This document shows, in pieces, positions 1-64,000 of a stretch of DNA of 64,000 nucleotides (its first letter is position 1; each line of letters begins with the position of its first letter). The position numbers were made by a program, and so were the translations under genes. A model generated the notes under the pieces. The model had not been told where the DNA came from. It worked only from the letters and a program-made list of their open reading frames with translations, and searched no databases. The stretch is from Bacteroidota bacterium (lineage in GTDB: Bacteria > Bacteroidota > Bacteroidia > Bacteroidales > JAAUTT01), in assembly GCA_021779665.1 (NCBI GenBank), contig JAJYAG010000001.1, positions 67,396 through 131,395 of the forward strand, in the 5' to 3' direction.

Positions 1-510
1 CGCTCCATGGCATAACATGCACTTGGCTTTGATAATTGGACAAAAGCTGATTGAAATTGCTCCTTTAAAGGTATTCTCCGGGGCCTGGGCAAGTGTGCCA
101 TAAACCAGGGCAGCTCCCGACAAATAGCCCACTAATATTGGCTTAAAGTATTGTGCAAAATTGTATTTCTTTTGTAATGAAAGGCTTAGTATCTCAAAAT
201 CACCTGCCGGATACAAACACTTTACTTTTTGGCAGCCAGCTCTTTTAAAATATTCACGCGTGTCCAGACCCACCACCATTGCTCCCTGGGACACCAGGTT
301 TTTGGTCATGACAGAAGCACTGGTACCCCGACCCTCTTTTTCTGAAACAAAAAGAACAAAGGCGTTTGGTTTTGATATGGGTTTGTTCACCACAACCCTG
401 CCAAAGGTGTTGAAGGCAAGTGTATCAACAGAAATTGTATGAGAATAGCTTTTTATAAACGCTGTAAAAAACAGGCAGATGATAAATAGATATTTCAGCA
501 AAGTCTTCAT
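1..510 (-). CDS. VirJ/AcvB-like secreted hydrolase-fold protein, partial (N-terminal 170 codons; continues past the left edge)
   Basis: Not in the ORF track because it is open at the window edge. ATG at 510-508 on the minus strand, in frame and open to position 1. The translation MKTLLKYLFIICLFFTAFIKSYS... has a signal-like N-terminus. The blocks FVLFVSEKEG...GAMVVGLDTREYF and PILVGYLSGAALVYG resemble the SGDGGW...VVGxDSLRYF and GYSFGA blocks of VirJ/AcvB proteins (from memory). It lies downstream of an MprF homologue, as acvB follows lpiA in Rhizobiales. Confidence 0.45.
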   Translation of the reverse strand, partial: MKTLLKYLFIICLFFTAFIKSYSHTISVDTLAFNTFGRVVVNKPISKPNAFVLFVSEKEGRGTSASVMTKNLVSQGAMVVGLDTREYFKRAGCQKVKCLYPAGDFEILSLSLQKKYNFAQYFKPILVGYLSGAALVYGTLAQAPENTFKGAISISFCPIIKAKCMLCHGA

Positions 511-530
511 TTTAATACGATTTACTTCAA

Positions 531-1211
531 TCAAGCCGCCCGGGCAGGTTTTCTAAACATAAAAAAAGCAATGGCGATGAGATAAATATATGAATTAAGC
601 ATCATCAGCCGCTGCCACAAACCCTGATAGCTACTTAGAAAGTTACTTTTATCGTTCGAAATCCGAAATGAAAACAATATCAAAAAGAATATACCCATTA
701 TAAACACAACATTCGAAACTTTGTGGAAGAAAGGAAATTCAGCATCAGCGATTACTTTTTTCATTACAAGTGGTAATACTAATATTGCTACAATGCCAAT
801 CCCACCGAGTACATCGTGAATCACAGCCGATGAGGTTAATACCCCTCCTAAATGATGGTTCGCCTTAAAGGCGCCTGACCCGATGCCTTCGCCCGCCCCA
901 TATACCGCTATAAGCCATGAAGCCGTTGCAGAAGCTTTGCCTTGCGACCTAAAGGCGAAATAAACTCCAATTCCATAAAATATGAAAAGCAATCCCGCAA
1001 CAATCCACCATGCAGACATTTGATCGGATACCGGGCTTATGGAGGCTCCTAATGAGCTCATTGTGTTTTTCATTTGACTGTATCCGGTGAAATAACTTCC
1101 CAGAATAAACATCACTGCAAAATCGCCCACACAGGCAATAATGCACGCAACTCCGGAGATTTTGACAATGCGGTTTGAAGTTAAATTATCATATTTTAAA
1201 AATTCCAACAT
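531..1211 (-). CDS. Polytopic membrane protein (DUF998-like)
   Basis: 226-aa ORF with about 6 hydrophobic segments. Its ATG overlaps the mprF stop (TAATG at 1209-1213), and it ends 20 nt before the next gene. The family assignment is from memory only. Confidence 0.5.
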   Translation of the reverse strand: MLEFLKYDNLTSNRIVKISGVACIIACVGDFAVMFILGSYFTGYSQMKNTMSSLGASISPVSDQMSAWWIVAGLLFIFYGIGVYFAFRSQGKASATASWLIAVYGAGEGIGSGAFKANHHLGGVLTSSAVIHDVLGGIGIVAILVLPLVMKKVIADAEFPFFHKVSNVVFIMGIFFLILFSFRISNDKSNFLSSYQGLWQRLMMLNSYIYLIAIAFFMFRKPARAA

Positions 1212-3817
1212 TAAGGTTTAATAACATTTGTTAAAACCGTGGGTAAAGAAAGTAAATCGTAATCGTGCGAATAAATCAAATACTGGTTATTCCATCGGGG
1301 AGAAAACTTCTCTTTAAATTCCCGCAAACCTTTATAATGCGAAAAAGCCTTTATTTTTTCATAGGCAAACTTCATCGATTTTTCCGGAAAAGTATGAGGA
1401 TCATTCAGTCCGCTCATGGGTGCAAGACCGAGGTTAACCGATGAATAATTCTGCTTCTTTAAATAATTAAAAAGTTCTACCAGTATAAAATCCATGATAC
1501 CATTGGGTGCATCGCTGGTTTTGCGGATCAGGTCGTAGGTACCTTCACCTTTGGCATAATCGGGAATTATATTTAAAAAGGCAATTATCTTTTCTTCGTG
1601 GTTTTCCACGGTAATTATTGTCTGTAATTTTAATTCCTCCCAAACAAACATCCCCTGTGAAAAAACAATCTCTTCTCTTTCAGTTTCCTTTAGCCATTCA
1701 TCGCTCACCGATTTTAATTTTTGTAGCAGCCCGTCCTTTATGGGTGGTGTGTGAACAGTTGCTTTCAGACCTTTATCACTTACCTTCTTTAAGGCGTTGC
1801 GAATGGATTTCTTACTGCCTCCTTCGAGCGAAAACGTGGTTAAATCGACAATTCCTTCCTGTCCAAGAAATAAATTCTTCTTTCCTAAGGTATTATATAT
1901 GTTTAAACTTTCCTCCGGAACCCTGTAATAAATGCTTTTCAACCCGTTTTCGTAACAAAATTGGTCGAATTGAGCAATACATACTTTAAGTTCGTTCAAG
2001 TTCTTTGCCACAGGGTTCTCCAGAACAACAGCAAAGTTTCCTGTTATCCGGTAAGCAATGAAGGCATTCTGGCTTTGCGATAGAAAAATCAGTTTATCCG
2101 AATAGGTTTTAAAATAATCAAGACCGGAGTTTCCGTAAGATTTTGAAAGTTCGGTTGCAGTAATTTTCTCATCGGTTAAAACATTCGTTTTAAGAATATA
2201 GGGTTGAATTAAGGTGTAAATCAGGAACCCGATCGATAATATACCGCTGATTTTGATTGAAACCACAAAATGAGCCGCAAATCCTCCAACGGGAACCAAA
2301 TCGGCACTGCCAACCAGAAAATAGTTCTGGAGTGTGTATTTTACGGCCTGAAGTAAACTAAAATCAATGTTAAAATATTTTTTATCGATAAAATAAAAAC
2401 CTATAATGCCGTATAGCAAAACAACAAACACGCTGAATATTGATGTTTGCAACCCAATTAAACGAAGACGCGGATTGTTTTTAATGTAATATTCCTTTCG
2501 TGTGACAAGCAGGATTGTTATAACAACACAGGCAACAATAGCTTCTTCAAAGTCTATAGCCTTTGTTAAATGCCCCACTGCTGAAATAACACTTAAAACG
2601 AGTGCAAACCACCAGGCGGTGCGTAACCCTTTCAGCATAAAAGTAGCTGTAACCAATAAAAACAAACCAGCCGTGAACACCAAATAGTTGGATGCATGAA
2701 TGGCCTGAACGGGTAAAAAGTTGGTTATCCGTGCCAATCTCCCGGCTATGGCCGGGGTGAGGACAGAAACAATATTTAGTATTCCCAGGCACAGCAACAG
2801 CAATGCCGGAATAACACGCATCAACAATTTATTTATTTTCAAAAGGAATGTAACGGCACCGGCAAGCAAGGGAGTCCAGAATTCAAAAAACCGGTACATA
2901 AAGGTAATTGCGATGGCTTCGACATTTCCAAAACCCATGCGAATGAGAATATAACTCATTGAAAATTCGATAGCTCCCAGTCCTCTCAAAAAAGGCGATA
3001 CAATTAAAAAAATAACCGAGACAATATAACCAATACAAGCAGCAAGCACCGAGGGTGTAAAGTTCAAAGCCAGCATTGCAATAAGCAGATGGCTTATGCC
3101 GACTATTTCTATTAAAATGGAATAGAATACAGTTAATAAGAATTGGTTACGGTCAATTTTATTATTCTGTAAATCGTCCATAAACACTTCCGATTTAGGA
3201 AAAAGCTTTACCAATCCTTTAAATATTAAACCTTTACTTATTATTGAGCGATATGTCAAAATAATAAGTAAAGTCACCAAGGTAATGGAACCTAAAGCAA
3301 ACCATTCTCCCGAACCAACGGCTCCTTCAAACAATGCAAAAATGAATACAGGAATTGCCACAATAACCACCGAAAGAATCCCGATAAACCCATAAATTGA
3401 AGAAGCAAAGTAAATCTGTGTTTCTTTAACGCCCTTTTTCTCAATAGAGTTGGAAAAAAAAGCTAACGACGACACTCCTCCTGCCGGCAGAAAAACACTT
3501 ATAAAGTTTCGTTTCAAAAATAGTGTGACAGTGTCGGACAGGGATACTTTACTTTTAACTGCTGCAAACGACGAGGAATACATGAGTCCCTGAAGTATAA
3601 TATAAACCGCAGTCCAGACTAAGCCCAAAATTACCCATTGCCATCTGGCATTTGTAAGCGAATGGCTTATCTGAAACAACTCGGCTTTTTCGTGCTTAAT
3701 AAACCAGATGCCAATACCAATAAAAAATACCCCAAAAACAAATTGTGCAATTATTCTTCCGTTACCCCTGATGAAAGGAACACTTCTTTCTTTGAAAAAC
3801 AGAACTACTGAATTCAT
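1211..3817 (-). CDS. mprF: Aminoacyl(lysyl)-phosphatidylglycerol synthase/flippase, MprF family
   Basis: 868 aa. The N-terminal ~520 aa is a polytopic membrane region. The C-terminal soluble domain carries blocks typical of the aminoacyl-PG synthase domain (AFIAYRITGNFAVVLENPV, DLIRKTSDAPNGIMDFILVELFNYLK, SVNLGLAPMSG, GLREFKEKFSPRW). Confidence 0.85.
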   Translation of the reverse strand: MNSVVLFFKERSVPFIRGNGRIIAQFVFGVFFIGIGIWFIKHEKAELFQISHSLTNARWQWVILGLVWTAVYIILQGLMYSSSFAAVKSKVSLSDTVTLFLKRNFISVFLPAGGVSSLAFFSNSIEKKGVKETQIYFASSIYGFIGILSVVIVAIPVFIFALFEGAVGSGEWFALGSITLVTLLIILTYRSIISKGLIFKGLVKLFPKSEVFMDDLQNNKIDRNQFLLTVFYSILIEIVGISHLLIAMLALNFTPSVLAACIGYIVSVIFLIVSPFLRGLGAIEFSMSYILIRMGFGNVEAIAITFMYRFFEFWTPLLAGAVTFLLKINKLLMRVIPALLLLCLGILNIVSVLTPAIAGRLARITNFLPVQAIHASNYLVFTAGLFLLVTATFMLKGLRTAWWFALVLSVISAVGHLTKAIDFEEAIVACVVITILLVTRKEYYIKNNPRLRLIGLQTSIFSVFVVLLYGIIGFYFIDKKYFNIDFSLLQAVKYTLQNYFLVGSADLVPVGGFAAHFVVSIKISGILSIGFLIYTLIQPYILKTNVLTDEKITATELSKSYGNSGLDYFKTYSDKLIFLSQSQNAFIAYRITGNFAVVLENPVAKNLNELKVCIAQFDQFCYENGLKSIYYRVPEESLNIYNTLGKKNLFLGQEGIVDLTTFSLEGGSKKSIRNALKKVSDKGLKATVHTPPIKDGLLQKLKSVSDEWLKETEREEIVFSQGMFVWEELKLQTIITVENHEEKIIAFLNIIPDYAKGEGTYDLIRKTSDAPNGIMDFILVELFNYLKKQNYSSVNLGLAPMSGLNDPHTFPEKSMKFAYEKIKAFSHYKGLREFKEKFSPRWNNQYLIYSHDYDLLSLPTVLTNVIKP

Positions 3818-4195
3818 AAATACTTTTGCTTTCGTATGCGAAAGTTAAACAATAAAATAGTTGAATAGAAAGGGCTTTAACCTTAATTAACAATTTTGGA
3901 AAGAAACAAGTTGAAGTAATTTAAGACATGGATTAACACTTCTATACCAAGGTAATTTCTGCACAGTCTCCGGTGTGATCCACCCGAAGTTCGGGATAAT
4001 AATCTGAATTCCATGTAACTTAACAATTTGATATTGTGCCATGTTTGTCAGAAATCGAGAATATAATTCACATTCTTATCCAGGTTATATGGTGTTCTTC
4101 TTCTTTCTTGGCAAGTATTGCGACCGCCTGTTGATGTATTTATTTAATCGTTTATCTTTGATCTATTCTTTAAACAAACCCTAAACTTCACATGT

Positions 4196-4711
4196 ATGAA
4201 ACCAAACCAACTTTTTACGGGAATTGGCTGTATGCTGATCTTTATGGCTTTTTTAGGCAATTTAAAAGCCCAGTCGCCTGTGAATTTCTCAGGAAAATGG
4301 CAGTACGACAGAGCCAATAGCGATAAGGACAAATTTGAGTCTGAATTAGATGGCACAGTTATTTTGGAAATTAACCAAACCAACGATTCTATTTCTTTTT
4401 CAGAAACATACATATATCCCGATCGTCCTCAGTGGAAAACATCTGCCGACTCCTACAAAATCGATGGAAAAGAGCAAATCACCAAATCATCGGTCGGTAA
4501 GAGTAAGAAGTCGGCAAAATGGTCACCGGATAAGAAACTGCTTATCGTTACCAATATCGATACACAGACTGTTAAAGGAGTATTGCAGGAATTTATTGTA
4601 AGCGATACTTATAGTCTTTCTGCGGACAAGAAAACAATCATGCTCGAGAGGTACCGTAAAAATTATGTTACCGGAGAAACCAAGTCGAAAAAGATATATA
4701 CGCGGAAATAA
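4196..4711 (+). CDS. Small secreted beta-rich protein (lipocalin-like?), distant paralogue of 50602..51111
   Basis: 171 aa. Signal peptide ends ...LGNLKAQSP, followed by FSGKW. It shares blocks with 50602..51111 (SKKSAKWSPDKKLLIV vs KKSVASWSADSKELTI; SADKKTIMLE vs SDDKKTLTID). Confidence 0.5.
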   Translation: MKPNQLFTGIGCMLIFMAFLGNLKAQSPVNFSGKWQYDRANSDKDKFESELDGTVILEINQTNDSISFSETYIYPDRPQWKTSADSYKIDGKEQITKSSVGKSKKSAKWSPDKKLLIVTNIDTQTVKGVLQEFIVSDTYSLSADKKTIMLERYRKNYVTGETKSKKIYTRK

Positions 4712-5205
4712 TGTTTAACGACGAAGAAGAAATATCCCCTAAAAACCTTCCCATCTATAAGAAAGGTCAGGAAATTTTTGATGTAATCCGCGAGATTTGC
4801 GACTTAATCCCTGAAGAAAATGAACTACTGCAGCATGTAAAAGCAGAAATGTATGCTGATGCTTCCATGTTGACTGTAAAAATTGCTGGGGCCGAAAGAG
4901 CAGGATTATACGATCTAAAGATGGAAGCTGCAGCCATTATTCGTAAGGCCGCCCGTGACTTAATGGTTAGTAAGCATTCGTTAGAAATGTTTGGCTTTGA
5001 GTATGTGGAATATTATAAGATTGTAAGGGATTTGCTTGAAGAATACCGTTTGCTCTTTATTGATTGGGTTGCCGGTTTCGACAAGTGGAACTATGTGATC
5101 GATCGCTGGGGACTTTTTAACCCTCCGGGAGTTGGTCCATTCGATAAGGATCCTGATGAAGATATTCCATTTAACGGATTTAACGACTTCGACGATGATC
5201 TTTAA
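4711..5205 (+). CDS. Hypothetical helical protein with an acidic C-terminal tail
   Basis: 164-aa ORF. The start overlaps the upstream stop (TAATG at 4709-4713). No signal peptide. The tail is DKDPDEDIPFNGFNDFDDDL. It looks loosely like a four-helix bundle; no family could be assigned. Confidence 0.5.
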   Translation: MFNDEEEISPKNLPIYKKGQEIFDVIREICDLIPEENELLQHVKAEMYADASMLTVKIAGAERAGLYDLKMEAAAIIRKAARDLMVSKHSLEMFGFEYVEYYKIVRDLLEEYRLLFIDWVAGFDKWNYVIDRWGLFNPPGVGPFDKDPDEDIPFNGFNDFDDDL

Positions 5206-5340
5206 GTTGTTTCTAAGCTAACATCAATTAAAAAGTTAACCTAAATCAATAAACTAGTTGTCATTTCTATATCTGTGGATTGCAATCGCAATTTGTTTTT
5301 TAGTTTTCTTGCAGCAGGCTGTTTGAAAATTCAATTGCCA

Positions 5341-5406
5341 GTCATATTTCGACTCCGCTCAATATGACAAATAGCTGATTGTCAAAGTCAATCTGAGCGT
5401 AGTCGA
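5341..5406. repeat. Intergenic compound hairpin (word-repeat element)
   Basis: tcgactccgctca (5349-5361) and tgagcgtagtcga (5394-5406) are inverted repeats matching 12/13. Nested small stems are gtcatatt/aatatgac (5341-5368) and gacaa/ttgtc. Confidence 0.6.
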
Positions 5407-5468
5407 AGTCTTTCAGCCCTTTAACATAACCACGTTTAATTTTAATTTTAAAACAAAAAAAGTAAAAT

Positions 5469-5792
5469 ATGCTCGAAGCAATCAAAAAATTATTAGGATT
5501 TAAAACCGTAGATTATAGCCAATTAATGCAGGAAGGTGCAATAATTTTGGACGTACGGACACCGGGCGAATTTTCCTCAGGGCATATCCGGAGATCAATA
5601 AATATTCCACTGGACAAGCTGTCAGGCAATCTCAATAAATTAAAAAATAAAGCAACTCCTGTTATTACCTGTTGTGCTTCCGGAATGAGAAGTGCGTCTG
5701 CAAAAAGTATCCTTCAATCAAAAGGATATAAGAATGTTTACAATGGTGGTTCATGGACTAGTTTAGACCGAAAAATAAATGTGAAGAATTAA
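5469..5792 (+). CDS. Rhodanese-like sulfurtransferase domain protein
   Basis: 107 aa. Contains ILDVRTPGEFSSGHI and the active-site loop CCASGMRSASA, typical of single-domain rhodaneses. Confidence 0.85.
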   Translation: MLEAIKKLLGFKTVDYSQLMQEGAIILDVRTPGEFSSGHIRRSINIPLDKLSGNLNKLKNKATPVITCCASGMRSASAKSILQSKGYKNVYNGGSWTSLDRKINVKN

Positions 5793-5956
5793 TTGTGACG
5801 GCCTTGATTTACTCATGATGACTCCCGAAATGATAGTAAAAGAGGGACTCAATCCTTAACAAACTCCTTCTGATTAAAACCAGATAGTTCCTGTGTGAAT
5901 CCCCAAAATAAAGGGTTTAATTTTTACATTGTACTCAAAATAATTAGTTTTATCTG

Positions 5957-7384
5957 ATGGATATAGTTAATACGGAGTACAAATTTTTGAGGACTGTTGC
6001 CGGGATTTTCTCAATCAATTATAAACTTGAGGAATCGTGGCTCATAACAGGCCCATGGCGGGAAGCTCATGAAAAACTTGTTGCGCTGCTGCGAAACACT
6101 GCTATTCTTACTCCCTATAATCTTCACGAAGCCGGCATTCCACAGTTTAACTTTCCTTTTCGGACTGCTTATGTTTCGTACCAGGAAAACATTGCTGATA
6201 AGCATGCAACTTATTACCAGCAACGCTTTTATGCTACTGAAGTTGACGAAATAAAGACGTTAAAAAAATATCTGTTTGGAGAAGATGCTGATTTCAGGTC
6301 GGTTCATAAGTATTACGATTTGTTGGACTCCTTTAAATTAAGGCACTTACTCAACGAGGAGGTTGTTAAACTCTCGAACGGCGAAACAAGGAAGGCCGCT
6401 ATTCTTAAAGCTTTGCTGACCAATCGCCAGGTGCTGATTCTGGATGAACCGTTTGCCGGTATCGACCAACAAACGGTTCCAGAACTTAATTTATTGCTGC
6501 AACAATTATCATGTAACGGATTGAATATAATCCTGATAAGCAATAGCTTTCTACCCGAATGGATTTCGCAAGTTTTGCTGATAAACACTCCCGACGAAAT
6601 CAAAAAACTCCCACCGGCGGAATATAGAAAAATACTTTTGATGAAAAATGATGCTAATAGCATTGTTTCCCAATTGCATGTCCCTGCCGTTGCTGCTTTT
6701 GAGGGTGAAAACATCGTGCAGCTTAATAATGTTTCAGTGAGTTACGCCGATAAGCATGTGCTCATGAATATTAACTGGTGCATCAAACCAGGCCAGAAAT
6801 GGTTATTGAAAGGTATTAACGGCGCCGGAAAATCTACTTTACTGAGTTTAATTTATGCCGATCATCCCCAGTCGTACGCCAACGATATTGGGCTGTTTGG
6901 AAGGAAAAGAGGTTCCGGGGAGTCTATCTGGGATATAAAGGAGAAGATAGCATACTACTCCCCTGAAATGTATTATTATTTCGATAAGTCGGTTTCCTGC
7001 AGGGAGGCTATTTTGAGTGGTATTTATTTTCATCCTTTTAAAAAAGGAGTCAGAAATTTGGAACTGGAGAAGTTTGCCGAAAAACTTTTTCTATTGTTCT
7101 TCAGTGAAGATAAACTGGCTCTGCCTCTTAACCGGTTATCGGGTGTTCATCAGCGGCTGATATTGTTTTTACGAACGCTGGCCCAAAACGCTCCTTTGGT
7201 GCTTCTCGACGAACCTTTCCAGGGTTTTGATGCTGAACTGACCGAAAAGTGCAAACAACTAACCGAGTGTTGCTGCCAGGATAAAACCCTAATATTTGTC
7301 AGCCACAATGCTACAGATATGCCTAAGTTTATTACCAGGATTTTTCAATTATATAATGGAAAAGGTTTAGAAGATAAATTTTAG
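5957..7384 (+). CDS. Tandem-domain ABC ATPase without a membrane domain (ModF-like); the N-terminal Walker A is degenerate
   Basis: 475 aa. The second half has Walker A GINGAGKST, signature LSGVHQR and Walker B LVLLDEP. The first half keeps LSNGETRK and VLILDEP, but the Walker A position reads ITGPWREAHEKL. Confidence 0.8.
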   Translation: MDIVNTEYKFLRTVAGIFSINYKLEESWLITGPWREAHEKLVALLRNTAILTPYNLHEAGIPQFNFPFRTAYVSYQENIADKHATYYQQRFYATEVDEIKTLKKYLFGEDADFRSVHKYYDLLDSFKLRHLLNEEVVKLSNGETRKAAILKALLTNRQVLILDEPFAGIDQQTVPELNLLLQQLSCNGLNIILISNSFLPEWISQVLLINTPDEIKKLPPAEYRKILLMKNDANSIVSQLHVPAVAAFEGENIVQLNNVSVSYADKHVLMNINWCIKPGQKWLLKGINGAGKSTLLSLIYADHPQSYANDIGLFGRKRGSGESIWDIKEKIAYYSPEMYYYFDKSVSCREAILSGIYFHPFKKGVRNLELEKFAEKLFLLFFSEDKLALPLNRLSGVHQRLILFLRTLAQNAPLVLLDEPFQGFDAELTEKCKQLTECCCQDKTLIFVSHNATDMPKFITRIFQLYNGKGLEDKF

Positions 7385-7417
7385 TTAACAGGATATAAGA
7401 ATTTGGTTTATAATTGA

Positions 7418-7702
7418 CTACAGAATAACTTTATTGGATTCCTGTAAAATTAAAGGTTCTACCCAGATAATTTTATCGTCCTTTTCCGATTCGTATTTCC
7501 GAAAAATGAAATTCTCGGTTTTAGCGATTGAAAGATCATCATTCAATAAATCGAACTTTGCCTTTTTGAACTCATCCAGAATTTTCTTCTCAACGGCCGT
7601 ATCTATCCTGGGATTTATATCAAGATCCACTCTTTCAGATTTATTCTCGAGGGCTATAAACAATCCCCTTTCGCAATCTTCGAAACATGCATGTACTTCC
7701 AT
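7418..7702 (-). CDS. Hypothetical acidic protein (94 aa)
   Basis: The ORF starts 11 nt after the stop of the small upstream ORF 7714..7878 on the same strand. No recognisable motifs. Confidence 0.45.
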   Translation of the reverse strand: MEVHACFEDCERGLFIALENKSERVDLDINPRIDTAVEKKILDEFKKAKFDLLNDDLSIAKTENFIFRKYESEKDDKIIWVEPLILQESNKVIL

Positions 7703-7713
7703 ACTTCAAAATT

Positions 7714-7878
7714 TTAATTAACGGGAATATTATCCTTAAACTCCCAGTAAACCTGGTTTCCTTTATAATCGGGGACTACGCTTCCTTCTTTAAAAACAAA
7801 GGTAATGGACGGGCAATCCTGAACTTCCCATATTCCTGTAGCCGGACATCTTTCTCCTGTTTTAACTTTCATACTCAT
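7714..7878 (-). CDS. Small protein (54 aa), YjzC-like pattern
   Basis: Below the ORF-track cut-off; translated by hand as MSMKVKTGERCPATGIWEVQDCPSITFVFKEGSVVPDYKGNQVYWEFKDNIPVN. ATG at 7878-7876, TAA at 7716-7714. The pattern G-x3-P-x2-G-x-W ... KEG-x2-VP ... W recalls YjzC-family proteins (from memory). Confidence 0.45.
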   Translation of the reverse strand: MSMKVKTGERCPATGIWEVQDCPSITFVFKEGSVVPDYKGNQVYWEFKDNIPVN

Positions 7879-8201
7879 AGCATTTAAGTTTTGCTTTTGT
7901 TGGCAAATTGTATTCCTTTTTTACCCTTCATATTGATTAGCCATTTTAATCTCCTTTCTTCCAAAAACTTCAGTTTGTAAAAGAAAATCTATATAAACTT
8001 AGATGGTTCACAGAAAACACTTATCTGTGGAAAATTCTCTACGGATCGGATTTTTAATTCATTTTTTTCTTTTTTAAATGGGGGTATTCGCACGGCTAAG
8101 TATTTGATTCATTATATAATATATATTTATCAAGAAAAACCTGAAATTGGTTGGTATGTTGTCTTAAAAACAACTTTGCATTAGTAGGAACTTAAAAAAT
8201 T

Positions 8202-8549
8202 ATGCTTATGAGTCACGAAAATTATCAAAGTTGTATTGACGCATGTCAGGAATGTGCTGTTGAATGTCTTCATTGTGCAAATGCCTGTTTGCAGGAAGAT
8301 AATGTAAAAATGATGGCCCAATGCATTAAGCTGGACCAGGAATGTGCGCGGATTTGTAATCTTGCTGCCGATTTTATGGCCAGCGGAAGTGAATTTGTAA
8401 ATGAAGTTTGTATGGTGTGCGCAAATATTTGTGATGCCTGTGCCCAGGAATGCCGCAGTCACTCAGGTATGGAACATTGCCAGAGCTGCGCGGAAGCCTG
8501 CAGCATGTGCGCTGAAGAGTGCCGTAAAATGGTCCATCAGTTTGCATAA
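8202..8549 (+). CDS. Cysteine-rich four-helix-bundle copper-binding protein (DUF326 / Csp3-like)
   Basis: 115 aa with 19 Cys in CxxxCxxC / CxxC spacing along predicted helices (CIDACQECAVECLHCANAC ... CMVCANICDACAQEC ... CQSCAEACSMCAEEC). No signal peptide. Confidence 0.8.
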   Translation: MLMSHENYQSCIDACQECAVECLHCANACLQEDNVKMMAQCIKLDQECARICNLAADFMASGSEFVNEVCMVCANICDACAQECRSHSGMEHCQSCAEACSMCAEECRKMVHQFA

Positions 8550-8614
8550 GAAACTAAAGTCCTTGTCTTCCTTTTCGTTAAGAGAAATAACTGATAAGGA
8601 AGACAAGGCAATGA

Positions 8615-9727
8615 TTATATTGTAAAAAAGGAAGTATACTCTACGAGTTTTTCACTATGCTCGTCTACATTATGCGCAGTATTGGCCAGTTCTTCGGATG
8701 ATGTAGCACTCATTTGCGATGAATTGTTGAGCTGCTGGATAGAAAGGTTAATCTGCGAAGCCCCGGCATTTTGCTCAATGGAAGCCATGCTAATCTCATT
8801 TATCAGCGATCCGGCTCTTTGAATACGGGGAACAATTTCACCGATAATCTGGTTTGTTTCACCTGTTATCGACAAACTCCGGCGGGAAAGATCCTGAATT
8901 TCCTCCGAAGCTATTTTACTTTTCTCGGCCAAGCGACGTACTTCGGTTGCAACCACGGCAAATCCTTTCCCGTGATCGCCGGCCCTGGCAGCTTCAACGG
9001 CTGCATTTAGTGCCAGAATATTGGTCTGGAATGCAATATCGTTGATGATACTTATCTTTTCGGCTATGTTATTTACGGCAGCAAGACTTTCTTGCGATTT
9101 TAAGAGGATCGCTTTAATCTGATCGCCAATGATCTTCGATTCGTTTTCAGTTTCTTTTGCATTATTTGCATTTTGCTGAATACTGGAAGCAATCTCTTCC
9201 ATAGAAGCCGATATCTCCTGGATGGCAGCAGCCTGGTTAGCAATAATTTGCGATAACTGCTGAGAGTTGTCGTTTATCTCTTTACCTGCGCCCTTCAGGT
9301 CATTGGAAACTATAACAATATTTCCGATAGCGCCTTTCATCTTATCCGAAAGGTTCTTTACAGCATTCGAAATTCTTCCGAATTCATTATTTTCCTTTAG
9401 TTCCTTTTCGTTTATTTCAACAGTTAGATCGCCCTGCGAAATCAAATCGAGCTTTTCCGAAATTTTTTGTAATGGATTTTTAATAATTCTCAGCATAATA
9501 AAAAATGCTGCGAATATGCCTGCCCAGCAAAACGGTAATCCCCACCAGATATGGTGAAGACCTTTTGCTCCCAGGATAAAAGTCACCAGCGGCATTGTTT
9601 CGAAAATAATCAGCATTACCATTCCGATTTTGAATATTATCGTTTTCTTAAACAATAATTTCATCGAAAACCAATAGATAGGAATAAGTGCGAGGAGAAC
9701 CAATTCAAAAATTAAAGTACTGTCCAT
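8615..9727 (-). CDS. Methyl-accepting chemotaxis protein (membrane-embedded N-terminus, HAMP, MCP signalling domain)
   Basis: 370 aa. Hydrophobic N-terminus with no sizeable periplasmic domain, and a HAMP-like [22 protein letters not shown]. The conserved hairpin-tip block [37 protein letters not shown] is present. Confidence 0.85.
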
Positions 9728-9869
9728 AACGATTTAAAGTGAGATTGTGGTTTTATTTTATGTTTTATGAAAATAGTGCAATGAACAAATGCGCAGGTAA
9801 GACTTTATACCCATTTTGTATCATCCTAAAGGATGATTTTGGTGTCATACTTTTGGTCAGAAGGAATGG

Positions 9870-11039
9870 CTATTTCTTTGAAAATACACGGTTATAATAA
9901 TAAGGGGCTGTTTTAGTCCGGAATAGAAAAAGACCAATGGCTACAATAATGGCGCTGAGTATAAAGGTAACAGAAATGCTTATATACTCAGCCACATACC
10001 CCATAATAACCATTCCGGCACCCATACCAATATCCAGACAGGTATAGAGGGTTGAGTTAGCAGCGCCTCTCCGCATCGGATCAGCAAGGTTATTGATCAT
10101 GGCCTGAAATATGGGAAATACAACTCCTATTCCAAACCCCATAATCAGCGCCGAGGCGTAAAATCCATAAGCATTTTTGAATATCACTAAAGTGAGAAAT
10201 CCGGCAGCGAGCAGACTTAAACAAACTGTGAGGATATTCAGCGGACCATGCCTGTCGAAAGCTTTTCCGGATGTAAATCTTGAAATTCCAATTCCAATAG
10301 AGAAAACAAGGAAGAAAACAGAAGTATTCTGTATGCCTATTTCCTTGCCATACAAAGCAATAAATGAAAGTAAGCCGCCGTAAGTCGACATGATCACAAG
10401 CAGGTTCAGTGACGGCACAACCGCCTTTCTGTCGAATAGTTTATGCAACGATAAATTAAACGGAGCACCCATTTTCAAAGGAGGAAATTTCATCAGTCCG
10501 GCGCATAGAAGGCTTATAAGGCTTATGATGATTCCCGCCGAAAACATTGCCGTGTATCCAAACTTATGCTGAAGAAAGATTCCAAGAACAGGTCCGGTCG
10601 ACATGCCCAATGTTGTCGACAGGGCAAAATATCCGATGCCTTCTCCCCGCTTTTCAGCAGGGATAATATCTACAGCAATCGTCGAACCCGAGATGGTGGT
10701 GATACCCCATGTGAGGCCCTGAAGAAAGCGGAGGGCGATTAATGCAGCAATACTTGCCGCAACAAGATAGCCACTGAAGAATAATGAATATAATGTTAAC
10801 GAAAGAAGGAAAACAGTGCGTCGGCCAAACCTGTCGAGGGAAAAGCCTCCAAAAGGTCTCACCAGAATGGATGCAATTGTAAAAGCAGCAAGGACAACCC
10901 CTACCTCATTTTTACCGGCATGCAAACTGGTTACCAGGTATACAGGCAAAGTTGAAATGATTGCATAATAAGTAATACACATTAAAAAATTGGAAGCAGT
11001 GAGCAAAATAAAATTCCTGCTCCATATTTTGGTCGTCAT
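9870..11039 (-). CDS. MFS transporter
   Basis: 389 aa with ~12 hydrophobic segments. Contains the MFS loop motif GFSLDRFGRR. Confidence 0.85.
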   Translation of the reverse strand: MTTKIWSRNFILLTASNFLMCITYYAIISTLPVYLVTSLHAGKNEVGVVLAAFTIASILVRPFGGFSLDRFGRRTVFLLSLTLYSLFFSGYLVAASIAALIALRFLQGLTWGITTISGSTIAVDIIPAEKRGEGIGYFALSTTLGMSTGPVLGIFLQHKFGYTAMFSAGIIISLISLLCAGLMKFPPLKMGAPFNLSLHKLFDRKAVVPSLNLLVIMSTYGGLLSFIALYGKEIGIQNTSVFFLVFSIGIGISRFTSGKAFDRHGPLNILTVCLSLLAAGFLTLVIFKNAYGFYASALIMGFGIGVVFPIFQAMINNLADPMRRGAANSTLYTCLDIGMGAGMVIMGYVAEYISISVTFILSAIIVAIGLFLFRTKTAPYYYNRVFSKK

Positions 11040-11169
11040 GGCTCCAAGCGCTGAAATAAAGTGCGAAGATAGGGATTTTGGGTAAGGGTGGTTGATTATG
11101 AATATTCAATTCACTATTGCCCGGTAAATATTTATTAAGGTTGGAATATTTTTCGGAAAAATAACCAGC

Positions 11170-12501
11170 CTAAATCATTCCCCTCGCCTTCAGCTCTAAG
11201 TATTTGTTGATGGTATTGAGCGATAATTCCGACGGAACCGATTTGATACATGCAATGCCGTGATTGGTAAGTTCCGAAACTATCTGGTTCTTTTCGTGAA
11301 GATATTTACGGGCCATGGTTTGTTCGTAAATGCCCATGATATCACTGACTGGATTCTTACTCATGCCTGCAACAGCATCGTTCTCAAAAAACATCACTAC
11401 CAGCAGGTGTAATTTGCTGATTTGCCGCAGGATAGGTAGAACTCTCTCAAAAGCATGAAGGCTCTCGAAATTGGTGTAAAGAAATATCAGGCTGCGGTGC
11501 TTGATAACATTGCGCACCAAGTGGTATAAGAGTTCGTATTCTGCCTCCAGCACATGTTCCTTCTCGTTGTACAATGCTTCCAGAATTTTCCGCAGTTGCT
11601 GCGAGTTTTTATCGGCGGGAATTACAGAGCCAATTTTATCGGAAAAGGTTATCAGACCTGCTTTGTCATGCTTTTGGAGTACCACATTCGAAATTACCAG
11701 TGAGGTGTTGATTGAATAATCGAGCAGCGTAAGCCCATTGAAAGGCATGTGCATGGAACGGCTTTTGTCGATGATGGAATAGACCTGTTGGGAACGTTCT
11801 TCCTCATATTGGTTTACCATCAGCGAACCCCTTCTGCTGCTTGCTTTCCAGTTGATGCTGCGACTGTCGTCTCCAATTACATATTCCTTTACCTGGTCGA
11901 ATTCGTAGCTGTGGCCAATTCTCCGGCGCCGCTTAATGCCTTCGTTGAGTTGATGTGATGGCCCCGATTTAAGTTCAAATTTCTTCATCTGCACAATGGA
12001 TGGATATACCTTCACCATCGTATGGCGGTCAACGGTTATTTTTCTGCTGATCAAACCCAGCGTGGATTGCACAAACAAATTAATATTCCCGAAATTATAT
12101 TCTCCTCTTTTAACAGGAGTTACTTCGTACTTTAAAAGGGTTTCTTCATCATTGCCGAGTGCAGCTTCAAATTTCAGGTCACGGATCTGGAACTGGCAGG
12201 GCAATTCGTCAATTACGGTCAGCCAGACTTTCAGCTTTGATGTATTACGAACCAGAATCTCAATGTGGTTTTCGTCACCCAGCGTCATAATACTGGGGAG
12301 ATGGCGTTTCACCTCAAAGGTTCTGTTTTTATTGAAAAGAAGAAGTATATCGGCAAGCGAAGCGGTAAGCAGCGCAATGAGCAAAAACTGTCCCAAAGGA
12401 AACAGCCAGTGTACCGTAAAACTGAACGCAAAAAGCACCACCGCAGCTGAGCCAACGACGAAGAACCTCGATGTGAGAAATATTTGCCTGTATATGCGCA
12501 T
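11170..12501 (-). CDS. DUF58 (vWA-like) protein with an N-terminal membrane anchor
   Basis: 443 aa. Contains the DUF58 block GHSYEFDQVKEYVIGDDSRSINWKASSRRGSLMVNQYEEERSQ. The start overlaps the moxR stop by 1 nt. Confidence 0.8.
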   Translation of the reverse strand: MRIYRQIFLTSRFFVVGSAAVVLFAFSFTVHWLFPLGQFLLIALLTASLADILLLFNKNRTFEVKRHLPSIMTLGDENHIEILVRNTSKLKVWLTVIDELPCQFQIRDLKFEAALGNDEETLLKYEVTPVKRGEYNFGNINLFVQSTLGLISRKITVDRHTMVKVYPSIVQMKKFELKSGPSHQLNEGIKRRRRIGHSYEFDQVKEYVIGDDSRSINWKASSRRGSLMVNQYEEERSQQVYSIIDKSRSMHMPFNGLTLLDYSINTSLVISNVVLQKHDKAGLITFSDKIGSVIPADKNSQQLRKILEALYNEKEHVLEAEYELLYHLVRNVIKHRSLIFLYTNFESLHAFERVLPILRQISKLHLLVVMFFENDAVAGMSKNPVSDIMGIYEQTMARKYLHEKNQIVSELTNHGIACIKSVPSELSLNTINKYLELKARGMI

Positions 12502-13520
12502 TACCTTGGCACTTCTATTTTCTGGATGATGTCCTTTATAATATCTTCAGCATCCACCCCTTCAATTTCGCGTTCGGGAACGAGAATGATACGGTGATTC
12601 AGCACCGGGTATGCAACTTTCTGAATATCGTCGGGCGTAACAAAGTCGCGGCCGTTGATTGCTGCTATGGCTTTCGATGTGCGAAGGATAGCAATGGAAG
12701 CTCTTGGCGATGCCCCCAGGAACAGGTTAGAATTGCTGCGGGTATTATTTACAATGTTTGCGACATAAGCAAGCAGTTCATCCTTAACATGCACCTTCTC
12801 GACAATAGAGCATAAATTGATCAGATCTTTGGCTTTATAAACCTTCTGAACATCTTTTTCGATCCGGTTAAAGAAGTCTGATTTAAAGCGCGAAAGTATA
12901 CCAATTTCTTCTTCTACCGAAGGATATCCGATTTTGATGCGGAACATAAACCTGTCGAGTTCAGCCTCGGGAAGCCGGTAGGTTCCCTCCTGCTCTATCG
13001 GATTTTGGGTGGCGATTACATAGAGCGGATAATCCAAACGATGGGTTTCGCCATCGACTGTAATCTGACGCTCTTCCATTACCTCAAAAAGAGCCGACTG
13101 GGTTTTAGCCGGGGCACGGTTTATTTCGTCGGCCAGGATGATATTGCTGAAAACAGGTCCCTTCCGGAAGAAAAACGAAGCCGACTGCATATTGTAAACC
13201 GTGGTACCAATAACGTCGGACGGCATCAGGTCAGGTGTAAACTGAATTCTTTTATATTCGGCATCGAGTATGTTGGCCAACAGCTTCACAAGCAATGTCT
13301 TTGCAATACCTGGAACGCCCTCTATCAAAACATGGCCGTTGGTAAGCAGACCAACCGTTAAAAGTTCAATGGTATTGTCCATCCCGACAATGACTTTCTG
13401 GAGCTCGGTTTTCACCTTCAGGGCAAAATCCATAACTTCGCTCACATCAATATAAGTGTTGCTTTCTGTTGCAGTTGGTTCTGCATTGGCGTCAGGATCG
13501 TTCAAAATGTTTTCTTCCAT
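12501..13520 (-). CDS. moxR: MoxR-family AAA+ ATPase
   Basis: 339 aa. Contains Walker A GVPGIAKT, Walker B/sensor [28 protein letters not shown], and [22 protein letters not shown]. Confidence 0.9.
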
Positions 13521-14765
13521 TTACTTGCAGTTTTTGTAAAAGTTTTCGATTTGAGTGTGTAGTTTTATTAACGACTTAGGTTCGTAAACCGGGTTGTAAA
13601 CCACGTCGCCGTATGCTTCAAAAAGTTTGTCGAGTTCACTTTCGGGAATTCCCGATAAGGGAGCAAGAATTTTTGGCGTGTCTTTTTTGCTCAGGTTAGG
13701 CGAAATTCCATATTTATGCTTCACAAACGAGAGAAACTGTTTCATCATTTCTTCGGCAATATAAATGTTGGAATTGTTCTTAAAATAAAGTGTGGCAATG
13801 GAGTTGATAAATTCCACTGTTGTATTGGTGTTCGCTGGTATAAGCGGAATCTGGGCTTGTTTTCGTTTTGAATTGAAAACAACAAACAACAATATCAGTC
13901 CTCCAATCAGGTACCAGGCCCACCGCAGACTTTTTTCGGAAAGAATAAAGCGCAACGGCGATTCCTGAGTCGAGGTTATATTGGTATTATCCAAACCCGA
14001 TTTGCTGAATTCGTCCCACAAAATGCGCGGCTTTTTGTATTCGGAGAACATCTGATTGATGTACAGGTATCCGTTCTCTTTGGAAAGGTTGTAATTGGTA
14101 AAGAACAACGGATTGGAATGAAATATGAACCATCCTTTTCCGTGTTTAACACGCATAGTTTCTACAATTACATTGCCTATTCGCGAAACTGGCTCGAAAC
14201 CATACATCGAAAGAGAATCTCTTAGAAAGAGACTGTCCAGTCCCAGCCATTTGTATTTTGCTTTTTTAGGTCCGTTTTTATAGTCGAACTTATAATATTT
14301 CTCAGGATTCAACCTGTCGAAGTTAGCCTCTACAACAGAATCATTAATATAGTTGAAGGTTAGCATGGGAAACCGGTCATCGGTAAGGTGACCGTAAATA
14401 TAATGCTCCGATCCAATGCTGGAGATAAAGGCATTATTTCCGCGGTGAACAAAGTCCAGCAGTTTTTCCGACAGGATACTGTCTCCAACAAAATTCTCTC
14501 CGATAAATATATAAAGCACTCCGGTATCTTCTTTGGCAATGTAATTTTGAGCCGGATTATCTATCAACACAAAATTGTTTTTTTTGCAAGAGGTTGAAAT
14601 TAAATCTGCCGCAAGCTTTAGCCCATATGGTTGGGCGTTATCGTACAAATAATTCTCGTTCCACCTGTATTTAGGACTATAACTCCTGAAATGGAAATAA
14701 AGCACGGTGCCAATGAGAATCACAGCACAAACAATAAGAATTACTATTTTATTGATGGATTTCAC
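13521..14765 (-). CDS. Membrane protein, DUF4350-like
   Basis: 414 aa with an N-terminal TM and a second TM (WAWYLIGGLILLFVVF). Its stop abuts the moxR ATG. The family call rests on its position in the conserved MoxR/DUF58 neighbourhood and is from memory. Confidence 0.55.
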   Translation of the reverse strand: MKSINKIVILIVCAVILIGTVLYFHFRSYSPKYRWNENYLYDNAQPYGLKLAADLISTSCKKNNFVLIDNPAQNYIAKEDTGVLYIFIGENFVGDSILSEKLLDFVHRGNNAFISSIGSEHYIYGHLTDDRFPMLTFNYINDSVVEANFDRLNPEKYYKFDYKNGPKKAKYKWLGLDSLFLRDSLSMYGFEPVSRIGNVIVETMRVKHGKGWFIFHSNPLFFTNYNLSKENGYLYINQMFSEYKKPRILWDEFSKSGLDNTNITSTQESPLRFILSEKSLRWAWYLIGGLILLFVVFNSKRKQAQIPLIPANTNTTVEFINSIATLYFKNNSNIYIAEEMMKQFLSFVKHKYGISPNLSKKDTPKILAPLSGIPESELDKLFEAYGDVVYNPVYEPKSLIKLHTQIENFYKNCK

Positions 14766-15495
14766 GCGGCTCTATTAATTGTTGTATTTGTTCAAAAATG
14801 GGAATAATTCCTGTGTATTCACGCTCGGTAATGGCTATTTCGCCATACCAGATTCTTTCAAATTGCAGCGTTAGTTTCCTGAATAAATCAAATTCTCTTT
14901 TTCCATACATTTCTCTCAGATAATGGCCGTTGGTTTTATCTTTTTTCCAGGCAACAAATTTATGCTTGTTTAGCAACCTCAAAAGCATCAGATACCGGAG
15001 TCGTACAGCTTCCTTGTACTCGCCCGACTTTAAGGCATACTGCAGATCGCCGTCAAGATTTGCTTTTTCAATATTTTCGTACCCGGAACCCATACGCGGC
15101 TTAATTTCGGGTAAGGATTGGTTTGAGGGACTCCGGAAGAGGCTTACAATCAAAACCACCATCAATAGCAAAAGAGCAATAGCAACAAAGGCTATAAACA
15201 GATAAACGATTCCTGAATTCCCTGAGAAAAATGGTAGGAAAAAAGAGCCTTCTTCGCGATCAGAACTTTCATCTTGATCAGCTTTCCCTTTTATCTTTTT
15301 ACCATCCCGGTTAATATTCTTTTCTGATTTCTTTTTCTGGCTTTTTTTCGGATTGCTCTCATTGTAATTGTACTCCCGGGCATGTTTTTGCCAATTTTCC
15401 TTGCTGACAAACCGCTGGTTATCCTGACTGAAGGCACCCGGGCCCTTCAAAAGCAAGGCAAGAATAAAAAAGATAATTAGTTTAAGGCGGTTCAT
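14749..15495 (-). CDS. DUF4129-like protein (signal peptide/TM, Lys- and Glu-rich linker)
   Basis: 248 aa. The C-terminal block RLRYLMLLRLLNKHKFVAWKKDKTNGHYL...FERIWYGE is typical of DUF4129. It overlaps the downstream gene by 17 nt. Confidence 0.6.
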   Translation of the reverse strand: MNRLKLIIFFILALLLKGPGAFSQDNQRFVSKENWQKHAREYNYNESNPKKSQKKKSEKNINRDGKKIKGKADQDESSDREEGSFFLPFFSGNSGIVYLFIAFVAIALLLLMVVLIVSLFRSPSNQSLPEIKPRMGSGYENIEKANLDGDLQYALKSGEYKEAVRLRYLMLLRLLNKHKFVAWKKDKTNGHYLREMYGKREFDLFRKLTLQFERIWYGEIAITEREYTGIIPIFEQIQQLIEPREIHQ

Positions 15496-17330
15496 CGGTT
15501 ATGCTCCTTTTCGAATCCAAATAAAACTTTTCTTTCGCCAAACATGTCAATTCGCTGGTTCAGACTTTCGGCCATCGAGATTTCCCTGAAAGCATAATAA
15601 TTGAATATCGACGTGGCTATTAGAAAATATGAATAAACTGAAATGATTGCAATGGTCAGGAACGAAAGTATAAAAATTTCGAGCAGATAGGTCGTTTGCT
15701 CGTCATATTTAAAGTTCATAAGGAACATTTGGATGTAGTTCCAGGCAACTTCTGTATTCAGCAAAACATAAAACACCACGATAAATACAAATATTTTGAA
15801 ACTGTTAACGAATTGCTTCCCCCAGGAATTATTGAGCAAACCAATGGTTTCTGCAATTGCCAGCGGAAAATTTACTTTCTCGATATAGCTCTTATAAACC
15901 GTCGTAAACAGGACCGGACTCAGCAAAATAAATGAGGTTACTCCCCAGAAAACCCCAAAATAGAAAGGCAGTAACACCAAAAATGAAGAAAGTAATGACG
16001 AGGAAATCAGGTAAAGATATCCTGACCTCCTTTGGGTGTCGTTTTCCAGAATTTTGCGGACACTACCCGAAAGATTAATCTGCAGCATCGTCAATGTTGC
16101 TATTCCTATCCAGAAATGCGATTTTATGCAATTGAGGTTAAAAAAAGTAAAAAACGAATGTGAATCAACATCCAGCTCATTTGTAGTCTGATAAGAAGAA
16201 AATGCAAGGGTTGCAAAGGAATGCAGCAAAGCAAATCCCGACACCATCAATAAAAATGGCAGAATATTACTGCTGAAATACTTGAATGAATTTCCAATTA
16301 TTTCGGATGCATTTAATATCCTGCTGAAGTCGTAAACTACCGGTTCTTTGTAACTTAGCTTTTCCGATTCGTTTACCACATACATCCGGCGCTTTTTCAG
16401 GTACCACGGATACCAGACAAAATAAAACAGAATAAAGGACAGCGAAAGTACGATAACCGCGATTCTTACAAAATCAGGAATATTGGTATAGCGTGTTATG
16501 AAGCTTTCGATAAAGCCGGCCAGAACAATAAGCGGCGTGATCCCGAGAAAAATCTTCAACCCTCTGAGGGCAGATATTTTCAAGGAATTAATACGCGAAT
16601 AGGTTCCGGGAAAAACCAACCCTCTTCCTAATGTCAACCCTGCAGCTCCTGCAATGATAATGCACGATATTTCAATGGTTCCATGTTGCCAGATGGTCAG
16701 GAACGATTCCTTAAAAAGTCCCCTTTCGACGAAAAAGTATTGAAAAACACCCACCATTATTCCGTTGCGAAGCAAAGCAAGTACAGTGCCAACCGACATA
16801 AATACGCCCAACACGAAAGTATACATGGCAACCGTAAGGTTATTGATGGTAATGCCCAGAAACATATGGGCTTCGTTGGCTTTTTTATAAACGGCCATCG
16901 GATCCTTGGTCTTAATATTTTCGATGGTCATCTGGACATAGTCGTTTCCGAGAATAAGCCGCGCAAATTCTTTGTCGTATATGCTGGAAAGTACGCCAAT
17001 GCCCATGGCCAGTATAAAAATGATGAACGAAATCCTGAATTCTTTACGAGCACAGTGTATCTGATATGGTAAATCGTATTTCCAGAATTTTACAAAACCC
17101 TGCATGCCGGTCGACTGATTCTGGTAAAGATTATTAAAGAGCAGCTGGGCAATTCCGTTCAGGTAAACACGTACCGAGCGGTATTTGAAAAAAGTACGGG
17201 CATACGATAAATCGTCGGTTACCTGAATAAACAACTTGCTATGTCGGGTTTTTAAGTTTTCGGTTCGAAGGTCAGTTTCGAATTCCAACCAATTTTTCTT
17301 ATTTTGTTCGACGAATTTTGATTCTTTCAT
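15492..17330 (-). CDS. Large polytopic membrane protein, SpoIIM/DUF95-like N-terminal half
   Basis: 612 aa. The cytoplasmic N-terminus KFVEQNKKNWLEFE is followed by many TM segments. It overlaps the next gene by 4 nt (ATGA). Confidence 0.6.
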   Translation of the reverse strand: MKESKFVEQNKKNWLEFETDLRTENLKTRHSKLFIQVTDDLSYARTFFKYRSVRVYLNGIAQLLFNNLYQNQSTGMQGFVKFWKYDLPYQIHCARKEFRISFIIFILAMGIGVLSSIYDKEFARLILGNDYVQMTIENIKTKDPMAVYKKANEAHMFLGITINNLTVAMYTFVLGVFMSVGTVLALLRNGIMVGVFQYFFVERGLFKESFLTIWQHGTIEISCIIIAGAAGLTLGRGLVFPGTYSRINSLKISALRGLKIFLGITPLIVLAGFIESFITRYTNIPDFVRIAVIVLSLSFILFYFVWYPWYLKKRRMYVVNESEKLSYKEPVVYDFSRILNASEIIGNSFKYFSSNILPFLLMVSGFALLHSFATLAFSSYQTTNELDVDSHSFFTFFNLNCIKSHFWIGIATLTMLQINLSGSVRKILENDTQRRSGYLYLISSSLLSSFLVLLPFYFGVFWGVTSFILLSPVLFTTVYKSYIEKVNFPLAIAETIGLLNNSWGKQFVNSFKIFVFIVVFYVLLNTEVAWNYIQMFLMNFKYDEQTTYLLEIFILSFLTIAIISVYSYFLIATSIFNYYAFREISMAESLNQRIDMFGERKVLFGFEKEHNR

Positions 17331-17379
17331 TTACCGTCTTTCTTATATGCGAATTAAGTAAAATTTTGGAAACCTCTAT

Positions 17380-18099
17380 ATGAAAAAGATAAATATTACT
17401 ACCACACAAAACGTAACCATCGAATACGAACTTGCAAGCGTTACCGAAAGATCTGTTTCCACTGTAATCGACCTTATTATTATTTATCTGGGAAGCCTCA
17501 TTATTTATGCTTTTTCATCCATATTTATTGACAAAGCTTCGCTCATATATCTATTTATTTCTACACCGGCGGCTTTCTTTTACCATTTGCTGTCCGAAAC
17601 ATTAAATCACGGACAAACTTTGGGTAAAAAAATTATGAAGGTCCGTGTAGTTAAAATCAACGGTGAACGTCCGGGGTTTTTCGATTTTCTGATGCGCACC
17701 GTTTTTCGTTTTATCGATATTACTTTAACAGCTGGAACCCTGGCACTGATTACCGTTTCGTCGACCGAAAAAGGTCAGCGGTTAGGCGATTTTCTTGCCG
17801 ACACCACGGTTGTAAAACTGATCAATGCAAACCGTTTCTCTTTGAGTCGCATCCTTTCCATGGAAAACCTGAAAAACTACACTCCTGTTTATCCGGGCGT
17901 GGTTAAATTTAAAGAAGAAGAAATGCTCCTTATTAAAGAAACACTTGACCGACTTGCTAAATACCCTACTGATAATCATATAGATGCCCGCAACAAGCTG
18001 GTGTATAAGATTGAGAAGCAACTTGGTGTAGTTGCTCCTCATGATAAAAATCTGTTTTTAAAAACTTTGATAAAAGATTTTGTAAGTCTTACACGCTAA
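17380..18099 (+). CDS. RDD-family membrane protein
   Basis: 239 aa. Contains TVIDLIIIYLG ... GQTLGKKIMKVRVV ... LMRTVFRFIDI. Divergent from the SpoIIM-like gene across a 49-bp gap. Confidence 0.75.
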   Translation: MKKINITTTQNVTIEYELASVTERSVSTVIDLIIIYLGSLIIYAFSSIFIDKASLIYLFISTPAAFFYHLLSETLNHGQTLGKKIMKVRVVKINGERPGFFDFLMRTVFRFIDITLTAGTLALITVSSTEKGQRLGDFLADTTVVKLINANRFSLSRILSMENLKNYTPVYPGVVKFKEEEMLLIKETLDRLAKYPTDNHIDARNKLVYKIEKQLGVVAPHDKNLFLKTLIKDFVSLTR

Positions 18100-18101
18100 A
18101 A

Positions 18102-18545
18102 TTAATCGTTAACTACTTGTGTATAGGTAATAGAGTCGTGCCAGCCGTTATTTCCCCCAAGAAAAGACAACGGCTCCAGCGGGATAATGCGGCAAAGACT
18201 TCTTTTAAAAATAGTTCCGGTTGAAGCAACGGAATTGTCATCATTTAAGACTCTGGTTCCTGTAATCATTTTACCAATAGTTTTGCCGGTCGTACTTTCA
18301 AGAATGGTATAATACAAAATTAGTACGGAGTAACCGATCAGATAAGAAGTTAGGGTACTCATTTCTCCATTCTCAGGGAAAGCAACTGCATAGAGCATTC
18401 CGCATATAAAGATTAAAATTAAGAGTACAATCCTGTCGATTATATAATTTGCGAACCGCTTACCAGTGCTGGCATACTCATAAACTTCGGCTTTGGAATT
18501 TGACTGATCAAAAACTCCGGAGTCCAGAATTTCGTTATTTTCCAT
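18102..18545 (-). CDS. RDD-family membrane protein (second copy)
   Basis: 147 aa. Contains KRFANYIIDRIVLLIL ... GKTIGKMITGTRVL ... FKRSLCRIIP. Convergent with 17380..18099 across a 2-nt gap. Confidence 0.75.
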   Translation of the reverse strand: MENNEILDSGVFDQSNSKAEVYEYASTGKRFANYIIDRIVLLILIFICGMLYAVAFPENGEMSTLTSYLIGYSVLILYYTILESTTGKTIGKMITGTRVLNDDNSVASTGTIFKRSLCRIIPLEPLSFLGGNNGWHDSITYTQVVND

Positions 18546-18687
18546 CTTGTGATATTTTTTAGGTTAGTAATTGAAATTGTTGGTTAAACAGAAAACCAAA
18601 CAAACCCGTTTACGGATAGTGCCTGATTTTGGTTCCGGTTAGCGGGTTTAAATTTATTAAGTCATTGAAAAGCAATAGTAAAAGTAA

Positions 18688-18724
18688 GCAGGCTCAGACG
18701 ATAAGATTTTAGCCATGAGCCTGC
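18688..18724 (-). terminator. Possible terminator hairpin after the lipoprotein gene
   Basis: 9-bp stem gcaggctca / tgagcctgc with a 19-nt loop, 8 nt downstream of the stop at 18732. It is followed on the minus strand by the T-rich ttacttttact. The large loop keeps confidence low. Confidence 0.35.
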
Positions 18725-18731
18725 CCAATTA

Positions 18732-20153
18732 TTATTTAAGTCTCATTAACCTGAATTCCCCTTCAATGAAGTGCATATCGGAGGTTTGACACTGATCGTG
18801 GTACCCTGGTTTATCTTCGTAAATTCTACCGGAGAAAGAACCTTCCATGATCTGGTTCGGACCTTTAAATTGAGTCAACGTTACAGTTGCACTTTCACTT
18901 ACTGCAACACGGTCACAAACTCCGTTCTTAACAGATCGGTTGTAGTAATCCAGTTCATAGCTGACTCCGGGCACAGGATCATATTCTAAAACTTCATCGC
19001 CGTTATTATTCAAACCAATCAAATGATGAGTGCCTTCGGAGGGGTTTTCAAGTTTCAGATTGAAAATTTTTGAGACAGCAGAACCGGTATAACTTGCAAC
19101 TATCTCGAGCATATTATTTTCGACGCCACACACTACAAGTGAAAAATTATTCGGATCGGGAGGAGTTGCAGTGCTAAATCCGTATTGGTAATATTCTACC
19201 GTTTTCCCGTCGACTTTGATGATTACAAAAAAATCGGATTCAACCACAGTTATGTTGGATGTAACCATAAACGACCAGTTACCACCCGTTTTGTTGCTTG
19301 CTTCAAGCTGAACTGTAACCGCAACAGGATTGCCTGAAGGTATTTTGGCGGGAGCCGTATACGTGGCAGCAAATCCCGATGGCTGCAAATTTCCGTTGGT
19401 GTTGCTCACAGGGGCAGCTACGCCGTTTAAAGTCCATTGTTTGGCTTTGAAGCCCATAAGGCGCTCTGTAGCCAGTGGTGTTAGCGGGGTAAGATCATCA
19501 GTTAATTTTACAATGGGCCGCAGCGGCACCAGTTCTTCGTCATCTTTTGAATCTCCTTTCGAGAAACCCCTGAGTTGAAGTGAAATGGACTGACCTTTCA
19601 TGACGATAGTTGAAACAGGATCCAGCGAAAAGTCGATAAAACGCCCGAGTGACCAGTCACTGAAGTGTGCAGTTTCCACGCTCACCGTATTTGCACTTTT
19701 GTCAACTGTACTTTTGAGCATGGCGTTCCAGCTGCCATCCACAGCCTGCGAAACAATCCAGAGAAAATCTTCCGGGGTTTGCTTCAGATCCGCATCCTGG
19801 TAGTGAAATACAATTTTTACAGGCTTGGAAAATGTAGTACCCTCGGGTAACAAACGGTAACCCATGCCAATTCCAAGAGGTGCATTGTTTGAAATGGGCT
19901 GGATTGAAATTTTTGTATCTCCCGTTAAAGCTCCAGCCGGAATATTTAAGGACAGATTACCATCGGCTGAGTTTAAGTTTCCTCCTGAGGAGCCAATGGT
20001 GGCTGATGAAACATTTCCGACAGGGATTCCGATTTCGGTAATCACCGGATCTTCATTCTGAGGAGGCTCCGGATCGTTAGTTTCGCACGAAACTGTGAAA
20101 ATCCCCAATAGCAAAATCAATGAAAAATGCTGAAAAGAATACAGGTTCTTCAT
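18732..20153 (-). CDS. Hypothetical lipoprotein
   Basis: 473 aa. Signal peptide with a lipobox-like LGIFTVSC. Beta-rich, with no recognisable catalytic motifs. Confidence 0.6.
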   Translation of the reverse strand: MKNLYSFQHFSLILLLGIFTVSCETNDPEPPQNEDPVITEIGIPVGNVSSATIGSSGGNLNSADGNLSLNIPAGALTGDTKISIQPISNNAPLGIGMGYRLLPEGTTFSKPVKIVFHYQDADLKQTPEDFLWIVSQAVDGSWNAMLKSTVDKSANTVSVETAHFSDWSLGRFIDFSLDPVSTIVMKGQSISLQLRGFSKGDSKDDEELVPLRPIVKLTDDLTPLTPLATERLMGFKAKQWTLNGVAAPVSNTNGNLQPSGFAATYTAPAKIPSGNPVAVTVQLEASNKTGGNWSFMVTSNITVVESDFFVIIKVDGKTVEYYQYGFSTATPPDPNNFSLVVCGVENNMLEIVASYTGSAVSKIFNLKLENPSEGTHHLIGLNNNGDEVLEYDPVPGVSYELDYYNRSVKNGVCDRVAVSESATVTLTQFKGPNQIMEGSFSGRIYEDKPGYHDQCQTSDMHFIEGEFRLMRLK

Positions 20154-20363
20154 ATTATTATAGTTTTAGTTAACCAGATAATTGCTGAAACTGAAGCGGG
20201 CTTAATTCTGCCGGTATTCTAACTTTTAAACGCTAGGTTAAAAATGATTTTTATAACACTTAACAATGAAGGAATGTTCAGGATGAAAATTGGACAGATT
20301 GACCAAATCAACCAATTCTCAGGTAAATAGGAGAAATAAATATATTAATATTCAGAAATAATA

Positions 20364-20419
20364 CATTCCGAATGGAACGAAGTGGAATGAGAAATCCCTT
20401 AGAGATCTACTTGATTTCT
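20364..20419 (-). repeat. Two adjacent small hairpins (word-repeat type) downstream of the phosphate transporter gene
   Basis: Stems are cattcc/ggaatg (20364-20389) and agaaatc/gatttct (20390-20419). On the minus strand they are followed by tattatttctg. Confidence 0.4.
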
Positions 20420-20449
20420 ACATGCAATTATCCCGATTGTCATTGGATT

Positions 20450-21856
20450 TTAAAAAATGTAGCGGAACAATAAAAACAGAGATCCTGAAATAACCATGGT
20501 GCAAGGAATGGTTAATATCCAGGTCAGGAATATATTTTTAATAGTTTTGCGTCGCAGGTTTTTGATTCCGTTTGTCGCCACCATTGATCCGGCCACTCCC
20601 GACGAGAGAATTTGAGTTGTACTTACCGGCAGACCCAGGGTGCTTGAAAGACTGATTGTAGAAGCGGCAATAATATTAGCAGAAGATCCCTGAGCATAGC
20701 TTAACGGTTGAACACCAATTTTTTCGCCCACAGTAACAACAATGCGTTTCCAGCCAATCATGGTTCCTGTACCCAGAGCAACAGAAATCATTAAAATAAT
20801 CCATGTGGGTGCATAATCTGTATAGTTTTTAATTACATCCAAATTACTGTTCATTAATTTCTGGTCATCGTGAGAAATCACTTTTTTTATACCGGAATTT
20901 TCATTCAGAGCCTTAACTTCTTTCTGAAGACTCATCAAATTATCCCTCACAACCCAGCTTTCGGTTCCGTTTATTGCGGCATAATTTGATTTTCCTGACA
21001 AATGCGATTGAATAGTATCTATTTGTGAATGAATTACCAACAAAGAAGCTTTACTTCTGGCATCGAGGGGCTTGCTGTCCATGTGGTTAAAAACAGTTTC
21101 AACTGAATTTACCTGTGATAAAAGCTGTACAGGGTTATGATGATGATTTAATGCAAAATGAGCAGGAACCAGCGCTATCAGTATAATCATAATGATACCC
21201 ACGCCTTTTTGACCATCATTCTGGCCATGAGAAAAACTCAGATGTGTACTCGAAAGTATGATGAGCAGGCGGATCCAGAATGACGGCGCCTTTTTGGCAT
21301 GAGGTGCCCGGTAGAATTTTTTATATTTGACAGTACGTTTTAGGAATGCAACCATACCCCAGGCAAGCATAAACCCGGTTATGGGCGAAAGCAACAACCA
21401 GATGCAAACACTTTCAATTTTTCCCCAGTTTAAGGATACGGAAGCAATATCAGGTAAAAAGTTATAAGCAATGCCAACGCCAAAAATGGAGCCTAGCAGT
21501 GTATGTGAACTTGAACAGGGAATTCCAAAATACCAGGTGCTAAAGTTCCAGATTATAGAGGTTAAAAGAATAGCAATAATCAGAGCAATATTCTGCGATA
21601 CGGTTTGTGTCATCAAAATCTCATTGGGAATCAGCTTCATAATTCCCATGGCCACGATAGTCCCACCAAAGAAAACGCCCATAAAATTCATAATCCCTGC
21701 CCAGACAACAGCATGGGTAGGTTTCATGGATTTAGTATAAATTACAGTAACAATGGAGTTTGAGGTATCGTTAAAACCATTAATTAATTCAAATACACAG
21801 GCAATTGTTATACAGACGATCAATATTACCGTCATGCCAGTATCAAGGCCAAGCAT
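20450..21856 (-). CDS. Inorganic phosphate transporter, PiT (PHO4) family
   Basis: 468 aa. Contains NGFNDTSNS near the N-terminus and GQNDGQKGVG. A large central hydrophilic loop sits between two membrane halves. Confidence 0.9.
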   Translation of the reverse strand: MLGLDTGMTVILIVCITIACVFELINGFNDTSNSIVTVIYTKSMKPTHAVVWAGIMNFMGVFFGGTIVAMGIMKLIPNEILMTQTVSQNIALIIAILLTSIIWNFSTWYFGIPCSSSHTLLGSIFGVGIAYNFLPDIASVSLNWGKIESVCIWLLLSPITGFMLAWGMVAFLKRTVKYKKFYRAPHAKKAPSFWIRLLIILSSTHLSFSHGQNDGQKGVGIIMIILIALVPAHFALNHHHNPVQLLSQVNSVETVFNHMDSKPLDARSKASLLVIHSQIDTIQSHLSGKSNYAAINGTESWVVRDNLMSLQKEVKALNENSGIKKVISHDDQKLMNSNLDVIKNYTDYAPTWIILMISVALGTGTMIGWKRIVVTVGEKIGVQPLSYAQGSSANIIAASTISLSSTLGLPVSTTQILSSGVAGSMVATNGIKNLRRKTIKNIFLTWILTIPCTMVISGSLFLLFRYIF

Positions 21857-22052
21857 AGTATAAATATTAAATGATAAAAGTTAGCATTCACGAAAACTCA
21901 TGGGTTTTCAGAAAAACCCTGCCAAGATATATTTTATTTGAATCCCTTCTACAGCTTGATTAAAAATTGCCCTAATTTAATTTCAAGTTGGCCGCAAGCC
22001 CAATTGTTTTGGCTAAGTTGGTATTTTAAATGATTATAAAGTGACATTTCTG

Positions 22053-22775
22053 CTATTTACGCTTCAGTTCAAGCTGAAATACTTCATTCTTCTCCCAGGC
22101 ATCAGCTCCCGGCTGAATTTTTGGTTCGGGAATATTCTTGCGCTGTTCTCTTTTTTCGGCTGTTGACATTTCAAAAATGCTATCCCTCCTTTTCAGAATA
22201 GAATCGGCAAGTTGGCCGTCCTTTGTAAAGCCCATCATAAGTACCGGAATTCCCAGGGGCAATTCATGGTTCATATTGGTATGCCAGGTGTGAATTGTTT
22301 TTCCATAGGTTGAAACAATTTCTTCCATCAACTCCTTTTCAGCTGCATCGGGTAAGCCGGGAGCTATCAGCGTTCCCGATTTAACCTCATAAACATGGCT
22401 GTGCCAGAGTTTTTTCTCATCCTCAGGAAGTTTCTTAAACAGACGTTCCGAAATGATATACTCAATGCCCATAATTTTTGCATCCTTAGTATTTCCATCA
22501 TACATCACGCACTGGGTTAAATCTTCATTCAGCTTTGTGCAGTAATGGTGCGCTTCTGTTTGCATATTCATATTTCCGTTCGCGAAATGGAATCCATCAA
22601 GATATATTTCGAGTTGATTAACGGGAGTCTTATCCTGAAGCACAGCGGCTCCGGTTTCAAGAACTTTTGTTTTCCCGGTTTTTTCCGAACCAGGCGAAGA
22701 GACATTGGAAGGTTCTCTTTTTTGACCGCATGATATTAATGTTGCGAATGCAATGATGACAAATAACTTATTCAT
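22053..22775 (-). CDS. DUF1264-family lipoprotein
   Basis: 240 aa with lipobox LISC. The block HHYCTKLNEDLTQCVMYDGNTKDAKIMGIEYIISERLFKKLPEDEKKLWHSHVYEVKSG matches the DUF1264 pattern (from memory). Confidence 0.7.
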   Translation of the reverse strand: MNKLFVIIAFATLISCGQKREPSNVSSPGSEKTGKTKVLETGAAVLQDKTPVNQLEIYLDGFHFANGNMNMQTEAHHYCTKLNEDLTQCVMYDGNTKDAKIMGIEYIISERLFKKLPEDEKKLWHSHVYEVKSGTLIAPGLPDAAEKELMEEIVSTYGKTIHTWHTNMNHELPLGIPVLMMGFTKDGQLADSILKRRDSIFEMSTAEKREQRKNIPEPKIQPGADAWEKNEVFQLELKRK

Positions 22776-22871
22776 TTCCTTAACGTTTTAGAAGAAAACA
22801 GACGGAAACAAATTAAGTTTCAGCAACAAGTGCCTAAAAATCAAGAATATTAATTAAAGATCAACTTCTGA

Positions 22872-24278
22872 TCAAAAGCAACTTGAACCATCCCAGCAAT
22901 GGGTGCATAGTTTCTCTTTTGGTAAACCAATAGCAGTAACAAGATCGTCAAGTTTTTGAAATTTCAGACTTGTGAGATTCAGGTTTTTCCTGATTACTTC
23001 AACCATGGCCGCATGTTTGTCGGAGCTTTCGTTGGAATACTCATGCAGGTTGTTGTTTTCGGATCCTTCCAGCTCTTTGATGGCGCGCCGGGTAGCGAGA
23101 TCGAGATTGGAACGCGAGCGGCTGAAATTGAGATATTCACAGGGATAGATCAGCGGTGGACAAGCGATACGAACATGAACTTCACGGATATCTCCCAGAT
23201 AAAGTTGTTGTACGTTATCCTTCAGCTGAGTTCCGCGAACAATGGAATCGTCAAGGAAAACGCCCGATTTACCTTTAATTACTGATGGATTGGGAATAAG
23301 CTTCATTTTGGCAACAAGATCACGTGTTTCCTGCTTTTGCGGCATAAAGCTCCTGGGCCAGGTGGGAGTATATTTGGAGTAGGGCCTCTTTATAGGTATA
23401 CCGGTAGCATTGCTGTAACCGTAAGCATGGCCAATTCCAGAGTCGGGTATGCCGGCCACAAAATCAGCCTGAATGTTGTCGTTTTTAGCCAATGCTGCAC
23501 CGCAGTTATAACGGCTTTCGTCTACATTTATATTTTCGTAAAACGATGGAGGATAACCATAATAAACCCACAGGAAAGAACAAACCTGCATTTTCTCGTT
23601 AGGTTTTCTTAACTGGCGGTAGCCTTGGGGAGTAATTTCAATCACTTCGCCTGGACCTAAATAATATTCAGTTTCGAAATCAAGATTTGGAAAAGCACAG
23701 GTTTCGAAAGAAACAGCAAAGGCTCCATCCTTTTTACCAATAATAACAGGTGTACGTCCGAGTTTATCGCGAGCTGCAATAATGCCGTTTTCAGTCATAA
23801 TCAGCATGGAGCAGGATCCCTTTACATGGTCGTAAACATTGTTGATGCCACATGTAAAATCCTCACATTCGGCAATAAGCATCGCCACCAGTTCGGTGGG
23901 ATTAACAGAACCTTGGCTTGTTTCGGCAAATGTACGGCGCTGATCCATAAAACGCTTTTCGAGCTCATCGATGTTGTTGATTTTACTTACGGTAGCCACG
24001 GCAAAACGCCCCATGTGCGAAGTAACAACAATTGGCTGCGCCTCGTGGTCGCTTATTACTCCAATACCACAATTCCCCGAAAAACCCTGAATATCACCAT
24101 CGAATTTATTTCGGAAATAACCGTCCTCCAGACTATGAATGGCGCGCTGAAATCCTTTTTCTTTAGAAAAGAAAGCCATTCCCGCTCTTTTTGTTCCCAG
24201 ATGTGAATGGTAATCGGTTCCATAGAACACATCCATAACACAATCAACCTTCGAAATACTTCCGAAAAAACCACTCAT
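22872..24278 (-). CDS. Amidophosphoribosyltransferase (PurF) homologue lacking the N-terminal catalytic Cys
   Basis: 468 aa. The PRTase half is intact (IPDSGIGHAYGYS, GKSGVFLDDSIVRGTQ, VHVRIACPPLIYPCEY). The N-terminus reads MSGFFG where canonical PurF has MCGI(V/F)G; codon 2 is AGT. Confidence 0.8.
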   Translation of the reverse strand: MSGFFGSISKVDCVMDVFYGTDYHSHLGTKRAGMAFFSKEKGFQRAIHSLEDGYFRNKFDGDIQGFSGNCGIGVISDHEAQPIVVTSHMGRFAVATVSKINNIDELEKRFMDQRRTFAETSQGSVNPTELVAMLIAECEDFTCGINNVYDHVKGSCSMLIMTENGIIAARDKLGRTPVIIGKKDGAFAVSFETCAFPNLDFETEYYLGPGEVIEITPQGYRQLRKPNEKMQVCSFLWVYYGYPPSFYENINVDESRYNCGAALAKNDNIQADFVAGIPDSGIGHAYGYSNATGIPIKRPYSKYTPTWPRSFMPQKQETRDLVAKMKLIPNPSVIKGKSGVFLDDSIVRGTQLKDNVQQLYLGDIREVHVRIACPPLIYPCEYLNFSRSRSNLDLATRRAIKELEGSENNNLHEYSNESSDKHAAMVEVIRKNLNLTSLKFQKLDDLVTAIGLPKEKLCTHCWDGSSCF

Positions 24279-24399
24279 AGTTGTAAATTTTTTAAAAAAC
24301 GTGGTAAATGTAAATGAAAAATTGAAGAAAGATTTTGATGTTAATAACTCTTCAAAGATTTTTCATTTAGGGAAGTATTCTAAATAATTCAGAAGTCTG

Positions 24400-24909
24400 T
24401 TACCAGTTATCTTCGGCTTTCTTAGGAACACTTTTTATATGTGTTACGAGAGAAGTTAATAATGCATTGATGGTAGTTTCGAATGAGGCTTCCGATTCTT
24501 TAAACTTTGGAATGGTACTACCGTCGGCATTATACCAGACTTTATAACGTGTTTCGGGTGTCTCGAAAGTCACACGGCAACGGCCTTCCTTCATTTCCAC
24601 ATTAAGGGTGTATTGAAGGGTATACCAATGGTCGAAATTATTGTCGCGTATTTTCCAGGCATTGTCTTTATAACCTGCAAATTTCACCTGGGTATTTGGG
24701 TTATCCACACGGATTCCGGTTTCGGGATATTTTATAAGAGAAGCATTCCAGCTTTTTACTTTTTCGTAAATTTTAGAAGCTGTAAAAGCAGGATCCAATA
24801 TTATCACTACTGGTGCAACTCCATCTTTTGTCAGATTAAACTTTGGGGTAGTTTGCGAAAATGCTAAAAATGGCAACGAAAGCAGAAATGCAATAAATAA
24901 CTTTTTCAT
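24400..24909 (-). CDS. Secreted hypothetical protein (DUF4468-like?)
   Basis: 169 aa with signal peptide MKKLFIAFLLSLPFLAFSQ. The family guess is weak. Confidence 0.5.
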   Translation of the reverse strand: MKKLFIAFLLSLPFLAFSQTTPKFNLTKDGVAPVVIILDPAFTASKIYEKVKSWNASLIKYPETGIRVDNPNTQVKFAGYKDNAWKIRDNNFDHWYTLQYTLNVEMKEGRCRVTFETPETRYKVWYNADGSTIPKFKESEASFETTINALLTSLVTHIKSVPKKAEDNW

Positions 24910-25006
24910 AGGAACAGAATTTGGTCGTAAACAGGGTTATAGCTGATTTAACGTCAAAGTTCCTGTATATGTTGTTTTTGCGATTGAAAAGTTCTGTCTA
25001 ACATTT

Positions 25007-26440
25007 TCAATAATGCTGCGATAAAAATCGCAACGCATTGCCACATTTGAATTTATAGATGATTTCTTCGGGTTCCGCTTTTTGAGTGAGTTTGTTTTTT
25101 TTGAGAAATCCTGCTGCATGAAGTAGCAGATTATCATCAAGATGCTGGATATCCTCCTGAGTCCAGTAACCCGGAATTGGATTCACAATGCCGTCGTAGT
25201 CACTGCCCAGACATGTCATATCCTACGGAGGAAGCCCAGCCTTATCGAGCACTTTTGCAATATGTTCCATCTGATTCCACACGAGTTTTGACCAGTTAAA
25301 AAGGATTTGGCGGGTGCGGAGCTTTCCTTTAAGTCCCCAGATTACAATATTTGAAGCAATGCGCCTTTCGTCAATCTGAATTCCAAACAGCCCGCCCGAT
25401 CGGGCAATTCTTACCAGCTCATCGTCGTAGAAGTTGATATCTCTTTTGTAGAACAAACCGGGAGCATCGGGAAAATTGGTTGATCCTGAGTCGTTTTTAA
25501 AGCCGTTCACTGCTCCATGACTTACAATAACCGGAATATTTTCCCTGCCATAATCGTTTTTAAGAATATCATAATACCGGTACCTGTTCTTTAAATTCAT
25601 GTGCTTAACATCTATCAGTACTCGCTTGGGATCCTTATCAAGCAACTTATGAATTACTTTCCCGCCTAAAGGGGTTATACCAAAATCAGTTCCGTAATCC
25701 TGGTCGATAAATTTCCGCAGAAACTTATCCATACTTATGGAGTGCCCACACAGTCCATTATAAAAATGATGGGCCAGGCTTATGAACAACGGCCGGTGTT
25801 CCCAGCTTTTTACCTTATCTATATTGGCAAGAATATTTGCATCAGAATCAGTGGGCCGCTTATTTTCGGCATCCCAGCCTGTAAAAAAGCTGTGGGCACC
25901 TTCTATGGTAATAACCACAAAAATTGTTTTATCGGCCAGCAAAGTGTGTTGCGACAGGTCGGCCGGGCTTTGCAATATCTTATAAGTAACATGCTTCTTT
26001 TTAACCCTCACAATCTTGCTTTGGTGCGAAATCAGGAAATCGTATTCATTACACAAGTCCTTAAAATAATCGCAGTTGGCCTGCAGATAGTTGATGCGGG
26101 GTTTTCCCAATCCGGTAACAAGGTCGAGAGCCAGATCGGAAAGGGTATTTCCAAGTTTGGTTTTGAAAAAACCCTGCTCCGGCGGGTACAGGCATACAAA
26201 CATAATCCCCGTCTCTCCTGTTACGGAAGATGTAAAATCACTCTGCCTGAACTTTGTAAGAGAAGCAATATTATTAATAAGTTTATCGGCTATGGTTGGC
26301 GGATCGTAGTTCCATAAACTGGTTTTGTTTCTTGGATTGGGTGACTGACCGCGGCTAGTACCATTGCGCCTGAACGACTTTCCATAAGGCTTCATTGTTG
26401 GGTGACAATGAATGTCGATAAATTGGTTATAAGGCAACAT
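25007..26440 (-). pseudogene. Membrane-dipeptidase (peptidase M19)-like gene interrupted by one in-frame TAG
   Basis: ORFs 25223..26440 and 25007..25219 are in the same frame, separated only by TAG (25225-25223) and one Asp codon. The junction reads HIAKVLDKAGLPP*DMTCLGSDYDG. The conserved M19 blocks (VIVSHGAVNG, RDINFYDDELVRIARSGGLFGIQ, GSDYDG, CGNALRFL) are split across the stop. Confidence 0.7.
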
Positions 26441-26685
26441 TTTAAATTATAGGTTAGGTTTGTAAATATAGCAGAAGAATTGTCATATAAATGAAGTTGT
26501 TAATAAAAAAACAAATCGCTTAAGTAACTACATCGCAATTAACGGTTGGAGCGCATTTGCAGATTCGGCAAACTCATGACACCTGCTACCGGGCTTTCAA
26601 CATGAGAAGCTAATATCCTTTAAAATAGCATTTTAATAAGGAACTAAAAAATACAGGATATTTTCAAGATATTTATTTTTTTATT

Positions 26686-26693
26686 TACCTTTG
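26686..26693 (+). promoter_or_regulatory. Bacteroidota -7 promoter box TAnnTTTG (TACCTTTG) upstream of the TetR gene
   Basis: tacctttg lies 28 nt upstream of the ATG at 26721. The consensus is from the published Bacteroides promoter motif. Confidence 0.4.
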
Positions 26694-26720
26694 ACCGTCC
26701 GTTCAATCAAAAACAAAATT

Positions 26721-27305
26721 ATGTCGCCACGCACCGAAGAACAATTTGAGCTGATAAGGCAGGAAAAACGGCAACTCATTATGGATACCGCCCTTGAACT
26801 GTTTGCAGCCAGCGGGTTCGAAAACACAACCATTACTCAGATAGCCAAAAAGGCCGGAATCTCGAAAGGTTTGTTATATAATTACTTTATAAGCAAGGAA
26901 GAACTTCTGGAAGCTATCCTGAATAAAGGAATAGATGACATGCTAGCGGGATTCGATCCCAACAAAGACGGAATCCTCGACAATATGGAAATGGAATTCT
27001 TCATCACCCAAACTTTCAGGATGATTAAAGAAAACCGTAAAATGTGGAAGCTTTACATTGCTATTTCTTTTCAGCCTTCGGTTTATAAAGTAATTGAAAA
27101 TCGAAGCAAAGAGCTTTACGAGCCAATGGTACGAATGATGAACAACTATTTTCAGGATAACAGGTTTGAAAATCCGCAGATCGAAACATTCATGTTTAGT
27201 GCATTGATGGATGGAATTGCAATGGATTATATTATGGCTCCCGATATTTATCCTGTCGACGATGTGGTTAAAGAGTTAATAAACAGATATTGTAAACAAA
27301 AATAA
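26721..27305 (+). CDS. TetR/AcrR-family transcriptional regulator
   Basis: Re-started at the ATG (MSPRTEEQFELI...). The track's TTG at 26691 lies inside the promoter box. The HTH is FENTTITQIAKKAGISKGLLYNYF. Confidence 0.85.
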   Translation: MSPRTEEQFELIRQEKRQLIMDTALELFAASGFENTTITQIAKKAGISKGLLYNYFISKEELLEAILNKGIDDMLAGFDPNKDGILDNMEMEFFITQTFRMIKENRKMWKLYIAISFQPSVYKVIENRSKELYEPMVRMMNNYFQDNRFENPQIETFMFSALMDGIAMDYIMAPDIYPVDDVVKELINRYCKQK

Positions 27306-27311
27306 AATAAA

Positions 27312-28058
27312 ATGAACCGGATACACGCAATGATATGCCTGTTTCTTTTTCCTGCTGCAGTTTTTGCACAGGATGCAAAGGAAATAGTAAAGAAAGCCGA
27401 TGCCAAAATGAAAGGAGAACAATCCAGCATCAGCCAGATGACCATGAAAATTGTCCGTCCTACCTGGGAACGGACGGTAAGCTTTAAAAGCTGGAGCAAA
27501 GGAACCGATTATTCGATGGTACTGATCACCGCTCCTGCTAAGGAAAAAGGACAATCGTTTCTGAAATTCAAACGCGACATGTGGAGCTGGAATCCATCCA
27601 TAAACCGCATGATCAAGCTGCCGCCTTCCATGCTCTCGCAGGGCTGGATGGGTTCAGACTTTACAAACGACGATCTGCTGAACGAATCTTCAATTGTAGT
27701 TGACTATACCCATAAATTACTTGGAAAAGAAACGGTTTCGGGGAAGAATTGCTTTAAAATAGAACTGATTCCCAAGGAAAACGCACCTGTTGTCTGGGGT
27801 AAAATTATTCTTTGGATTTCGACCGATGAGTATTTACAACTGAAATCGGAATACTTTGATGAGGACAATTATTTAGTGAAAACCGAAATTGCCTCCGATA
27901 TCAAAACCATGAGCGGTAGAGTGATTCCTACGCGTTTTGAACTCATTCCTGCTGATAAAGATGGTAATAAAACCATTCTCATTATGGACCAGATCGAATT
28001 TAACAGCCCCCTTTCGGAGAGCTTTTTTACACAGCAAAATATGAAGAAGCTGAGATAA
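27312..28058 (+). CDS. LolA-like outer-membrane lipoprotein-sorting protein
   Basis: 248 aa with a signal peptide. Contains GQSFLKFKRDMWSWNPSINRMIKLPPSMLSQGWMGSDFTNDDL, typical of the LolA_like family found beside FtsX-type ABC systems. Confidence 0.7.
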   Translation: MNRIHAMICLFLFPAAVFAQDAKEIVKKADAKMKGEQSSISQMTMKIVRPTWERTVSFKSWSKGTDYSMVLITAPAKEKGQSFLKFKRDMWSWNPSINRMIKLPPSMLSQGWMGSDFTNDDLLNESSIVVDYTHKLLGKETVSGKNCFKIELIPKENAPVVWGKIILWISTDEYLQLKSEYFDEDNYLVKTEIASDIKTMSGRVIPTRFELIPADKDGNKTILIMDQIEFNSPLSESFFTQQNMKKLR

Positions 28059-28076
28059 GAGGAGCCTCACCCCCTG

Positions 28077-28098
28077 CCCCTCTCCAAATGGAGAGGGG
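28077..28098 (+). repeat. GC-rich hairpin cccctctcc-aaat-ggagagggg
   Basis: Perfect 9-bp stem with a 4-nt loop, 19 nt after the stop at 28058. No T-run follows, so it is not a classical terminator. Confidence 0.6.
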
Positions 28099-28142
28099 AG
28101 AAGGAACGCGCAATGAGTTAAATAAGTGCTAAAAACGCTGTT

Positions 28143-28177
28143 TACTCAGTACTAAGTACTCATTACTAAATACTAAA
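28143..28177 (+). repeat. Five tandem heptamers TACTNAN
   Basis: The units are tactcag tactaag tactcat tactaaa tactaaa, ending 4 nt before the ATG at 28181. Confidence 0.8.
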
Positions 28178-28180
28178 AAC

Positions 28181-29398
28181 ATGAAAACATATAAAATGGC
28201 CTGGCGGAATTTGTGGCGCAATAAACGCCGGACCTTAATTACAGTGGCAGCGGTTGTATTTGCCGTCTTCCTGTCGACTTTTATGAGTTCGATGCAGGAA
28301 GGCACTTATTCCAAAATGATTGAAAATACGGTGAGCTTTTATTCAGGTTATATCCAGGTGCATCACCCCGGTTACTGGGCTTCGCGTTCCATCAACGATG
28401 TTTATGCTCCTGGTCCGGAGTTCTTTAAAAAAATTGATGAAACCCCGAATGTAACCTTGAGTTTTCCTCGTCTGGAGTCGTTTACGCTCCTGTCCACAGG
28501 CGAAAATACAAAAGCTGCTGCGCTTATTGGAATCGATCCTGTTAAAGAAAATAAAGTGACCAGACTTTCGCAATGGGTTGAAGCTGGAAAATACCTTGAA
28601 CCCGGCGATGATGGATTGCTGGTGGCGAAAAACATTGCCAAACAAATGAGCCTGAATGTTGGCGATACCATGGTACTGCTTAGCACCGGTTACCACGGGT
28701 CCACTTCTGCCGCATTGTTTCCCATAAAAGGCATTCTGAATTTTCCTTCGCCGCAAATGAACAACATTGGTGTATATGCTGATATTACCAAAGCTGGCGA
28801 GTTTTTTTCAACCGGAGATATGATTACCTCGACCGTAATAATGGTTGACGATTACACAAAACTGAATCATACCAAACAAGATATCGGAAAGAAACTGGGA
28901 AATGATTACAGTGTGATGACCTGGGACGAGATGCAGCCCGAAATTATGCAAATGATAGAACAGGACCGCGCCGGCGCTGTGATCATGAAAGCCATTATCT
29001 ACATTGTCATTGGGTTTGGTATCCTCGGAACCATCATTATGATGATGTCGGAACGCCGGAAAGAACTGGCTATTATGGTTGCCGTCGGCATGAAACGCGG
29101 AAAAATAATCAAAACGCTTTTTTTTGAAACATTGTACATCGGATTTTTAGGCATTGTGCTCGGTTTTCTCCTGAGTACGCCTATTATGTTGTGGTTGGTA
29201 CAGCATCCTATTCCTTTGCCCGACAGTATGGCCGAGGTATACGAAAAATTCGGGTTTGAGGCAAAATTGTTCTTTTCCTTGCATTATCCGGTTTTTATGA
29301 ATCAGATATGGACCGTTTTTGCCATTACCATTGGGGTTTTTCTATACCCTCTGGTGACCGTTGCCCGGTTTAAGCTTATTCAGACATTAAGGAGTTAG
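28181..29398 (+). CDS. ABC transporter permease, FtsX/MacB-type
   Basis: 405 aa. One N-terminal TM, a large periplasmic domain, then three C-terminal TMs (the FtsX fold pattern). Confidence 0.85.
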   Translation: MKTYKMAWRNLWRNKRRTLITVAAVVFAVFLSTFMSSMQEGTYSKMIENTVSFYSGYIQVHHPGYWASRSINDVYAPGPEFFKKIDETPNVTLSFPRLESFTLLSTGENTKAAALIGIDPVKENKVTRLSQWVEAGKYLEPGDDGLLVAKNIAKQMSLNVGDTMVLLSTGYHGSTSAALFPIKGILNFPSPQMNNIGVYADITKAGEFFSTGDMITSTVIMVDDYTKLNHTKQDIGKKLGNDYSVMTWDEMQPEIMQMIEQDRAGAVIMKAIIYIVIGFGILGTIIMMMSERRKELAIMVAVGMKRGKIIKTLFFETLYIGFLGIVLGFLLSTPIMLWLVQHPIPLPDSMAEVYEKFGFEAKLFFSLHYPVFMNQIWTVFAITIGVFLYPLVTVARFKLIQTLRS

Positions 29399-29417
29399 TT
29401 ATTTAAATATCACGATT

Positions 29418-30638
29418 ATGTTAGCACAAGTATCCTGGAGGAATGTATGGCGCCATAAGCTTCGCAGCTCTGTCATCATTTTTGCGGTTGCAATAGGGAT
29501 TTTTGCCGGCGTGTTTGCCTGGGCCTTTTACAAAGGCATGATGAACGAGCGTGTGGAAACTGCCATTTCAACCGAGTCCTCCAATATTCAGATTCATCAG
29601 AGAACGTATCTGGAAGATCCCGGAATAAAGAAATTTATTGCCAATGGAAATGAAATAGCTGAAAAAATTGAAAAAATTCAGGGAATCAAAGGTGTTTCCA
29701 AGCGGTTGCTTTCCAACGCCATGGTCACCTCGGCCGAACAAGGCACCGGGGTGATGGTGATAGGCATTGATCCTGAGCAGGAAAAAAAGGTAACCAATAT
29801 CAGCGAAAGTGTAAGTATTGGAACTTATTTTAAAGAAACCGGGAAAAATCCTGTTCTCATCGGTAAAAAGCTGGCCGAAAAACTCAAAATAAAGGAGCGC
29901 TCTAAAATTGTACTCACCCTTCAGCAGCTTGACGGAACCATTACAAGGGCTCAGTTTCGGGTAGCAGGCATTTATAACATTACCAATTCCATGTACGAGG
30001 AAATGAATGTATTTGTAAGATCCCAGGATCTTGCAGGAATCCTGCAGCTCGATGCATCAGCCTGCCACGAAATAGCTGTGAAAGTTGTCGATAACAATAC
30101 TGAAAATGTAATTTTCAATAAAATAAAACCGTTGTTCCCTTCGCTGGATGTGAAAGAATGGAGGGAACTGATGCCTGAAGTGAGTGTTGCTGAAGAATCC
30201 ATAGATGTATCCATGATTGTCTTTATTATAGTAATTCTCGTGGGACTCTCACTTGCCATTATCAACACCATGCTGATGGCTGTGCTGGAGCGTGTTAAAG
30301 AAATTGGCATGCTGATGGCTATCGGGATGACCCGTAAGCGCGTATTTAACATGATTTTGCTGGAAACCATTTTCCTTACCATCACGGGAATGGTGGTGGG
30401 GATCGTAATTGCAAGTCTGCTATCGCTCTATTTTGGTAAAACAGGGATAGATATCTCCATGGGATCGGAAGTTTATGAGTCGATGGGATATACGTCGCTT
30501 ATTTACCCTGTTCTCTCAGCTAAAATTATAATCGAAGTAGCCATAATGGTTGTAATTGCAAGCATATTATCGGCTATTTACCCTGCGTGGAAGGCTTTGA
30601 AATTAAAGCCCGCAGATGCAATCAGAAGTGATGTTTAA
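29418..30638 (+). CDS. ABC transporter permease, FtsX/MacB-type (second copy)
   Basis: 406 aa with the same topology. Ends ...YPAWKALKLKPADAIRSDV, typical of FtsX-family C-termini. Confidence 0.85.
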   Translation: MLAQVSWRNVWRHKLRSSVIIFAVAIGIFAGVFAWAFYKGMMNERVETAISTESSNIQIHQRTYLEDPGIKKFIANGNEIAEKIEKIQGIKGVSKRLLSNAMVTSAEQGTGVMVIGIDPEQEKKVTNISESVSIGTYFKETGKNPVLIGKKLAEKLKIKERSKIVLTLQQLDGTITRAQFRVAGIYNITNSMYEEMNVFVRSQDLAGILQLDASACHEIAVKVVDNNTENVIFNKIKPLFPSLDVKEWRELMPEVSVAEESIDVSMIVFIIVILVGLSLAIINTMLMAVLERVKEIGMLMAIGMTRKRVFNMILLETIFLTITGMVVGIVIASLLSLYFGKTGIDISMGSEVYESMGYTSLIYPVLSAKIIIEVAIMVVIASILSAIYPAWKALKLKPADAIRSDV

Positions 30639-30656
30639 TCAATAAAAATATTGACC

Positions 30657-31343
30657 ATGAAAGTAATTGATATAAAAGACCTATATAAGATTTATGAAGA
30701 CAACGAAGCTGAAGTTCACGCTGTTGATGGTATCAGCCTTTCGTTCAATGAAGGGGAATTTGCTGCCATTGTTGGCCCTTCGGGTTCAGGAAAAACAACG
30801 CTTTTAAATATCCTTGGCGGACTGGATAAACCAACATCGGGCGAAATAACCATTGGCAATGTGAAAATTAACGAATTGCCTCCATCGAAGCTGATTGACT
30901 TCCGTCTTCACAACATAGGCTTTGTTTTTCAGGCATATAACCTTATACCGGTGCTTACCGCTAAAGAAAACGTGGAGTTCATCATGGATCTGCAGGGGCG
31001 TCCCAAAGCCGAAAAAGAAAAAAGAACCCGCGAACTGCTGGAACAGGTCGGACTTGGCGACCGGCTCAACAGCAGACCCAACCGCTTATCGGGCGGACAG
31101 CAGCAACGTGTTGCAGTTGCCCGGGCTCTGGCATCGCGGCCTAAATTTGTTCTGGCCGATGAACCTACTGCAAACCTCGACTCCAAATCGACTGAGAATC
31201 TGTTGGATATTATGGAAAAACTGAACCGGGAAGAAAATATCACCTTCATTTTTTCGACGCACGATCCGCGTGTGGTGAAAAAAGCGCGCCGGGTGATTAC
31301 CATTGAAGACGGTAAGGTAATAAAGGATGAGGCGATCCGGTAG
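30657..31343 (+). CDS. ABC transporter ATP-binding protein (LolD/MacB-type)
   Basis: Contains Walker A GPSGSGKTT, the Q-loop, signature LSGGQQQRVAVARAL and Walker B FVLADEPT. Started at the ATG at 30657 rather than the track's TTG at 30651. Confidence 0.9.
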   Translation: MKVIDIKDLYKIYEDNEAEVHAVDGISLSFNEGEFAAIVGPSGSGKTTLLNILGGLDKPTSGEITIGNVKINELPPSKLIDFRLHNIGFVFQAYNLIPVLTAKENVEFIMDLQGRPKAEKEKRTRELLEQVGLGDRLNSRPNRLSGGQQQRVAVARALASRPKFVLADEPTANLDSKSTENLLDIMEKLNREENITFIFSTHDPRVVKKARRVITIEDGKVIKDEAIR

Positions 31344-31365
31344 GGAATAACAATAATATTCTGCT

Positions 31366-32568
31366 ATGAAAAAATCATTTCTGATATTCATAATTGTAAT
31401 GTTTAATTTGACTGTCCATGCACAGGATACTGCCCGGTGGTCGCTAAACGGCTATGTAAGTCTGCTGGGATCGGCTAAAAAGAGCATGTCCGATTCTCTT
31501 TTCAGGCCTACAGGTGAGGAAAAACACAAGGATGCGTTACTGCATAACCGGCTAAATTTCTTTTGGTATCCGGCTAAAAACTTCACTTTTTCGGTGCAGG
31601 TGCGTAACAGGCTCGTGTACGACGAAACCTATTCCCAACAACCCAATGTTGGCGAAATGTTTGAGCAGGACCAGGGACTGATGCAGCTTTCCAAAACGTT
31701 TTACAGTAAAGGCGATTATCTGCTCAATTCGTCGGTCGACAGGCTTTATTTTCAATATACAAAAGGAAAAATGGAGATAAATATAGGACGCCAGCGCATT
31801 AACTGGTCGCAGAGTTTTGCCTGGAATCCCAATGATATTTTCAATGCTTCGAACTACTTCGATTTCGATTATCCCGAAAAGCCCGGAAGTGATGCCATTC
31901 GTGTTCTGTATTATACCGGAATGGCTTCGTCGGCTGAGGCTGTCTTAAAAGTGGATCATAAAAAAAACATTACGGCGGCTGCCTTATACCGTACAAACCT
32001 AAAGGGTTACGACCTGCAGGTTTTAACAGGAACCATGAATGAAGAAGAACTGGTGTTGGGTGGCGGTTGGTCCGGGAGCCTTGGTCCGGTAGGATTCAGA
32101 GGCGAAGTAACGTCGCTGTTTCCTTATAAGGATTCGTCGGAATACAACCACAATATGGAAAAACTTACCCTGGCTTCGGTTTCGTTCGATTACACCTTTC
32201 CGAACTCTGCAAGGTTAATGAGTGAATTTTTATATTCGAGCAACGATATCTCTACATTATCAACCTCCTTAACTTCCATATTTTCAGAAACCATCAGCAT
32301 CCGGAATATGGCTTTTTCGAGACTGTCCTCCCTCCTTTCGTTTACTTATCCGATACATCCGCTGGTGAATGTAAGCCTCTCGGGTATGTATTTTTACAGA
32401 ATAAGCGGCTGGTACGCCGGCCCAAGTGTAGATATTTCCCTGAGCGACAATCTCGACCTTTCGCTATTCTGGCAATATTTTAACATGTATCTTTCCAAAG
32501 AAAAGCAGGCCATGATGGACGATATAAAGATCAACTATGCTTTTTTAAGATTGAAGTATAGTTTTTAA
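31366..32568 (+). CDS. Predicted outer-membrane beta-barrel protein
   Basis: 400 aa. Signal peptide ends ...LTVHAQD. Alternating beta-strand-like pattern with aromatic girdle residues. C-terminal ...LRLKYSF (terminal Phe). Confidence 0.55.
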   Translation: MKKSFLIFIIVMFNLTVHAQDTARWSLNGYVSLLGSAKKSMSDSLFRPTGEEKHKDALLHNRLNFFWYPAKNFTFSVQVRNRLVYDETYSQQPNVGEMFEQDQGLMQLSKTFYSKGDYLLNSSVDRLYFQYTKGKMEINIGRQRINWSQSFAWNPNDIFNASNYFDFDYPEKPGSDAIRVLYYTGMASSAEAVLKVDHKKNITAAALYRTNLKGYDLQVLTGTMNEEELVLGGGWSGSLGPVGFRGEVTSLFPYKDSSEYNHNMEKLTLASVSFDYTFPNSARLMSEFLYSSNDISTLSTSLTSIFSETISIRNMAFSRLSSLLSFTYPIHPLVNVSLSGMYFYRISGWYAGPSVDISLSDNLDLSLFWQYFNMYLSKEKQAMMDDIKINYAFLRLKYSF

Positions 32569-33035
32569 AGCTCCATATCCAGATCTTTCCTCTCTTTTTT
32601 ATTGAGGTAATTGATAATGGTGTAAAGCTTTTCTTTCAGATCCAGTAATTCCTTTACATTCATGGCTTCCGATGCTATTTCAGCGCCAAGCTGTTCGGGT
32701 ATTTTAGCAGCTTCAACCTGCATTTGCCTGCCTTTTTCGGTCAGCCGGACAATCACCTTCCTTTCATCGCTGCCTTCACGGTTTCGGGTAACAATGCCCT
32801 GACTTTCCATCCGTTTCAGCAATGGTGTTACAGTGTTTGTATTTAAAATAAGCTTATGCGCAATTTCATTTACCGTAATTGAATCCTGTTCCCAAAGCAC
32901 CAGAAGAACAAGATACTGCGGATAAGTTAATCCGAGTTTATCCAATAAAGGCTGATATTCCCTGATGATGAGCCTGGAAGCTGCATAAACCGGGAAACAC
33001 AACTGGTTATCAAGCTTAAGCTGTTCGAATGCCAT
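32565..33035 (-). CDS. ohrR: MarR-family regulator, OhrR-like
   Basis: 156 aa. Contains the N-terminal LDNQLCFPVYAASR (the sensing-Cys context of OhrR) and a winged helix, LTYPQYLVLLVLWE...ITVNEIAHKL. Located 24 nt downstream of gpx on the same strand. Confidence 0.75.
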   Translation of the reverse strand: MAFEQLKLDNQLCFPVYAASRLIIREYQPLLDKLGLTYPQYLVLLVLWEQDSITVNEIAHKLILNTNTVTPLLKRMESQGIVTRNREGSDERKVIVRLTEKGRQMQVEAAKIPEQLGAEIASEAMNVKELLDLKEKLYTIINYLNKKERKDLDMEL

Positions 33036-33059
33036 ACTTTTTTCTTCAAAGATAAAATT

Positions 33060-33539
33060 TTAAGATAGTACCTTTTCGAGGTATTTGTCGATTTTTTCGG
33101 GTTTTGTAACAGGAGCAAATCTTTTCACAGGCTTTCCGTTCTTATCCACCAAAAACTTCGTGAAGTTCCATTTGATTTTGCTTCCCAAAAATCCTGGCAG
33201 CTTTTTTTTCAGGAACTTATAAAGAGGATGTGCATTTTCGCCATTTACCTCAATCTTCGAAAACATTGGAAAGCTTACACCATAATTAATCAGGCAGCCT
33301 TCCGAAATTTGCTTTTCGTCGCCCGGTTCCTGGTTTGCAAACTGATTGCATGGAAATCCCAGTATCACAAGACCTTTATCCCTGTACTTCCCGTAAAGTT
33401 TCTCCAAACCTTCGAATTGCGGGGTTAACCCGCATTTACTCGCAGTATTCACTATCAATACTGTCTTACCCTCATAATCTTTCAGATTAACTTCCTTGCC
33501 CTGCAGGCTCTTTGCAGTGAACTGGTAAATATTATCCAT
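33060..33539 (-). CDS. Glutathione peroxidase (Cys-type)
   Basis: 159 aa. Contains VNTASKCGLTPQ, LGFPCNQF and KWNFTKFLV. The catalytic residue is encoded by TGC (33434-33432), not TGA. Confidence 0.9.
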   Translation of the reverse strand: MDNIYQFTAKSLQGKEVNLKDYEGKTVLIVNTASKCGLTPQFEGLEKLYGKYRDKGLVILGFPCNQFANQEPGDEKQISEGCLINYGVSFPMFSKIEVNGENAHPLYKFLKKKLPGFLGSKIKWNFTKFLVDKNGKPVKRFAPVTKPEKIDKYLEKVLS

Positions 33540-33559
33540 AATTTTATTGACTTATATTT

Positions 33560-33620
33560 ATCGCAAACGAATATATCTTTTGCGATACAAATATAAGAAT
33601 TTTATATCGCTTGCGATATA
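33560..33620. promoter_or_regulatory. Two palindromes sharing ATCGC/GCGAT half-sites upstream of gpx-ohrR (candidate OhrR operator)
   Basis: Palindrome 1 is ATCGCAAA-n10-TTTGCGAT (33560-33586). Palindrome 2 is TATATCGC-tt-GCGATATA (33603-33620). They lie 21-81 bp upstream of the gpx ATG. Confidence 0.4.
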
Positions 33621-33785
33621 TTTTACAGACTTTTATTAAGTATCTGGATGACAAACAAATTATACATTTAAAATGTTATTTTAAATAAAATGAAAGAGGT
33701 CGGTCAATGTCATTAGAAAGTGTTCATCTTGCTTTCTAATGTTATTGTTGATATCTTTAAACCATAAAAATCAACCGATATAGAT

Positions 33786-34607
33786 GTGAATAAACCTGTC
33801 GAAAACAATACGCCTCTTAAAAAACGGCTTTATGAAATTGTTTTTGAAGCTGATACCCGTGCCGGCCAGTTGTTTGACGCCTCATTGCTTATTCTTATTC
33901 TGCTGAGCATCTTTATTGTTATGCTAGAGAGTATGAGCCAAATCAGGGCAGCTTATCTTCGGGAGCTAAGAATATTGGAATGGATAATCACTGGAATATT
34001 TACCGTTGAATATTTTACCCGTATATGGCTTGTTAAAAGACCATTAGGATATATTCTGAGTTTTTATGGAATCATTGACTTGCTTGCTATTTTACCTACC
34101 TTCCTGAGCCTTTTCTTTACCGTAGGACATAGTTTAATGGTGATCAAAGCCTTACGCTTATTGAGGATTTTCAGAATTTTAAAGCTTAGTCAATATACCA
34201 AGGCGGGAAGATTCCTGCTGAATGCTATATGGAGTAACAGGGAGAAAATCGGTATTTTCTTTGTATTCATAATTACGCTCACCACCATTGTAGGTACTAT
34301 GATGTACCTTATAGAAGGTGAAGAAAACGGGTTTACCGATATCCCCACAAGTATATACTGGGCAATTGTAACCCTCACCACAGTGGGTTATGGAGATATT
34401 TCTCCTGTTACCGGTCTGGGTAAATTTTTTGCAAGCGTTGTAATGATCCTGGGCTATGCCATTATTGCTGTTCCAACCGGAATTGTTACTGCAAGCTTGA
34501 TTGTAAAAGGTTCGACCAACACGCAGGTTTGTTCAAATTGTTTCTACGACAAGCACGACGACGATGCCCATTTCTGCAAACGTTGCGGAAATTCTCTGAA
34601 TGATTAA
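33786..34607 (+). CDS. Voltage-gated K+ channel (6-TM) with a C-terminal zinc ribbon
   Basis: 273 aa. S4 is KALRLLRIFRILKLSQ, with a basic residue at every third position. The selectivity filter is TLTTVGYGD. The C-terminal CSNC-x11-CKRC lies at 34530-34586. GTG start. Confidence 0.85.
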   Translation: MNKPVENNTPLKKRLYEIVFEADTRAGQLFDASLLILILLSIFIVMLESMSQIRAAYLRELRILEWIITGIFTVEYFTRIWLVKRPLGYILSFYGIIDLLAILPTFLSLFFTVGHSLMVIKALRLLRIFRILKLSQYTKAGRFLLNAIWSNREKIGIFFVFIITLTTIVGTMMYLIEGEENGFTDIPTSIYWAIVTLTTVGYGDISPVTGLGKFFASVVMILGYAIIAVPTGIVTASLIVKGSTNTQVCSNCFYDKHDDDAHFCKRCGNSLND

Positions 34608-34638
34608 TAATAATTTGCAATAAAATCACTCAAAAATT

Positions 34639-34932
34639 ATGGAAAAGAAACATTATTTGTTGTATTTGAATCCTCCACGTCCAACTTTCATCATGGACAT
34701 GAGCAACGAAGAAAGGGAAATTATGGGTCGCCATGTTGCTTATTGGACAAAGTTTATGGAAGAGGGCAAAGTTGTTGCATTTGGCCCCGTATTTGATCCT
34801 GCCGGTGCTTATGGCGTTGGCATTGTAGAAGTAGAAAGCGATGAGCAATTGCAGGATTTTATGGCTAACGATCCGGCCAACGGCATTAATTCATACGAAT
34901 ATTACCCCATGCGGGCAGTTGTCAAAAAATAG
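34639..34932 (+). CDS. YciI-like family protein
   Basis: 97 aa. The pattern HYLLYLNP...HVAYWTKFMEEGKVVAFGPV...AYGVGIVEVES..QLQDFMANDP resembles YciI/DGPF-type proteins. Confidence 0.65.
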   Translation: MEKKHYLLYLNPPRPTFIMDMSNEEREIMGRHVAYWTKFMEEGKVVAFGPVFDPAGAYGVGIVEVESDEQLQDFMANDPANGINSYEYYPMRAVVKK

Positions 34933-34948
34933 GTATTAAATACCCTGT

Positions 34949-34982
34949 AAGCTCCGGAAGTAAACATATTCGGAGCTTTTTT
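34949..34982 (+). terminator. Intrinsic terminator after the YciI-like gene
   Basis: 8-bp stem aagctccg / cggagctt with a 14-nt loop, followed by a T-run (tttttt) to 34982. Lies between convergent genes. Confidence 0.55.
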
Positions 34983-34985
34983 ATT

Positions 34986-35264
34986 TTACCAGCAATTATT
35001 TACCGGAATATTTCGGATCAGGGAATGCAGAACGGGTCTTGGATAATCCTCGGGTAAAACCTGGGCCATAAAGCCGAATTCGTTAAAAAGTTTTATAATT
35101 TGATCAGGTTGAATTAAGCCTTCCTGTGATTTAACCCGCAAAATCCTGTCGCAATCCTCCAGGTCGAAACTAATTTCGTACCCGTTAAAACGGTTCACTA
35201 CCTGATCTTTTAAAAACTTCGCCTGCTTAGGATCAATAACATTGGTTCTGAAAACTTCAATCAT
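34986..35264 (-). CDS. Hypothetical protein (92 aa)
   Basis: The ORF lies 3 nt downstream of the YjbR-like gene on the same strand. No motifs recognised. Confidence 0.4.
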   Translation of the reverse strand: MIEVFRTNVIDPKQAKFLKDQVVNRFNGYEISFDLEDCDRILRVKSQEGLIQPDQIIKLFNEFGFMAQVLPEDYPRPVLHSLIRNIPVNNCW

Positions 35265-35267
35265 AAT

Positions 35268-35603
35268 TCAATTCTTTTTACTTTGTTTCTTGTTTTTCAC
35301 TTCATTATAGGCCGTATTCAATGCATCCTGACACAGATCCTCATCAATTTTGTCAAGGTCAAGGATAGTCCATCCCTGTTTTCCCCATTTATTGGGAACC
35401 GGATATATTTCCGGATCAGCTCCTTTTGAAGAAAAAGCAAACTGATCCACTTCCGACAATTTAATGGTAGCAAGTTTTTTAGCAATATCCAGCGTGGCGA
35501 AAATTTTATCTGGCGTCCGGAAGGATAACTTATCGAAATGCGGCTGTTCAACTACATCAGGAAAAGAAATAGCCATTTTTTTGAAAGATTCAATGGTAAC
35601 CAT
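35268..35603 (-). CDS. MmcQ/YjbR-family protein
   Basis: 111 aa. Contains FPDVVEQPHFDKLSFRTPDKIFATL and WGKQGWTILDL, typical of YjbR-like proteins. Confidence 0.7.
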   Translation of the reverse strand: MVTIESFKKMAISFPDVVEQPHFDKLSFRTPDKIFATLDIAKKLATIKLSEVDQFAFSSKGADPEIYPVPNKWGKQGWTILDLDKIDEDLCQDALNTAYNEVKNKKQSKKN

Positions 35604-35606
35604 GGT

Positions 35607-36008
35607 TCAAATATCTTGTCGTACAGGCACTACAAGTTTTAATCTTTTTTCGCGAAGATAGATGCCAATCCATACCAGAATCCCCATTGCAATGGGGAAA
35701 TAGAACGGGTCCCCTATCCTTACATGAGTTGTAACAGCACCTCCCAGATAAGCTGTTAAAAGAATGGCTCCCAACACTGCCGATTTTGGGATGAGGTAAA
35801 GAATCGTACTTATCAAAAGTACCAAACCAATACCAAAAATTGTATTATCGGGATAGCCCAGCCGCACACTGGCCTCAATTACTTCGTTGATTTTAATGAG
35901 TTTGACTATGGCATCGAATAATAAAAACAGTCCTACAAAGCCTGTAATAATCCAACCGGTCCATAATCTTTTCTTCGTTACCGGAACAAATTGTGAATTG
36001 CTTTCCAT
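35607..36008 (-). CDS. DoxX-like membrane protein
   Basis: 133 aa with 4 TM. Contains LFDAIVKL ... LLTAYLGGAVTTHVRIGDP, characteristic of the DoxX_2 family. Confidence 0.65.
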   Translation of the reverse strand: MESNSQFVPVTKKRLWTGWIITGFVGLFLLFDAIVKLIKINEVIEASVRLGYPDNTIFGIGLVLLISTILYLIPKSAVLGAILLTAYLGGAVTTHVRIGDPFYFPIAMGILVWIGIYLREKRLKLVVPVRQDI

Positions 36009-36214
36009 ATAATAAATTGTTTTAGTTTCCCTTCAAAACTGGTTTACCAAAAGGTCTGATTCTTTTTTGAAAACTGACACCTTTTATTCAACCTTTACTG
36101 TAAACCTGATTATATAACAAAAGTAGAACAACAATGTGGCTTGACAGAGGGTTATAAAAGAAAAAGATGAAGGCTTTGTGCGACAAAATAGCCGGAATAA
36201 AAATTTACGGGCAT

Positions 36215-36240
36215 AAAAAAAGCCCCACAATTGTGAGGCT
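36215..36240 (-). terminator. Intrinsic terminator of the cold-shock gene
   Basis: The minus strand reads agcctcac-aatt-gtggggct followed by T7. Located 26 nt downstream of the stop. Confidence 0.7.
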
Positions 36241-36265
36241 TTCAAAAATATCTTAGAAATGACTG

Positions 36266-36457
36266 TTAAACTAACTTAACGTTAACAGCATTTAATCCTT
36301 TTCTACCTTCCTGAAGATCGAATGTAACTTCATCATTCTCTTCGATGCTGTCTCTGAGACCTGATGAATGAACAAAATATTCCTGTGATGTTTTTGAGTC
36401 TTTAATGAAACCAAATCCTTTTAACTCATTGAAAAATTTTACTGTACCAGTATTCAT
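36266..36457 (-). CDS. Cold-shock protein (CspA family)
   Basis: 63 aa. Contains GTVKFFNELKGFGFI (RNP1-like) and VHSSGL (RNP2-like). Confidence 0.9.
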   Translation of the reverse strand: MNTGTVKFFNELKGFGFIKDSKTSQEYFVHSSGLRDSIEENDEVTFDLQEGRKGLNAVNVKLV

Positions 36458-36805
36458 AATGTGATTTTTAAATTATTCGGTAAAGATACGGTGAATAAAT
36501 CAATAAAAATCAATTATTTATTATTTAGGCCAGACGGTAAATGGACAGTTATTTTCTTTCGCTACATACTGACGGGTAGGATCTTGGGAAATAAATTTTG
36601 TAAAAGCTTATTTAGAATCAGTCAAATTATGGCAATTATTTATTCACTAAATACTCAAAAAACAACTTTTTGCACGGTTATTGCCTATATTTAAATCTTT
36701 GAAATTCTGGTATTAATTCCTTTCAGTTATTTAGAAATAATTCCTGATTTCTCAAAGAGAAGGCCGGCAGTGTTTGCCGGAAAATATTTATTTAAATTAA
36801 ATCAC

Positions 36806-36967
36806 ATGAATTACGACAAAAAGCCGTCAAATTTTAAATCACCTGACTTATCGAAAATGCAGGAAGTAATAATAGATTTTAAAACTAAAATTTATATCGC
36901 AGTGGGTGCCGATCCCGAAGAAGCCAAAACAAGGTATTTCTCAAAAATTGATACAAAAAAGAAATAA
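36806..36967 (+). CDS. Small hypothetical protein (53 aa)
   Basis: Re-started at the ATG (MNYDKKPSNFK...). It is followed immediately by a good terminator, which supports expression. No family assigned. Confidence 0.35.
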   Translation: MNYDKKPSNFKSPDLSKMQEVIIDFKTKIYIAVGADPEEAKTRYFSKIDTKKK

Positions 36968-36992
36968 AAAAAGAGTGGCAACACTCTTTTTT
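36968..36992 (+). terminator. Intrinsic terminator
   Basis: Sequence aaaagagtg-gcaa-cactctttt with the T-run extending to 36992. Confidence 0.65.
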
Positions 36993-37095
36993 AGTTTAAA
37001 GGAATTCTCTTTCAATGATACTTTGGAAAATTGAATTTTGCCCTACCTTTAAAAAGAAAAATTTTCCTCATTGAGCAATTATTACACGTTTGATA

Positions 37096-37329
37096 ATGAA
37101 CGAAGAACAGAGTGACAGTCGTATTTTACTCGATATAGTACAAACCCGAATGCCTTTTGGAAAATATAAGGACAGGCTGATTTGTGAACTCCCCGAGCAC
37201 TATCTGGTTTGGTTTAAGCAGCAGGGATTTCCACAGGGAAAACTGGGTATGATGCTGCAAACCATGTACGAGATAAAATTAAACGGACTGGAATACCTGC
37301 TGGAGCCCTTAAAGAAAAAGCGATTATAA
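37096..37329 (+). CDS. DUF3820-family protein
   Basis: Contains MPFGKYKDRLICELPEHYLVWFKQQGFPQGKLG, the characteristic DUF3820 block. Started at the ATG at 37096. Confidence 0.7.
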   Translation: MNEEQSDSRILLDIVQTRMPFGKYKDRLICELPEHYLVWFKQQGFPQGKLGMMLQTMYEIKLNGLEYLLEPLKKKRL

Positions 37330-37337
37330 ATTTAATT

Positions 37338-38411
37338 ATGAATAAATTACACGAATTCAGAAAATTATTAATCGAAAATAATCTGGAAGGATTTTTTACA
37401 ACTTCCATTTCCAATATAACCTATTTAACAGGGTTTAAAGGCGATTCCTCGCGTCTATTAATATCGCAAAACAGAGCCATCCTTATCACTGACGGACGCT
37501 ATACCGAACAGGCTGAAAACGAATGCTCAGGTGATGTAGAAGTATTTAAATGGATTGACAACATACGTTACGCCTCCGAAACGTATTCACACCTTTTAAA
37601 AGAGCTTCAGATAAAAACGATTGGGATTGAAGGAAATGCCCTAACTGTTGCCGAATTTGAAACATTGCAGAAGAGTGCGTTAAATATTGTCATCACCAAT
37701 ACACCGGGACTTACAGAAAAGCTGCGCGCTAAGAAAACGACTGAAGAAGTTGAATATCTCAGAAAAGCCTGCCGGATATCAGACCTTGCTCTTGAAAAAA
37801 CCTTGCCTTTCATTAAAGAAGGTATAACCGAACTTGAACTTGCCGCTCAGCTTGAATATCAGCTCAAAATGAACGGTGCCGAGAATCTCTCGTTCGATAC
37901 AATGGTACTCTCAGGTGCTAAAACATCGCTCCTCCACGGAAAACCGGGAAATAAAAAACTCGCAAACGGCGATTTTGTGCTTTTCGATTTCGGCGCCTTG
38001 TATGGTGGCTATCATGCTGATATCAGCCGTACATTTATGCTGGGCTCACCATCGGCGCAGCAAAAGGAAATGTATCAGGCTATTTATGATGCGCAGATCG
38101 CTGCTGTTTCAGCTTTAAAATCCGGCATAACCTCCAGAGAGCTCGATGCACTGGTTCGGAGCATTCTACCGGCAAAATATCATGAATATTACTATCCCGG
38201 ACTGGGGCATGGTGTGGGACTCGAAATTCATGAGACACCTTTTTTAGGCAGAGATTATGAAGCCACGCTTGAGGTGAATAACGTAATTACTATTGAGCCA
38301 GGAATTTATATTCCTGAATTTGGCGGTTTACGTATTGAGGATACTGTTTGGGTACAAAATGACAAATCTGAGCCTTTAACACAGTTTCCAAAAGAGCTGA
38401 TGATTCTTTAA
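37338..38411 (+). CDS. Xaa-Pro aminopeptidase / M24B metallopeptidase
   Basis: 357 aa with a creatinase-like N-domain. Metal-ligand blocks are present: FDFGALYGGYHADISRT, GHGVGLEIHE, ITIEPGIY and LRIEDTV. Confidence 0.85.
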   Translation: MNKLHEFRKLLIENNLEGFFTTSISNITYLTGFKGDSSRLLISQNRAILITDGRYTEQAENECSGDVEVFKWIDNIRYASETYSHLLKELQIKTIGIEGNALTVAEFETLQKSALNIVITNTPGLTEKLRAKKTTEEVEYLRKACRISDLALEKTLPFIKEGITELELAAQLEYQLKMNGAENLSFDTMVLSGAKTSLLHGKPGNKKLANGDFVLFDFGALYGGYHADISRTFMLGSPSAQQKEMYQAIYDAQIAAVSALKSGITSRELDALVRSILPAKYHEYYYPGLGHGVGLEIHETPFLGRDYEATLEVNNVITIEPGIYIPEFGGLRIEDTVWVQNDKSEPLTQFPKELMIL

Positions 38412-39691
38412 GCTTCCTGCTCTTTGAATTCCCCAAGGAATTTTGAGAATAGAAAAATACAAACAATCCCAACTAAAAAGTGAACGCTCAAGGTATACCA
38501 GATATATTCGGGGTGATGCATTTTTTCGTAATATCCATATAAGGAAGTGTAAGTAAATCCGCTTAAAAATCCTCCGATACAGCTCGAAAGGAAATAGGTT
38601 CCCATGTACAATCCTGCTTTTTCTTTAGGGGCAATCCAGGTGATATATTCCTGAATTCTTGGCGCTGTGGCCATCTCTCCTATTCCATACAAAAAAACTC
38701 CCAGGAAAACCAAAGCTGGCAAGCCAAAATAACTTTGGGCAAAGCAAAAGAAGCCCGTGGAGGCTATTGCTAAACCAACAATGATGGCCGGCAATGCTTT
38801 TAACTTACCACTGGCCCACGAAACAAGCAACTGAAAAATAATGATGAAATAAGCCGGGGAAGCAATTGTTTCTCCAATTACCCTCCAGGTTCCTTTCTCC
38901 TCATGAGAAACAAGTCCCGCAAATCCGCCGCCGAAAGTATTTTTCAAGCTTTGGTACAAACTTGCGGTGTCGATGTATTTATCGATATAATCGGCTACCA
39001 CATTGTAAAACGACCACAAAGGGAGCCAAAACATCAACCCGATCATTACCAGGAAGAGTACGAATTTACCATCGGACAGTGCAATTCCCATATCCTTGAA
39101 CTTCTTGCCGAGTGTCTCGCCTTCAATGGCGCGCGGAGGTTCTTTATAGAAGAAAATGGTGATTAAAAGCATTACAACGATGGATATTGCAGCAGCAGAG
39201 AATGCATGATCCCAAGAAATAGCCCTTAAATGCCCAGCTACCAAAGGCCCAAAAGTTCCGCCCACATTTACCATCGCGTAAAAAATACCAAATCCCAGCG
39301 TTTTATTGTCTTTATTGGATACCGCCCTCACCGTGCCCGAAATAAGTGGCTTAAACACACCGGCAGCAAAACCTATGGTTAACATGGACAATACTATACC
39401 ATTGAATGACGTTGTACTTTTTAACAATAATATTGCAGGAATATATGCCAGATATGCAAATATCAGCATTTTTTTAAATCCGTAACGGTCGGCAAAAGTC
39501 CCTGAGAATAGCGGCACAAGATACGAAACCAGCAGAAAAATGCTTTGCACCACCCCAAGTTGTGCTCTGGTGTATCCCAGATGGGTCATATAAATGCCAA
39601 AGCCCATGTAAATACCATAATAGGCAAAACGTTCCAACACCTCAATGGTATTGGCAATCCAGAATACAGGAGGAAAAGCCGATCGTTTCAT
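38408..39691 (-). CDS. POT/PTR2-family peptide transporter (MFS)
   Basis: 427 aa. The N-terminal EVLERFAYYG matches the POT ExxERFxYY motif. Convergent with the aminopeptidase gene, overlapping it by 4 nt. Confidence 0.75.
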   Translation of the reverse strand: MKRSAFPPVFWIANTIEVLERFAYYGIYMGFGIYMTHLGYTRAQLGVVQSIFLLVSYLVPLFSGTFADRYGFKKMLIFAYLAYIPAILLLKSTTSFNGIVLSMLTIGFAAGVFKPLISGTVRAVSNKDNKTLGFGIFYAMVNVGGTFGPLVAGHLRAISWDHAFSAAAISIVVMLLITIFFYKEPPRAIEGETLGKKFKDMGIALSDGKFVLFLVMIGLMFWLPLWSFYNVVADYIDKYIDTASLYQSLKNTFGGGFAGLVSHEEKGTWRVIGETIASPAYFIIIFQLLVSWASGKLKALPAIIVGLAIASTGFFCFAQSYFGLPALVFLGVFLYGIGEMATAPRIQEYITWIAPKEKAGLYMGTYFLSSCIGGFLSGFTYTSLYGYYEKMHHPEYIWYTLSVHFLVGIVCIFLFSKFLGEFKEQEA

Positions 39692-39733
39692 GTAATTAGT
39701 TTAAGGCCGCAATATAGTTAAAAAATAGAAAGA

Positions 39734-39865
39734 GTCCTCAGTCGTCGGTCCACAGACGACTGCTAAACAGCCCAGGAATAAAATGTTTGTATTAGCGGTG
39801 GACTAACGTCTGTAGATCGTCCAATAATTGTATTTGCCGTGGACCGAGGTCTGTCGACAGTCGAC
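39734..39865. repeat. GTCGAC-word intergenic element, locus A
   Basis: Chains of GTCGTC/GTCCAC/GTCTGT/GTCGAC words, including the hairpin cagtcgtc-ggtccaca-gacgactg (39739-39762). It also carries the GCTAAACAGCCCAG and TTGTATT words shared with the other loci. It ends 5 nt from the stop at 39870. Confidence 0.75.
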
Positions 39866-39869
39866 TAAT

Positions 39870-40583
39870 CTACTTCCCTCTCCTGAATCTTTCCTTCTCT
39901 TCTTTGCCCATTTTTTCAGTGGCGTACTGAATGATCAATCTGGGAGCTTTATCTTTCCATTTCAGCAGAAACTCCTCTGTTTCGGCTGGCTTAATTTTCC
40001 AGCATTCTCGCAAAAACCAGCCCATTCCCTGGTGAACTTCGCGTTCGGGATCCGTCATTAACTGCTCCAGGAATTTAAATAGGGACTGGAAGTTATCCCT
40101 TGTCTTTATAGTTTTTATTATGGTTACGGGGACGCAACGTCGCTGAAACTTATACTTCGACTTCAGCCAGCTTTTAAAATCTTTATCTTCAATAATTTTG
40201 TACTTGAAAAATTTAGGCAGAATAAACATCCCCAGGGTATCAGCATGTGCCCAATTGTAAATGGAATAGCTGAACCAGGTGCCCATTTTATCAAAAAGCT
40301 CCTTAGTGTATTGCTTTTCGAAACCGTTGACGAGAAGAAGTCCCAGAGTCACCTCTTCATATTTTGCGCTGTTAAAAAGCTCAGGAACAGCCTCCAGGAC
40401 AGTTTGAAGCGTAATCGCTTTTTCGCGAAGCAGCTGCTTCGCTTTTTCATTCATCTGAGGTTGAGTAAGGCCATAACTATCAGGTGCTTCTTTAAAATAC
40501 CTTTTTGATTTCGAAGCATTTTCTGCATTCTGATTTTCAATGCAGAATTTTCTGATATCATCAATTAACTCCGAACTGTTCAT
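39870..40583 (-). CDS. DNA alkylation repair protein (AlkD-like HEAT-repeat family)
   Basis: 237 aa, all-helical. The N-terminal pattern ...NAENASKSKRYFKEAPDSYGLTQPQM and WAHADTLG are as in DNA alkylation repair enzyme family proteins (from memory). Confidence 0.7.
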   Translation of the reverse strand: MNSSELIDDIRKFCIENQNAENASKSKRYFKEAPDSYGLTQPQMNEKAKQLLREKAITLQTVLEAVPELFNSAKYEEVTLGLLLVNGFEKQYTKELFDKMGTWFSYSIYNWAHADTLGMFILPKFFKYKIIEDKDFKSWLKSKYKFQRRCVPVTIIKTIKTRDNFQSLFKFLEQLMTDPEREVHQGMGWFLRECWKIKPAETEEFLLKWKDKAPRLIIQYATEKMGKEEKERFRRGK

Positions 40584-40585
40584 GC

Positions 40586-42055
40586 CTAAAAATTAAACCA
40601 TGATTCGACAAAACTACGCATTTTACAAGGATCCTCGTCCTTGTGGGTGTATTCGTTTGTGTGAGGATTATATTGATAATCCTTACGCCACTCCCAATGA
40701 TTTTCGGCAAGCTGTTTTATTGCGTTCAGAATAAACCTTACCTCATCATCTGTCATAACCGGATGGATGGAGAATCTGAGCCAGCCAGGTTTGCAGGAGA
40801 GATCCCCCTGACTGATGCGCTCGGTAATTTCACTCGAGAGACTCTGGTCCACATGCAGCAGATAATGACCATAAGTTCCTGCACAGCTGCAACCACCGCG
40901 TACCTGAATCCCGAACCTGTCGTTTAGTATCCTGACAGCCAGATTGTAATGAAGATTATCTATATAAACAGAAAAGATGCCCAAACGTTCTTTGATGTTA
41001 CCTGCAAGAATATGCAGACCTTCAATTTTTTCAAGCCCCGGCCAGATAATATTTTTCAGTTCTTCTTCTCTTTCGAGCATTTTTTCAACGCCCATCTGCT
41101 CCTTCAGTTTAATACAAAGTGCAACTTTAATAGTGGGCAGAAAGGCAGGTGTACCGCCATCTTCACGTTTTTCAATATCTTCAACGTATTTATGACGACC
41201 CCATGGGTTTGTCCACTCAACTGTTCCACCTCCCGGACAATCGGGTATTTTATTTTTGTAAAGAGAGCTGTCGAATATCAGAATGCCAGTAGAACCTGGC
41301 CCGCCGAGAAACTTATGCGGTGAGAAATAAATGGCATCCAGCTTCTGAGCTGCTACCTGCGGATGCATGTCGATGTTGATATACGGTGCTGCACAGGCAA
41401 AATCGACAAAGCACAGGCCGCCAAAATTGTGCATTATTTCGGCAATCTGATGATATGGCGTTGCAATGCCTGTTACGTTGGAATAAGAAGTAACAGCGGC
41501 AATTTTGGTCTTTTTGTATGAAAATTGTTTCAGCAAAGTTTCCAATCCCTGCAAGTCTACCAATCCGTTATCGTCCGATGGTATAATCATCAGTTCGCCG
41601 ATCGTTTCAAGCCATGAAGTCTGATTGGAGTGATGCTCCATGTGCGTGACCAGAATCAGAGGCTTTTCTTCTTCTGAAAGCTGAACGAGATCTTTATACT
41701 TCTCGTGTATCCTGAAACCTAATATGCGTTGAAATTTATTTACAACGCCTGTCATACCTGAATTAGACGAGATAATCACATCCGATGAATGAGCGTTGAC
41801 ATGCCGTTTGATTGTTTTGAGAGCCAAATGATACGCGTGAGTCATACTGGAACCCGTTAGCGTGGTTTCGGTATGGGTATTACCCACGTAAGGACCGATA
41901 ATATCCGAAATTTGCTTTTCAATGGGAGCATAAAGTCGTCCGCTTGCTGTCCAGTCGGCATAAACAACTTTTTTTTTGCCATAAGGCGATTCGAAAAACA
42001 AATCGTTCCCAATGGTATTTTCACTATAGGTTTTGAAGTAGTTTTCCAGTGACAT
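40586..42055 (-). CDS. Class-V aminotransferase-fold PLP enzyme (cysteine desulfurase / selenocysteine lyase-like)
   Basis: 489 aa. The PLP-lysine context is YFSPHKFLGGPGSTGIL. Also contains NTHTETT and VTHMEHHSN. Confidence 0.8.
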   Translation of the reverse strand: MSLENYFKTYSENTIGNDLFFESPYGKKKVVYADWTASGRLYAPIEKQISDIIGPYVGNTHTETTLTGSSMTHAYHLALKTIKRHVNAHSSDVIISSNSGMTGVVNKFQRILGFRIHEKYKDLVQLSEEEKPLILVTHMEHHSNQTSWLETIGELMIIPSDDNGLVDLQGLETLLKQFSYKKTKIAAVTSYSNVTGIATPYHQIAEIMHNFGGLCFVDFACAAPYINIDMHPQVAAQKLDAIYFSPHKFLGGPGSTGILIFDSSLYKNKIPDCPGGGTVEWTNPWGRHKYVEDIEKREDGGTPAFLPTIKVALCIKLKEQMGVEKMLEREEELKNIIWPGLEKIEGLHILAGNIKERLGIFSVYIDNLHYNLAVRILNDRFGIQVRGGCSCAGTYGHYLLHVDQSLSSEITERISQGDLSCKPGWLRFSIHPVMTDDEVRFILNAIKQLAENHWEWRKDYQYNPHTNEYTHKDEDPCKMRSFVESWFNF

Positions 42056-42152
42056 CCCTGTTTCCTTTACATGTATAAATTTCGAACGTTATGTGCAAAA
42101 TAATGGATTTTATTCTGTAATTTACATGACAGTTTTCGATAAAACGGAAAAT

Positions 42153-42341
42153 ATGGAAATTGACGATGATAAAATTACCTGCAACTGCGGGAAAAGCTTT
42201 CCAAGAACCAGCGATTACAGGCATTGTACCAATTGCTTTGCCTGCACGGGATGCGAAATTTACTATTGTCCCTATTGCGACGAACGCATTGAAATTAAGC
42301 CGGTAAGGAAGATTGAGGATGGAAGGGAGAGAAATATTTAG
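42153..42341 (+). CDS. Small Cys-rich zinc-ribbon-like protein (62 aa from MEIDDD...)
   Basis: Eight Cys: CNC, CTNCFACTGC and CPYC. The start is uncertain (track GTG 42093; ATG 42126 or 42153). The stop codon is fused to repeat locus B. Confidence 0.35.
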   Translation: MEIDDDKITCNCGKSFPRTSDYRHCTNCFACTGCEIYYCPYCDERIEIKPVRKIEDGRERNI

Positions 42342-42467
42342 TCGACAGACTTCAGACCACAGCAAATACGAAATACAAAGTCGACGGTCGGACGGACCTC
42401 AGTCTACAGCAATTCAAAATACAAAAAGACGACAGACCAATGTTAATTACCTAGGTCTGTCGTCTTT
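42340..42467. repeat. GTCGAC-word element, locus B: about 2.5 tandem units plus a perfect 14-bp hairpin
   Basis: Unit 1 is agtcgacagacttcagaccacagcaaatacgaaatacaa. Unit 2 is agtcgacggtcggacggacctcagtctacagcaattcaaaatacaaaa. The hairpin is aaagacgacagacc (42425-42438) / ggtctgtcgtcttt (42454-42467). Confidence 0.8.
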
Positions 42468-42584
42468 AGTGGCTCTGATGCACATTATTGTTGGTACTAA
42501 ATAGTATGTACAATTGCGGCGAAAATAAAATTAAAGCTCTTTTTAGGACATTTGCACGCCGCCAAAATTAATCCTTTGATATAA

Positions 42585-42639
42585 CCCGGGGCGCCGCTTC
42601 ACTTTGCCCCGGGCTGAATTATCCAAGGCTTTCAGCCTT
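42585..42639. repeat. Two GC-rich hairpins in the convergent intergenic region
   Basis: Hairpin 1 is cccgggg-n15-ccccggg (42585-42613). Hairpin 2 is aaggct-ttc-agcctt (42625-42639). Neither has a clean T-run on either strand. Confidence 0.5.
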
Positions 42640-42687
42640 AAAAAACATAAAATCAAATCTACATTTTTGTGCAACATAGCCTCCATA

Positions 42688-42800
42688 AACGACAGCTAAT
42701 GCAGAATACAAGTCGATAATCGATAGTCTATCGACTAAACGCTATTGACCTGTATTCTTGTATTGGCTATTGACCATGGACTAAAAGCTATCGACTAACT
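42688..42800. repeat. GTCGAC-word element, locus C (ATCGAC/ATTGAC dialect), overlapping the 3' end of the A2M gene
   Basis: Begins aaacgacagctaatgcagaatacaag. The words ctatcgactaa and gctattgacc then occur in mirror order around tgtattcttgtattg. The last ctatcgactaa supplies the A2M stop codon and its final codons. Confidence 0.7.
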
Positions 42801-45800
42801 TTAACCACCTCTCCATCAATCCAATATTTCATCTCATTTGTATAATAAAGGTAAGTACAACTTGCGGGGGCCTGGTAAGTTCCGGCGATTTCGGATCGTA
42901 AGTCGAGCTTTATTTCTTTCTCTTCGCCTGGTGCCATTTCTCTGTAATACAGCACTAAAAGATTCTTATTCACTTCATAGAAATCTACTTTGCCTTTTTC
43001 CTGAATCTCTTTTAACTGCCAGGGCTGCAGACTTAATCCTGAGGGTATTCCGATGATTGCCATTGTCATAGGCAATCCATCATTGGTGATATTCCGAAGT
43101 TTAATGTTCATACGTACCGTTTCTCCAACCCTTGTATTATGAGTGGAAAGGGCTGTTTCTAAAAGTAACTTGCTATCAGGATGCGATGCCGGGGTGCTGC
43201 TGTTCCATGATGCATCGAACGAAAAGGGCATTGAAGCCTGTGTGCCTGAAAACCTGATTAGGACTTTATTGGTACCTTCCTGAAGATATTTTTCAAATCG
43301 TGCAAGAACAATCTTCCCCTTGTCACCCTTCCTGAAACTTTGTGAACCGGCATTGCTGCCATTGATAATAAGGCTGATTTCTCCATCGCTGTTAACCTGG
43401 GCCGACTGGAGTGAATAAGCCGTAAGGGCCTTTAAGGCAAGAATGGTGGCCTGTGTTGATCCAAAACCTCCATAAGAGCGGGAAGAAATAATAAAATTGA
43501 CTGATTTTTCAAGCTCACTCCAGCTATACAGGGTGGTTTTTAACGCTGCCATGATATACAAGGATGCTGTTTCAACCTGTAACGATTTTCCATAAGAATG
43601 AGTAAACGAAGGTTGAATAGTTAACTGATCCCAACTTTTGTTATCTATCTTTTTTTGAATCATTTCCAGCATCTTACTTCCATCATTGGTTTTCTTATAA
43701 TTAAAGGCTGCATTCGCCATCAAAGCCAGGCGGTAAGGATCCTCGCTCTTTAAAGCTTCCTGCTTTGCCAGTTCATATTCAGTATCAATTTTATCAATTC
43801 CGGCTTCCGATAAAGCATAAACCACATAGGCATTGGTAACCTGGTCGCTTGTGCCGCCAAAGCTATATTTCTGATAGTTATCGCCTTTGAAGTTGCCTTT
43901 CCCATCGCGGTGTTTCAGAATCCATTTCAGGGTTCTGTCCATCATCGCCTGGTCAACGTCATCGTAAACAGCTTTCATATCGGTAAATTCCATAAATCCA
44001 TAGGCAGTGAGGCCTAAATGTCCGGGCGCATGACCAAACCATTCAAAACCATTCTGGGAGGTTTCAAAGCTTTTTAAACGGTCATACCCTGTTTTGATAA
44101 GTTTGAGTGCCCTTTGCGAAACCATTGCCGTATCCATGCCTCTGGATTTCAGGTATTGTAAAACCATGATGTTTGGATAAGTGCTCGACGAAGTCTGTTC
44201 AAAACAACCATAAGGTTCCCTCAGAATCGATTCAATACCCGATAATAGATCGCTCAGAATGTCAGGATAAGCTGAAAACTGGGCTTTTAAGGAACCCGGA
44301 ATGGCCTTGCTGATTGTAAATGTGAAGTTCTTTTCCGTCTCCTTTGCCGACACCGAAAAAGATGCAGGAAAACCTTTGGGCTGGATATCAACCTCCTGAT
44401 TAAATGCATCGCTGTTTGTACCACCGTCGAAATTAATCCCAAGTTTTACTTTACCGGCCATATTTCTGACAAAGAATGGAACGGATAAATTACGGTCGGA
44501 AAATGGAGCTATTTCAACTGAGTCGGGTAAAATAGTCAAGGGATTAAGATTCTCAGGAACATAGTATTGCAACTTTCCTGTTAATGTTTTGGATGTATTA
44601 TTTTTAAGAATCAGAGGCATCACAACTGTATCGCCAAAGGAAACATAAGCAGGAAACTTCACAGCCATACTGAATGGCAGCTGGGTATAGAATTTCTTTT
44701 CGGTACGACCCACATCGCCTGTGTTTCCAATACCTTCGGCTACAGCCCTGAAGGTTGTAATTTCGTCGGATGTATAAAATTCCACTTCGGCACTACCGGC
44801 GTTATTGGTACTGATGTTGGGATTCCAGTAAATCGTCGATCTGAAATCGGTCCGTTCCTTAGGTGTTTCATTCTCTTTATAAACCGGATAATAAAACTCT
44901 TTGATGCCAGACAGCCTTCTAGGCGAAATGAGTAAGCCGGAATATCGTGGTTTGAAGCTTTTCTTTAACTGCTTGTAATACCCATTATTGGCCGAAGTTG
45001 TAATCAATATTACCCCATTTGCTGCTCTGCAACCGTAAATTGAAGTAGCGCTCGCATCTTTTAATACCGAAATGCTTGCGATATTCGACACGGGAATGTT
45101 ATGGAGGATTGATTTACTATCGGACAAGGAAGGATCGTAGACAACGCCGTCAACCACATACAAAGGTTCATTCACTGATAAAGCGTTTGTCCCCCGGATA
45201 GTAACCTGCGGCGATACACCTGGCTGACCCTGATCGTTGATAACATTTAACCCGGCAACACGTCCCTGTAATGCCTGGTTAACCATACCCGGCAAGGTTT
45301 GAATATTGCTTGCAGTTACTTTGGTAACTGAGCCTGTAAGATCGGCTTTTCTTTGTGTTCCGTAACCGATTACTACAATCTCGTCGAGGCTTTTCACATC
45401 TTCATCAAGTATCATGTCAGGCCCTTTGCCCATTTCGACTGTTTCGGTAACATAGGATGTAACTGATCTTTTTTTGCTGATTTCCCCGGTCTTTACCTTC
45501 ACAATTTCGGGCATCAGCGATTCTCCGCTTATTGAGGAGCCCAAGCCTGTGCCAGCCAATTCATTCAGATAATCAATTTCTATGTAAATATCAGATATAT
45601 CAATTTCGCTGCTCCGGGCCAACACCTGAATATGTGATGATGCATCAGCATTTTCGAACCTGAAACGACCCAGTTCAGTTGTGCTAACTTTTAAAATTCT
45701 TTTGCGGTTTTCCAATTCAATTACAACAACTTCCGCTTTTACAGGCTTTCCATCTCTTTTATCCTTAACAGTGCCACTAATACAGCCAATTCTTTCGGCG

Positions 45801-47443
45801 GGATAAAGTACATTGTAATTCATTTTCAGGACCTCATTCCAGTAATATCTGCGCCAACCCTGGGTTAATAAAAGGTAATTGAGGGCCTTTTCAGCTTTTG
45901 GTTCTTCAGGGTTGAAATAAAACTCAGGTTTCTCAACTTTCCCTTTGATTTCGGAGCCCAGCAACATCCACGATAGAATATTATGCTGCTTGTCATCGGC
46001 CATGGTCATAAGCTGATCTTTCACAACAGCCAGCGAAAGATTTGCAGCTACCGGAATACTGTCCTTATCGGTTGTACGAATGCTCAGCTTTACCTTCTGG
46101 CGCGGGTTATATTTTTCCTTATCGAACCTTAGAGATATGTTTAAACGCTTATTATAATTGAAGAACATCAGCCGCTCGCAACGAGGATTCCCCTGTCGGT
46201 CGAACAAAGTTGCAATAGCAGTACCAGTAGGAAATTTATCGGCCGAAAATTCTATTTCGTTGCTATTTCCGCCTGCATTTTCGGAATAAGTGAAATAAGT
46301 TCCGTTAGCTGACTGAACCGCAAAATGAACCCTTTCGCCCTGAGGCGCATGATATATAGCTTTATACCTGTTTTCGCCGGCAGGAACCACTCTTAGCGTG
46401 TACCCCCTGGGCATTACTTCGGGCAATTCGAACCTTTCTTTGATTTGAGGTTTCGTAATTACAGCAAAGTAATGCTTTCCGGGAACAGGAAACATTTCGA
46501 AAGCTCCCATTCCCTGGTGAAAGCTGCTGAATTCAAGAATTCTGTTATTGGTATTGTCGGTAATATATCCTTCTACTTCAGCAGGTTTACCAAATTCGTT
46601 TACAGCTTTAAATGCAATATTACCCGGAATATTAGCCACAAGGTATCCTCCTTCCGGAAAGAATTCAATATTGATTTTATTCAAAACAATGGGTATAGAG
46701 CGGGAAACAGCCTCTGTACTGCCTTCGTGCAATATTTTGGCATTGATAAGTCCGTCGCTGCTTTTCAGCGTTTCGGGGAGGATATACTGCAGCATCACTT
46801 TACCTTTATTATCGGTCTGAAGGTCAACCGTTTTTACCTTTTCCCCGGCAAGTGATATATCTGCTTTTACGTTTTTGAAAGTTAAAGGAACATTTTCGAG
46901 TGTTTCAACTTTCAGCTCAGCCTTCACAGTATCGCCCGGGGAATAGCTTTCTCTTTTAAAATCAATCTTTGCCAGCAACCGTGGATAAACCACTTTCTGA
47001 ATCTGAATTTCCTTTTCGAAGTAATAATCCACCCCAAAATTTTTCATCCAGGTGGTGTAAGCCTTTATTTTGTAGAGTCCGCCTGCATAAGAATCGTCGA
47101 TGGTGAAGCTGCCGGAACAAACTCCCTGAATCACCTGAAGTGTCAACGATTTATCAACATTGCTGCGGGGATTGATAAGCTCGATATAAACAACATCCGA
47201 TTGTCGGGATGGGAGATTGGTAGCTCCATCAGTCACAAAAGCCTTGAACCAGATATCTTCTCCGGGCTTGTACAGCGATTTATCTACATGCAGATACACC
47301 TTTTCAAAAGGCTTGTTTTTATAAAAGGAGCTCACAAAGTTCTTCAGAGCAGCAATAAAAGGATCTTCCGACTGGCTGAAATAAACAAAGCCAGAACAAA
47401 TAAGGGTTAATATCAAGGCTGTGGTTATAATTTTTGTTTTCAT
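42788..47443 (-). CDS. Alpha-2-macroglobulin-family thioester protein with an internal CarboxypepD_reg + TonB-dependent-receptor Plug cassette
   Basis: 1551 aa with a signal peptide (possible lipobox LTLIC). MG-type N-terminal domains (YLHVDKSLYKPGEDIWFKAFV; LLLTQGWRRYYW). Residues ~555-625 are CarboxypepD_reg-like (ISGTVKDKRDGKPVKAEVVVIE...GRFRFEN). Residues ~686-816 are SusC-type Plug motifs (LDEIVVIGYGTQRKADLTGSV, VTIRGTNAL, PLYVVDGVVYD, ISVLKDASATSIYGCRAANGVILITT). Then come an A2M block (FRSTIYWNPNISTNNAGSAEVEFYTSDEITTFRAVAEG), the thioester EPYGCFEQT (Cys1080) and a receptor-binding-type C-terminal domain. Confidence 0.85.
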   Translation of the reverse strand: MKTKIITTALILTLICSGFVYFSQSEDPFIAALKNFVSSFYKNKPFEKVYLHVDKSLYKPGEDIWFKAFVTDGATNLPSRQSDVVYIELINPRSNVDKSLTLQVIQGVCSGSFTIDDSYAGGLYKIKAYTTWMKNFGVDYYFEKEIQIQKVVYPRLLAKIDFKRESYSPGDTVKAELKVETLENVPLTFKNVKADISLAGEKVKTVDLQTDNKGKVMLQYILPETLKSSDGLINAKILHEGSTEAVSRSIPIVLNKINIEFFPEGGYLVANIPGNIAFKAVNEFGKPAEVEGYITDNTNNRILEFSSFHQGMGAFEMFPVPGKHYFAVITKPQIKERFELPEVMPRGYTLRVVPAGENRYKAIYHAPQGERVHFAVQSANGTYFTYSENAGGNSNEIEFSADKFPTGTAIATLFDRQGNPRCERLMFFNYNKRLNISLRFDKEKYNPRQKVKLSIRTTDKDSIPVAANLSLAVVKDQLMTMADDKQHNILSWMLLGSEIKGKVEKPEFYFNPEEPKAEKALNYLLLTQGWRRYYWNEVLKMNYNVLYPAERIGCISGTVKDKRDGKPVKAEVVVIELENRKRILKVSTTELGRFRFENADASSHIQVLARSSEIDISDIYIEIDYLNELAGTGLGSSISGESLMPEIVKVKTGEISKKRSVTSYVTETVEMGKGPDMILDEDVKSLDEIVVIGYGTQRKADLTGSVTKVTASNIQTLPGMVNQALQGRVAGLNVINDQGQPGVSPQVTIRGTNALSVNEPLYVVDGVVYDPSLSDSKSILHNIPVSNIASISVLKDASATSIYGCRAANGVILITTSANNGYYKQLKKSFKPRYSGLLISPRRLSGIKEFYYPVYKENETPKERTDFRSTIYWNPNISTNNAGSAEVEFYTSDEITTFRAVAEGIGNTGDVGRTEKKFYTQLPFSMAVKFPAYVSFGDTVVMPLILKNNTSKTLTGKLQYYVPENLNPLTILPDSVEIAPFSDRNLSVPFFVRNMAGKVKLGINFDGGTNSDAFNQEVDIQPKGFPASFSVSAKETEKNFTFTISKAIPGSLKAQFSAYPDILSDLLSGIESILREPYGCFEQTSSSTYPNIMVLQYLKSRGMDTAMVSQRALKLIKTGYDRLKSFETSQNGFEWFGHAPGHLGLTAYGFMEFTDMKAVYDDVDQAMMDRTLKWILKHRDGKGNFKGDNYQKYSFGGTSDQVTNAYVVYALSEAGIDKIDTEYELAKQEALKSEDPYRLALMANAAFNYKKTNDGSKMLEMIQKKIDNKSWDQLTIQPSFTHSYGKSLQVETASLYIMAALKTTLYSWSELEKSVNFIISSRSYGGFGSTQATILALKALTAYSLQSAQVNSDGEISLIINGSNAGSQSFRKGDKGKIVLARFEKYLQEGTNKVLIRFSGTQASMPFSFDASWNSSTPASHPDSKLLLETALSTHNTRVGETVRMNIKLRNITNDGLPMTMAIIGIPSGLSLQPWQLKEIQEKGKVDFYEVNKNLLVLYYREMAPGEEKEIKLDLRSEIAGTYQAPASCTYLYYTNEMKYWIDGEVVKVSR

Positions 47444-47575
47444 GGTTGCAGGTATTAATGTTTTTTAAAAGATGTGGGCGGAATACGAGTCCCCCAAAAA
47501 GATTGTATTTTATTTCAGACATTGTCTGTTCATCTTTACATTGATTTTTGACTCTTTGGTTCTTTGATATGCTGC

Positions 47576-50449
47576 TTAGAGACTTACCTTTATCGAAATT
47601 CCAACACTACTTACCGCCGGCATATTGAAAAGATCCAGTCCACCAGTATTCGATTTCTTCCAGAGGGTTATATTCGGATCGGAGCCGCTATAGCTGGTAA
47701 TGAGTAACGGATTGCGGATGAAAACCGAGATTTCAGGTTTAAAATCACGCATTCTGTAAAATTTATAACTTACTGATATCTCACGGATCCTGAACCAGGA
47801 GGCATTTTCAACCGCATCTTCTGCAACACCGGTCATGCCGTAGCGATACCAGCGATTCTGCTGCAGGGATCGGGTGGGATTGGCAAAATCAACCGGTGTA
47901 GTATTTACAGTGCCATCCTCCTTTACTCCCGGAAAAATATATTCCAGTACCTTCCGCCCTTCAACAGTCTTTTCCGACAAACCCAGGTACGATAAAACAT
48001 TACCCGTGCCGTTCCAAACCTGTCCCCCGTGCCTGTATTCCATTAAGATACTTGTAGTAAAGCTGCCCAAAAAAATTGTCGGTTCGAAACCTATTGTAAA
48101 ATCGGGTTGAGGATTGGCAATCACTTTCAGGTTATCATCCACAAGCGGATAACCATCTTCTCCGATAATCAATTTCCCATTATCATCTCTTCTCCAGGAA
48201 GTTCCAACCACCACACCTGCAGGATATCCTTTTATCAGCGAGGTATGCACATCGGCATAACCGCCTAAGGGAATCTCACGGTTGTTTCCATAAATATTGG
48301 TAACTACAGATTTATAGCTGTCGAAAATAAAACGAAACTGAGAGGACCTGTTGTTGTACACGAAGTTCTGGTAGATTAGAATTTCTGCTTCTATTCCGCG
48401 CGTTCTGGTGGACGCCAGATTCTTCACCAGCACTTCCCCATTTTCCAAAACCGGGAACATTGCATTGGTGGTTTTGTGCTCATAAAAATCAATATCGAGC
48501 GAAATCTTATTATTCAAAAAACCAAATTCTCCACCTGCATCTTTCTTTTCAACCTTTTCGGGAGTAAGACCCAGGTTGGGAATTATTTCGTGCTCAAAAA
48601 GGGTATTGTAAAAATCGGATGAGCGGATGTTCTGAAAGTTATATTTACCAAAAGAACTGTTCATGGCTGCAAAAGAATAATTATATCCCCAGTTGGCTTT
48701 CAGCTTTATTCGTTCAACAAAGCCATGTATTCTGAAGATATCATCAATATTGAAGCCCAATGCATATGTCGGAGCATAAAGCATTTTGTTTCCGTGATAG
48801 TGATTATTTCCACTGAAGTTGTGTGTCATTTTAAGCAATATCCCTTTTCGGAAAGTCAGATTTGAATTCCAGTTTATACTATGTTCTTCGCGGGAAAGAC
48901 TATAGTTTGTTTTTGTAAGTATTTCATCAGACAAAACTTCATCTCTGCGCGCCAATTCTGAATTCACACTGTAATATTCGTACCTTAGCGAAGAGCTTAA
49001 ATCAGCATATCTGAAATATTTGTTCAGGTTAATGCCTGTGGCGGATAAAAAAGACTCCAGCGAACCATTACGGAAAGTATTTGCTGTTTCGTCCATGCCA
49101 ACAGGCACAGATAAAAACCCGGTGTAAACTTTATTTTTTTGGTTTTGATATCTGAAGTCGGTAAAAACTGAAAACTGGCCGGACAGTTTGTATTCAAGAT
49201 TTAACACGCTGTTGATGGATTGCTGGTTCTCCTTATCCTGCATATTATGAAGCAACCAGTAAGGGTGGTTAACTTTACCCGCTGCATAGCTCCTTTGTGT
49301 CCCATTCTCCAGCTGATATGTTTCGGAGGAGTTATATGCATCTCTGGCTTTTTTACCTCCGGTTATATCAAAACTAGGTGGTGATGTTAATATGGAAGCT
49401 ATTACCAGGGTGCTGTTAGGAGAACCGTCGAGGTAGTTGCTTTTTAAATTATCGATGGTAAGTTGTCCTCCAATTTTGAACCTGCCATATACGCGCTTTA
49501 ATTTCAAATCGACAATATTCCCATTACTTTTTTGTCCGGCTAAGATACCCTTGTTTAACTGGTTGCTGAGCGCTATCGAATATTCTTTGCGCTCCGTTTT
49601 AAGAAAAATTTTCAGACTGTTGATATAAGTAAAGCCATTGCAAAATGCTTTTGACGGATCGTAACTCCGGGCCGGATTTCCGTTTCCGGTATTTTTGGGT
49701 ACCAGGCGGCCGTTGGAATCATAATCCCAGCTACTTCCATCAAATTCGAAGTTTTGAAGATTGGGTCCCCAGCTTAGTATTTCGCCGGTTTCGGGCGATT
49801 GCCACTGCGAGGTTCCATTAACCGGCCTTCCCTGTGCAAAACTGCTCTGTAATTTTGGCAACCGGGTATGGTGTTCTGTTGAAACCGAGGTAAAATAAGA
49901 AACATGCGGAATCCGGATGTATTCATCCCTGACCATATTGATCCGTGCCAGATCTTTGCCAAAATCGATACTTCCAATCTTGTTAACTACCATGTCATGG
50001 TCGTGCAACCAGTTATAATCAGGATTTATTACAGAAAAGGAAGGCGTTGAGGAGGTAAACACTGCTCTTCCTTCTTCAGCAGGTAATGTGTCAGTATATT
50101 CCGGGTAAGAAACCGGTACATAACTTCTCTCAGGCTGTGGTTCACCGGAAGTTATGTTCTGACTTTGCCCCCCGGGTTCTGAGTTTTTAACCGTAACGAG
50201 CATTTCTTTGGTGCTAAAACCTATATAAGAGAATACCAGTGTGGATCCCAAAGGGGCATTAATGCTGTAGGTTCCGTTAATATCGGTTACCACACCGGTG
50301 GTGGTTCCTTTAATATTTATGCTAACTCCTATTAATGGCTCCCCGGAACTATCTTTCATGGTACCTCTAATCAAACGCATTTCCTGCGAAAAGGCCATTC
50401 TTAAAGAAAAAAGGAACAGCAGTGTTAAAATTATTTTATAAGGCTTCAT
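47576..50449 (-). CDS. SusC/RagA-like TonB-dependent outer-membrane barrel lacking a recognisable Plug domain
   Basis: Started at the ATG at 50449 (MKPYKIILTLLFLFSLRMAFSQE); the track's TTG at 50524 is rejected. A CarboxypepD_reg block is present (IRGTMKDSSGEPLIGVSINIKGTTTGVVTDINGTYSINAPLGSTLVFSYIGF). About 90 aa of Pro/Ser/Glu-rich sequence follow, without the plug motifs. Then comes a SusC-type barrel ending ...ITSYSGSDPNI...NMPAVSSVGISIKVSL. No susD-like gene follows. Confidence 0.85.
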   Translation of the reverse strand: MKPYKIILTLLFLFSLRMAFSQEMRLIRGTMKDSSGEPLIGVSINIKGTTTGVVTDINGTYSINAPLGSTLVFSYIGFSTKEMLVTVKNSEPGGQSQNITSGEPQPERSYVPVSYPEYTDTLPAEEGRAVFTSSTPSFSVINPDYNWLHDHDMVVNKIGSIDFGKDLARINMVRDEYIRIPHVSYFTSVSTEHHTRLPKLQSSFAQGRPVNGTSQWQSPETGEILSWGPNLQNFEFDGSSWDYDSNGRLVPKNTGNGNPARSYDPSKAFCNGFTYINSLKIFLKTERKEYSIALSNQLNKGILAGQKSNGNIVDLKLKRVYGRFKIGGQLTIDNLKSNYLDGSPNSTLVIASILTSPPSFDITGGKKARDAYNSSETYQLENGTQRSYAAGKVNHPYWLLHNMQDKENQQSINSVLNLEYKLSGQFSVFTDFRYQNQKNKVYTGFLSVPVGMDETANTFRNGSLESFLSATGINLNKYFRYADLSSSLRYEYYSVNSELARRDEVLSDEILTKTNYSLSREEHSINWNSNLTFRKGILLKMTHNFSGNNHYHGNKMLYAPTYALGFNIDDIFRIHGFVERIKLKANWGYNYSFAAMNSSFGKYNFQNIRSSDFYNTLFEHEIIPNLGLTPEKVEKKDAGGEFGFLNNKISLDIDFYEHKTTNAMFPVLENGEVLVKNLASTRTRGIEAEILIYQNFVYNNRSSQFRFIFDSYKSVVTNIYGNNREIPLGGYADVHTSLIKGYPAGVVVGTSWRRDDNGKLIIGEDGYPLVDDNLKVIANPQPDFTIGFEPTIFLGSFTTSILMEYRHGGQVWNGTGNVLSYLGLSEKTVEGRKVLEYIFPGVKEDGTVNTTPVDFANPTRSLQQNRWYRYGMTGVAEDAVENASWFRIREISVSYKFYRMRDFKPEISVFIRNPLLITSYSGSDPNITLWKKSNTGGLDLFNMPAVSSVGISIKVSL

Positions 50450-50601
50450 GGTTAAAATTTTTGGTTCACACTTAGGATGAAGCTCAAAAATTTGTCCCCT
50501 AAAAAATGAATAAAAAAAGTTCAATTCAGCCGCAAGAAATTGTAACTTTCGTTGTCAAACATTCAATTTACTTCCATAATTAACTTCTAAACTATCTAAA
50601 C

Positions 50602-51111
50602 ATGAAAAGTAATTTTTTAAAGCCAACCACCTTGATTTTTGTAAGTCTTCTGTTTTTTACAGCTTTTACAGTTTCAGCCCAGAAGCCAAGCTTTGGAGGA
50701 ACCTGGAATCTGAATCAGGAAAAAAGTCAGTTGGGCGAAGGTCCGGGCAGACGCGCTGCTGCCAAAATTGTTATCAACGAAATTGAAAGCAGCATGATAG
50801 TCGAACGTACTTCTACTCGTCAATCGGGCGAAACCATGACCACAAAAGAAATTTATAACCTTACCGGAACTGAGACTGATAACTCCACCGAAAACAGGAA
50901 GAAAAAATCAGTAGCCTCCTGGTCGGCCGACAGCAAGGAACTCACCATTAAATCGACCACCACATTTGAACGCGATGGCAACAGCATGGAAATGAAATCG
51001 ACCGAGGTTTATAAAATAAGCGACGATAAAAAAACGTTAACAATAGATAACACGATGAGCTCGCAGCGGGGCGATTTTAAAACCACACTGGTTTACGACC
51101 TCGCTCAATAA
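50602..51111 (+). CDS. Small secreted beta-rich protein (lipocalin-like?), paralogue of 4196..4711
   Basis: 169 aa. Signal peptide ends ...FTVSAQKP, followed by FGGTW. Shares blocks with 4196..4711. Divergent from the barrel gene across a 152-bp gap. Confidence 0.5.
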   Translation: MKSNFLKPTTLIFVSLLFFTAFTVSAQKPSFGGTWNLNQEKSQLGEGPGRRAAAKIVINEIESSMIVERTSTRQSGETMTTKEIYNLTGTETDNSTENRKKKSVASWSADSKELTIKSTTTFERDGNSMEMKSTEVYKISDDKKTLTIDNTMSSQRGDFKTTLVYDLAQ

Positions 51112-51225
51112 TACTCAACCTTTGTATTAACGCTATTTAAGCCTTGCATCGGATGGTGCAGGGCTTTATTTTTAAACAAAAAAGCCGTATTATGCTTTAT
51201 ATAGGTAAACTTTAAACCTTTAAGC

Positions 51226-51903
51226 ATGGCAAACAGATTAATGGATCCCATTGGCCGCCTGATGGGATTGCGGTATAAGTCACATCCCTGGCATGGAGTG
51301 GATATTGGTCCCGATGCTCCCCACCTCATCACCTGCTTTATCGAAATGGTTCCTACAGATACCGTAAAATACGAAGTGGACAAGGTTACCGGCTATTTAC
51401 GTATTGACAGGCCCCAGAAATACTCCAACGTGGTGCCAGCCTTATATGGATTTATCCCTCAAACATATTCCGGGCAGCGTGTTGCCGAGTTTGCCATGAG
51501 CAAGACAGAACGCACCGGAATTACAGGTGATTCGGACCCGATTGATATTTGTATCCTGACAGAAAAGGAAATAACCCACGGCGATATAATTCTGCGCTGC
51601 CGGCCCATTGGCGGTTTTAGAATGATTGACGGGAATGAGGCTGACGATAAAATTATCGGGGTATTGTATGGCGATGCTGTATATGGAGATTATAAAGATA
51701 TTAACGATGTTCCCGAACTTGTGATCGACCGTTTGAAACATTATTTTTTAACCTACAAGGATTTACCAGGTAATAAAGCCAATACTGAGATTACCCATAC
51801 TTATAATATAACAGAGGCCCACGAACTTATTCAATGTTCTATGGAAGACTATCAGAATAAATTCGCAAGCCTGGATAAAATTTTGTCGTCGGCAACGAGC
51901 TGA
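51226..51903 (+). CDS. ppa: Inorganic pyrophosphatase, family I
   Basis: 225 aa. Contains YGFIPQT, the signature DSDPIDICIL and DGNEADDKIIGV. Longer than the ~175-aa bacterial norm. Confidence 0.85.
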   Translation: MANRLMDPIGRLMGLRYKSHPWHGVDIGPDAPHLITCFIEMVPTDTVKYEVDKVTGYLRIDRPQKYSNVVPALYGFIPQTYSGQRVAEFAMSKTERTGITGDSDPIDICILTEKEITHGDIILRCRPIGGFRMIDGNEADDKIIGVLYGDAVYGDYKDINDVPELVIDRLKHYFLTYKDLPGNKANTEITHTYNITEAHELIQCSMEDYQNKFASLDKILSSATS

Positions 51904-51910
51904 AAGGGTT

Positions 51911-51995
51911 GCGCATGTTTCGGGTTACGCGTTACACGTTAATACTCGTAACAAATTTTTTGACCCGAAACCCGTAACCTCGTAACCCGAAACGC
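51911..51995. repeat. Long hairpin built from GTAAC/CGAAAC words between convergent genes
   Basis: Perfect 12-bp inverted repeat tttcgggttacg (51918-51929) / cgtaacccgaaa (51981-51992), with partial extension (gcgcatg.. / ..acgcatt). The interior is made of cgttac / cgtaac / ccgaaac words. Confidence 0.75.
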
Positions 51996-52008
51996 ATTAA
52001 CCCGGCTC

Positions 52009-52662
52009 CTACCAGCTTTTCTTTTTTCCTTTATACCAGAAATAACCTGAATCGACTTTCGAAACAGCCAGATCATATAATTCATTGGCCACTTCTTCGG
52101 GATCGCGGGCTGCTTTTTCTCCGCCCATATCGGTTTTTACCCAACCCGGATCAATGGATGATACTCTGATATCGATTTCATTTAAACGACCGGCCAGCAC
52201 TCTTGTATACATGTTTACGGCTGCTTTCGAAACCCGGTAAGCCGGATAAAATCCATTGATAGTACCTTCAATAGAACCTAACCCGGAGGAAATATTAATG
52301 ATATGTCCTCCCGTGGGAACGATATGAAGAATGCTCTCAGTAAAGTTAATAAGGCCAATAACATTGACATTTATTGTTTTCTGAAGGTCTTCGTACGAAT
52401 ATTCCTCGCCTTTTTCGAGCAGAATTCCTGCACTGTTAATCAGCACATCAACCGGTTGAGCATTTTTCTTTATGAACTCTTTAAACCTGTTGACGCTTTC
52501 GATATCGGAAACATCCAGCTTTTCGTAGAAAAACCGCGGATGAACCAATGGGGATACTCCCGATTGACTACCTCCCAATACCTGCCATCCTTTTTCAAGA
52601 AATTTCTCGGCGGTGGCTTTGCCGATTCCACGGCCTACACCTGTGATTACGACTGTGCTCAT
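52009..52662 (-). CDS. SDR-family oxidoreductase
   Basis: 217 aa. Contains VVITGVGRGIGKA (TGxxxGxG), NSAG, and YRVSKAA (the YxxxK catalytic motif). Confidence 0.85.
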   Translation of the reverse strand: MSTVVITGVGRGIGKATAEKFLEKGWQVLGGSQSGVSPLVHPRFFYEKLDVSDIESVNRFKEFIKKNAQPVDVLINSAGILLEKGEEYSYEDLQKTINVNVIGLINFTESILHIVPTGGHIINISSGLGSIEGTINGFYPAYRVSKAAVNMYTRVLAGRLNEIDIRVSSIDPGWVKTDMGGEKAARDPEEVANELYDLAVSKVDSGYFWYKGKKKSW

Positions 52663-52811
52663 TGATGTTTATTTATTAGTTAATAGAAAAACACTTTTAA
52701 ATAATAACGGTTCAAACAAAACACCTGTAGTTAGAATATAAAGATAAGAAAAATAGGGTAAAACCGGTTTGGGGAATTTAATTTTCATCAAACCTTAAAA
52801 AACCGCTAATT

Positions 52812-53288
52812 ATGAAACCAAGTCTGAAACGCCGCGAATTTTTATCATCGTCCTTTAAAGCAGGTATTGTCACCTGTGGCCTGATGCTTTCAGGAAAACT
52901 AAATGCATTCACGCTTCCCGATGAAAAACCTGACCTGAAAAAACTGAATTATTGCGGATATCAATGTCCTGCCGACTGCAAAGTGAAACAAGCCACTGTT
53001 GAAAATAACGGGGAACTCAAGAAAGAAGCCTACAAACTTTGGCGAATCAAGGAAAAGTATAACACAGAGTTCGATGCTGAAAAAATGTTCTGCTGGGGCT
53101 GTAAAACCGAAGGAAAACCATTAGGTATTATTACAAGTAACTGCACGGTGCGCAGTTGTGCCATTTCCAAAAAATATGATTGCTGCCTCGAATGTAAGGA
53201 TTTATCCAGCTGTGACAAAGAAATATGGAAGACATTTCCGAAGTTCAGAGAAAGCATGCTGGAGCTGCAAAAGAAATATTTTTCGTAA
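52812..53288 (+). CDS. DUF3795-like Cys-rich protein with a twin-arginine-type signal
   Basis: 158 aa. The N-terminal KRREFLSSSFKAGIV is Tat-like. Cys pattern: CGYQCPADC, CWGCK, C..RSC and CCLECKDLSSC. Confidence 0.55.
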   Translation: MKPSLKRREFLSSSFKAGIVTCGLMLSGKLNAFTLPDEKPDLKKLNYCGYQCPADCKVKQATVENNGELKKEAYKLWRIKEKYNTEFDAEKMFCWGCKTEGKPLGIITSNCTVRSCAISKKYDCCLECKDLSSCDKEIWKTFPKFRESMLELQKKYFS

Positions 53289-53334
53289 GAATTTTTAAAT
53301 TTGCTTTTGTCTCCGTCACCCGAATTTTGTTAGC

Positions 53335-53919
53335 ATGACTCAAAAAATAGCAAGGATAATTTCAATCTTAGGCCATCCTTTTTTAACAATCCCGATGTAT
53401 ACGCTTATCATTACTTTCAGCTTGATGGAGGTACGCAAAGCTATATTTATCTCTCTTACAATTATAGGTGGCTTTTTTATACCCATTTCGCTGTGGAATT
53501 TTATTAAAACGCGGAAAGGAAGTTATACCAACTTTGATGTATCGGACCAGAAGCAAAGAAATTCAATGTATCTTTTTGCAATACCAGCCTTGTTGCTGGT
53601 ATTGGCTGTTTTCTATTTCACCAGGCAGTCGCACAACCTGATTCTCGTGATCGTGTTTGCCTTGATCCTGCTCACACTCTCCTACGCAGTTAATTTTTTC
53701 ATCAAATGTTCCGGGCATGCATCCATGACAATATTTCTTTCGTTTCTGGTTCTGCCTGTAAGCTTTACTTCAGCAATAATTATGCTGGTTTGCGCTATTG
53801 CAATTGGCTGGTCGCGACTTGAGCTAAAAAGACATACTTTTGCAGAAGTTATAACCGGAATTTTCCTCGGATTAGCAATTGGTTTTCCAATGCTGTTTTT
53901 CCAGGGTTATTTTAAATAG
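53335..53919 (+). CDS. Polytopic membrane protein, PAP2-like
   Basis: 194 aa with ~6 TM. CSGHAS and SRLELKRHTFAEVITG resemble PAP2 motifs 2 and 3. Motif 1 is unclear. Confidence 0.5.
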   Translation: MTQKIARIISILGHPFLTIPMYTLIITFSLMEVRKAIFISLTIIGGFFIPISLWNFIKTRKGSYTNFDVSDQKQRNSMYLFAIPALLLVLAVFYFTRQSHNLILVIVFALILLTLSYAVNFFIKCSGHASMTIFLSFLVLPVSFTSAIIMLVCAIAIGWSRLELKRHTFAEVITGIFLGLAIGFPMLFFQGYFK

Positions 53920-53924
53920 AAACT

Positions 53925-54494
53925 ATGCAGGAAATTTGTATCGACGAGCAGTTCAATAATCTTGATTTCACCCAAAAAGCTCCTCCCTCGCGCGATTTTG
54001 ATGGTTGCAGCTTTACCGGATGTAATTTCAATGGTATTAATATATCGTCATTTAACTTTATCGATTGTACTTTTACGAACTGTAACTTCAGTATGGTGAA
54101 TATTGCAGGAACAAGCTTCAAAAATGCAGTTTTTACCGATTGTAAACTTATGGGAGTCGACTTTGGCAAATGCAACGATTTGCTTCTTTCGTTTACATTT
54201 GTCCGTTGTCAGCTCGACTATGCATTTTTCTACAAGAAAAAGCTTAAGAAAACCCAATTTAAGGAATGTAGTATCCAAGAAGCCAATTTTACCGAATCCG
54301 ATTTAAGTTTATCTGTGTTCCAGAAATGCGATTTATCGCGGACCACCTTCGACCGGACAAACTTATCAGGCGCAGATCTCCGGTCGGCATTCAATTATTC
54401 AATAGATCCTGAAAGTAATCAGATTAAAAAAGCTAAATTTTCGCTCGAAGGCATCAGAGGCTTGCTTGAAAAATACGATATTGAAATATCCTGA
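53925..54494 (+). CDS. Pentapeptide-repeat protein
   Basis: 189 aa of consecutive A(D/N)LxX-type pentapeptides (FDGCSFTGCNFNGINISSFNFIDCTFTNCNFSMVNIAGTSF...). Confidence 0.85.
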   Translation: MQEICIDEQFNNLDFTQKAPPSRDFDGCSFTGCNFNGINISSFNFIDCTFTNCNFSMVNIAGTSFKNAVFTDCKLMGVDFGKCNDLLLSFTFVRCQLDYAFFYKKKLKKTQFKECSIQEANFTESDLSLSVFQKCDLSRTTFDRTNLSGADLRSAFNYSIDPESNQIKKAKFSLEGIRGLLEKYDIEIS

Positions 54495-54604
54495 CCACAG
54501 TCCTCAGACCTCAGTCGACAGCTAACAGCCCATGCACTTGTATGCCCTGAATTCTGGATTGGCTGTGGTCTGTGGACCGTCGACTGTCGACTTTTATTTT
54601 TTTT
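54492..54604 (+). repeat. GTCGAC-word element, locus D, ending in a T-run (probable terminator)
   Basis: Starts on the TGA of the pentapeptide gene. The arm gaccacagtcctcagacctcagtcgacagctaacagcc pairs imperfectly with ggctgtggtctgtggaccgtcgactgtcgac. The element is followed by ttttatttttttt. Confidence 0.7.
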
Positions 54605-54696
54605 CATCAAATCTTACACCCAAATCACTTTATTTATATCTTTAGACCTACAAAACCTAATTTAATTTTTATAAACAAACCTAATTCTAGCCAACT

Positions 54697-55266
54697 ATGG
54701 AATTTTTTCAAACCATGGAGCCCTTGCTAAAAACATTGTGGTTTATTGCAATGCCTGTAACTCTGATTTTCCTGGTACAAGTTATTATGACTTTTATCGG
54801 GATGGATGCCACCGACGGTTTGCATTCTGACTTTGGAGGAGATGTTGATGCTTCCGATCACGGGAGTTTTCAGTTATTTTCCGTACGTAACCTGACAAAC
54901 TTTTTGCTGTCCTTCAGCTGGTCGGGTATTACGCTCTATAACACAATACACAGCTCAACGTTGCTGGTTGTTGTTTCCTTCCTGATAGGTGCCGGATTTG
55001 TAGCTTTGTTCTTTTTTGTAATGCGTGCCCTCCATAAACTATCAGAGGATAATACCTTTAAATTATCGCTTGCCGTTGGAAAAACAGCATCTGTGTACAT
55101 CGGGATTCCCGCACAGAAAAAAGGGACCGGAAAAGTACAGGTGAGCGTAAACGGATCGGTTCACGAAATTGAAGCCATTACCGAACACGAAAAAATTGAA
55201 TCGGGCTCTATGGTCCGCGTTAACGAAGTAATTAATAACAACATCCTTTTAGTAGAAAAACTCTAA
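54697..55266 (+). CDS. NfeD/YqiJ-like membrane protein
   Basis: 189 aa. A membrane N-half and a C-terminal OB-like block GTGKVQVSVNGSVHEIEAIT...GSMVRVNEV. Lies 15 nt upstream of the flotillin gene, the classical pairing. Confidence 0.65.
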   Translation: MEFFQTMEPLLKTLWFIAMPVTLIFLVQVIMTFIGMDATDGLHSDFGGDVDASDHGSFQLFSVRNLTNFLLSFSWSGITLYNTIHSSTLLVVVSFLIGAGFVALFFFVMRALHKLSEDNTFKLSLAVGKTASVYIGIPAQKKGTGKVQVSVNGSVHEIEAITEHEKIESGSMVRVNEVINNNILLVEKL

Positions 55267-55281
55267 CCTAACTTTTATCTT

Positions 55282-56799
55282 ATGTTTTCAAACCCAGTTC
55301 TTTTAATTGCAATTCTTGTTGTTGCATTCTTTTTATTGGTTTCGGCCTTATTGGCCCGCTTTAAAAGATGTCCGTCCGACAAAATTTTAGTGATTTATGG
55401 TAAAACAGGTGGCAGCTCTGCCCGCTGCGTTCATGGTGGTGGTGTATTTATCTGGCCTGTAATTCAGGATTATGCTTTTCTCGATCTGAAACCTATTTCC
55501 ATCGAAGCTAATCTTACCAACGCGCTCAGCCGCCAGAATATCCGTGTGGATGTTCCATGTCGTTTTACCGTTGGTATTTCTACCGAATCGGATAGTATGA
55601 ACAATGCAGCAGAACGTCTGCTTGGCCTTTCATCCGATCAGATTCAGGAACTCTCGAAAGATATCCTTTTTGGTCAGCTGCGTTTGGTTATTGCCACAAT
55701 GACCATTGAAGAAATCAACTCCGACCGTGATAAATTTCTCGACAACATTTCGAAAAACGTTGATACCGAGCTGAAGAAAATCGGCCTGAAACTTATCAAC
55801 GTAAACGTAACCGACATCAAGGACGAATCGGGCTACATCGAAGCTTTGGGTAAGGAAGCTGCTGCAAAAGCTATCAACGAAGCTAAAATTTCGGTTGCCG
55901 AGCAGGAAAAAATCGGGGAAACCGGTAAAGCAATGGCCGACAGAGAACGCGACACCCAGATAGCTGAAACACATCGTGATCGTGATGTAAAAATCGCCGT
56001 TACGATGAAAGACCGCGAAGTTAGTATCGCCGAAGCTGCCAAAGACGAATCGATTGGTAAAGCCGAAGCTCAAAAGTTTACCCGTATCAAAACATCTGAA
56101 GCCAACGCAATAGCTGTTAAAGGAGAAAACGAGGCCAAAATTGCCATAGCAACTTCAGATGCCCTGAGACGCGAAAAAGAAGCTGAAGCCTTAAGAGTAG
56201 CCGTAACTGCTGAAAAAGTACAGCAGGCCAAAGCTCTTGAAGAATCGTACGTTGCCGAGCAAAAGGCTGAGTTGGCCCGCTCCGAAAGAGAAAGAGCCAG
56301 TCAGATTGCCAACGTTATTGTTCACGCTGAAATTGAAAAGCAGAAATTAATTATCCAGGCACAGGCCGATGCAGAGCGTATCCGCGAAAATGCAAAAGGT
56401 GAAGCTGACGCTATTTTTGCCAAAATGGAAGCTGAAGCAAACGGTTTGTACGAAATCCTTACCAAACAGGCACAAGGTTACGAAAAAGTGGTGGATGCTG
56501 CCGGAGGCGATCCAACTAAAGCATTCCAGCTGTTGCTTATCGAAAAGCTGCCTGAGCTTGTTAAAACCCAGGTGGAAGCTGTCAAGAATATCAAAATTGA
56601 TAAAATCACCGTTTGGGACTCGGCATCGAATGGCGATGGAAACACATCCACAGCCAATTTTGTTTCGGGCATGATGAAAACCGTTCCACCGTTAAACGAC
56701 CTGTTTAATATGGCCGGTCTTAATCTTCCTACTTATCTGAAAGGTAAACCAGAAGATAACGACAATGCTCACGAAGACAAAAAAGAAGAAAATGCTTAG
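55282..56799 (+). CDS. Flotillin-like SPFH/band-7 protein (YqiK/FloT type)
   Basis: 505 aa. N-terminal TM, SPFH domain, then a long Ala/Glu/Lys-rich coiled-coil region (EAAAKAINEAKISVAEQEKI...). Confidence 0.85.
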   Translation: MFSNPVLLIAILVVAFFLLVSALLARFKRCPSDKILVIYGKTGGSSARCVHGGGVFIWPVIQDYAFLDLKPISIEANLTNALSRQNIRVDVPCRFTVGISTESDSMNNAAERLLGLSSDQIQELSKDILFGQLRLVIATMTIEEINSDRDKFLDNISKNVDTELKKIGLKLINVNVTDIKDESGYIEALGKEAAAKAINEAKISVAEQEKIGETGKAMADRERDTQIAETHRDRDVKIAVTMKDREVSIAEAAKDESIGKAEAQKFTRIKTSEANAIAVKGENEAKIAIATSDALRREKEAEALRVAVTAEKVQQAKALEESYVAEQKAELARSERERASQIANVIVHAEIEKQKLIIQAQADAERIRENAKGEADAIFAKMEAEANGLYEILTKQAQGYEKVVDAAGGDPTKAFQLLLIEKLPELVKTQVEAVKNIKIDKITVWDSASNGDGNTSTANFVSGMMKTVPPLNDLFNMAGLNLPTYLKGKPEDNDNAHEDKKEENA

Positions 56800-56817
56800 T
56801 CGGGCATTATAACTTAC

Positions 56818-56853
56818 AAAAAGGCATTGACTCCAAAGGTTGATGCCTTTTTT
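56818..56853 (+). terminator. Intrinsic terminator after the flotillin gene
   Basis: Stem aaaaggcat / atgcctttt (9 bp) with a 15-nt loop and a T-run to 56853. Confidence 0.55.
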
Positions 56854-56934
56854 CTTTATGGCTTTGATTATTGATTTCAAATCAATATTTTTGGCGCTTC
56901 TAATTTTAGACTCGCATAATTAAAACTAAAGACT

Positions 56935-57402
56935 ATGAGCAAAGTTGTTATCTCAAGCTTCGAAGAGTACGAGAAATTTATTGGTAAAGAAATTGGAGTT
57001 TCCGAATATATTGAAGTTACACAGGAACAAATTAATTTATTTGCCGATGCAACACTGGATCACCAATGGATCCACACCGATCCGGCAAGAGCCGCTGTTG
57101 AAAGTCCGTTTAAATCAACCATTGCCCATGGTTATTTCAATCTCTCGATTCTGCCTTACTTGTGGCTCGAAATTGTAGAGTTTAAGAATGTAAAGCTGAT
57201 GGTAAATTATGGTATCGAAAAGCTGAAATTTAACCAGCCGGTGCTTATCGGAAGCAGAATCCGTTTACGTGCAAAACTCGAAACGCTTGTTAACCTGAGA
57301 GGTACAACCAAAGCAGGATTATATGTAGTGCTCGAAATTGAAGGAAACAACAAACCTGCACTTGACGGTGTTCTGACCTTTTTATATCATTTCAATAATT
57401 AG
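56935..57402 (+). CDS. MaoC-like (R)-hydratase / dehydratase
   Basis: 155 aa. Contains FADATLDHQWIHTDPARA ... STIAHGYF, the hot-dog fold hydratase motif. Confidence 0.85.
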   Translation: MSKVVISSFEEYEKFIGKEIGVSEYIEVTQEQINLFADATLDHQWIHTDPARAAVESPFKSTIAHGYFNLSILPYLWLEIVEFKNVKLMVNYGIEKLKFNQPVLIGSRIRLRAKLETLVNLRGTTKAGLYVVLEIEGNNKPALDGVLTFLYHFNN

Positions 57403-57423
57403 GAGAAATTATAAAATATAAAG

Positions 57424-57451
57424 AAAGCGTTGGTATTCCAGCGCTTTTTTT
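57424..57451 (+). terminator. Intrinsic terminator
   Basis: Sequence aaagcgttgg-tatt-ccagcgcttt (one G-T pair) with a T7 run. Confidence 0.65.
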
Positions 57452-57472
57452 GTTTGACCCATATTTGCATAG

Positions 57473-59239
57473 GTGAAAAACAGCAAAGACATACATGAGT
57501 TGAAATTCAGGAACAAACCACCGTTTGTGACCCTGCTTTCCATTTATAAAACGGAACGGGGAAATCTTACAATTTCGCTCATATTACTTATAATCAAGCA
57601 CTCTCCTGCCCTGCTTCTGCCAGTTATCATCGGGAATGTAATTAATGCAATTATTGCCGGCGGACCCGAAACGCTTCATAAAATCACCTGGAATTCGGTT
57701 TTCATTGGTATCTTAATTTTTCAGAATATTCTTACGCATACTTTATTTATAAAGTACCTGAGCAAGGCAAATCGTTCCATTGAAAAGAAACTCAGGTTTT
57801 CTCTTGTAAAGAGGATGCAGGAGCTGTCGATTTCGTTTCATGATAATTTTGAATCCGGCCGGCTGCAAACAAAGGTATTGCGCGACGTCGAATCTATCGA
57901 GATTCTTACCCGGCAGCTTGCCAATATTGTTTTTACAGGACTGCTCAACATCGTTTTTGTAATTGTTGCCACGCTGCTTCATAATGTTTATGTGGCTCTG
58001 TTTTATTTTGTCATTATCCCTCTATCTGTTTTTCTGGTATTGACATTTCGCCGGAAAATGGTAAAAAGTAATGAAGAATACCGGTTGACACTCGAGGTTA
58101 TGTCGGCACGGGTAAGCGAAATGGTACAGATGATTCCCATAACACGGGCTCATGGAGCAGAGAAGACTGAAATTGATCAGGTAAGTTCCCATTTGGAAAA
58201 CGTACAAAAAAAAGGTTTCCGGCTCGATGTTCTGAATGCCCTGTTTGGATCTTCAGCATGGGTTACTTTCCAGATTTTCCAGTTTATATGCTTGCTGGTT
58301 ACAGGTTTTATGGCATATTATAAAATGATTACCGTTGGCGATGTAGTGATGTACCAGGGATTTTTCGGCCTTATAATCAACGCCATCAACATGATTATCA
58401 ACGTTTATCCCGAAATCAACCGTGGTTTCGATTCCCTGCATTCGCTGGGCGAAATTCTGGAATGTCCCGATCTGGAGCAAAACGAGGGCAAGAAAAGAAT
58501 TCAATCGGTGAAGGGCGAGGTGGAGTTCCGCGATGTAGTTTTTGGGTACACCTCCGATGTTTTAGCGGTTAATAATATATCCTTCAAGGCTGAACCCGGA
58601 CAAACCATTGCTTTTATCGGCGAGTCAGGCGCCGGTAAATCAACGCTGATGAATCTGCTTATTGGCTATCGTCGGCCTGCCTCCGGGCAAATTCTGCTGG
58701 ATGGAACTTCCATGAACGAAATTGACCTGAGAACCTACCGCAGGCATATTGCAGTGGTTCCGCAGAATATCATTCTGTTTTCGGGCTCAGTACGCGAAAA
58801 CATCCTTTATGGAATTGATAGCGAAAACGTTAACGAAGCTATATACAGTGAAGTGCTTGAGATGTCGCGCGTAAATGAGTTCCTCGGCAAATTACCCGAT
58901 GGCGAAAATACCCGCATAGGCGAACATGGCAGTAAACTTTCCGGCGGACAGCGTCAGAGGATTGCCATTGCAAGAGCCTTAATCCGCGACCCCAAGATTA
59001 TTATTCTCGATGAAGCCACTTCAGCCCTCGATGTTCAAAGCGAAGTTTATATCCGTGAAGCCATCGGGAATATGATAAAAAACCGGACTACCTTTATCAT
59101 TGCTCATAGGCTAACCACAGTGCGGCATGCAGATCTTATTATTGTTCTGAAAAAGGGTCGGATAATTGAAAGCGGAGGTCACGACAGCCTGATGGCAAAA
59201 AAAGGTGAGTATTTCAAAATGAACGAAGTTGTTCAATAG
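57473..59239 (+). CDS. ABC exporter, fused permease-ATPase (MsbA-like type I)
   Basis: 588 aa with a 6-TM domain. Contains Walker A GESGAGKST, signature LSGGQRQRIAIARAL and Walker B IIILDEATS. GTG start with no nearby ATG. Confidence 0.9.
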   Translation: MKNSKDIHELKFRNKPPFVTLLSIYKTERGNLTISLILLIIKHSPALLLPVIIGNVINAIIAGGPETLHKITWNSVFIGILIFQNILTHTLFIKYLSKANRSIEKKLRFSLVKRMQELSISFHDNFESGRLQTKVLRDVESIEILTRQLANIVFTGLLNIVFVIVATLLHNVYVALFYFVIIPLSVFLVLTFRRKMVKSNEEYRLTLEVMSARVSEMVQMIPITRAHGAEKTEIDQVSSHLENVQKKGFRLDVLNALFGSSAWVTFQIFQFICLLVTGFMAYYKMITVGDVVMYQGFFGLIINAINMIINVYPEINRGFDSLHSLGEILECPDLEQNEGKKRIQSVKGEVEFRDVVFGYTSDVLAVNNISFKAEPGQTIAFIGESGAGKSTLMNLLIGYRRPASGQILLDGTSMNEIDLRTYRRHIAVVPQNIILFSGSVRENILYGIDSENVNEAIYSEVLEMSRVNEFLGKLPDGENTRIGEHGSKLSGGQRQRIAIARALIRDPKIIILDEATSALDVQSEVYIREAIGNMIKNRTTFIIAHRLTTVRHADLIIVLKKGRIIESGGHDSLMAKKGEYFKMNEVVQ

Positions 59240-59336
59240 TAAGCAGATAAAATTACTTTTTCAGGGTGAATTACCCGGGTTGATAAAAAAAATTTTTCCA
59301 TTTAAAAAAGTAGCTTATTTTTGAAGCAGCAATATA

Positions 59337-59843
59337 ATGCGCATGAATATAATAGAAGCTATCTGTACTCCTATCAACCAAATTATTAACTGGTTTTATC
59401 CACCATTCCGAAGGCTGGTACCTATCCAGACTTTCCGATATGCTGCCTGTGGAGGATCCAACATGGTACTCGATACGCTTTTATATTATATAAGCTACAA
59501 CTATATTCTTGAAAAAAGGCTTGTACACCTGAAGCTATTTACAATCAGCCCGCATATTGCAGCCGTGTTTATGGCATTTTTCGTGACTTTTCCTACAGGT
59601 TTCTTTCTTTCCAAATACATCACCTTTACACAGTCGGAACTGCGCGGTCGAATTCAGTTATTCCGATATGGCCTCACCGTGTTAATCTGCCTTATTCTTA
59701 CCTATTCCTTCATGAAAATTTTTGTCGATTTCATAGGATGGTACCCAACTCCTTCAAGAATACTTACAACTGTTCTTGTAGTAATTTATAGCTATTTCTC
59801 TCAGAAATACTTTACTTTCCAGACTGTTCCTGCCAATGTTTAG
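59337..59843 (+). CDS. GtrA-family membrane protein
   Basis: 168 aa with 4 TM. Contains FRYAACGGSNMVLDTLLYY and the C-terminal SYFSQKYFTF, typical of GtrA-like proteins. Confidence 0.75.
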   Translation: MRMNIIEAICTPINQIINWFYPPFRRLVPIQTFRYAACGGSNMVLDTLLYYISYNYILEKRLVHLKLFTISPHIAAVFMAFFVTFPTGFFLSKYITFTQSELRGRIQLFRYGLTVLICLILTYSFMKIFVDFIGWYPTPSRILTTVLVVIYSYFSQKYFTFQTVPANV

Positions 59844-59846
59844 GAA

Positions 59847-60260
59847 ATGACCGCTGAAGAACTTAAAACACGTGGTTTCGAAGAAGAACTGATTTTCAGC
59901 GCCAGCAGAAGTAGCGGTGCTGGGGGACAGAATGTAAATAAAGTAAATACCAAGGTTGAATTACGGTTTAATGTTGAAGATTCCCAGTTACTTACTCCCG
60001 AAGAAAAAGAACTGATATCAGCCAAACTTGCAGCACAGATCTCTAACGACGGCTTTTTGATTATCGTGTCACAAACCGAACGTTCCCAGCTAAAAAACAA
60101 GGAAACGGCAATTTCCAAATTCTACAATTTGCTTGCAAAAGCTTTAACCAGGCGTAAAAAGCGGAAACCCACCTCTCCAACTAAAATTTCTAAAGAAAAA
60201 CGGTTGGAAGGGAAGAGAAAAAATTCTGAAAAAAAGGGATTGCGAAAAAAAATTGAATAG
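59847..60260 (+). CDS. arfB: Ribosome-rescue peptidyl-tRNA hydrolase ArfB (YaeJ)
   Basis: 137 aa. Contains the GGQ motif SSGAGGQNVNKVNTKVELRF and a basic C-terminal tail (RRKKRKPTSPTKISKEKRLEGKRKNSEKK). Confidence 0.85.
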   Translation: MTAEELKTRGFEEELIFSASRSSGAGGQNVNKVNTKVELRFNVEDSQLLTPEEKELISAKLAAQISNDGFLIIVSQTERSQLKNKETAISKFYNLLAKALTRRKKRKPTSPTKISKEKRLEGKRKNSEKKGLRKKIE

Positions 60261-60367
60261 CTACATCCCTTTCTAATTCAAGGTTCTGTGAAGATAACAT
60301 TTCATTAAGAAACTTTGGCAGAGATTTTGCGTTAAGGGTATTCAAAGAGACCTAAAAACTCATTACC

Positions 60368-61360
60368 ATGAAAGCAATTGTAACATTAACAGCCGGTTTG
60401 ATGATTGTATCAGCCACTTTTGCACAGTCCTCCAGGAGGTCCGAATCAAAAGAGAATAATAATGAATCCAACAATAGAAGATCAGAATCAGTAACTGAAA
60501 GAAGAGCACCGTCCGAAAGATCGGATAACAGCAGAACCGAAAGCGTAAGTTCCGACAGAAGATCAAACGAACGAATTGCGGTTGAAAAAAAATCTGAATC
60601 AAGCTCCAATACCAGTGTTCAGCAGCAGGTTCCTGTCACTCCCGACAGATCAGGCGATCGGTCGAGCGTTACAAACCGCCGCAATCCTTCGGAACAAAAC
60701 AAAGAAAGCTACAGCAGCAATCGGGGTAACAGTTCTAATTCGGGAAATAACAACCCTGACCGGAACCGGTATACTCCAAGCCAGAATTCTTCCAAAACTT
60801 ACGACGACAACCGGAGAGAGCCTCGCGGTGATGTTCGCAGGGAAGTTGTAGTTCAGGAACATTCAAGAAGAACCGTAGAGCCCAGACATCATGCAGTTGT
60901 TCACAATTCGTACCGTCCGGTTCCTGTCGAAGTTCGCAGAGTAAAATACCCTTATCGTGCACCTGTAAGAACCGAAGTAATCTGGACAGTAGATTTATCA
61001 AGACGTTTCGAAGTATATTACCCGGCATACCGCCCTTACAGATACCATGTCGGAATGAGATTAGCTACAGTTTCGGCTTACGATGCTTACGACTTTGTAG
61101 GTGAAATTGCCAGAGTATACGGCCGAGTAGCTGAAACATACTACTCATGGGAAACTGATGAATACTTCCTTTACCTCGGTGATTACTATCCTTACCACGA
61201 TTTCTCGGTAATCATACCCGGACGTGAAGCCAGAGATTTCAGCCGCAGACCGGAAAGGTTTTTCGAGAGACAACATATTGAAGTTACCGGTCTGGTAACC
61301 CGTTTCGAAGGCAAACCCGAAATGGTAATCAAAAGATCGTCGCAGGTAGCTGTTTACTAA
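60368..61360 (+). CDS. Secreted protein: Ser/Arg/Glu/Asn-rich low-complexity region plus a C-terminal OB-like domain
   Basis: 330 aa with signal peptide ...VSATFAQS. About 150 aa of RRSES/ERRAPSERS/DRRSNER-type repeats follow. The C-terminal block VGEIARVYGRVAETYY...FLYLGDYYPYHDFSVIIPG...HIEVTGLVTRFEGKPEMVI resembles an OB-fold module. Confidence 0.6.
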   Translation: MKAIVTLTAGLMIVSATFAQSSRRSESKENNNESNNRRSESVTERRAPSERSDNSRTESVSSDRRSNERIAVEKKSESSSNTSVQQQVPVTPDRSGDRSSVTNRRNPSEQNKESYSSNRGNSSNSGNNNPDRNRYTPSQNSSKTYDDNRREPRGDVRREVVVQEHSRRTVEPRHHAVVHNSYRPVPVEVRRVKYPYRAPVRTEVIWTVDLSRRFEVYYPAYRPYRYHVGMRLATVSAYDAYDFVGEIARVYGRVAETYYSWETDEYFLYLGDYYPYHDFSVIIPGREARDFSRRPERFFERQHIEVTGLVTRFEGKPEMVIKRSSQVAVY

Positions 61361-61371
61361 AACACCATCAC

Positions 61372-61400
61372 AAAAAAACCGGGTTCTTCCCGGTTTTTTT
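61372..61400. terminator. Bidirectional intrinsic terminator between convergent genes
   Basis: Sequence aaaaaaaccggg-ttctt-cccggttttttt: a perfect stem flanked by A7 and T7. Confidence 0.8.
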
Positions 61401-61437
61401 GTGTTTATACGTTTCTTAAATTTGCTTAAGCCTGAGT

Positions 61438-62418
61438 TTAATTTGCCGCTTCTCTGATGGGGACACGCTTATGGTTTTTATACGCTACCACAAAAGCCTT
61501 GGGAATATTAACCTTCTTCAGCAGCTGATTAGCTTCTTCGAATGTTCTGTACCTGCCGATTACATATTTATACCACCCTTCTTCCTTAAGAGTTTCTATG
61601 GGCATATCGCCATCGTAAACGTTCATTTTGATATAGCTCGAATTAAGCGGAACTGTATGAGCCACTATCTGAACCTGATAGTAAACAACCGTAGAATCGT
61701 AAGGCTCAGGCTCAGGTTCTTTTTTAATTTGTTGCGCTATCACCGAATCCTTTTTAACAGGTGTGGATGCAACAACCTCAGCAGGTTTTTCTTTGGTGAA
61801 AAGATTTTTCACAATATCGTCGTCGTAAACATAATTGTAATGAACAGGCCAATCGCGATATAGCTGAAGTGCACGGCCTTCTTTTTTTACAGCAATAATT
61901 TCAAGCGATATAGCTTCATAGAAACGATCGAAAGCTTTTGCATATTCCCGGCTATAACTTGCAGCTGCCTGTCTGTTTAATCCAGCTTTCTCAAAATAAT
62001 TGGAAGCTTCTTTCTGCAAAGCTTTGGCACTTTCCAATCCGGATGGGGAATCGTATTTATGCTTTGACCAGAATTCGGAGCTGTTCTTTTTAAAAACATC
62101 ATATTTAATCTGGCATCCTTCCTGAAAATTCTTTGCAGCCTGCACCAGGAGCGGATAAGCTTTGGCGTGGTACATGGAATCCATACGCGGATTGGATATG
62201 TCTTTGGGGTTGTAAACATTTACCAATTGATTCCAGGTAATAATACCACTCTTAATCAACTCGTTAGCCTTTTCAATCTTTTTTATTTCACTTTTTTCAA
62301 ACTCAACCGGAGGATCCAATACTTTAGGAAGTTCCTGTGCAATAAGATTCCGTGAAATGAATACGGTAAAGCCAATAAGAATAATCCGGGTTAATTTTTC
62401 TTTATTCATCTTATCCAA
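61438..62418 (-). CDS. SPOR-domain protein (N-terminal anchor/signal)
   Basis: 326 aa. The C-terminal ~75 aa (YYQVQIVAHTVPLNSS...WYKYVIGRYRTFEEANQLLKKV..FVVAYKN) fits the SPOR peptidoglycan-binding pattern. Confidence 0.6.
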   Translation of the reverse strand: MDKMNKEKLTRIILIGFTVFISRNLIAQELPKVLDPPVEFEKSEIKKIEKANELIKSGIITWNQLVNVYNPKDISNPRMDSMYHAKAYPLLVQAAKNFQEGCQIKYDVFKKNSSEFWSKHKYDSPSGLESAKALQKEASNYFEKAGLNRQAAASYSREYAKAFDRFYEAISLEIIAVKKEGRALQLYRDWPVHYNYVYDDDIVKNLFTKEKPAEVVASTPVKKDSVIAQQIKKEPEPEPYDSTVVYYQVQIVAHTVPLNSSYIKMNVYDGDMPIETLKEEGWYKYVIGRYRTFEEANQLLKKVNIPKAFVVAYKNHKRVPIREAAN

Positions 62419-62470
62419 TTTTCGAGAATTTTTTACGAAAGAATTCCGAAAATGTAACGTTGTTTTAAAA

Positions 62471-63277
62471 TTATTTTAAAGGCGAGTTCGGTTCTTTCCT
62501 CATGGTGTTGTATTCAATCACATCGAGTAAACGAGGACAGATTTTGTTGAGCAATATAACAAGTTTACCTTCCATGGTAAGCACTATGGAACGTTTTCGG
62601 CGTTTTATACCATTAAAAATATGGCGGGCCACCTCTTCCGAACTCATCAGATTGGATTCCTGCAAAGGCGATTCGCCCTGTTCCTGTCCATTTTCGTTGA
62701 GTGCTGTTTTACGGATGTTGGATGCAGTAAAACCCGGCGCTACTATCATAACATGCAATTTATTTTTAAGATTCTCGACACGGAGAGTATCCAGAAATCC
62801 TTGTAAAGCAAACTTGGAGGCAGAATAACCGGTACGGGCCGGCAATCCTTTAAAGCCTGCAATAGACGAGACACCTACCACGGAGCCCTGATTTTGGAGC
62901 AGGTATGGCAAAGCATATTTGGTACAGTAAACAGCTCCCCAGAAATTCACATCCATTAGCTGTTTTATTACCTTTAAATCAACGTTTTGAAACAAAGCCC
63001 GCATGGATATTCCGGCATTGTTAATCAGGATATCAATTCTTTTAAATCTATCTATTGTTTTATTTACCAAATTCTTACAATCATCATCTTTTGTAACATC
63101 TGTTTGAACGATCAGAATATCAGGGTTCGAAGGTTTTATTTCCTGCTCAATCTCTGTTAACCTTTCTATATTACGGGCCGCTAACACTACAGAATAACCT
63201 TTAGAAGCAAACTCCCTGGCGCAGGCAAGTCCAATTCCAGAAGAAGCTCCGGTTATTATCACTACTTTATTTTGCAT
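62471..63277 (-). CDS. SDR-family oxidoreductase
   Basis: Re-started at MQNKVVIITGASSGIGLA (ATG 63277-63275). Contains NNAG and YSASKFAL. The 62-codon extension in the ORF track has no SDR counterpart. Confidence 0.85.
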   Translation of the reverse strand: MQNKVVIITGASSGIGLACAREFASKGYSVVLAARNIERLTEIEQEIKPSNPDILIVQTDVTKDDDCKNLVNKTIDRFKRIDILINNAGISMRALFQNVDLKVIKQLMDVNFWGAVYCTKYALPYLLQNQGSVVGVSSIAGFKGLPARTGYSASKFALQGFLDTLRVENLKNKLHVMIVAPGFTASNIRKTALNENGQEQGESPLQESNLMSSEEVARHIFNGIKRRKRSIVLTMEGKLVILLNKICPRLLDVIEYNTMRKEPNSPLK

Positions 63278-63686
63278 ATTAAGGTTGACGTCGTTAAAAT
63301 TGTTGTAAAAATAGTAAAACAAACCAAAGTGGTGCGAAATTAAATGCATGTTTTCGGCATTTCGGACATGAAGCAACTCTTTATTGATTGTAGCAAAGTA
63401 ATTTACCGGACAATAATGCACCTCACCTCTTTCCTTCTGCCTTGCAAGGAGTCTCTGGTTCAAAAGCTTAAACTATTAAAGTAATCGTATTTTCTGGTTT
63501 ACAGAGATATATAAAATCCAGGATACCTATTGGAATTATTTCGATGCCATGTTCAATAAAAAAGTGCGATTTTTTTGAATATTTTTTTAGTTGGGATACT
63601 CAGGTCATTTTTAAATTCTTAGGCTTGAATTTTAGAAAATTTAGCGGATTGCACAGGATATTTTTTGCCAATTTTTTCCGAAAGCA

Positions 63687-63717
63687 TTTGGAGAAAAAAA
63701 AAATGGTATTACCTTTG
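63687..63717 (+). promoter_or_regulatory. Bacteroidota-type promoter for the tRNA: TTTG (-33) and TACCTTTG (-7)
   Basis: tttg lies at 63687-63690 and tacctttg at 63710-63717, with 19-bp spacing. The box ends 20 nt before the tRNA 5' end. Confidence 0.45.
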
Positions 63718-63737
63718 CAGCGCCTTTGAAAAAAGAC

Positions 63738-63810
63738 GATTCAGTAGCTCAGCAGGTAGAGCACATCCCTTTTAAGGATGGGGTCCTGGGTTCGAATCCC
63801 AGCTGAATCA
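63738..63810 (+). tRNA. tRNA-Lys (anticodon UUU)
   Basis: 73 nt, folded by hand. Acceptor gattcag/ctgaatc, D arm gctc-agcaggta-gagc, anticodon arm catcc-cTTTTaa-ggatg, variable loop gggtc, T arm ctggg-ttcgaat-cccag, discriminator A. No encoded CCA. Confidence 0.95.
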
Positions 63811-63811
63811 C

Positions 63812-63836
63812 AACCCCGCCGAAAGCGGGGTTTTTT
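63812..63836 (+). terminator. Intrinsic terminator after the tRNA
   Basis: Sequence ccccgc-cgaaa-gcgggg followed by T6. Confidence 0.8.
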
Positions 63837-63937
63837 GTTTTATGTACCTCCAAAACAAATTCAAAATCCGATAGGGTATTTTTGGATCAGTCGGAAAAGT
63901 TGGGGGAGAATAAATAAAGTATTTTCTTTGCACTCCT

Positions 63938-64000
63938 ATGGAACATCAAAGAGAAGAATCGAATCTATTAAATGCTTTTTTGCCTAAAGGCATTCTTGAA
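63938..64000 (+). CDS. Start of an ORF running off the right edge (21 codons: MEHQREESNLLNAFLPKGILE)
   Basis: ATG at 63938, open to the window end. The NAFLPKGILE pattern is reminiscent of N-termini of some Bacteroidota transposases, but there is too little sequence to assign it. Confidence 0.25.
   Translation, partial: MEHQREESNLLNAFLPKGILE

Follow-up and report, generated by a model that had tools for sequence, protein, structure and literature searches.

A plug-less SusC-type barrel and its plug-bearing macroglobulin-like neighbour: a probable natural split of a TonB-dependent transporter in Bacteroidota

As described, a TonB-dependent transporter is a single polypeptide whose plug and barrel fold together. 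The window considered here (the whole stretch of DNA that was analysed, 64,000 nucleotides) contains a SusC-like gene in which about 90 residues of other sequence stand where the plug is expected. Where, then, is the plug? The system has kept it: the gene immediately downstream encodes the plug together with a TonB box. We argue that the two genes probably specify a naturally split SusC-type TonB-dependent transporter, in which a thioester protein of the periplasm supplies the plug in trans. We give this reading a probability of about 0.65.

The barrel gene

The barrel gene starts at the ATG at 50449; the start of the listed open reading frame, a TTG at 50524, lies 25 codons upstream. The database holds an identical 957-aa product (P0001). 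The features of the gene are as follows.

47576..50449, minus strand: open reading frame of the plug-less SusC-like barrel subunit, 957 aa, coordinates including the stop codon
50387..50449, minus strand: signal peptide MKPYKIILTLLFLFSLRMAFS, then Q at the predicted cleavage position; read from the sequence, with an AF2 helix at 3-20
50177..50371, minus strand: N-terminal CarboxypepD_reg (SusC-type N-terminal extension), aa 27-91; PF13715, E 1.3e-15
49991..50167, minus strand: disordered, poorly conserved core of the segment, aa 95-153; AF2 pLDDT <50, variable across orthologues
49907..49990, minus strand: semi-conserved pre-barrel hairpin, aa 154-181; AF2 strands 158-163 and 168-172 at pLDDT 52-59
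47579..49906, minus strand: SusC-type beta-barrel, aa 182-957; AF2 pLDDT mostly >90, Foldseek matches to SusC and RagA

The protein has an otherwise typical SusC-type barrel without a plug of its own. A PDB sequence search aligns its N-terminal domain with that of the SusC structures 8aa4 and 9hfj and gives no significant match beyond this domain, so a fold search was used instead. The AF2 model (mean pLDDT 86.2) has SusC BT2264 as its top Foldseek match (5fq6_D, E 2e-44), and the best matches are SusC 5fq6, 8a9y and 5t3r and RagA 6sli. Residues common to canonical SusC barrels are retained: E631 of the L.PE motif, N677, R754 and R832. The NCBIfam SusC/RagA profile TIGR04056 aligns with aa 181-957 at profile positions 211-981 only, and its score of 193.9 bits is below the curated cut-off of 368.25 bits. 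Neither a TonB box nor the SusC/RagA signature (TIGR04057) is present in the same polypeptide. BamP (NF053692) was considered as another identity and rejected, since the score is 22.6 bits against 230 required and only the N-terminal CarboxypepD_reg is covered.

Window positions 49910-50188 (minus strand) translate exactly to the 93 residues that the first-pass annotation had singled out, which are aa 88-180 of the protein. It had placed them between the CarboxypepD_reg and the first barrel strand, and this holds (Pfam aa 27-91; AF2 strand aa 182-194). Inspection of the sequence also agrees with it that the segment contains no GYG, IRG or VDG motif. Its main claim was that the plug is missing from this protein. 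That is correct in cis: Pfam finds no PF07715 Plug at E<=0.1, and the plug part of TIGR04056, positions 56-204, has no counterpart in the barrel protein. The same pattern is found in the relatives. All 30 that were aligned (25-74% identity, 912-986 aa) have a comparable variable segment without PF07715, and no plug lies inside the barrel gene in any fetched locus that contains it. The absence is therefore not a matter of chance or of assembly. Across 81 orthologues the segment from aa 88 to 182 has a median length of 83 aa, varies in sequence as well as length and is rich in K, S, N and T.

The plug in the downstream gene

The next gene on the same strand encodes an alpha-2-macroglobulin-like protein. 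An earlier reading of the segment had overlooked it. The gap between the two genes is 132 nt and holds no terminator-like site on the minus strand; a terminator-like hairpin does occur past the macroglobulin stop, at 42736-42711 (minus strand). A sigma-70 promoter/terminator scan, which does not cover Bacteroidota promoters, gave counts at the level of shuffled sequence.

42788..47443, minus strand: gene for an alpha-2-macroglobulin/TEP-like thioester protein, 1551 aa; Pfam MG2, A2M_BRD, Plug, A2M, TED_complement, A2M_recep
47372..47443, minus strand: signal peptide or signal anchor; N-termini compared
45575..45781, minus strand: internal CarboxypepD_reg, aa 555-623; PF13620 and AF2
45386..45574, minus strand: long variable acidic linker, aa 624-686; AF2 pLDDT <50 for aa 628-704
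45359..45385, minus strand: TonB box DEIVVIGYG, aa 687-695; conserved, aligns with the TonB-box region of SusC BT1762
44984..45358, minus strand: SusC-type plug with IRG, PLYVVDG and the SusC/RagA signature, aa 696-820; PF07715, E 4.3e-16
44819..44983, minus strand: return linker and 'ERTDFRSTIYWNP' motif, aa 821-875; TEP1 homology resumes here
44195..44209, minus strand: thioester motif GCFEQ, aa 1079-1083; aligns with GCGEQ of TEP1

The macroglobulin family domains follow one another in the order PF01835, PF07703, PF00207, PF07678, PF07677, and matches by sequence and fold in the PDB are to TEP1, CD109, A2M, ECAM and Sa-A2M, plus SusC plugs. The alignment with TEP1 restarts at 'ERTDFRSTIYW', where aa 863 of the query equals TEP1 residue 604, and so the plug is inserted at the bait position. 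This site, flanked by the bait-region domain and the R.xF..(S/T).(I/L)W motif, is filled by a CarboxypepD_reg, a disordered linker of ~63-70 aa, the TonB box and the plug. The PF13620 match to the CarboxypepD_reg (aa 555-608) has 23.9 bits, below the cut-off; an AF2 fragment model makes the domain a beta-sandwich at pLDDT 87-93. Taken over the wider interval aa 613-685, the linker measures 55-90 aa across 111 homologues, and no part of the protein is less conserved. This disordered stretch may still serve as a protease bait.

The plug itself is a typical one. It matches TIGR04056 at positions 56-204 (181.9 bits), exceeds the TIGR04057 cut-off (59.8 bits over 46.2) and matches the BT1762 plug at E 7e-30 in the PDB sequence search. 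Modelled in isolation by AF2 it reaches a pLDDT of only ~60-80. The TonB box is conserved as (S/E/D)EVVV(V/T)GYG across the 111 homologues, the return linker keeps a length of 33-42 aa in them, and the Arg of the plug's IRG motif is conserved in 80 of 81. GCFEQ is invariant (111/111 family members), and the CxEQ motif of the putative thioester is present in the TED.

Where would this protein reside? A conserved lipobox Cys is absent from the N-termini of the window protein and of 39 family members. The C-terminus is the A2M receptor domain, which leaves no room for a T9SS C-terminal domain. The absence of both signals points to a periplasmic location.

Pairing of the two genes and competing readings

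The two proteins are complementary halves of one profile. TIGR04056 positions 56-204 are found in the macroglobulin-like protein and positions 211-981 in the barrel protein, Pfam Plug occurs only in the former, and the two partial scores (193.9 and 181.9 bits) add up to about the family cut-off. Their co-occurrence is strict. Among the 75 informative loci, which are those with enough flanking DNA, 74 have the plug-bearing gene, as A2M_N-plug-A2M_C, directly downstream of the barrel gene on the same strand; in the remaining one the order is reversed and the plug-bearing gene lies upstream. The usual order also holds in loci L001, L003 and L004, and look-ups from the macroglobulin side found a plug-less barrel directly upstream in 3 of 3. 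The two-gene arrangement is conserved across the Bacteroidota, with the Flavobacteriales, Cytophagales, Chitinophagales and Marinilabiliales among the taxa that have it, and both genes are under purifying selection. Gene pairs can be drawn from at least 294 species, and cultured carriers include Leeuwenhoekiella blandensis MED217, Chitinophaga filiformis DSM 527, Fulvivirga ligni and Aquimarina species. There is also a natural control. Sister macroglobulins that carry TonB_C at the same site, instead of a TonB box and plug, have no barrel neighbour. The barrel protein and the macroglobulin-like protein form one unit.

The surroundings offer no clue to the biological role. The gene neighbourhood consists of housekeeping genes without CAZymes, and no SusD/RagB-family gene occurs in the neighbourhood in the window or in loci L001-L006. 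In the nearest unsplit relative that bears a plug (P0039), an ordinary SusC gene precedes SusD; compared with that locus, the macroglobulin gene holds the position of SusD. The PADLOC defence models contain no families for the barrel protein, the macroglobulin-like protein or a divergent 169-aa open reading frame. In the literature searched we did not find the pair of a plug-less barrel and a plug-bearing macroglobulin described. A Tannerella 'MG2 domain-containing protein' (PMC10682907) was considered; it is listed as an 1864-aa lipoprotein and is not evidently of the same family.

We argue the following scenario for how a split transporter would work. The barrel half would consist of a signal peptide, a CarboxypepD_reg, a tether of ~93 aa and a plug-less SusC barrel. 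The plug half, with its intact TonB box, would sit at the bait position of a thioester protein that supplies a second CarboxypepD_reg and a flexible linker. This macroglobulin-like protein would be exported by Sec and then retained in the periplasm, and its plug would enter the partner barrel from the periplasmic side. A plug carried as a domain insertion is topologically compatible with this because both ends of the plug of a TonB-dependent transporter are periplasmic. The plug would seal the barrel, and the thioester trap would be tethered directly beneath the outer-membrane channel. TonB would then engage the exposed TonB box and pull the plug. What we infer here is the docking of the plug in trans, the periplasmic location, the coupling to TonB and the biological role. 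As to that role, the most likely one, offered as conjecture, is that of an envelope guard: an A2M that traps proteases or intruders at a TonB-gated outer-membrane gate and is possibly triggered through it.

One can imagine this taken further, into a complement-like immune device of the envelope. The bait would have been replaced by a surface-accessible plug that TonB can pull in a dedicated barrel, and disturbing the plug would fire the covalent trap. An intruding protease might cleave the plug or its flexible linker, or TonB might unfold the plug mechanically, as when a phage protein or a bacteriocin exploits the gate. Either trigger would change the conformation of the macroglobulin, and whatever crosses the channel would be trapped covalently. 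The sister proteins with TonB_C would bind the TonB boxes of ordinary TonB-dependent transporters and act likewise there. We regard this as speculative and unlikely. If it were true, it would be the first member of the A2M/C3 family to be triggered mechanically by the proton-motive force, as well as the first natural two-chain TonB-dependent gate.

Another scenario keeps the two proteins apart. The barrel alone could be a plug-less channel, either loop-gated or open to diffusion, and the macroglobulin plug could be a handle for binding TonB or could dock other barrels. Plug-less, lid-less transporters do exist and an engineered plug deletion is still functional (bioRxiv 10.1101/2025.11.13.688124). 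Docking of plug in barrel is moreover a deduction, and a mutual-information scan (APC) of 81 gene pairs, which is confounded by phylogeny and uninformative, gave no plug-barrel signal: its best scores did not exceed those of other parts of the macroglobulin. The same 81 pairs have no compensatory pattern between barrel E631 and plug Arg750/Arg806. However, a lone channel leaves the strict pairing (74/75 and 3/3 loci) unexplained, as it does the loss of the barrel gene where the insert is TonB_C, and it does not explain why the profile is divided so exactly, 56-204 against 211-981. The barrel is also a full-size SusC rather than a small one, and CAZymes are absent nearby. We consider this scenario unlikely.

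A different proposal is modelled on two-partner or autotransporter-like display: the macroglobulin-like protein would be exposed at the cell surface, the barrel would be a translocon or anchor devoted to it, and the plug would remain in the pore as a stopper. The macroglobulin gene does stand where that of the surface lipoprotein SusD normally stands, and from the surface a thioester protein could attack external proteases. However, the protein has neither a lipobox or lipoprotein export signal nor a T9SS C-terminal domain. A canonical plug has both termini in the periplasm and fills the lumen, which leaves no path for flanks of ~700 aa. The TonB box and the TonB_C variants likewise indicate periplasmic interactions. 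Surface display is, in our judgement, quite improbable.

A further reading takes the 93-aa segment itself for a mini-plug, highly divergent but filling the barrel, which would make the protein a complete transporter alone. This bears on a suggestion of the first-pass annotation, that the last ~30 residues could be a degenerate remnant of the plug. The suggestion stands in part. In a profile-profile alignment the last ~28 aa are in register with the end of a canonical plug: hhalign sets 'NKIGSIDFGKD' of the segment opposite 'NDIENITVLKG', with a 14-aa deletion that removes the SusC/RagA signature (YG.RA.NGV), and a weak colinear match extends from 'EGRAVFTSSTPSFSV' to 'IRGTNALSVNEPLYV' (E 0.029). 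The remnant alignment is not significant alone (E 0.46, 0.029). The AF2 prediction has no divergent-plug fold here, only one weak hairpin (pLDDT 52-59 for aa 154-180) after a stretch below 50 (aa 95-153), and the TonB box is absent. Length and sequence vary widely: Chitinophaga-type members have lost the N-terminal CarboxypepD_reg and have a segment of only 60-75 aa, though even these keep the hairpin. A functional mini-plug is thus very unlikely. The hairpin is possibly a relic of the last plug strands, and the segment as a whole, which is mostly a disordered tether, probably represents the eroded remains of an ancestral plug.

Finally, the idea that an ordinary SusC gene has decayed to a pseudogene, suffered a frameshift or been mis-assembled is effectively refuted: assembly errors do occur (the neighbouring macroglobulin gene is split into two ORFs in one related assembly), but the frame is intact, as the first-pass annotation had read it, an identical protein is present in another assembly, more than 80 orthologues keep the architecture, and at least 80 species share it, some of them represented by complete genomes of cultured strains.

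Meaning and comparison with known systems

A natural split that spans a phylum would be a system for asking how plugs enter barrels during BAM-assisted assembly and what TonB pulling does to a plug. It suits both questions because the plug can be altered without touching the barrel gene. The pair also widens the range of the A2M/complement scaffold, whose bait/anaphylatoxin site accepts whole TonB-system modules, either a plug with its TonB box or a TonB C-terminal domain. Since this site takes such modules, our results suggest that in environmental Bacteroidota energised outer-membrane gates are linked to trapping by thioester proteins, a connection that is unreported in the literature searched.

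A close likeness is to the SusC/RagA transporters (TIGR04056; BT2264 5FQ6, BT1762 5T3R, RagA 6SLI). The CarboxypepD_reg, the barrel and its conserved residues are shared with them, and the macroglobulin-borne plug is of the typical SusC kind, TonB box and signature included. The difference is that plug and barrel are here on two polypeptides, and that they have neither a SusD partner nor the setting of a polysaccharide utilization locus.

The other half resembles the bacterial A2Ms (ECAM/YfhM 4ZIQ and 5A42; Salmonella A2M 4U48) and TEP1, CD109 and C3 in its MG, A2M, TED thioester and receptor-binding domains. It differs in that CarboxypepD_reg, linker, TonB box and plug replace the bait region. 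C3 has its anaphylatoxin domain at the site that matches the plug insertion. ECAM is periplasmic and is co-encoded with PBP1c. The macroglobulin-like protein of the window lacks the N-terminal lipoprotein Cys of ECAM/YfhM, and unlike ECAM it is paired with an outer-membrane barrel, its other neighbours being unrelated genes.

LptD-LptE is similar in that the product of another gene occupies the barrel, but LptE is neither homologous to a transporter plug nor coupled to TonB. For FhuA, Braun et al. in 2003 reportedly expressed cork and barrel separately and reconstituted an active transporter in vivo, so that a plug can be supplied in trans. That split was artificial, whereas this one would be natural, and its plug forms part of a thioester protein of 1551 aa.

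In Bacteroides, SusC barrels from which the plug was engineered away are viable and functional (bioRxiv 10.1101/2025.11.13.688124), so that a plug is not strictly required. The same work describes lid-less, plug-less 'Type S' TonB-dependent-transporter-like proteins of Bacteroidota, which are smaller, are encoded within CAZyme clusters and have been proposed as importers of small sugars. Our barrel protein is like them in having neither a Pfam Plug nor a SusD neighbour. It differs from them in its setting without CAZymes, in being a full-size SusC and in having a dedicated partner that bears the plug.

Complementary parts of SusC in two neighbouring genes

The barrel protein is a SusC-like product with a single Pfam domain, a CarboxypepD_reg at aa 27-91, and Pfam finds no Plug in it. 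The first-pass annotation held that about 90 aa of unrelated sequence stand in place of the plug. The 93 residues in question (aa 88-180) are the exact minus-strand translation of window 49910-50188, and they do lack the GYG, IRG and VDG motifs. Positions 211-981 of TIGR04056, the curated SusC/RagA profile, align to aa 181-957, so the barrel is present and the plug part of the profile is unmatched. The score is 193.9 bits, about half of the family cut-off of 368. The gene and its downstream neighbour are as follows.

47576-50449, minus strand: barrel gene, 957 aa, start ATG 50449; product identical to database protein P0001
42788-47443, minus strand: macroglobulin-like gene, 1551 aa, next gene downstream, separated from the barrel gene by 132 nt

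No terminator-like site was found between the two genes on their strand, and one follows the stop codon of the macroglobulin-like gene. The mechanical ORF call for the barrel gene opens 25 codons 5' of the ATG, at TTG 50524 (window 50450-50524, minus strand). A AATTTTTG motif about 45 nt 5' of the ATG is similar to the Bacteroidota -7 promoter element TAnnTTTG.

The neighbour has the full alpha-2-macroglobulin/TEP set in Pfam (MG2, A2M_BRD, A2M, TED_complement, A2M_recep), and its thioester motif GCFEQ aligns with GCGEQ of insect TEP1. Pfam further places a Plug at aa 699-811, and the TonB box DEIVVIGYG precedes it. This plug matches that of the SusC BT1762 at 7e-30. In NCBIfam, positions 56-204 of TIGR04056 match aa 666-817 with 181.9 bits, and the SusC/RagA signature TIGR04057 is above its cut-off. 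One protein has positions 56-204 and the other 211-981, which means the neighbours carry complementary, non-overlapping parts of the SusC profile. TEP1 homology picks up again with aa 862-875, 'ERTDFRSTIYWNP', where the alignment starts from TEP1 residue 604; we take this to be the conserved motif that A2M/C3 family members have after the bait/anaphylatoxin site. The segment inserted at aa ~555-861 therefore sits at the bait-region position.

A model of the fragment aa 380-1010, built from 63 sequences, has a confident CarboxypepD_reg beta-sandwich at aa 553-623 (pLDDT 87-93), disorder at aa 628-704 with the TonB box within it, a moderately confident plug (about 60-80, in line with the barrel being absent from the model) and a confident MG domain C-terminal to the plug. 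Foldseek matches the fragment to ECAM, Salmonella A2M, CD109 and C5 as well as to SusC N-terminal regions. Just N-terminal to the inserted CarboxypepD_reg there is a helical stretch '...LNYLLLTQGWRRYYWNEVL' (aa 478-550; window 45794-46012, minus strand) whose conservation is among the highest in the macroglobulin and whose pLDDT in this model is <50.

We argue that the two genes encode a naturally split SusC-type TonB-dependent transporter, with the barrel from one gene and the plug supplied in trans by the other. We put the probability of this at about 0.65.

Pairing across Bacteroidota

A search with the barrel protein returns coherent plug-less relatives (25-74% identity, 912-986 aa), none with PF07715. 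The closest plug-bearing SusCs align over the barrel only, about 81% of the query. The macroglobulin search has more than 1400 matches, and among the best 120 there are 114 with Plug and 5 with TonB_C in its place. With one genome scanned per species, 294 species have a barrel relative; of the 80 loci fetched, 75 include sufficient flanking DNA. The barrel gene is followed directly by A2M_N-plug-A2M_C on the same strand in 74 of these 75. The remaining one (L060 2214-9886) is the sole fetched locus with the order inverted, the macroglobulin-plug gene being upstream. No barrel gene in the fetched loci has a plug within it. The pair is also seen from the barrel side in a JGI metagenome contig, Aquimarina rubra and a Chitinophagaceae MAG, and from the macroglobulin side in Fulvivirga ligni, Limibacter armeniacum and a Marinilabiliaceae strain. 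Members of the Flavobacteriales, Cytophagales, Chitinophagales and Marinilabiliales, among others, carry it; Leeuwenhoekiella blandensis MED217 and Chitinophaga filiformis DSM 527 are cultured examples. An artefact is excluded by this conserved architecture. At L006 13007-17662 (GCA_027352335.1), from another assembly whose barrel protein is identical, two ORFs of 902 and 626 aa are called for the macroglobulin gene, probably through a frameshift or an assembly error of that genome; in the window the gene is a single uninterrupted ORF of 1551 aa.

Among unsplit proteins the nearest relative is P0039 of Ekhidna lutea, an ordinary SusC with a SusD gene after it, and in the split system the macroglobulin gene occupies that SusD position. 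The loci looked up individually have no other conserved neighbour of the pair. The surrounding genes (for a pyrophosphatase, a short-chain dehydrogenase, an aminotransferase, a DNA alkylation repair protein and an MFS transporter) give no hint of function, and SusD, CAZymes and PADLOC matches are absent from the neighbourhood. A divergent gene at window 50602-51111 (plus strand) encodes a 169-aa protein with a signal peptide and no Pfam or PADLOC match. It has a 173-aa counterpart at the same position in the close loci L001 and L002, and the Pfam tables of distant carriers L003-L005 show no evident one.

The TonB_C-bearing relatives are a natural control. P0202 (L007 10001-14887), P0228 (L090 384-5201) and others have a TonB C-terminal domain (PF03544) and no TonB box and plug. 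The insertion point is the same, with two CarboxypepD_reg domains on its N-terminal side and the A2M domain about 55 aa further on, and no barrel gene lies beside these genes. Where the insert is a plug a dedicated plug-less barrel is present, and where it is the other insert the barrel is absent. Both inserts belong to the periplasmic TonB/TonB-box interaction, and ordinary transporters might offer their TonB boxes as docking sites to the TonB_C-bearing proteins. One can also imagine the barrel working alone as a plug-less channel, as small lid-less transporters have been described to do (bioRxiv 10.1101/2025.11.13.688124). However, this leaves both the strict pairing and the profile complementarity unexplained.

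Proposed docking and the segment before the barrel

In known TonB-dependent transporter structures the two ends of the plug face the periplasm. A plug that is a domain of a periplasmic protein can therefore enter a barrel from below with no chain crossing the membrane. We infer that the partner is periplasmic, that its plug docks in the barrel and that TonB is coupled to it. The plug would enter from the periplasmic side, the flexible linker and plug would replace the bait, the thioester-type trap would be tethered directly beneath the outer-membrane channel, and the TonB box of the docked plug would stay open to TonB. Among 111 family members GCFEQ is invariant and the TonB box is kept as (S/E/D)EVVV(V/T)GYG. 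The linker N-terminal to the plug (55-90 aa, acidic) is the least conserved part, and the return linker is of constant length (33-42 aa). The barrel keeps residues common to canonical SusCs, among them the L.PE glutamate (88% of the barrel family versus 98% of canonical SusCs), and the IRG arginine is kept in 80 of 81 partner proteins. These two residues presumably form the plug-barrel lock in transporters, and their contact here is putative.

A mutual-information scan of 81 pairs gave a plug-barrel signal no better than controls. Its top pairs, not above control regions, link the variable plug loop DPSLSDS (aa 771-776; plug within window 44984-45358) to the helix-containing barrel loop aa 345-376 (barrel within 47579-49906), a cluster that may reflect phylogeny only.

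Another scenario has the macroglobulin shown on the cell surface through the barrel. It is at odds with the plug topology and with the missing lipoprotein and T9SS signals. The N-terminal signal peptides of the window protein and 39 family members have no conserved cysteine, so these are not lipoproteins, and the C-terminus is the A2M receptor domain, with no room for a T9SS C-terminal domain.

The segment itself could be a divergent mini-plug. An AlphaFold2 model of the barrel protein from 31 family members (mean pLDDT 86.2, pTM 0.75) argues against any plug folded within the barrel: pLDDT is <50 at aa 95-153 and 52-59 at aa 154-180, where there is one short hairpin (strands 158-163 and 168-172). 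The confident barrel begins with strand 182-194. The best Foldseek match of the model is BT2264 (5fq6, E 2e-44, TM 0.66), then levan and dextran SusCs and RagA. A mini-plug is also at odds with the variability of the segment, which differs in sequence and length across 81 orthologues (median 83 aa; rich in K, S, N and T) and is semi-conserved only in its last ~28 residues. In L064, L078, L082, L084, L086 and L087 (Chitinophaga and others) the N-terminal CarboxypepD_reg is wholly absent and the signal peptide is followed by 60-75 aa and then the barrel. The short pre-barrel hairpin motif is kept even there, which marks it as the conserved part of the segment.

The suggestion that the last ~30 aa could be a plug remnant is compatible with the profile alignment. 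In profile-profile comparison with canonical SusC N-termini, aa 149-300 align to P0039 positions 202-367 (probability 99.9%), and the alignment extends back into the plug end, with 'NKIGSIDFGKD' opposite 'NDIENITVLKG' and the 14 residues bearing the YG.RA.NGV signature deleted. However, the linker alone keeps this register without significance, both against canonical plugs (E 0.46) and against the macroglobulin plug (E 0.029; 'EGRAVFTSSTPSFSV' opposite 'IRGTNALSVNEPLYV'). Disordered tether is the best description of the segment, which may be what erosion has left of an ancestral plug's C-terminal half.

Comparison with known systems

As to biological role, our guess is that the pair guards the envelope, with a periplasmic A2M-type trap placed at a TonB-gated outer-membrane gate and possibly triggered through it. 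Any specific trigger mechanism is unlikely to be right. The full-text literature searched, which leaves most subscription journals outside its coverage, has no description of a plug-bearing macroglobulin or a plug-less barrel partner, and an earlier description is possible. Braun et al. (2003) reportedly engineered a split FhuA, a precedent for a split transporter with a separately supplied plug. LptD-LptE is a plug-and-barrel precedent. On this reading the system pairs a split TonB-dependent transporter with a bait-replaced A2M, both variations on known kinds.
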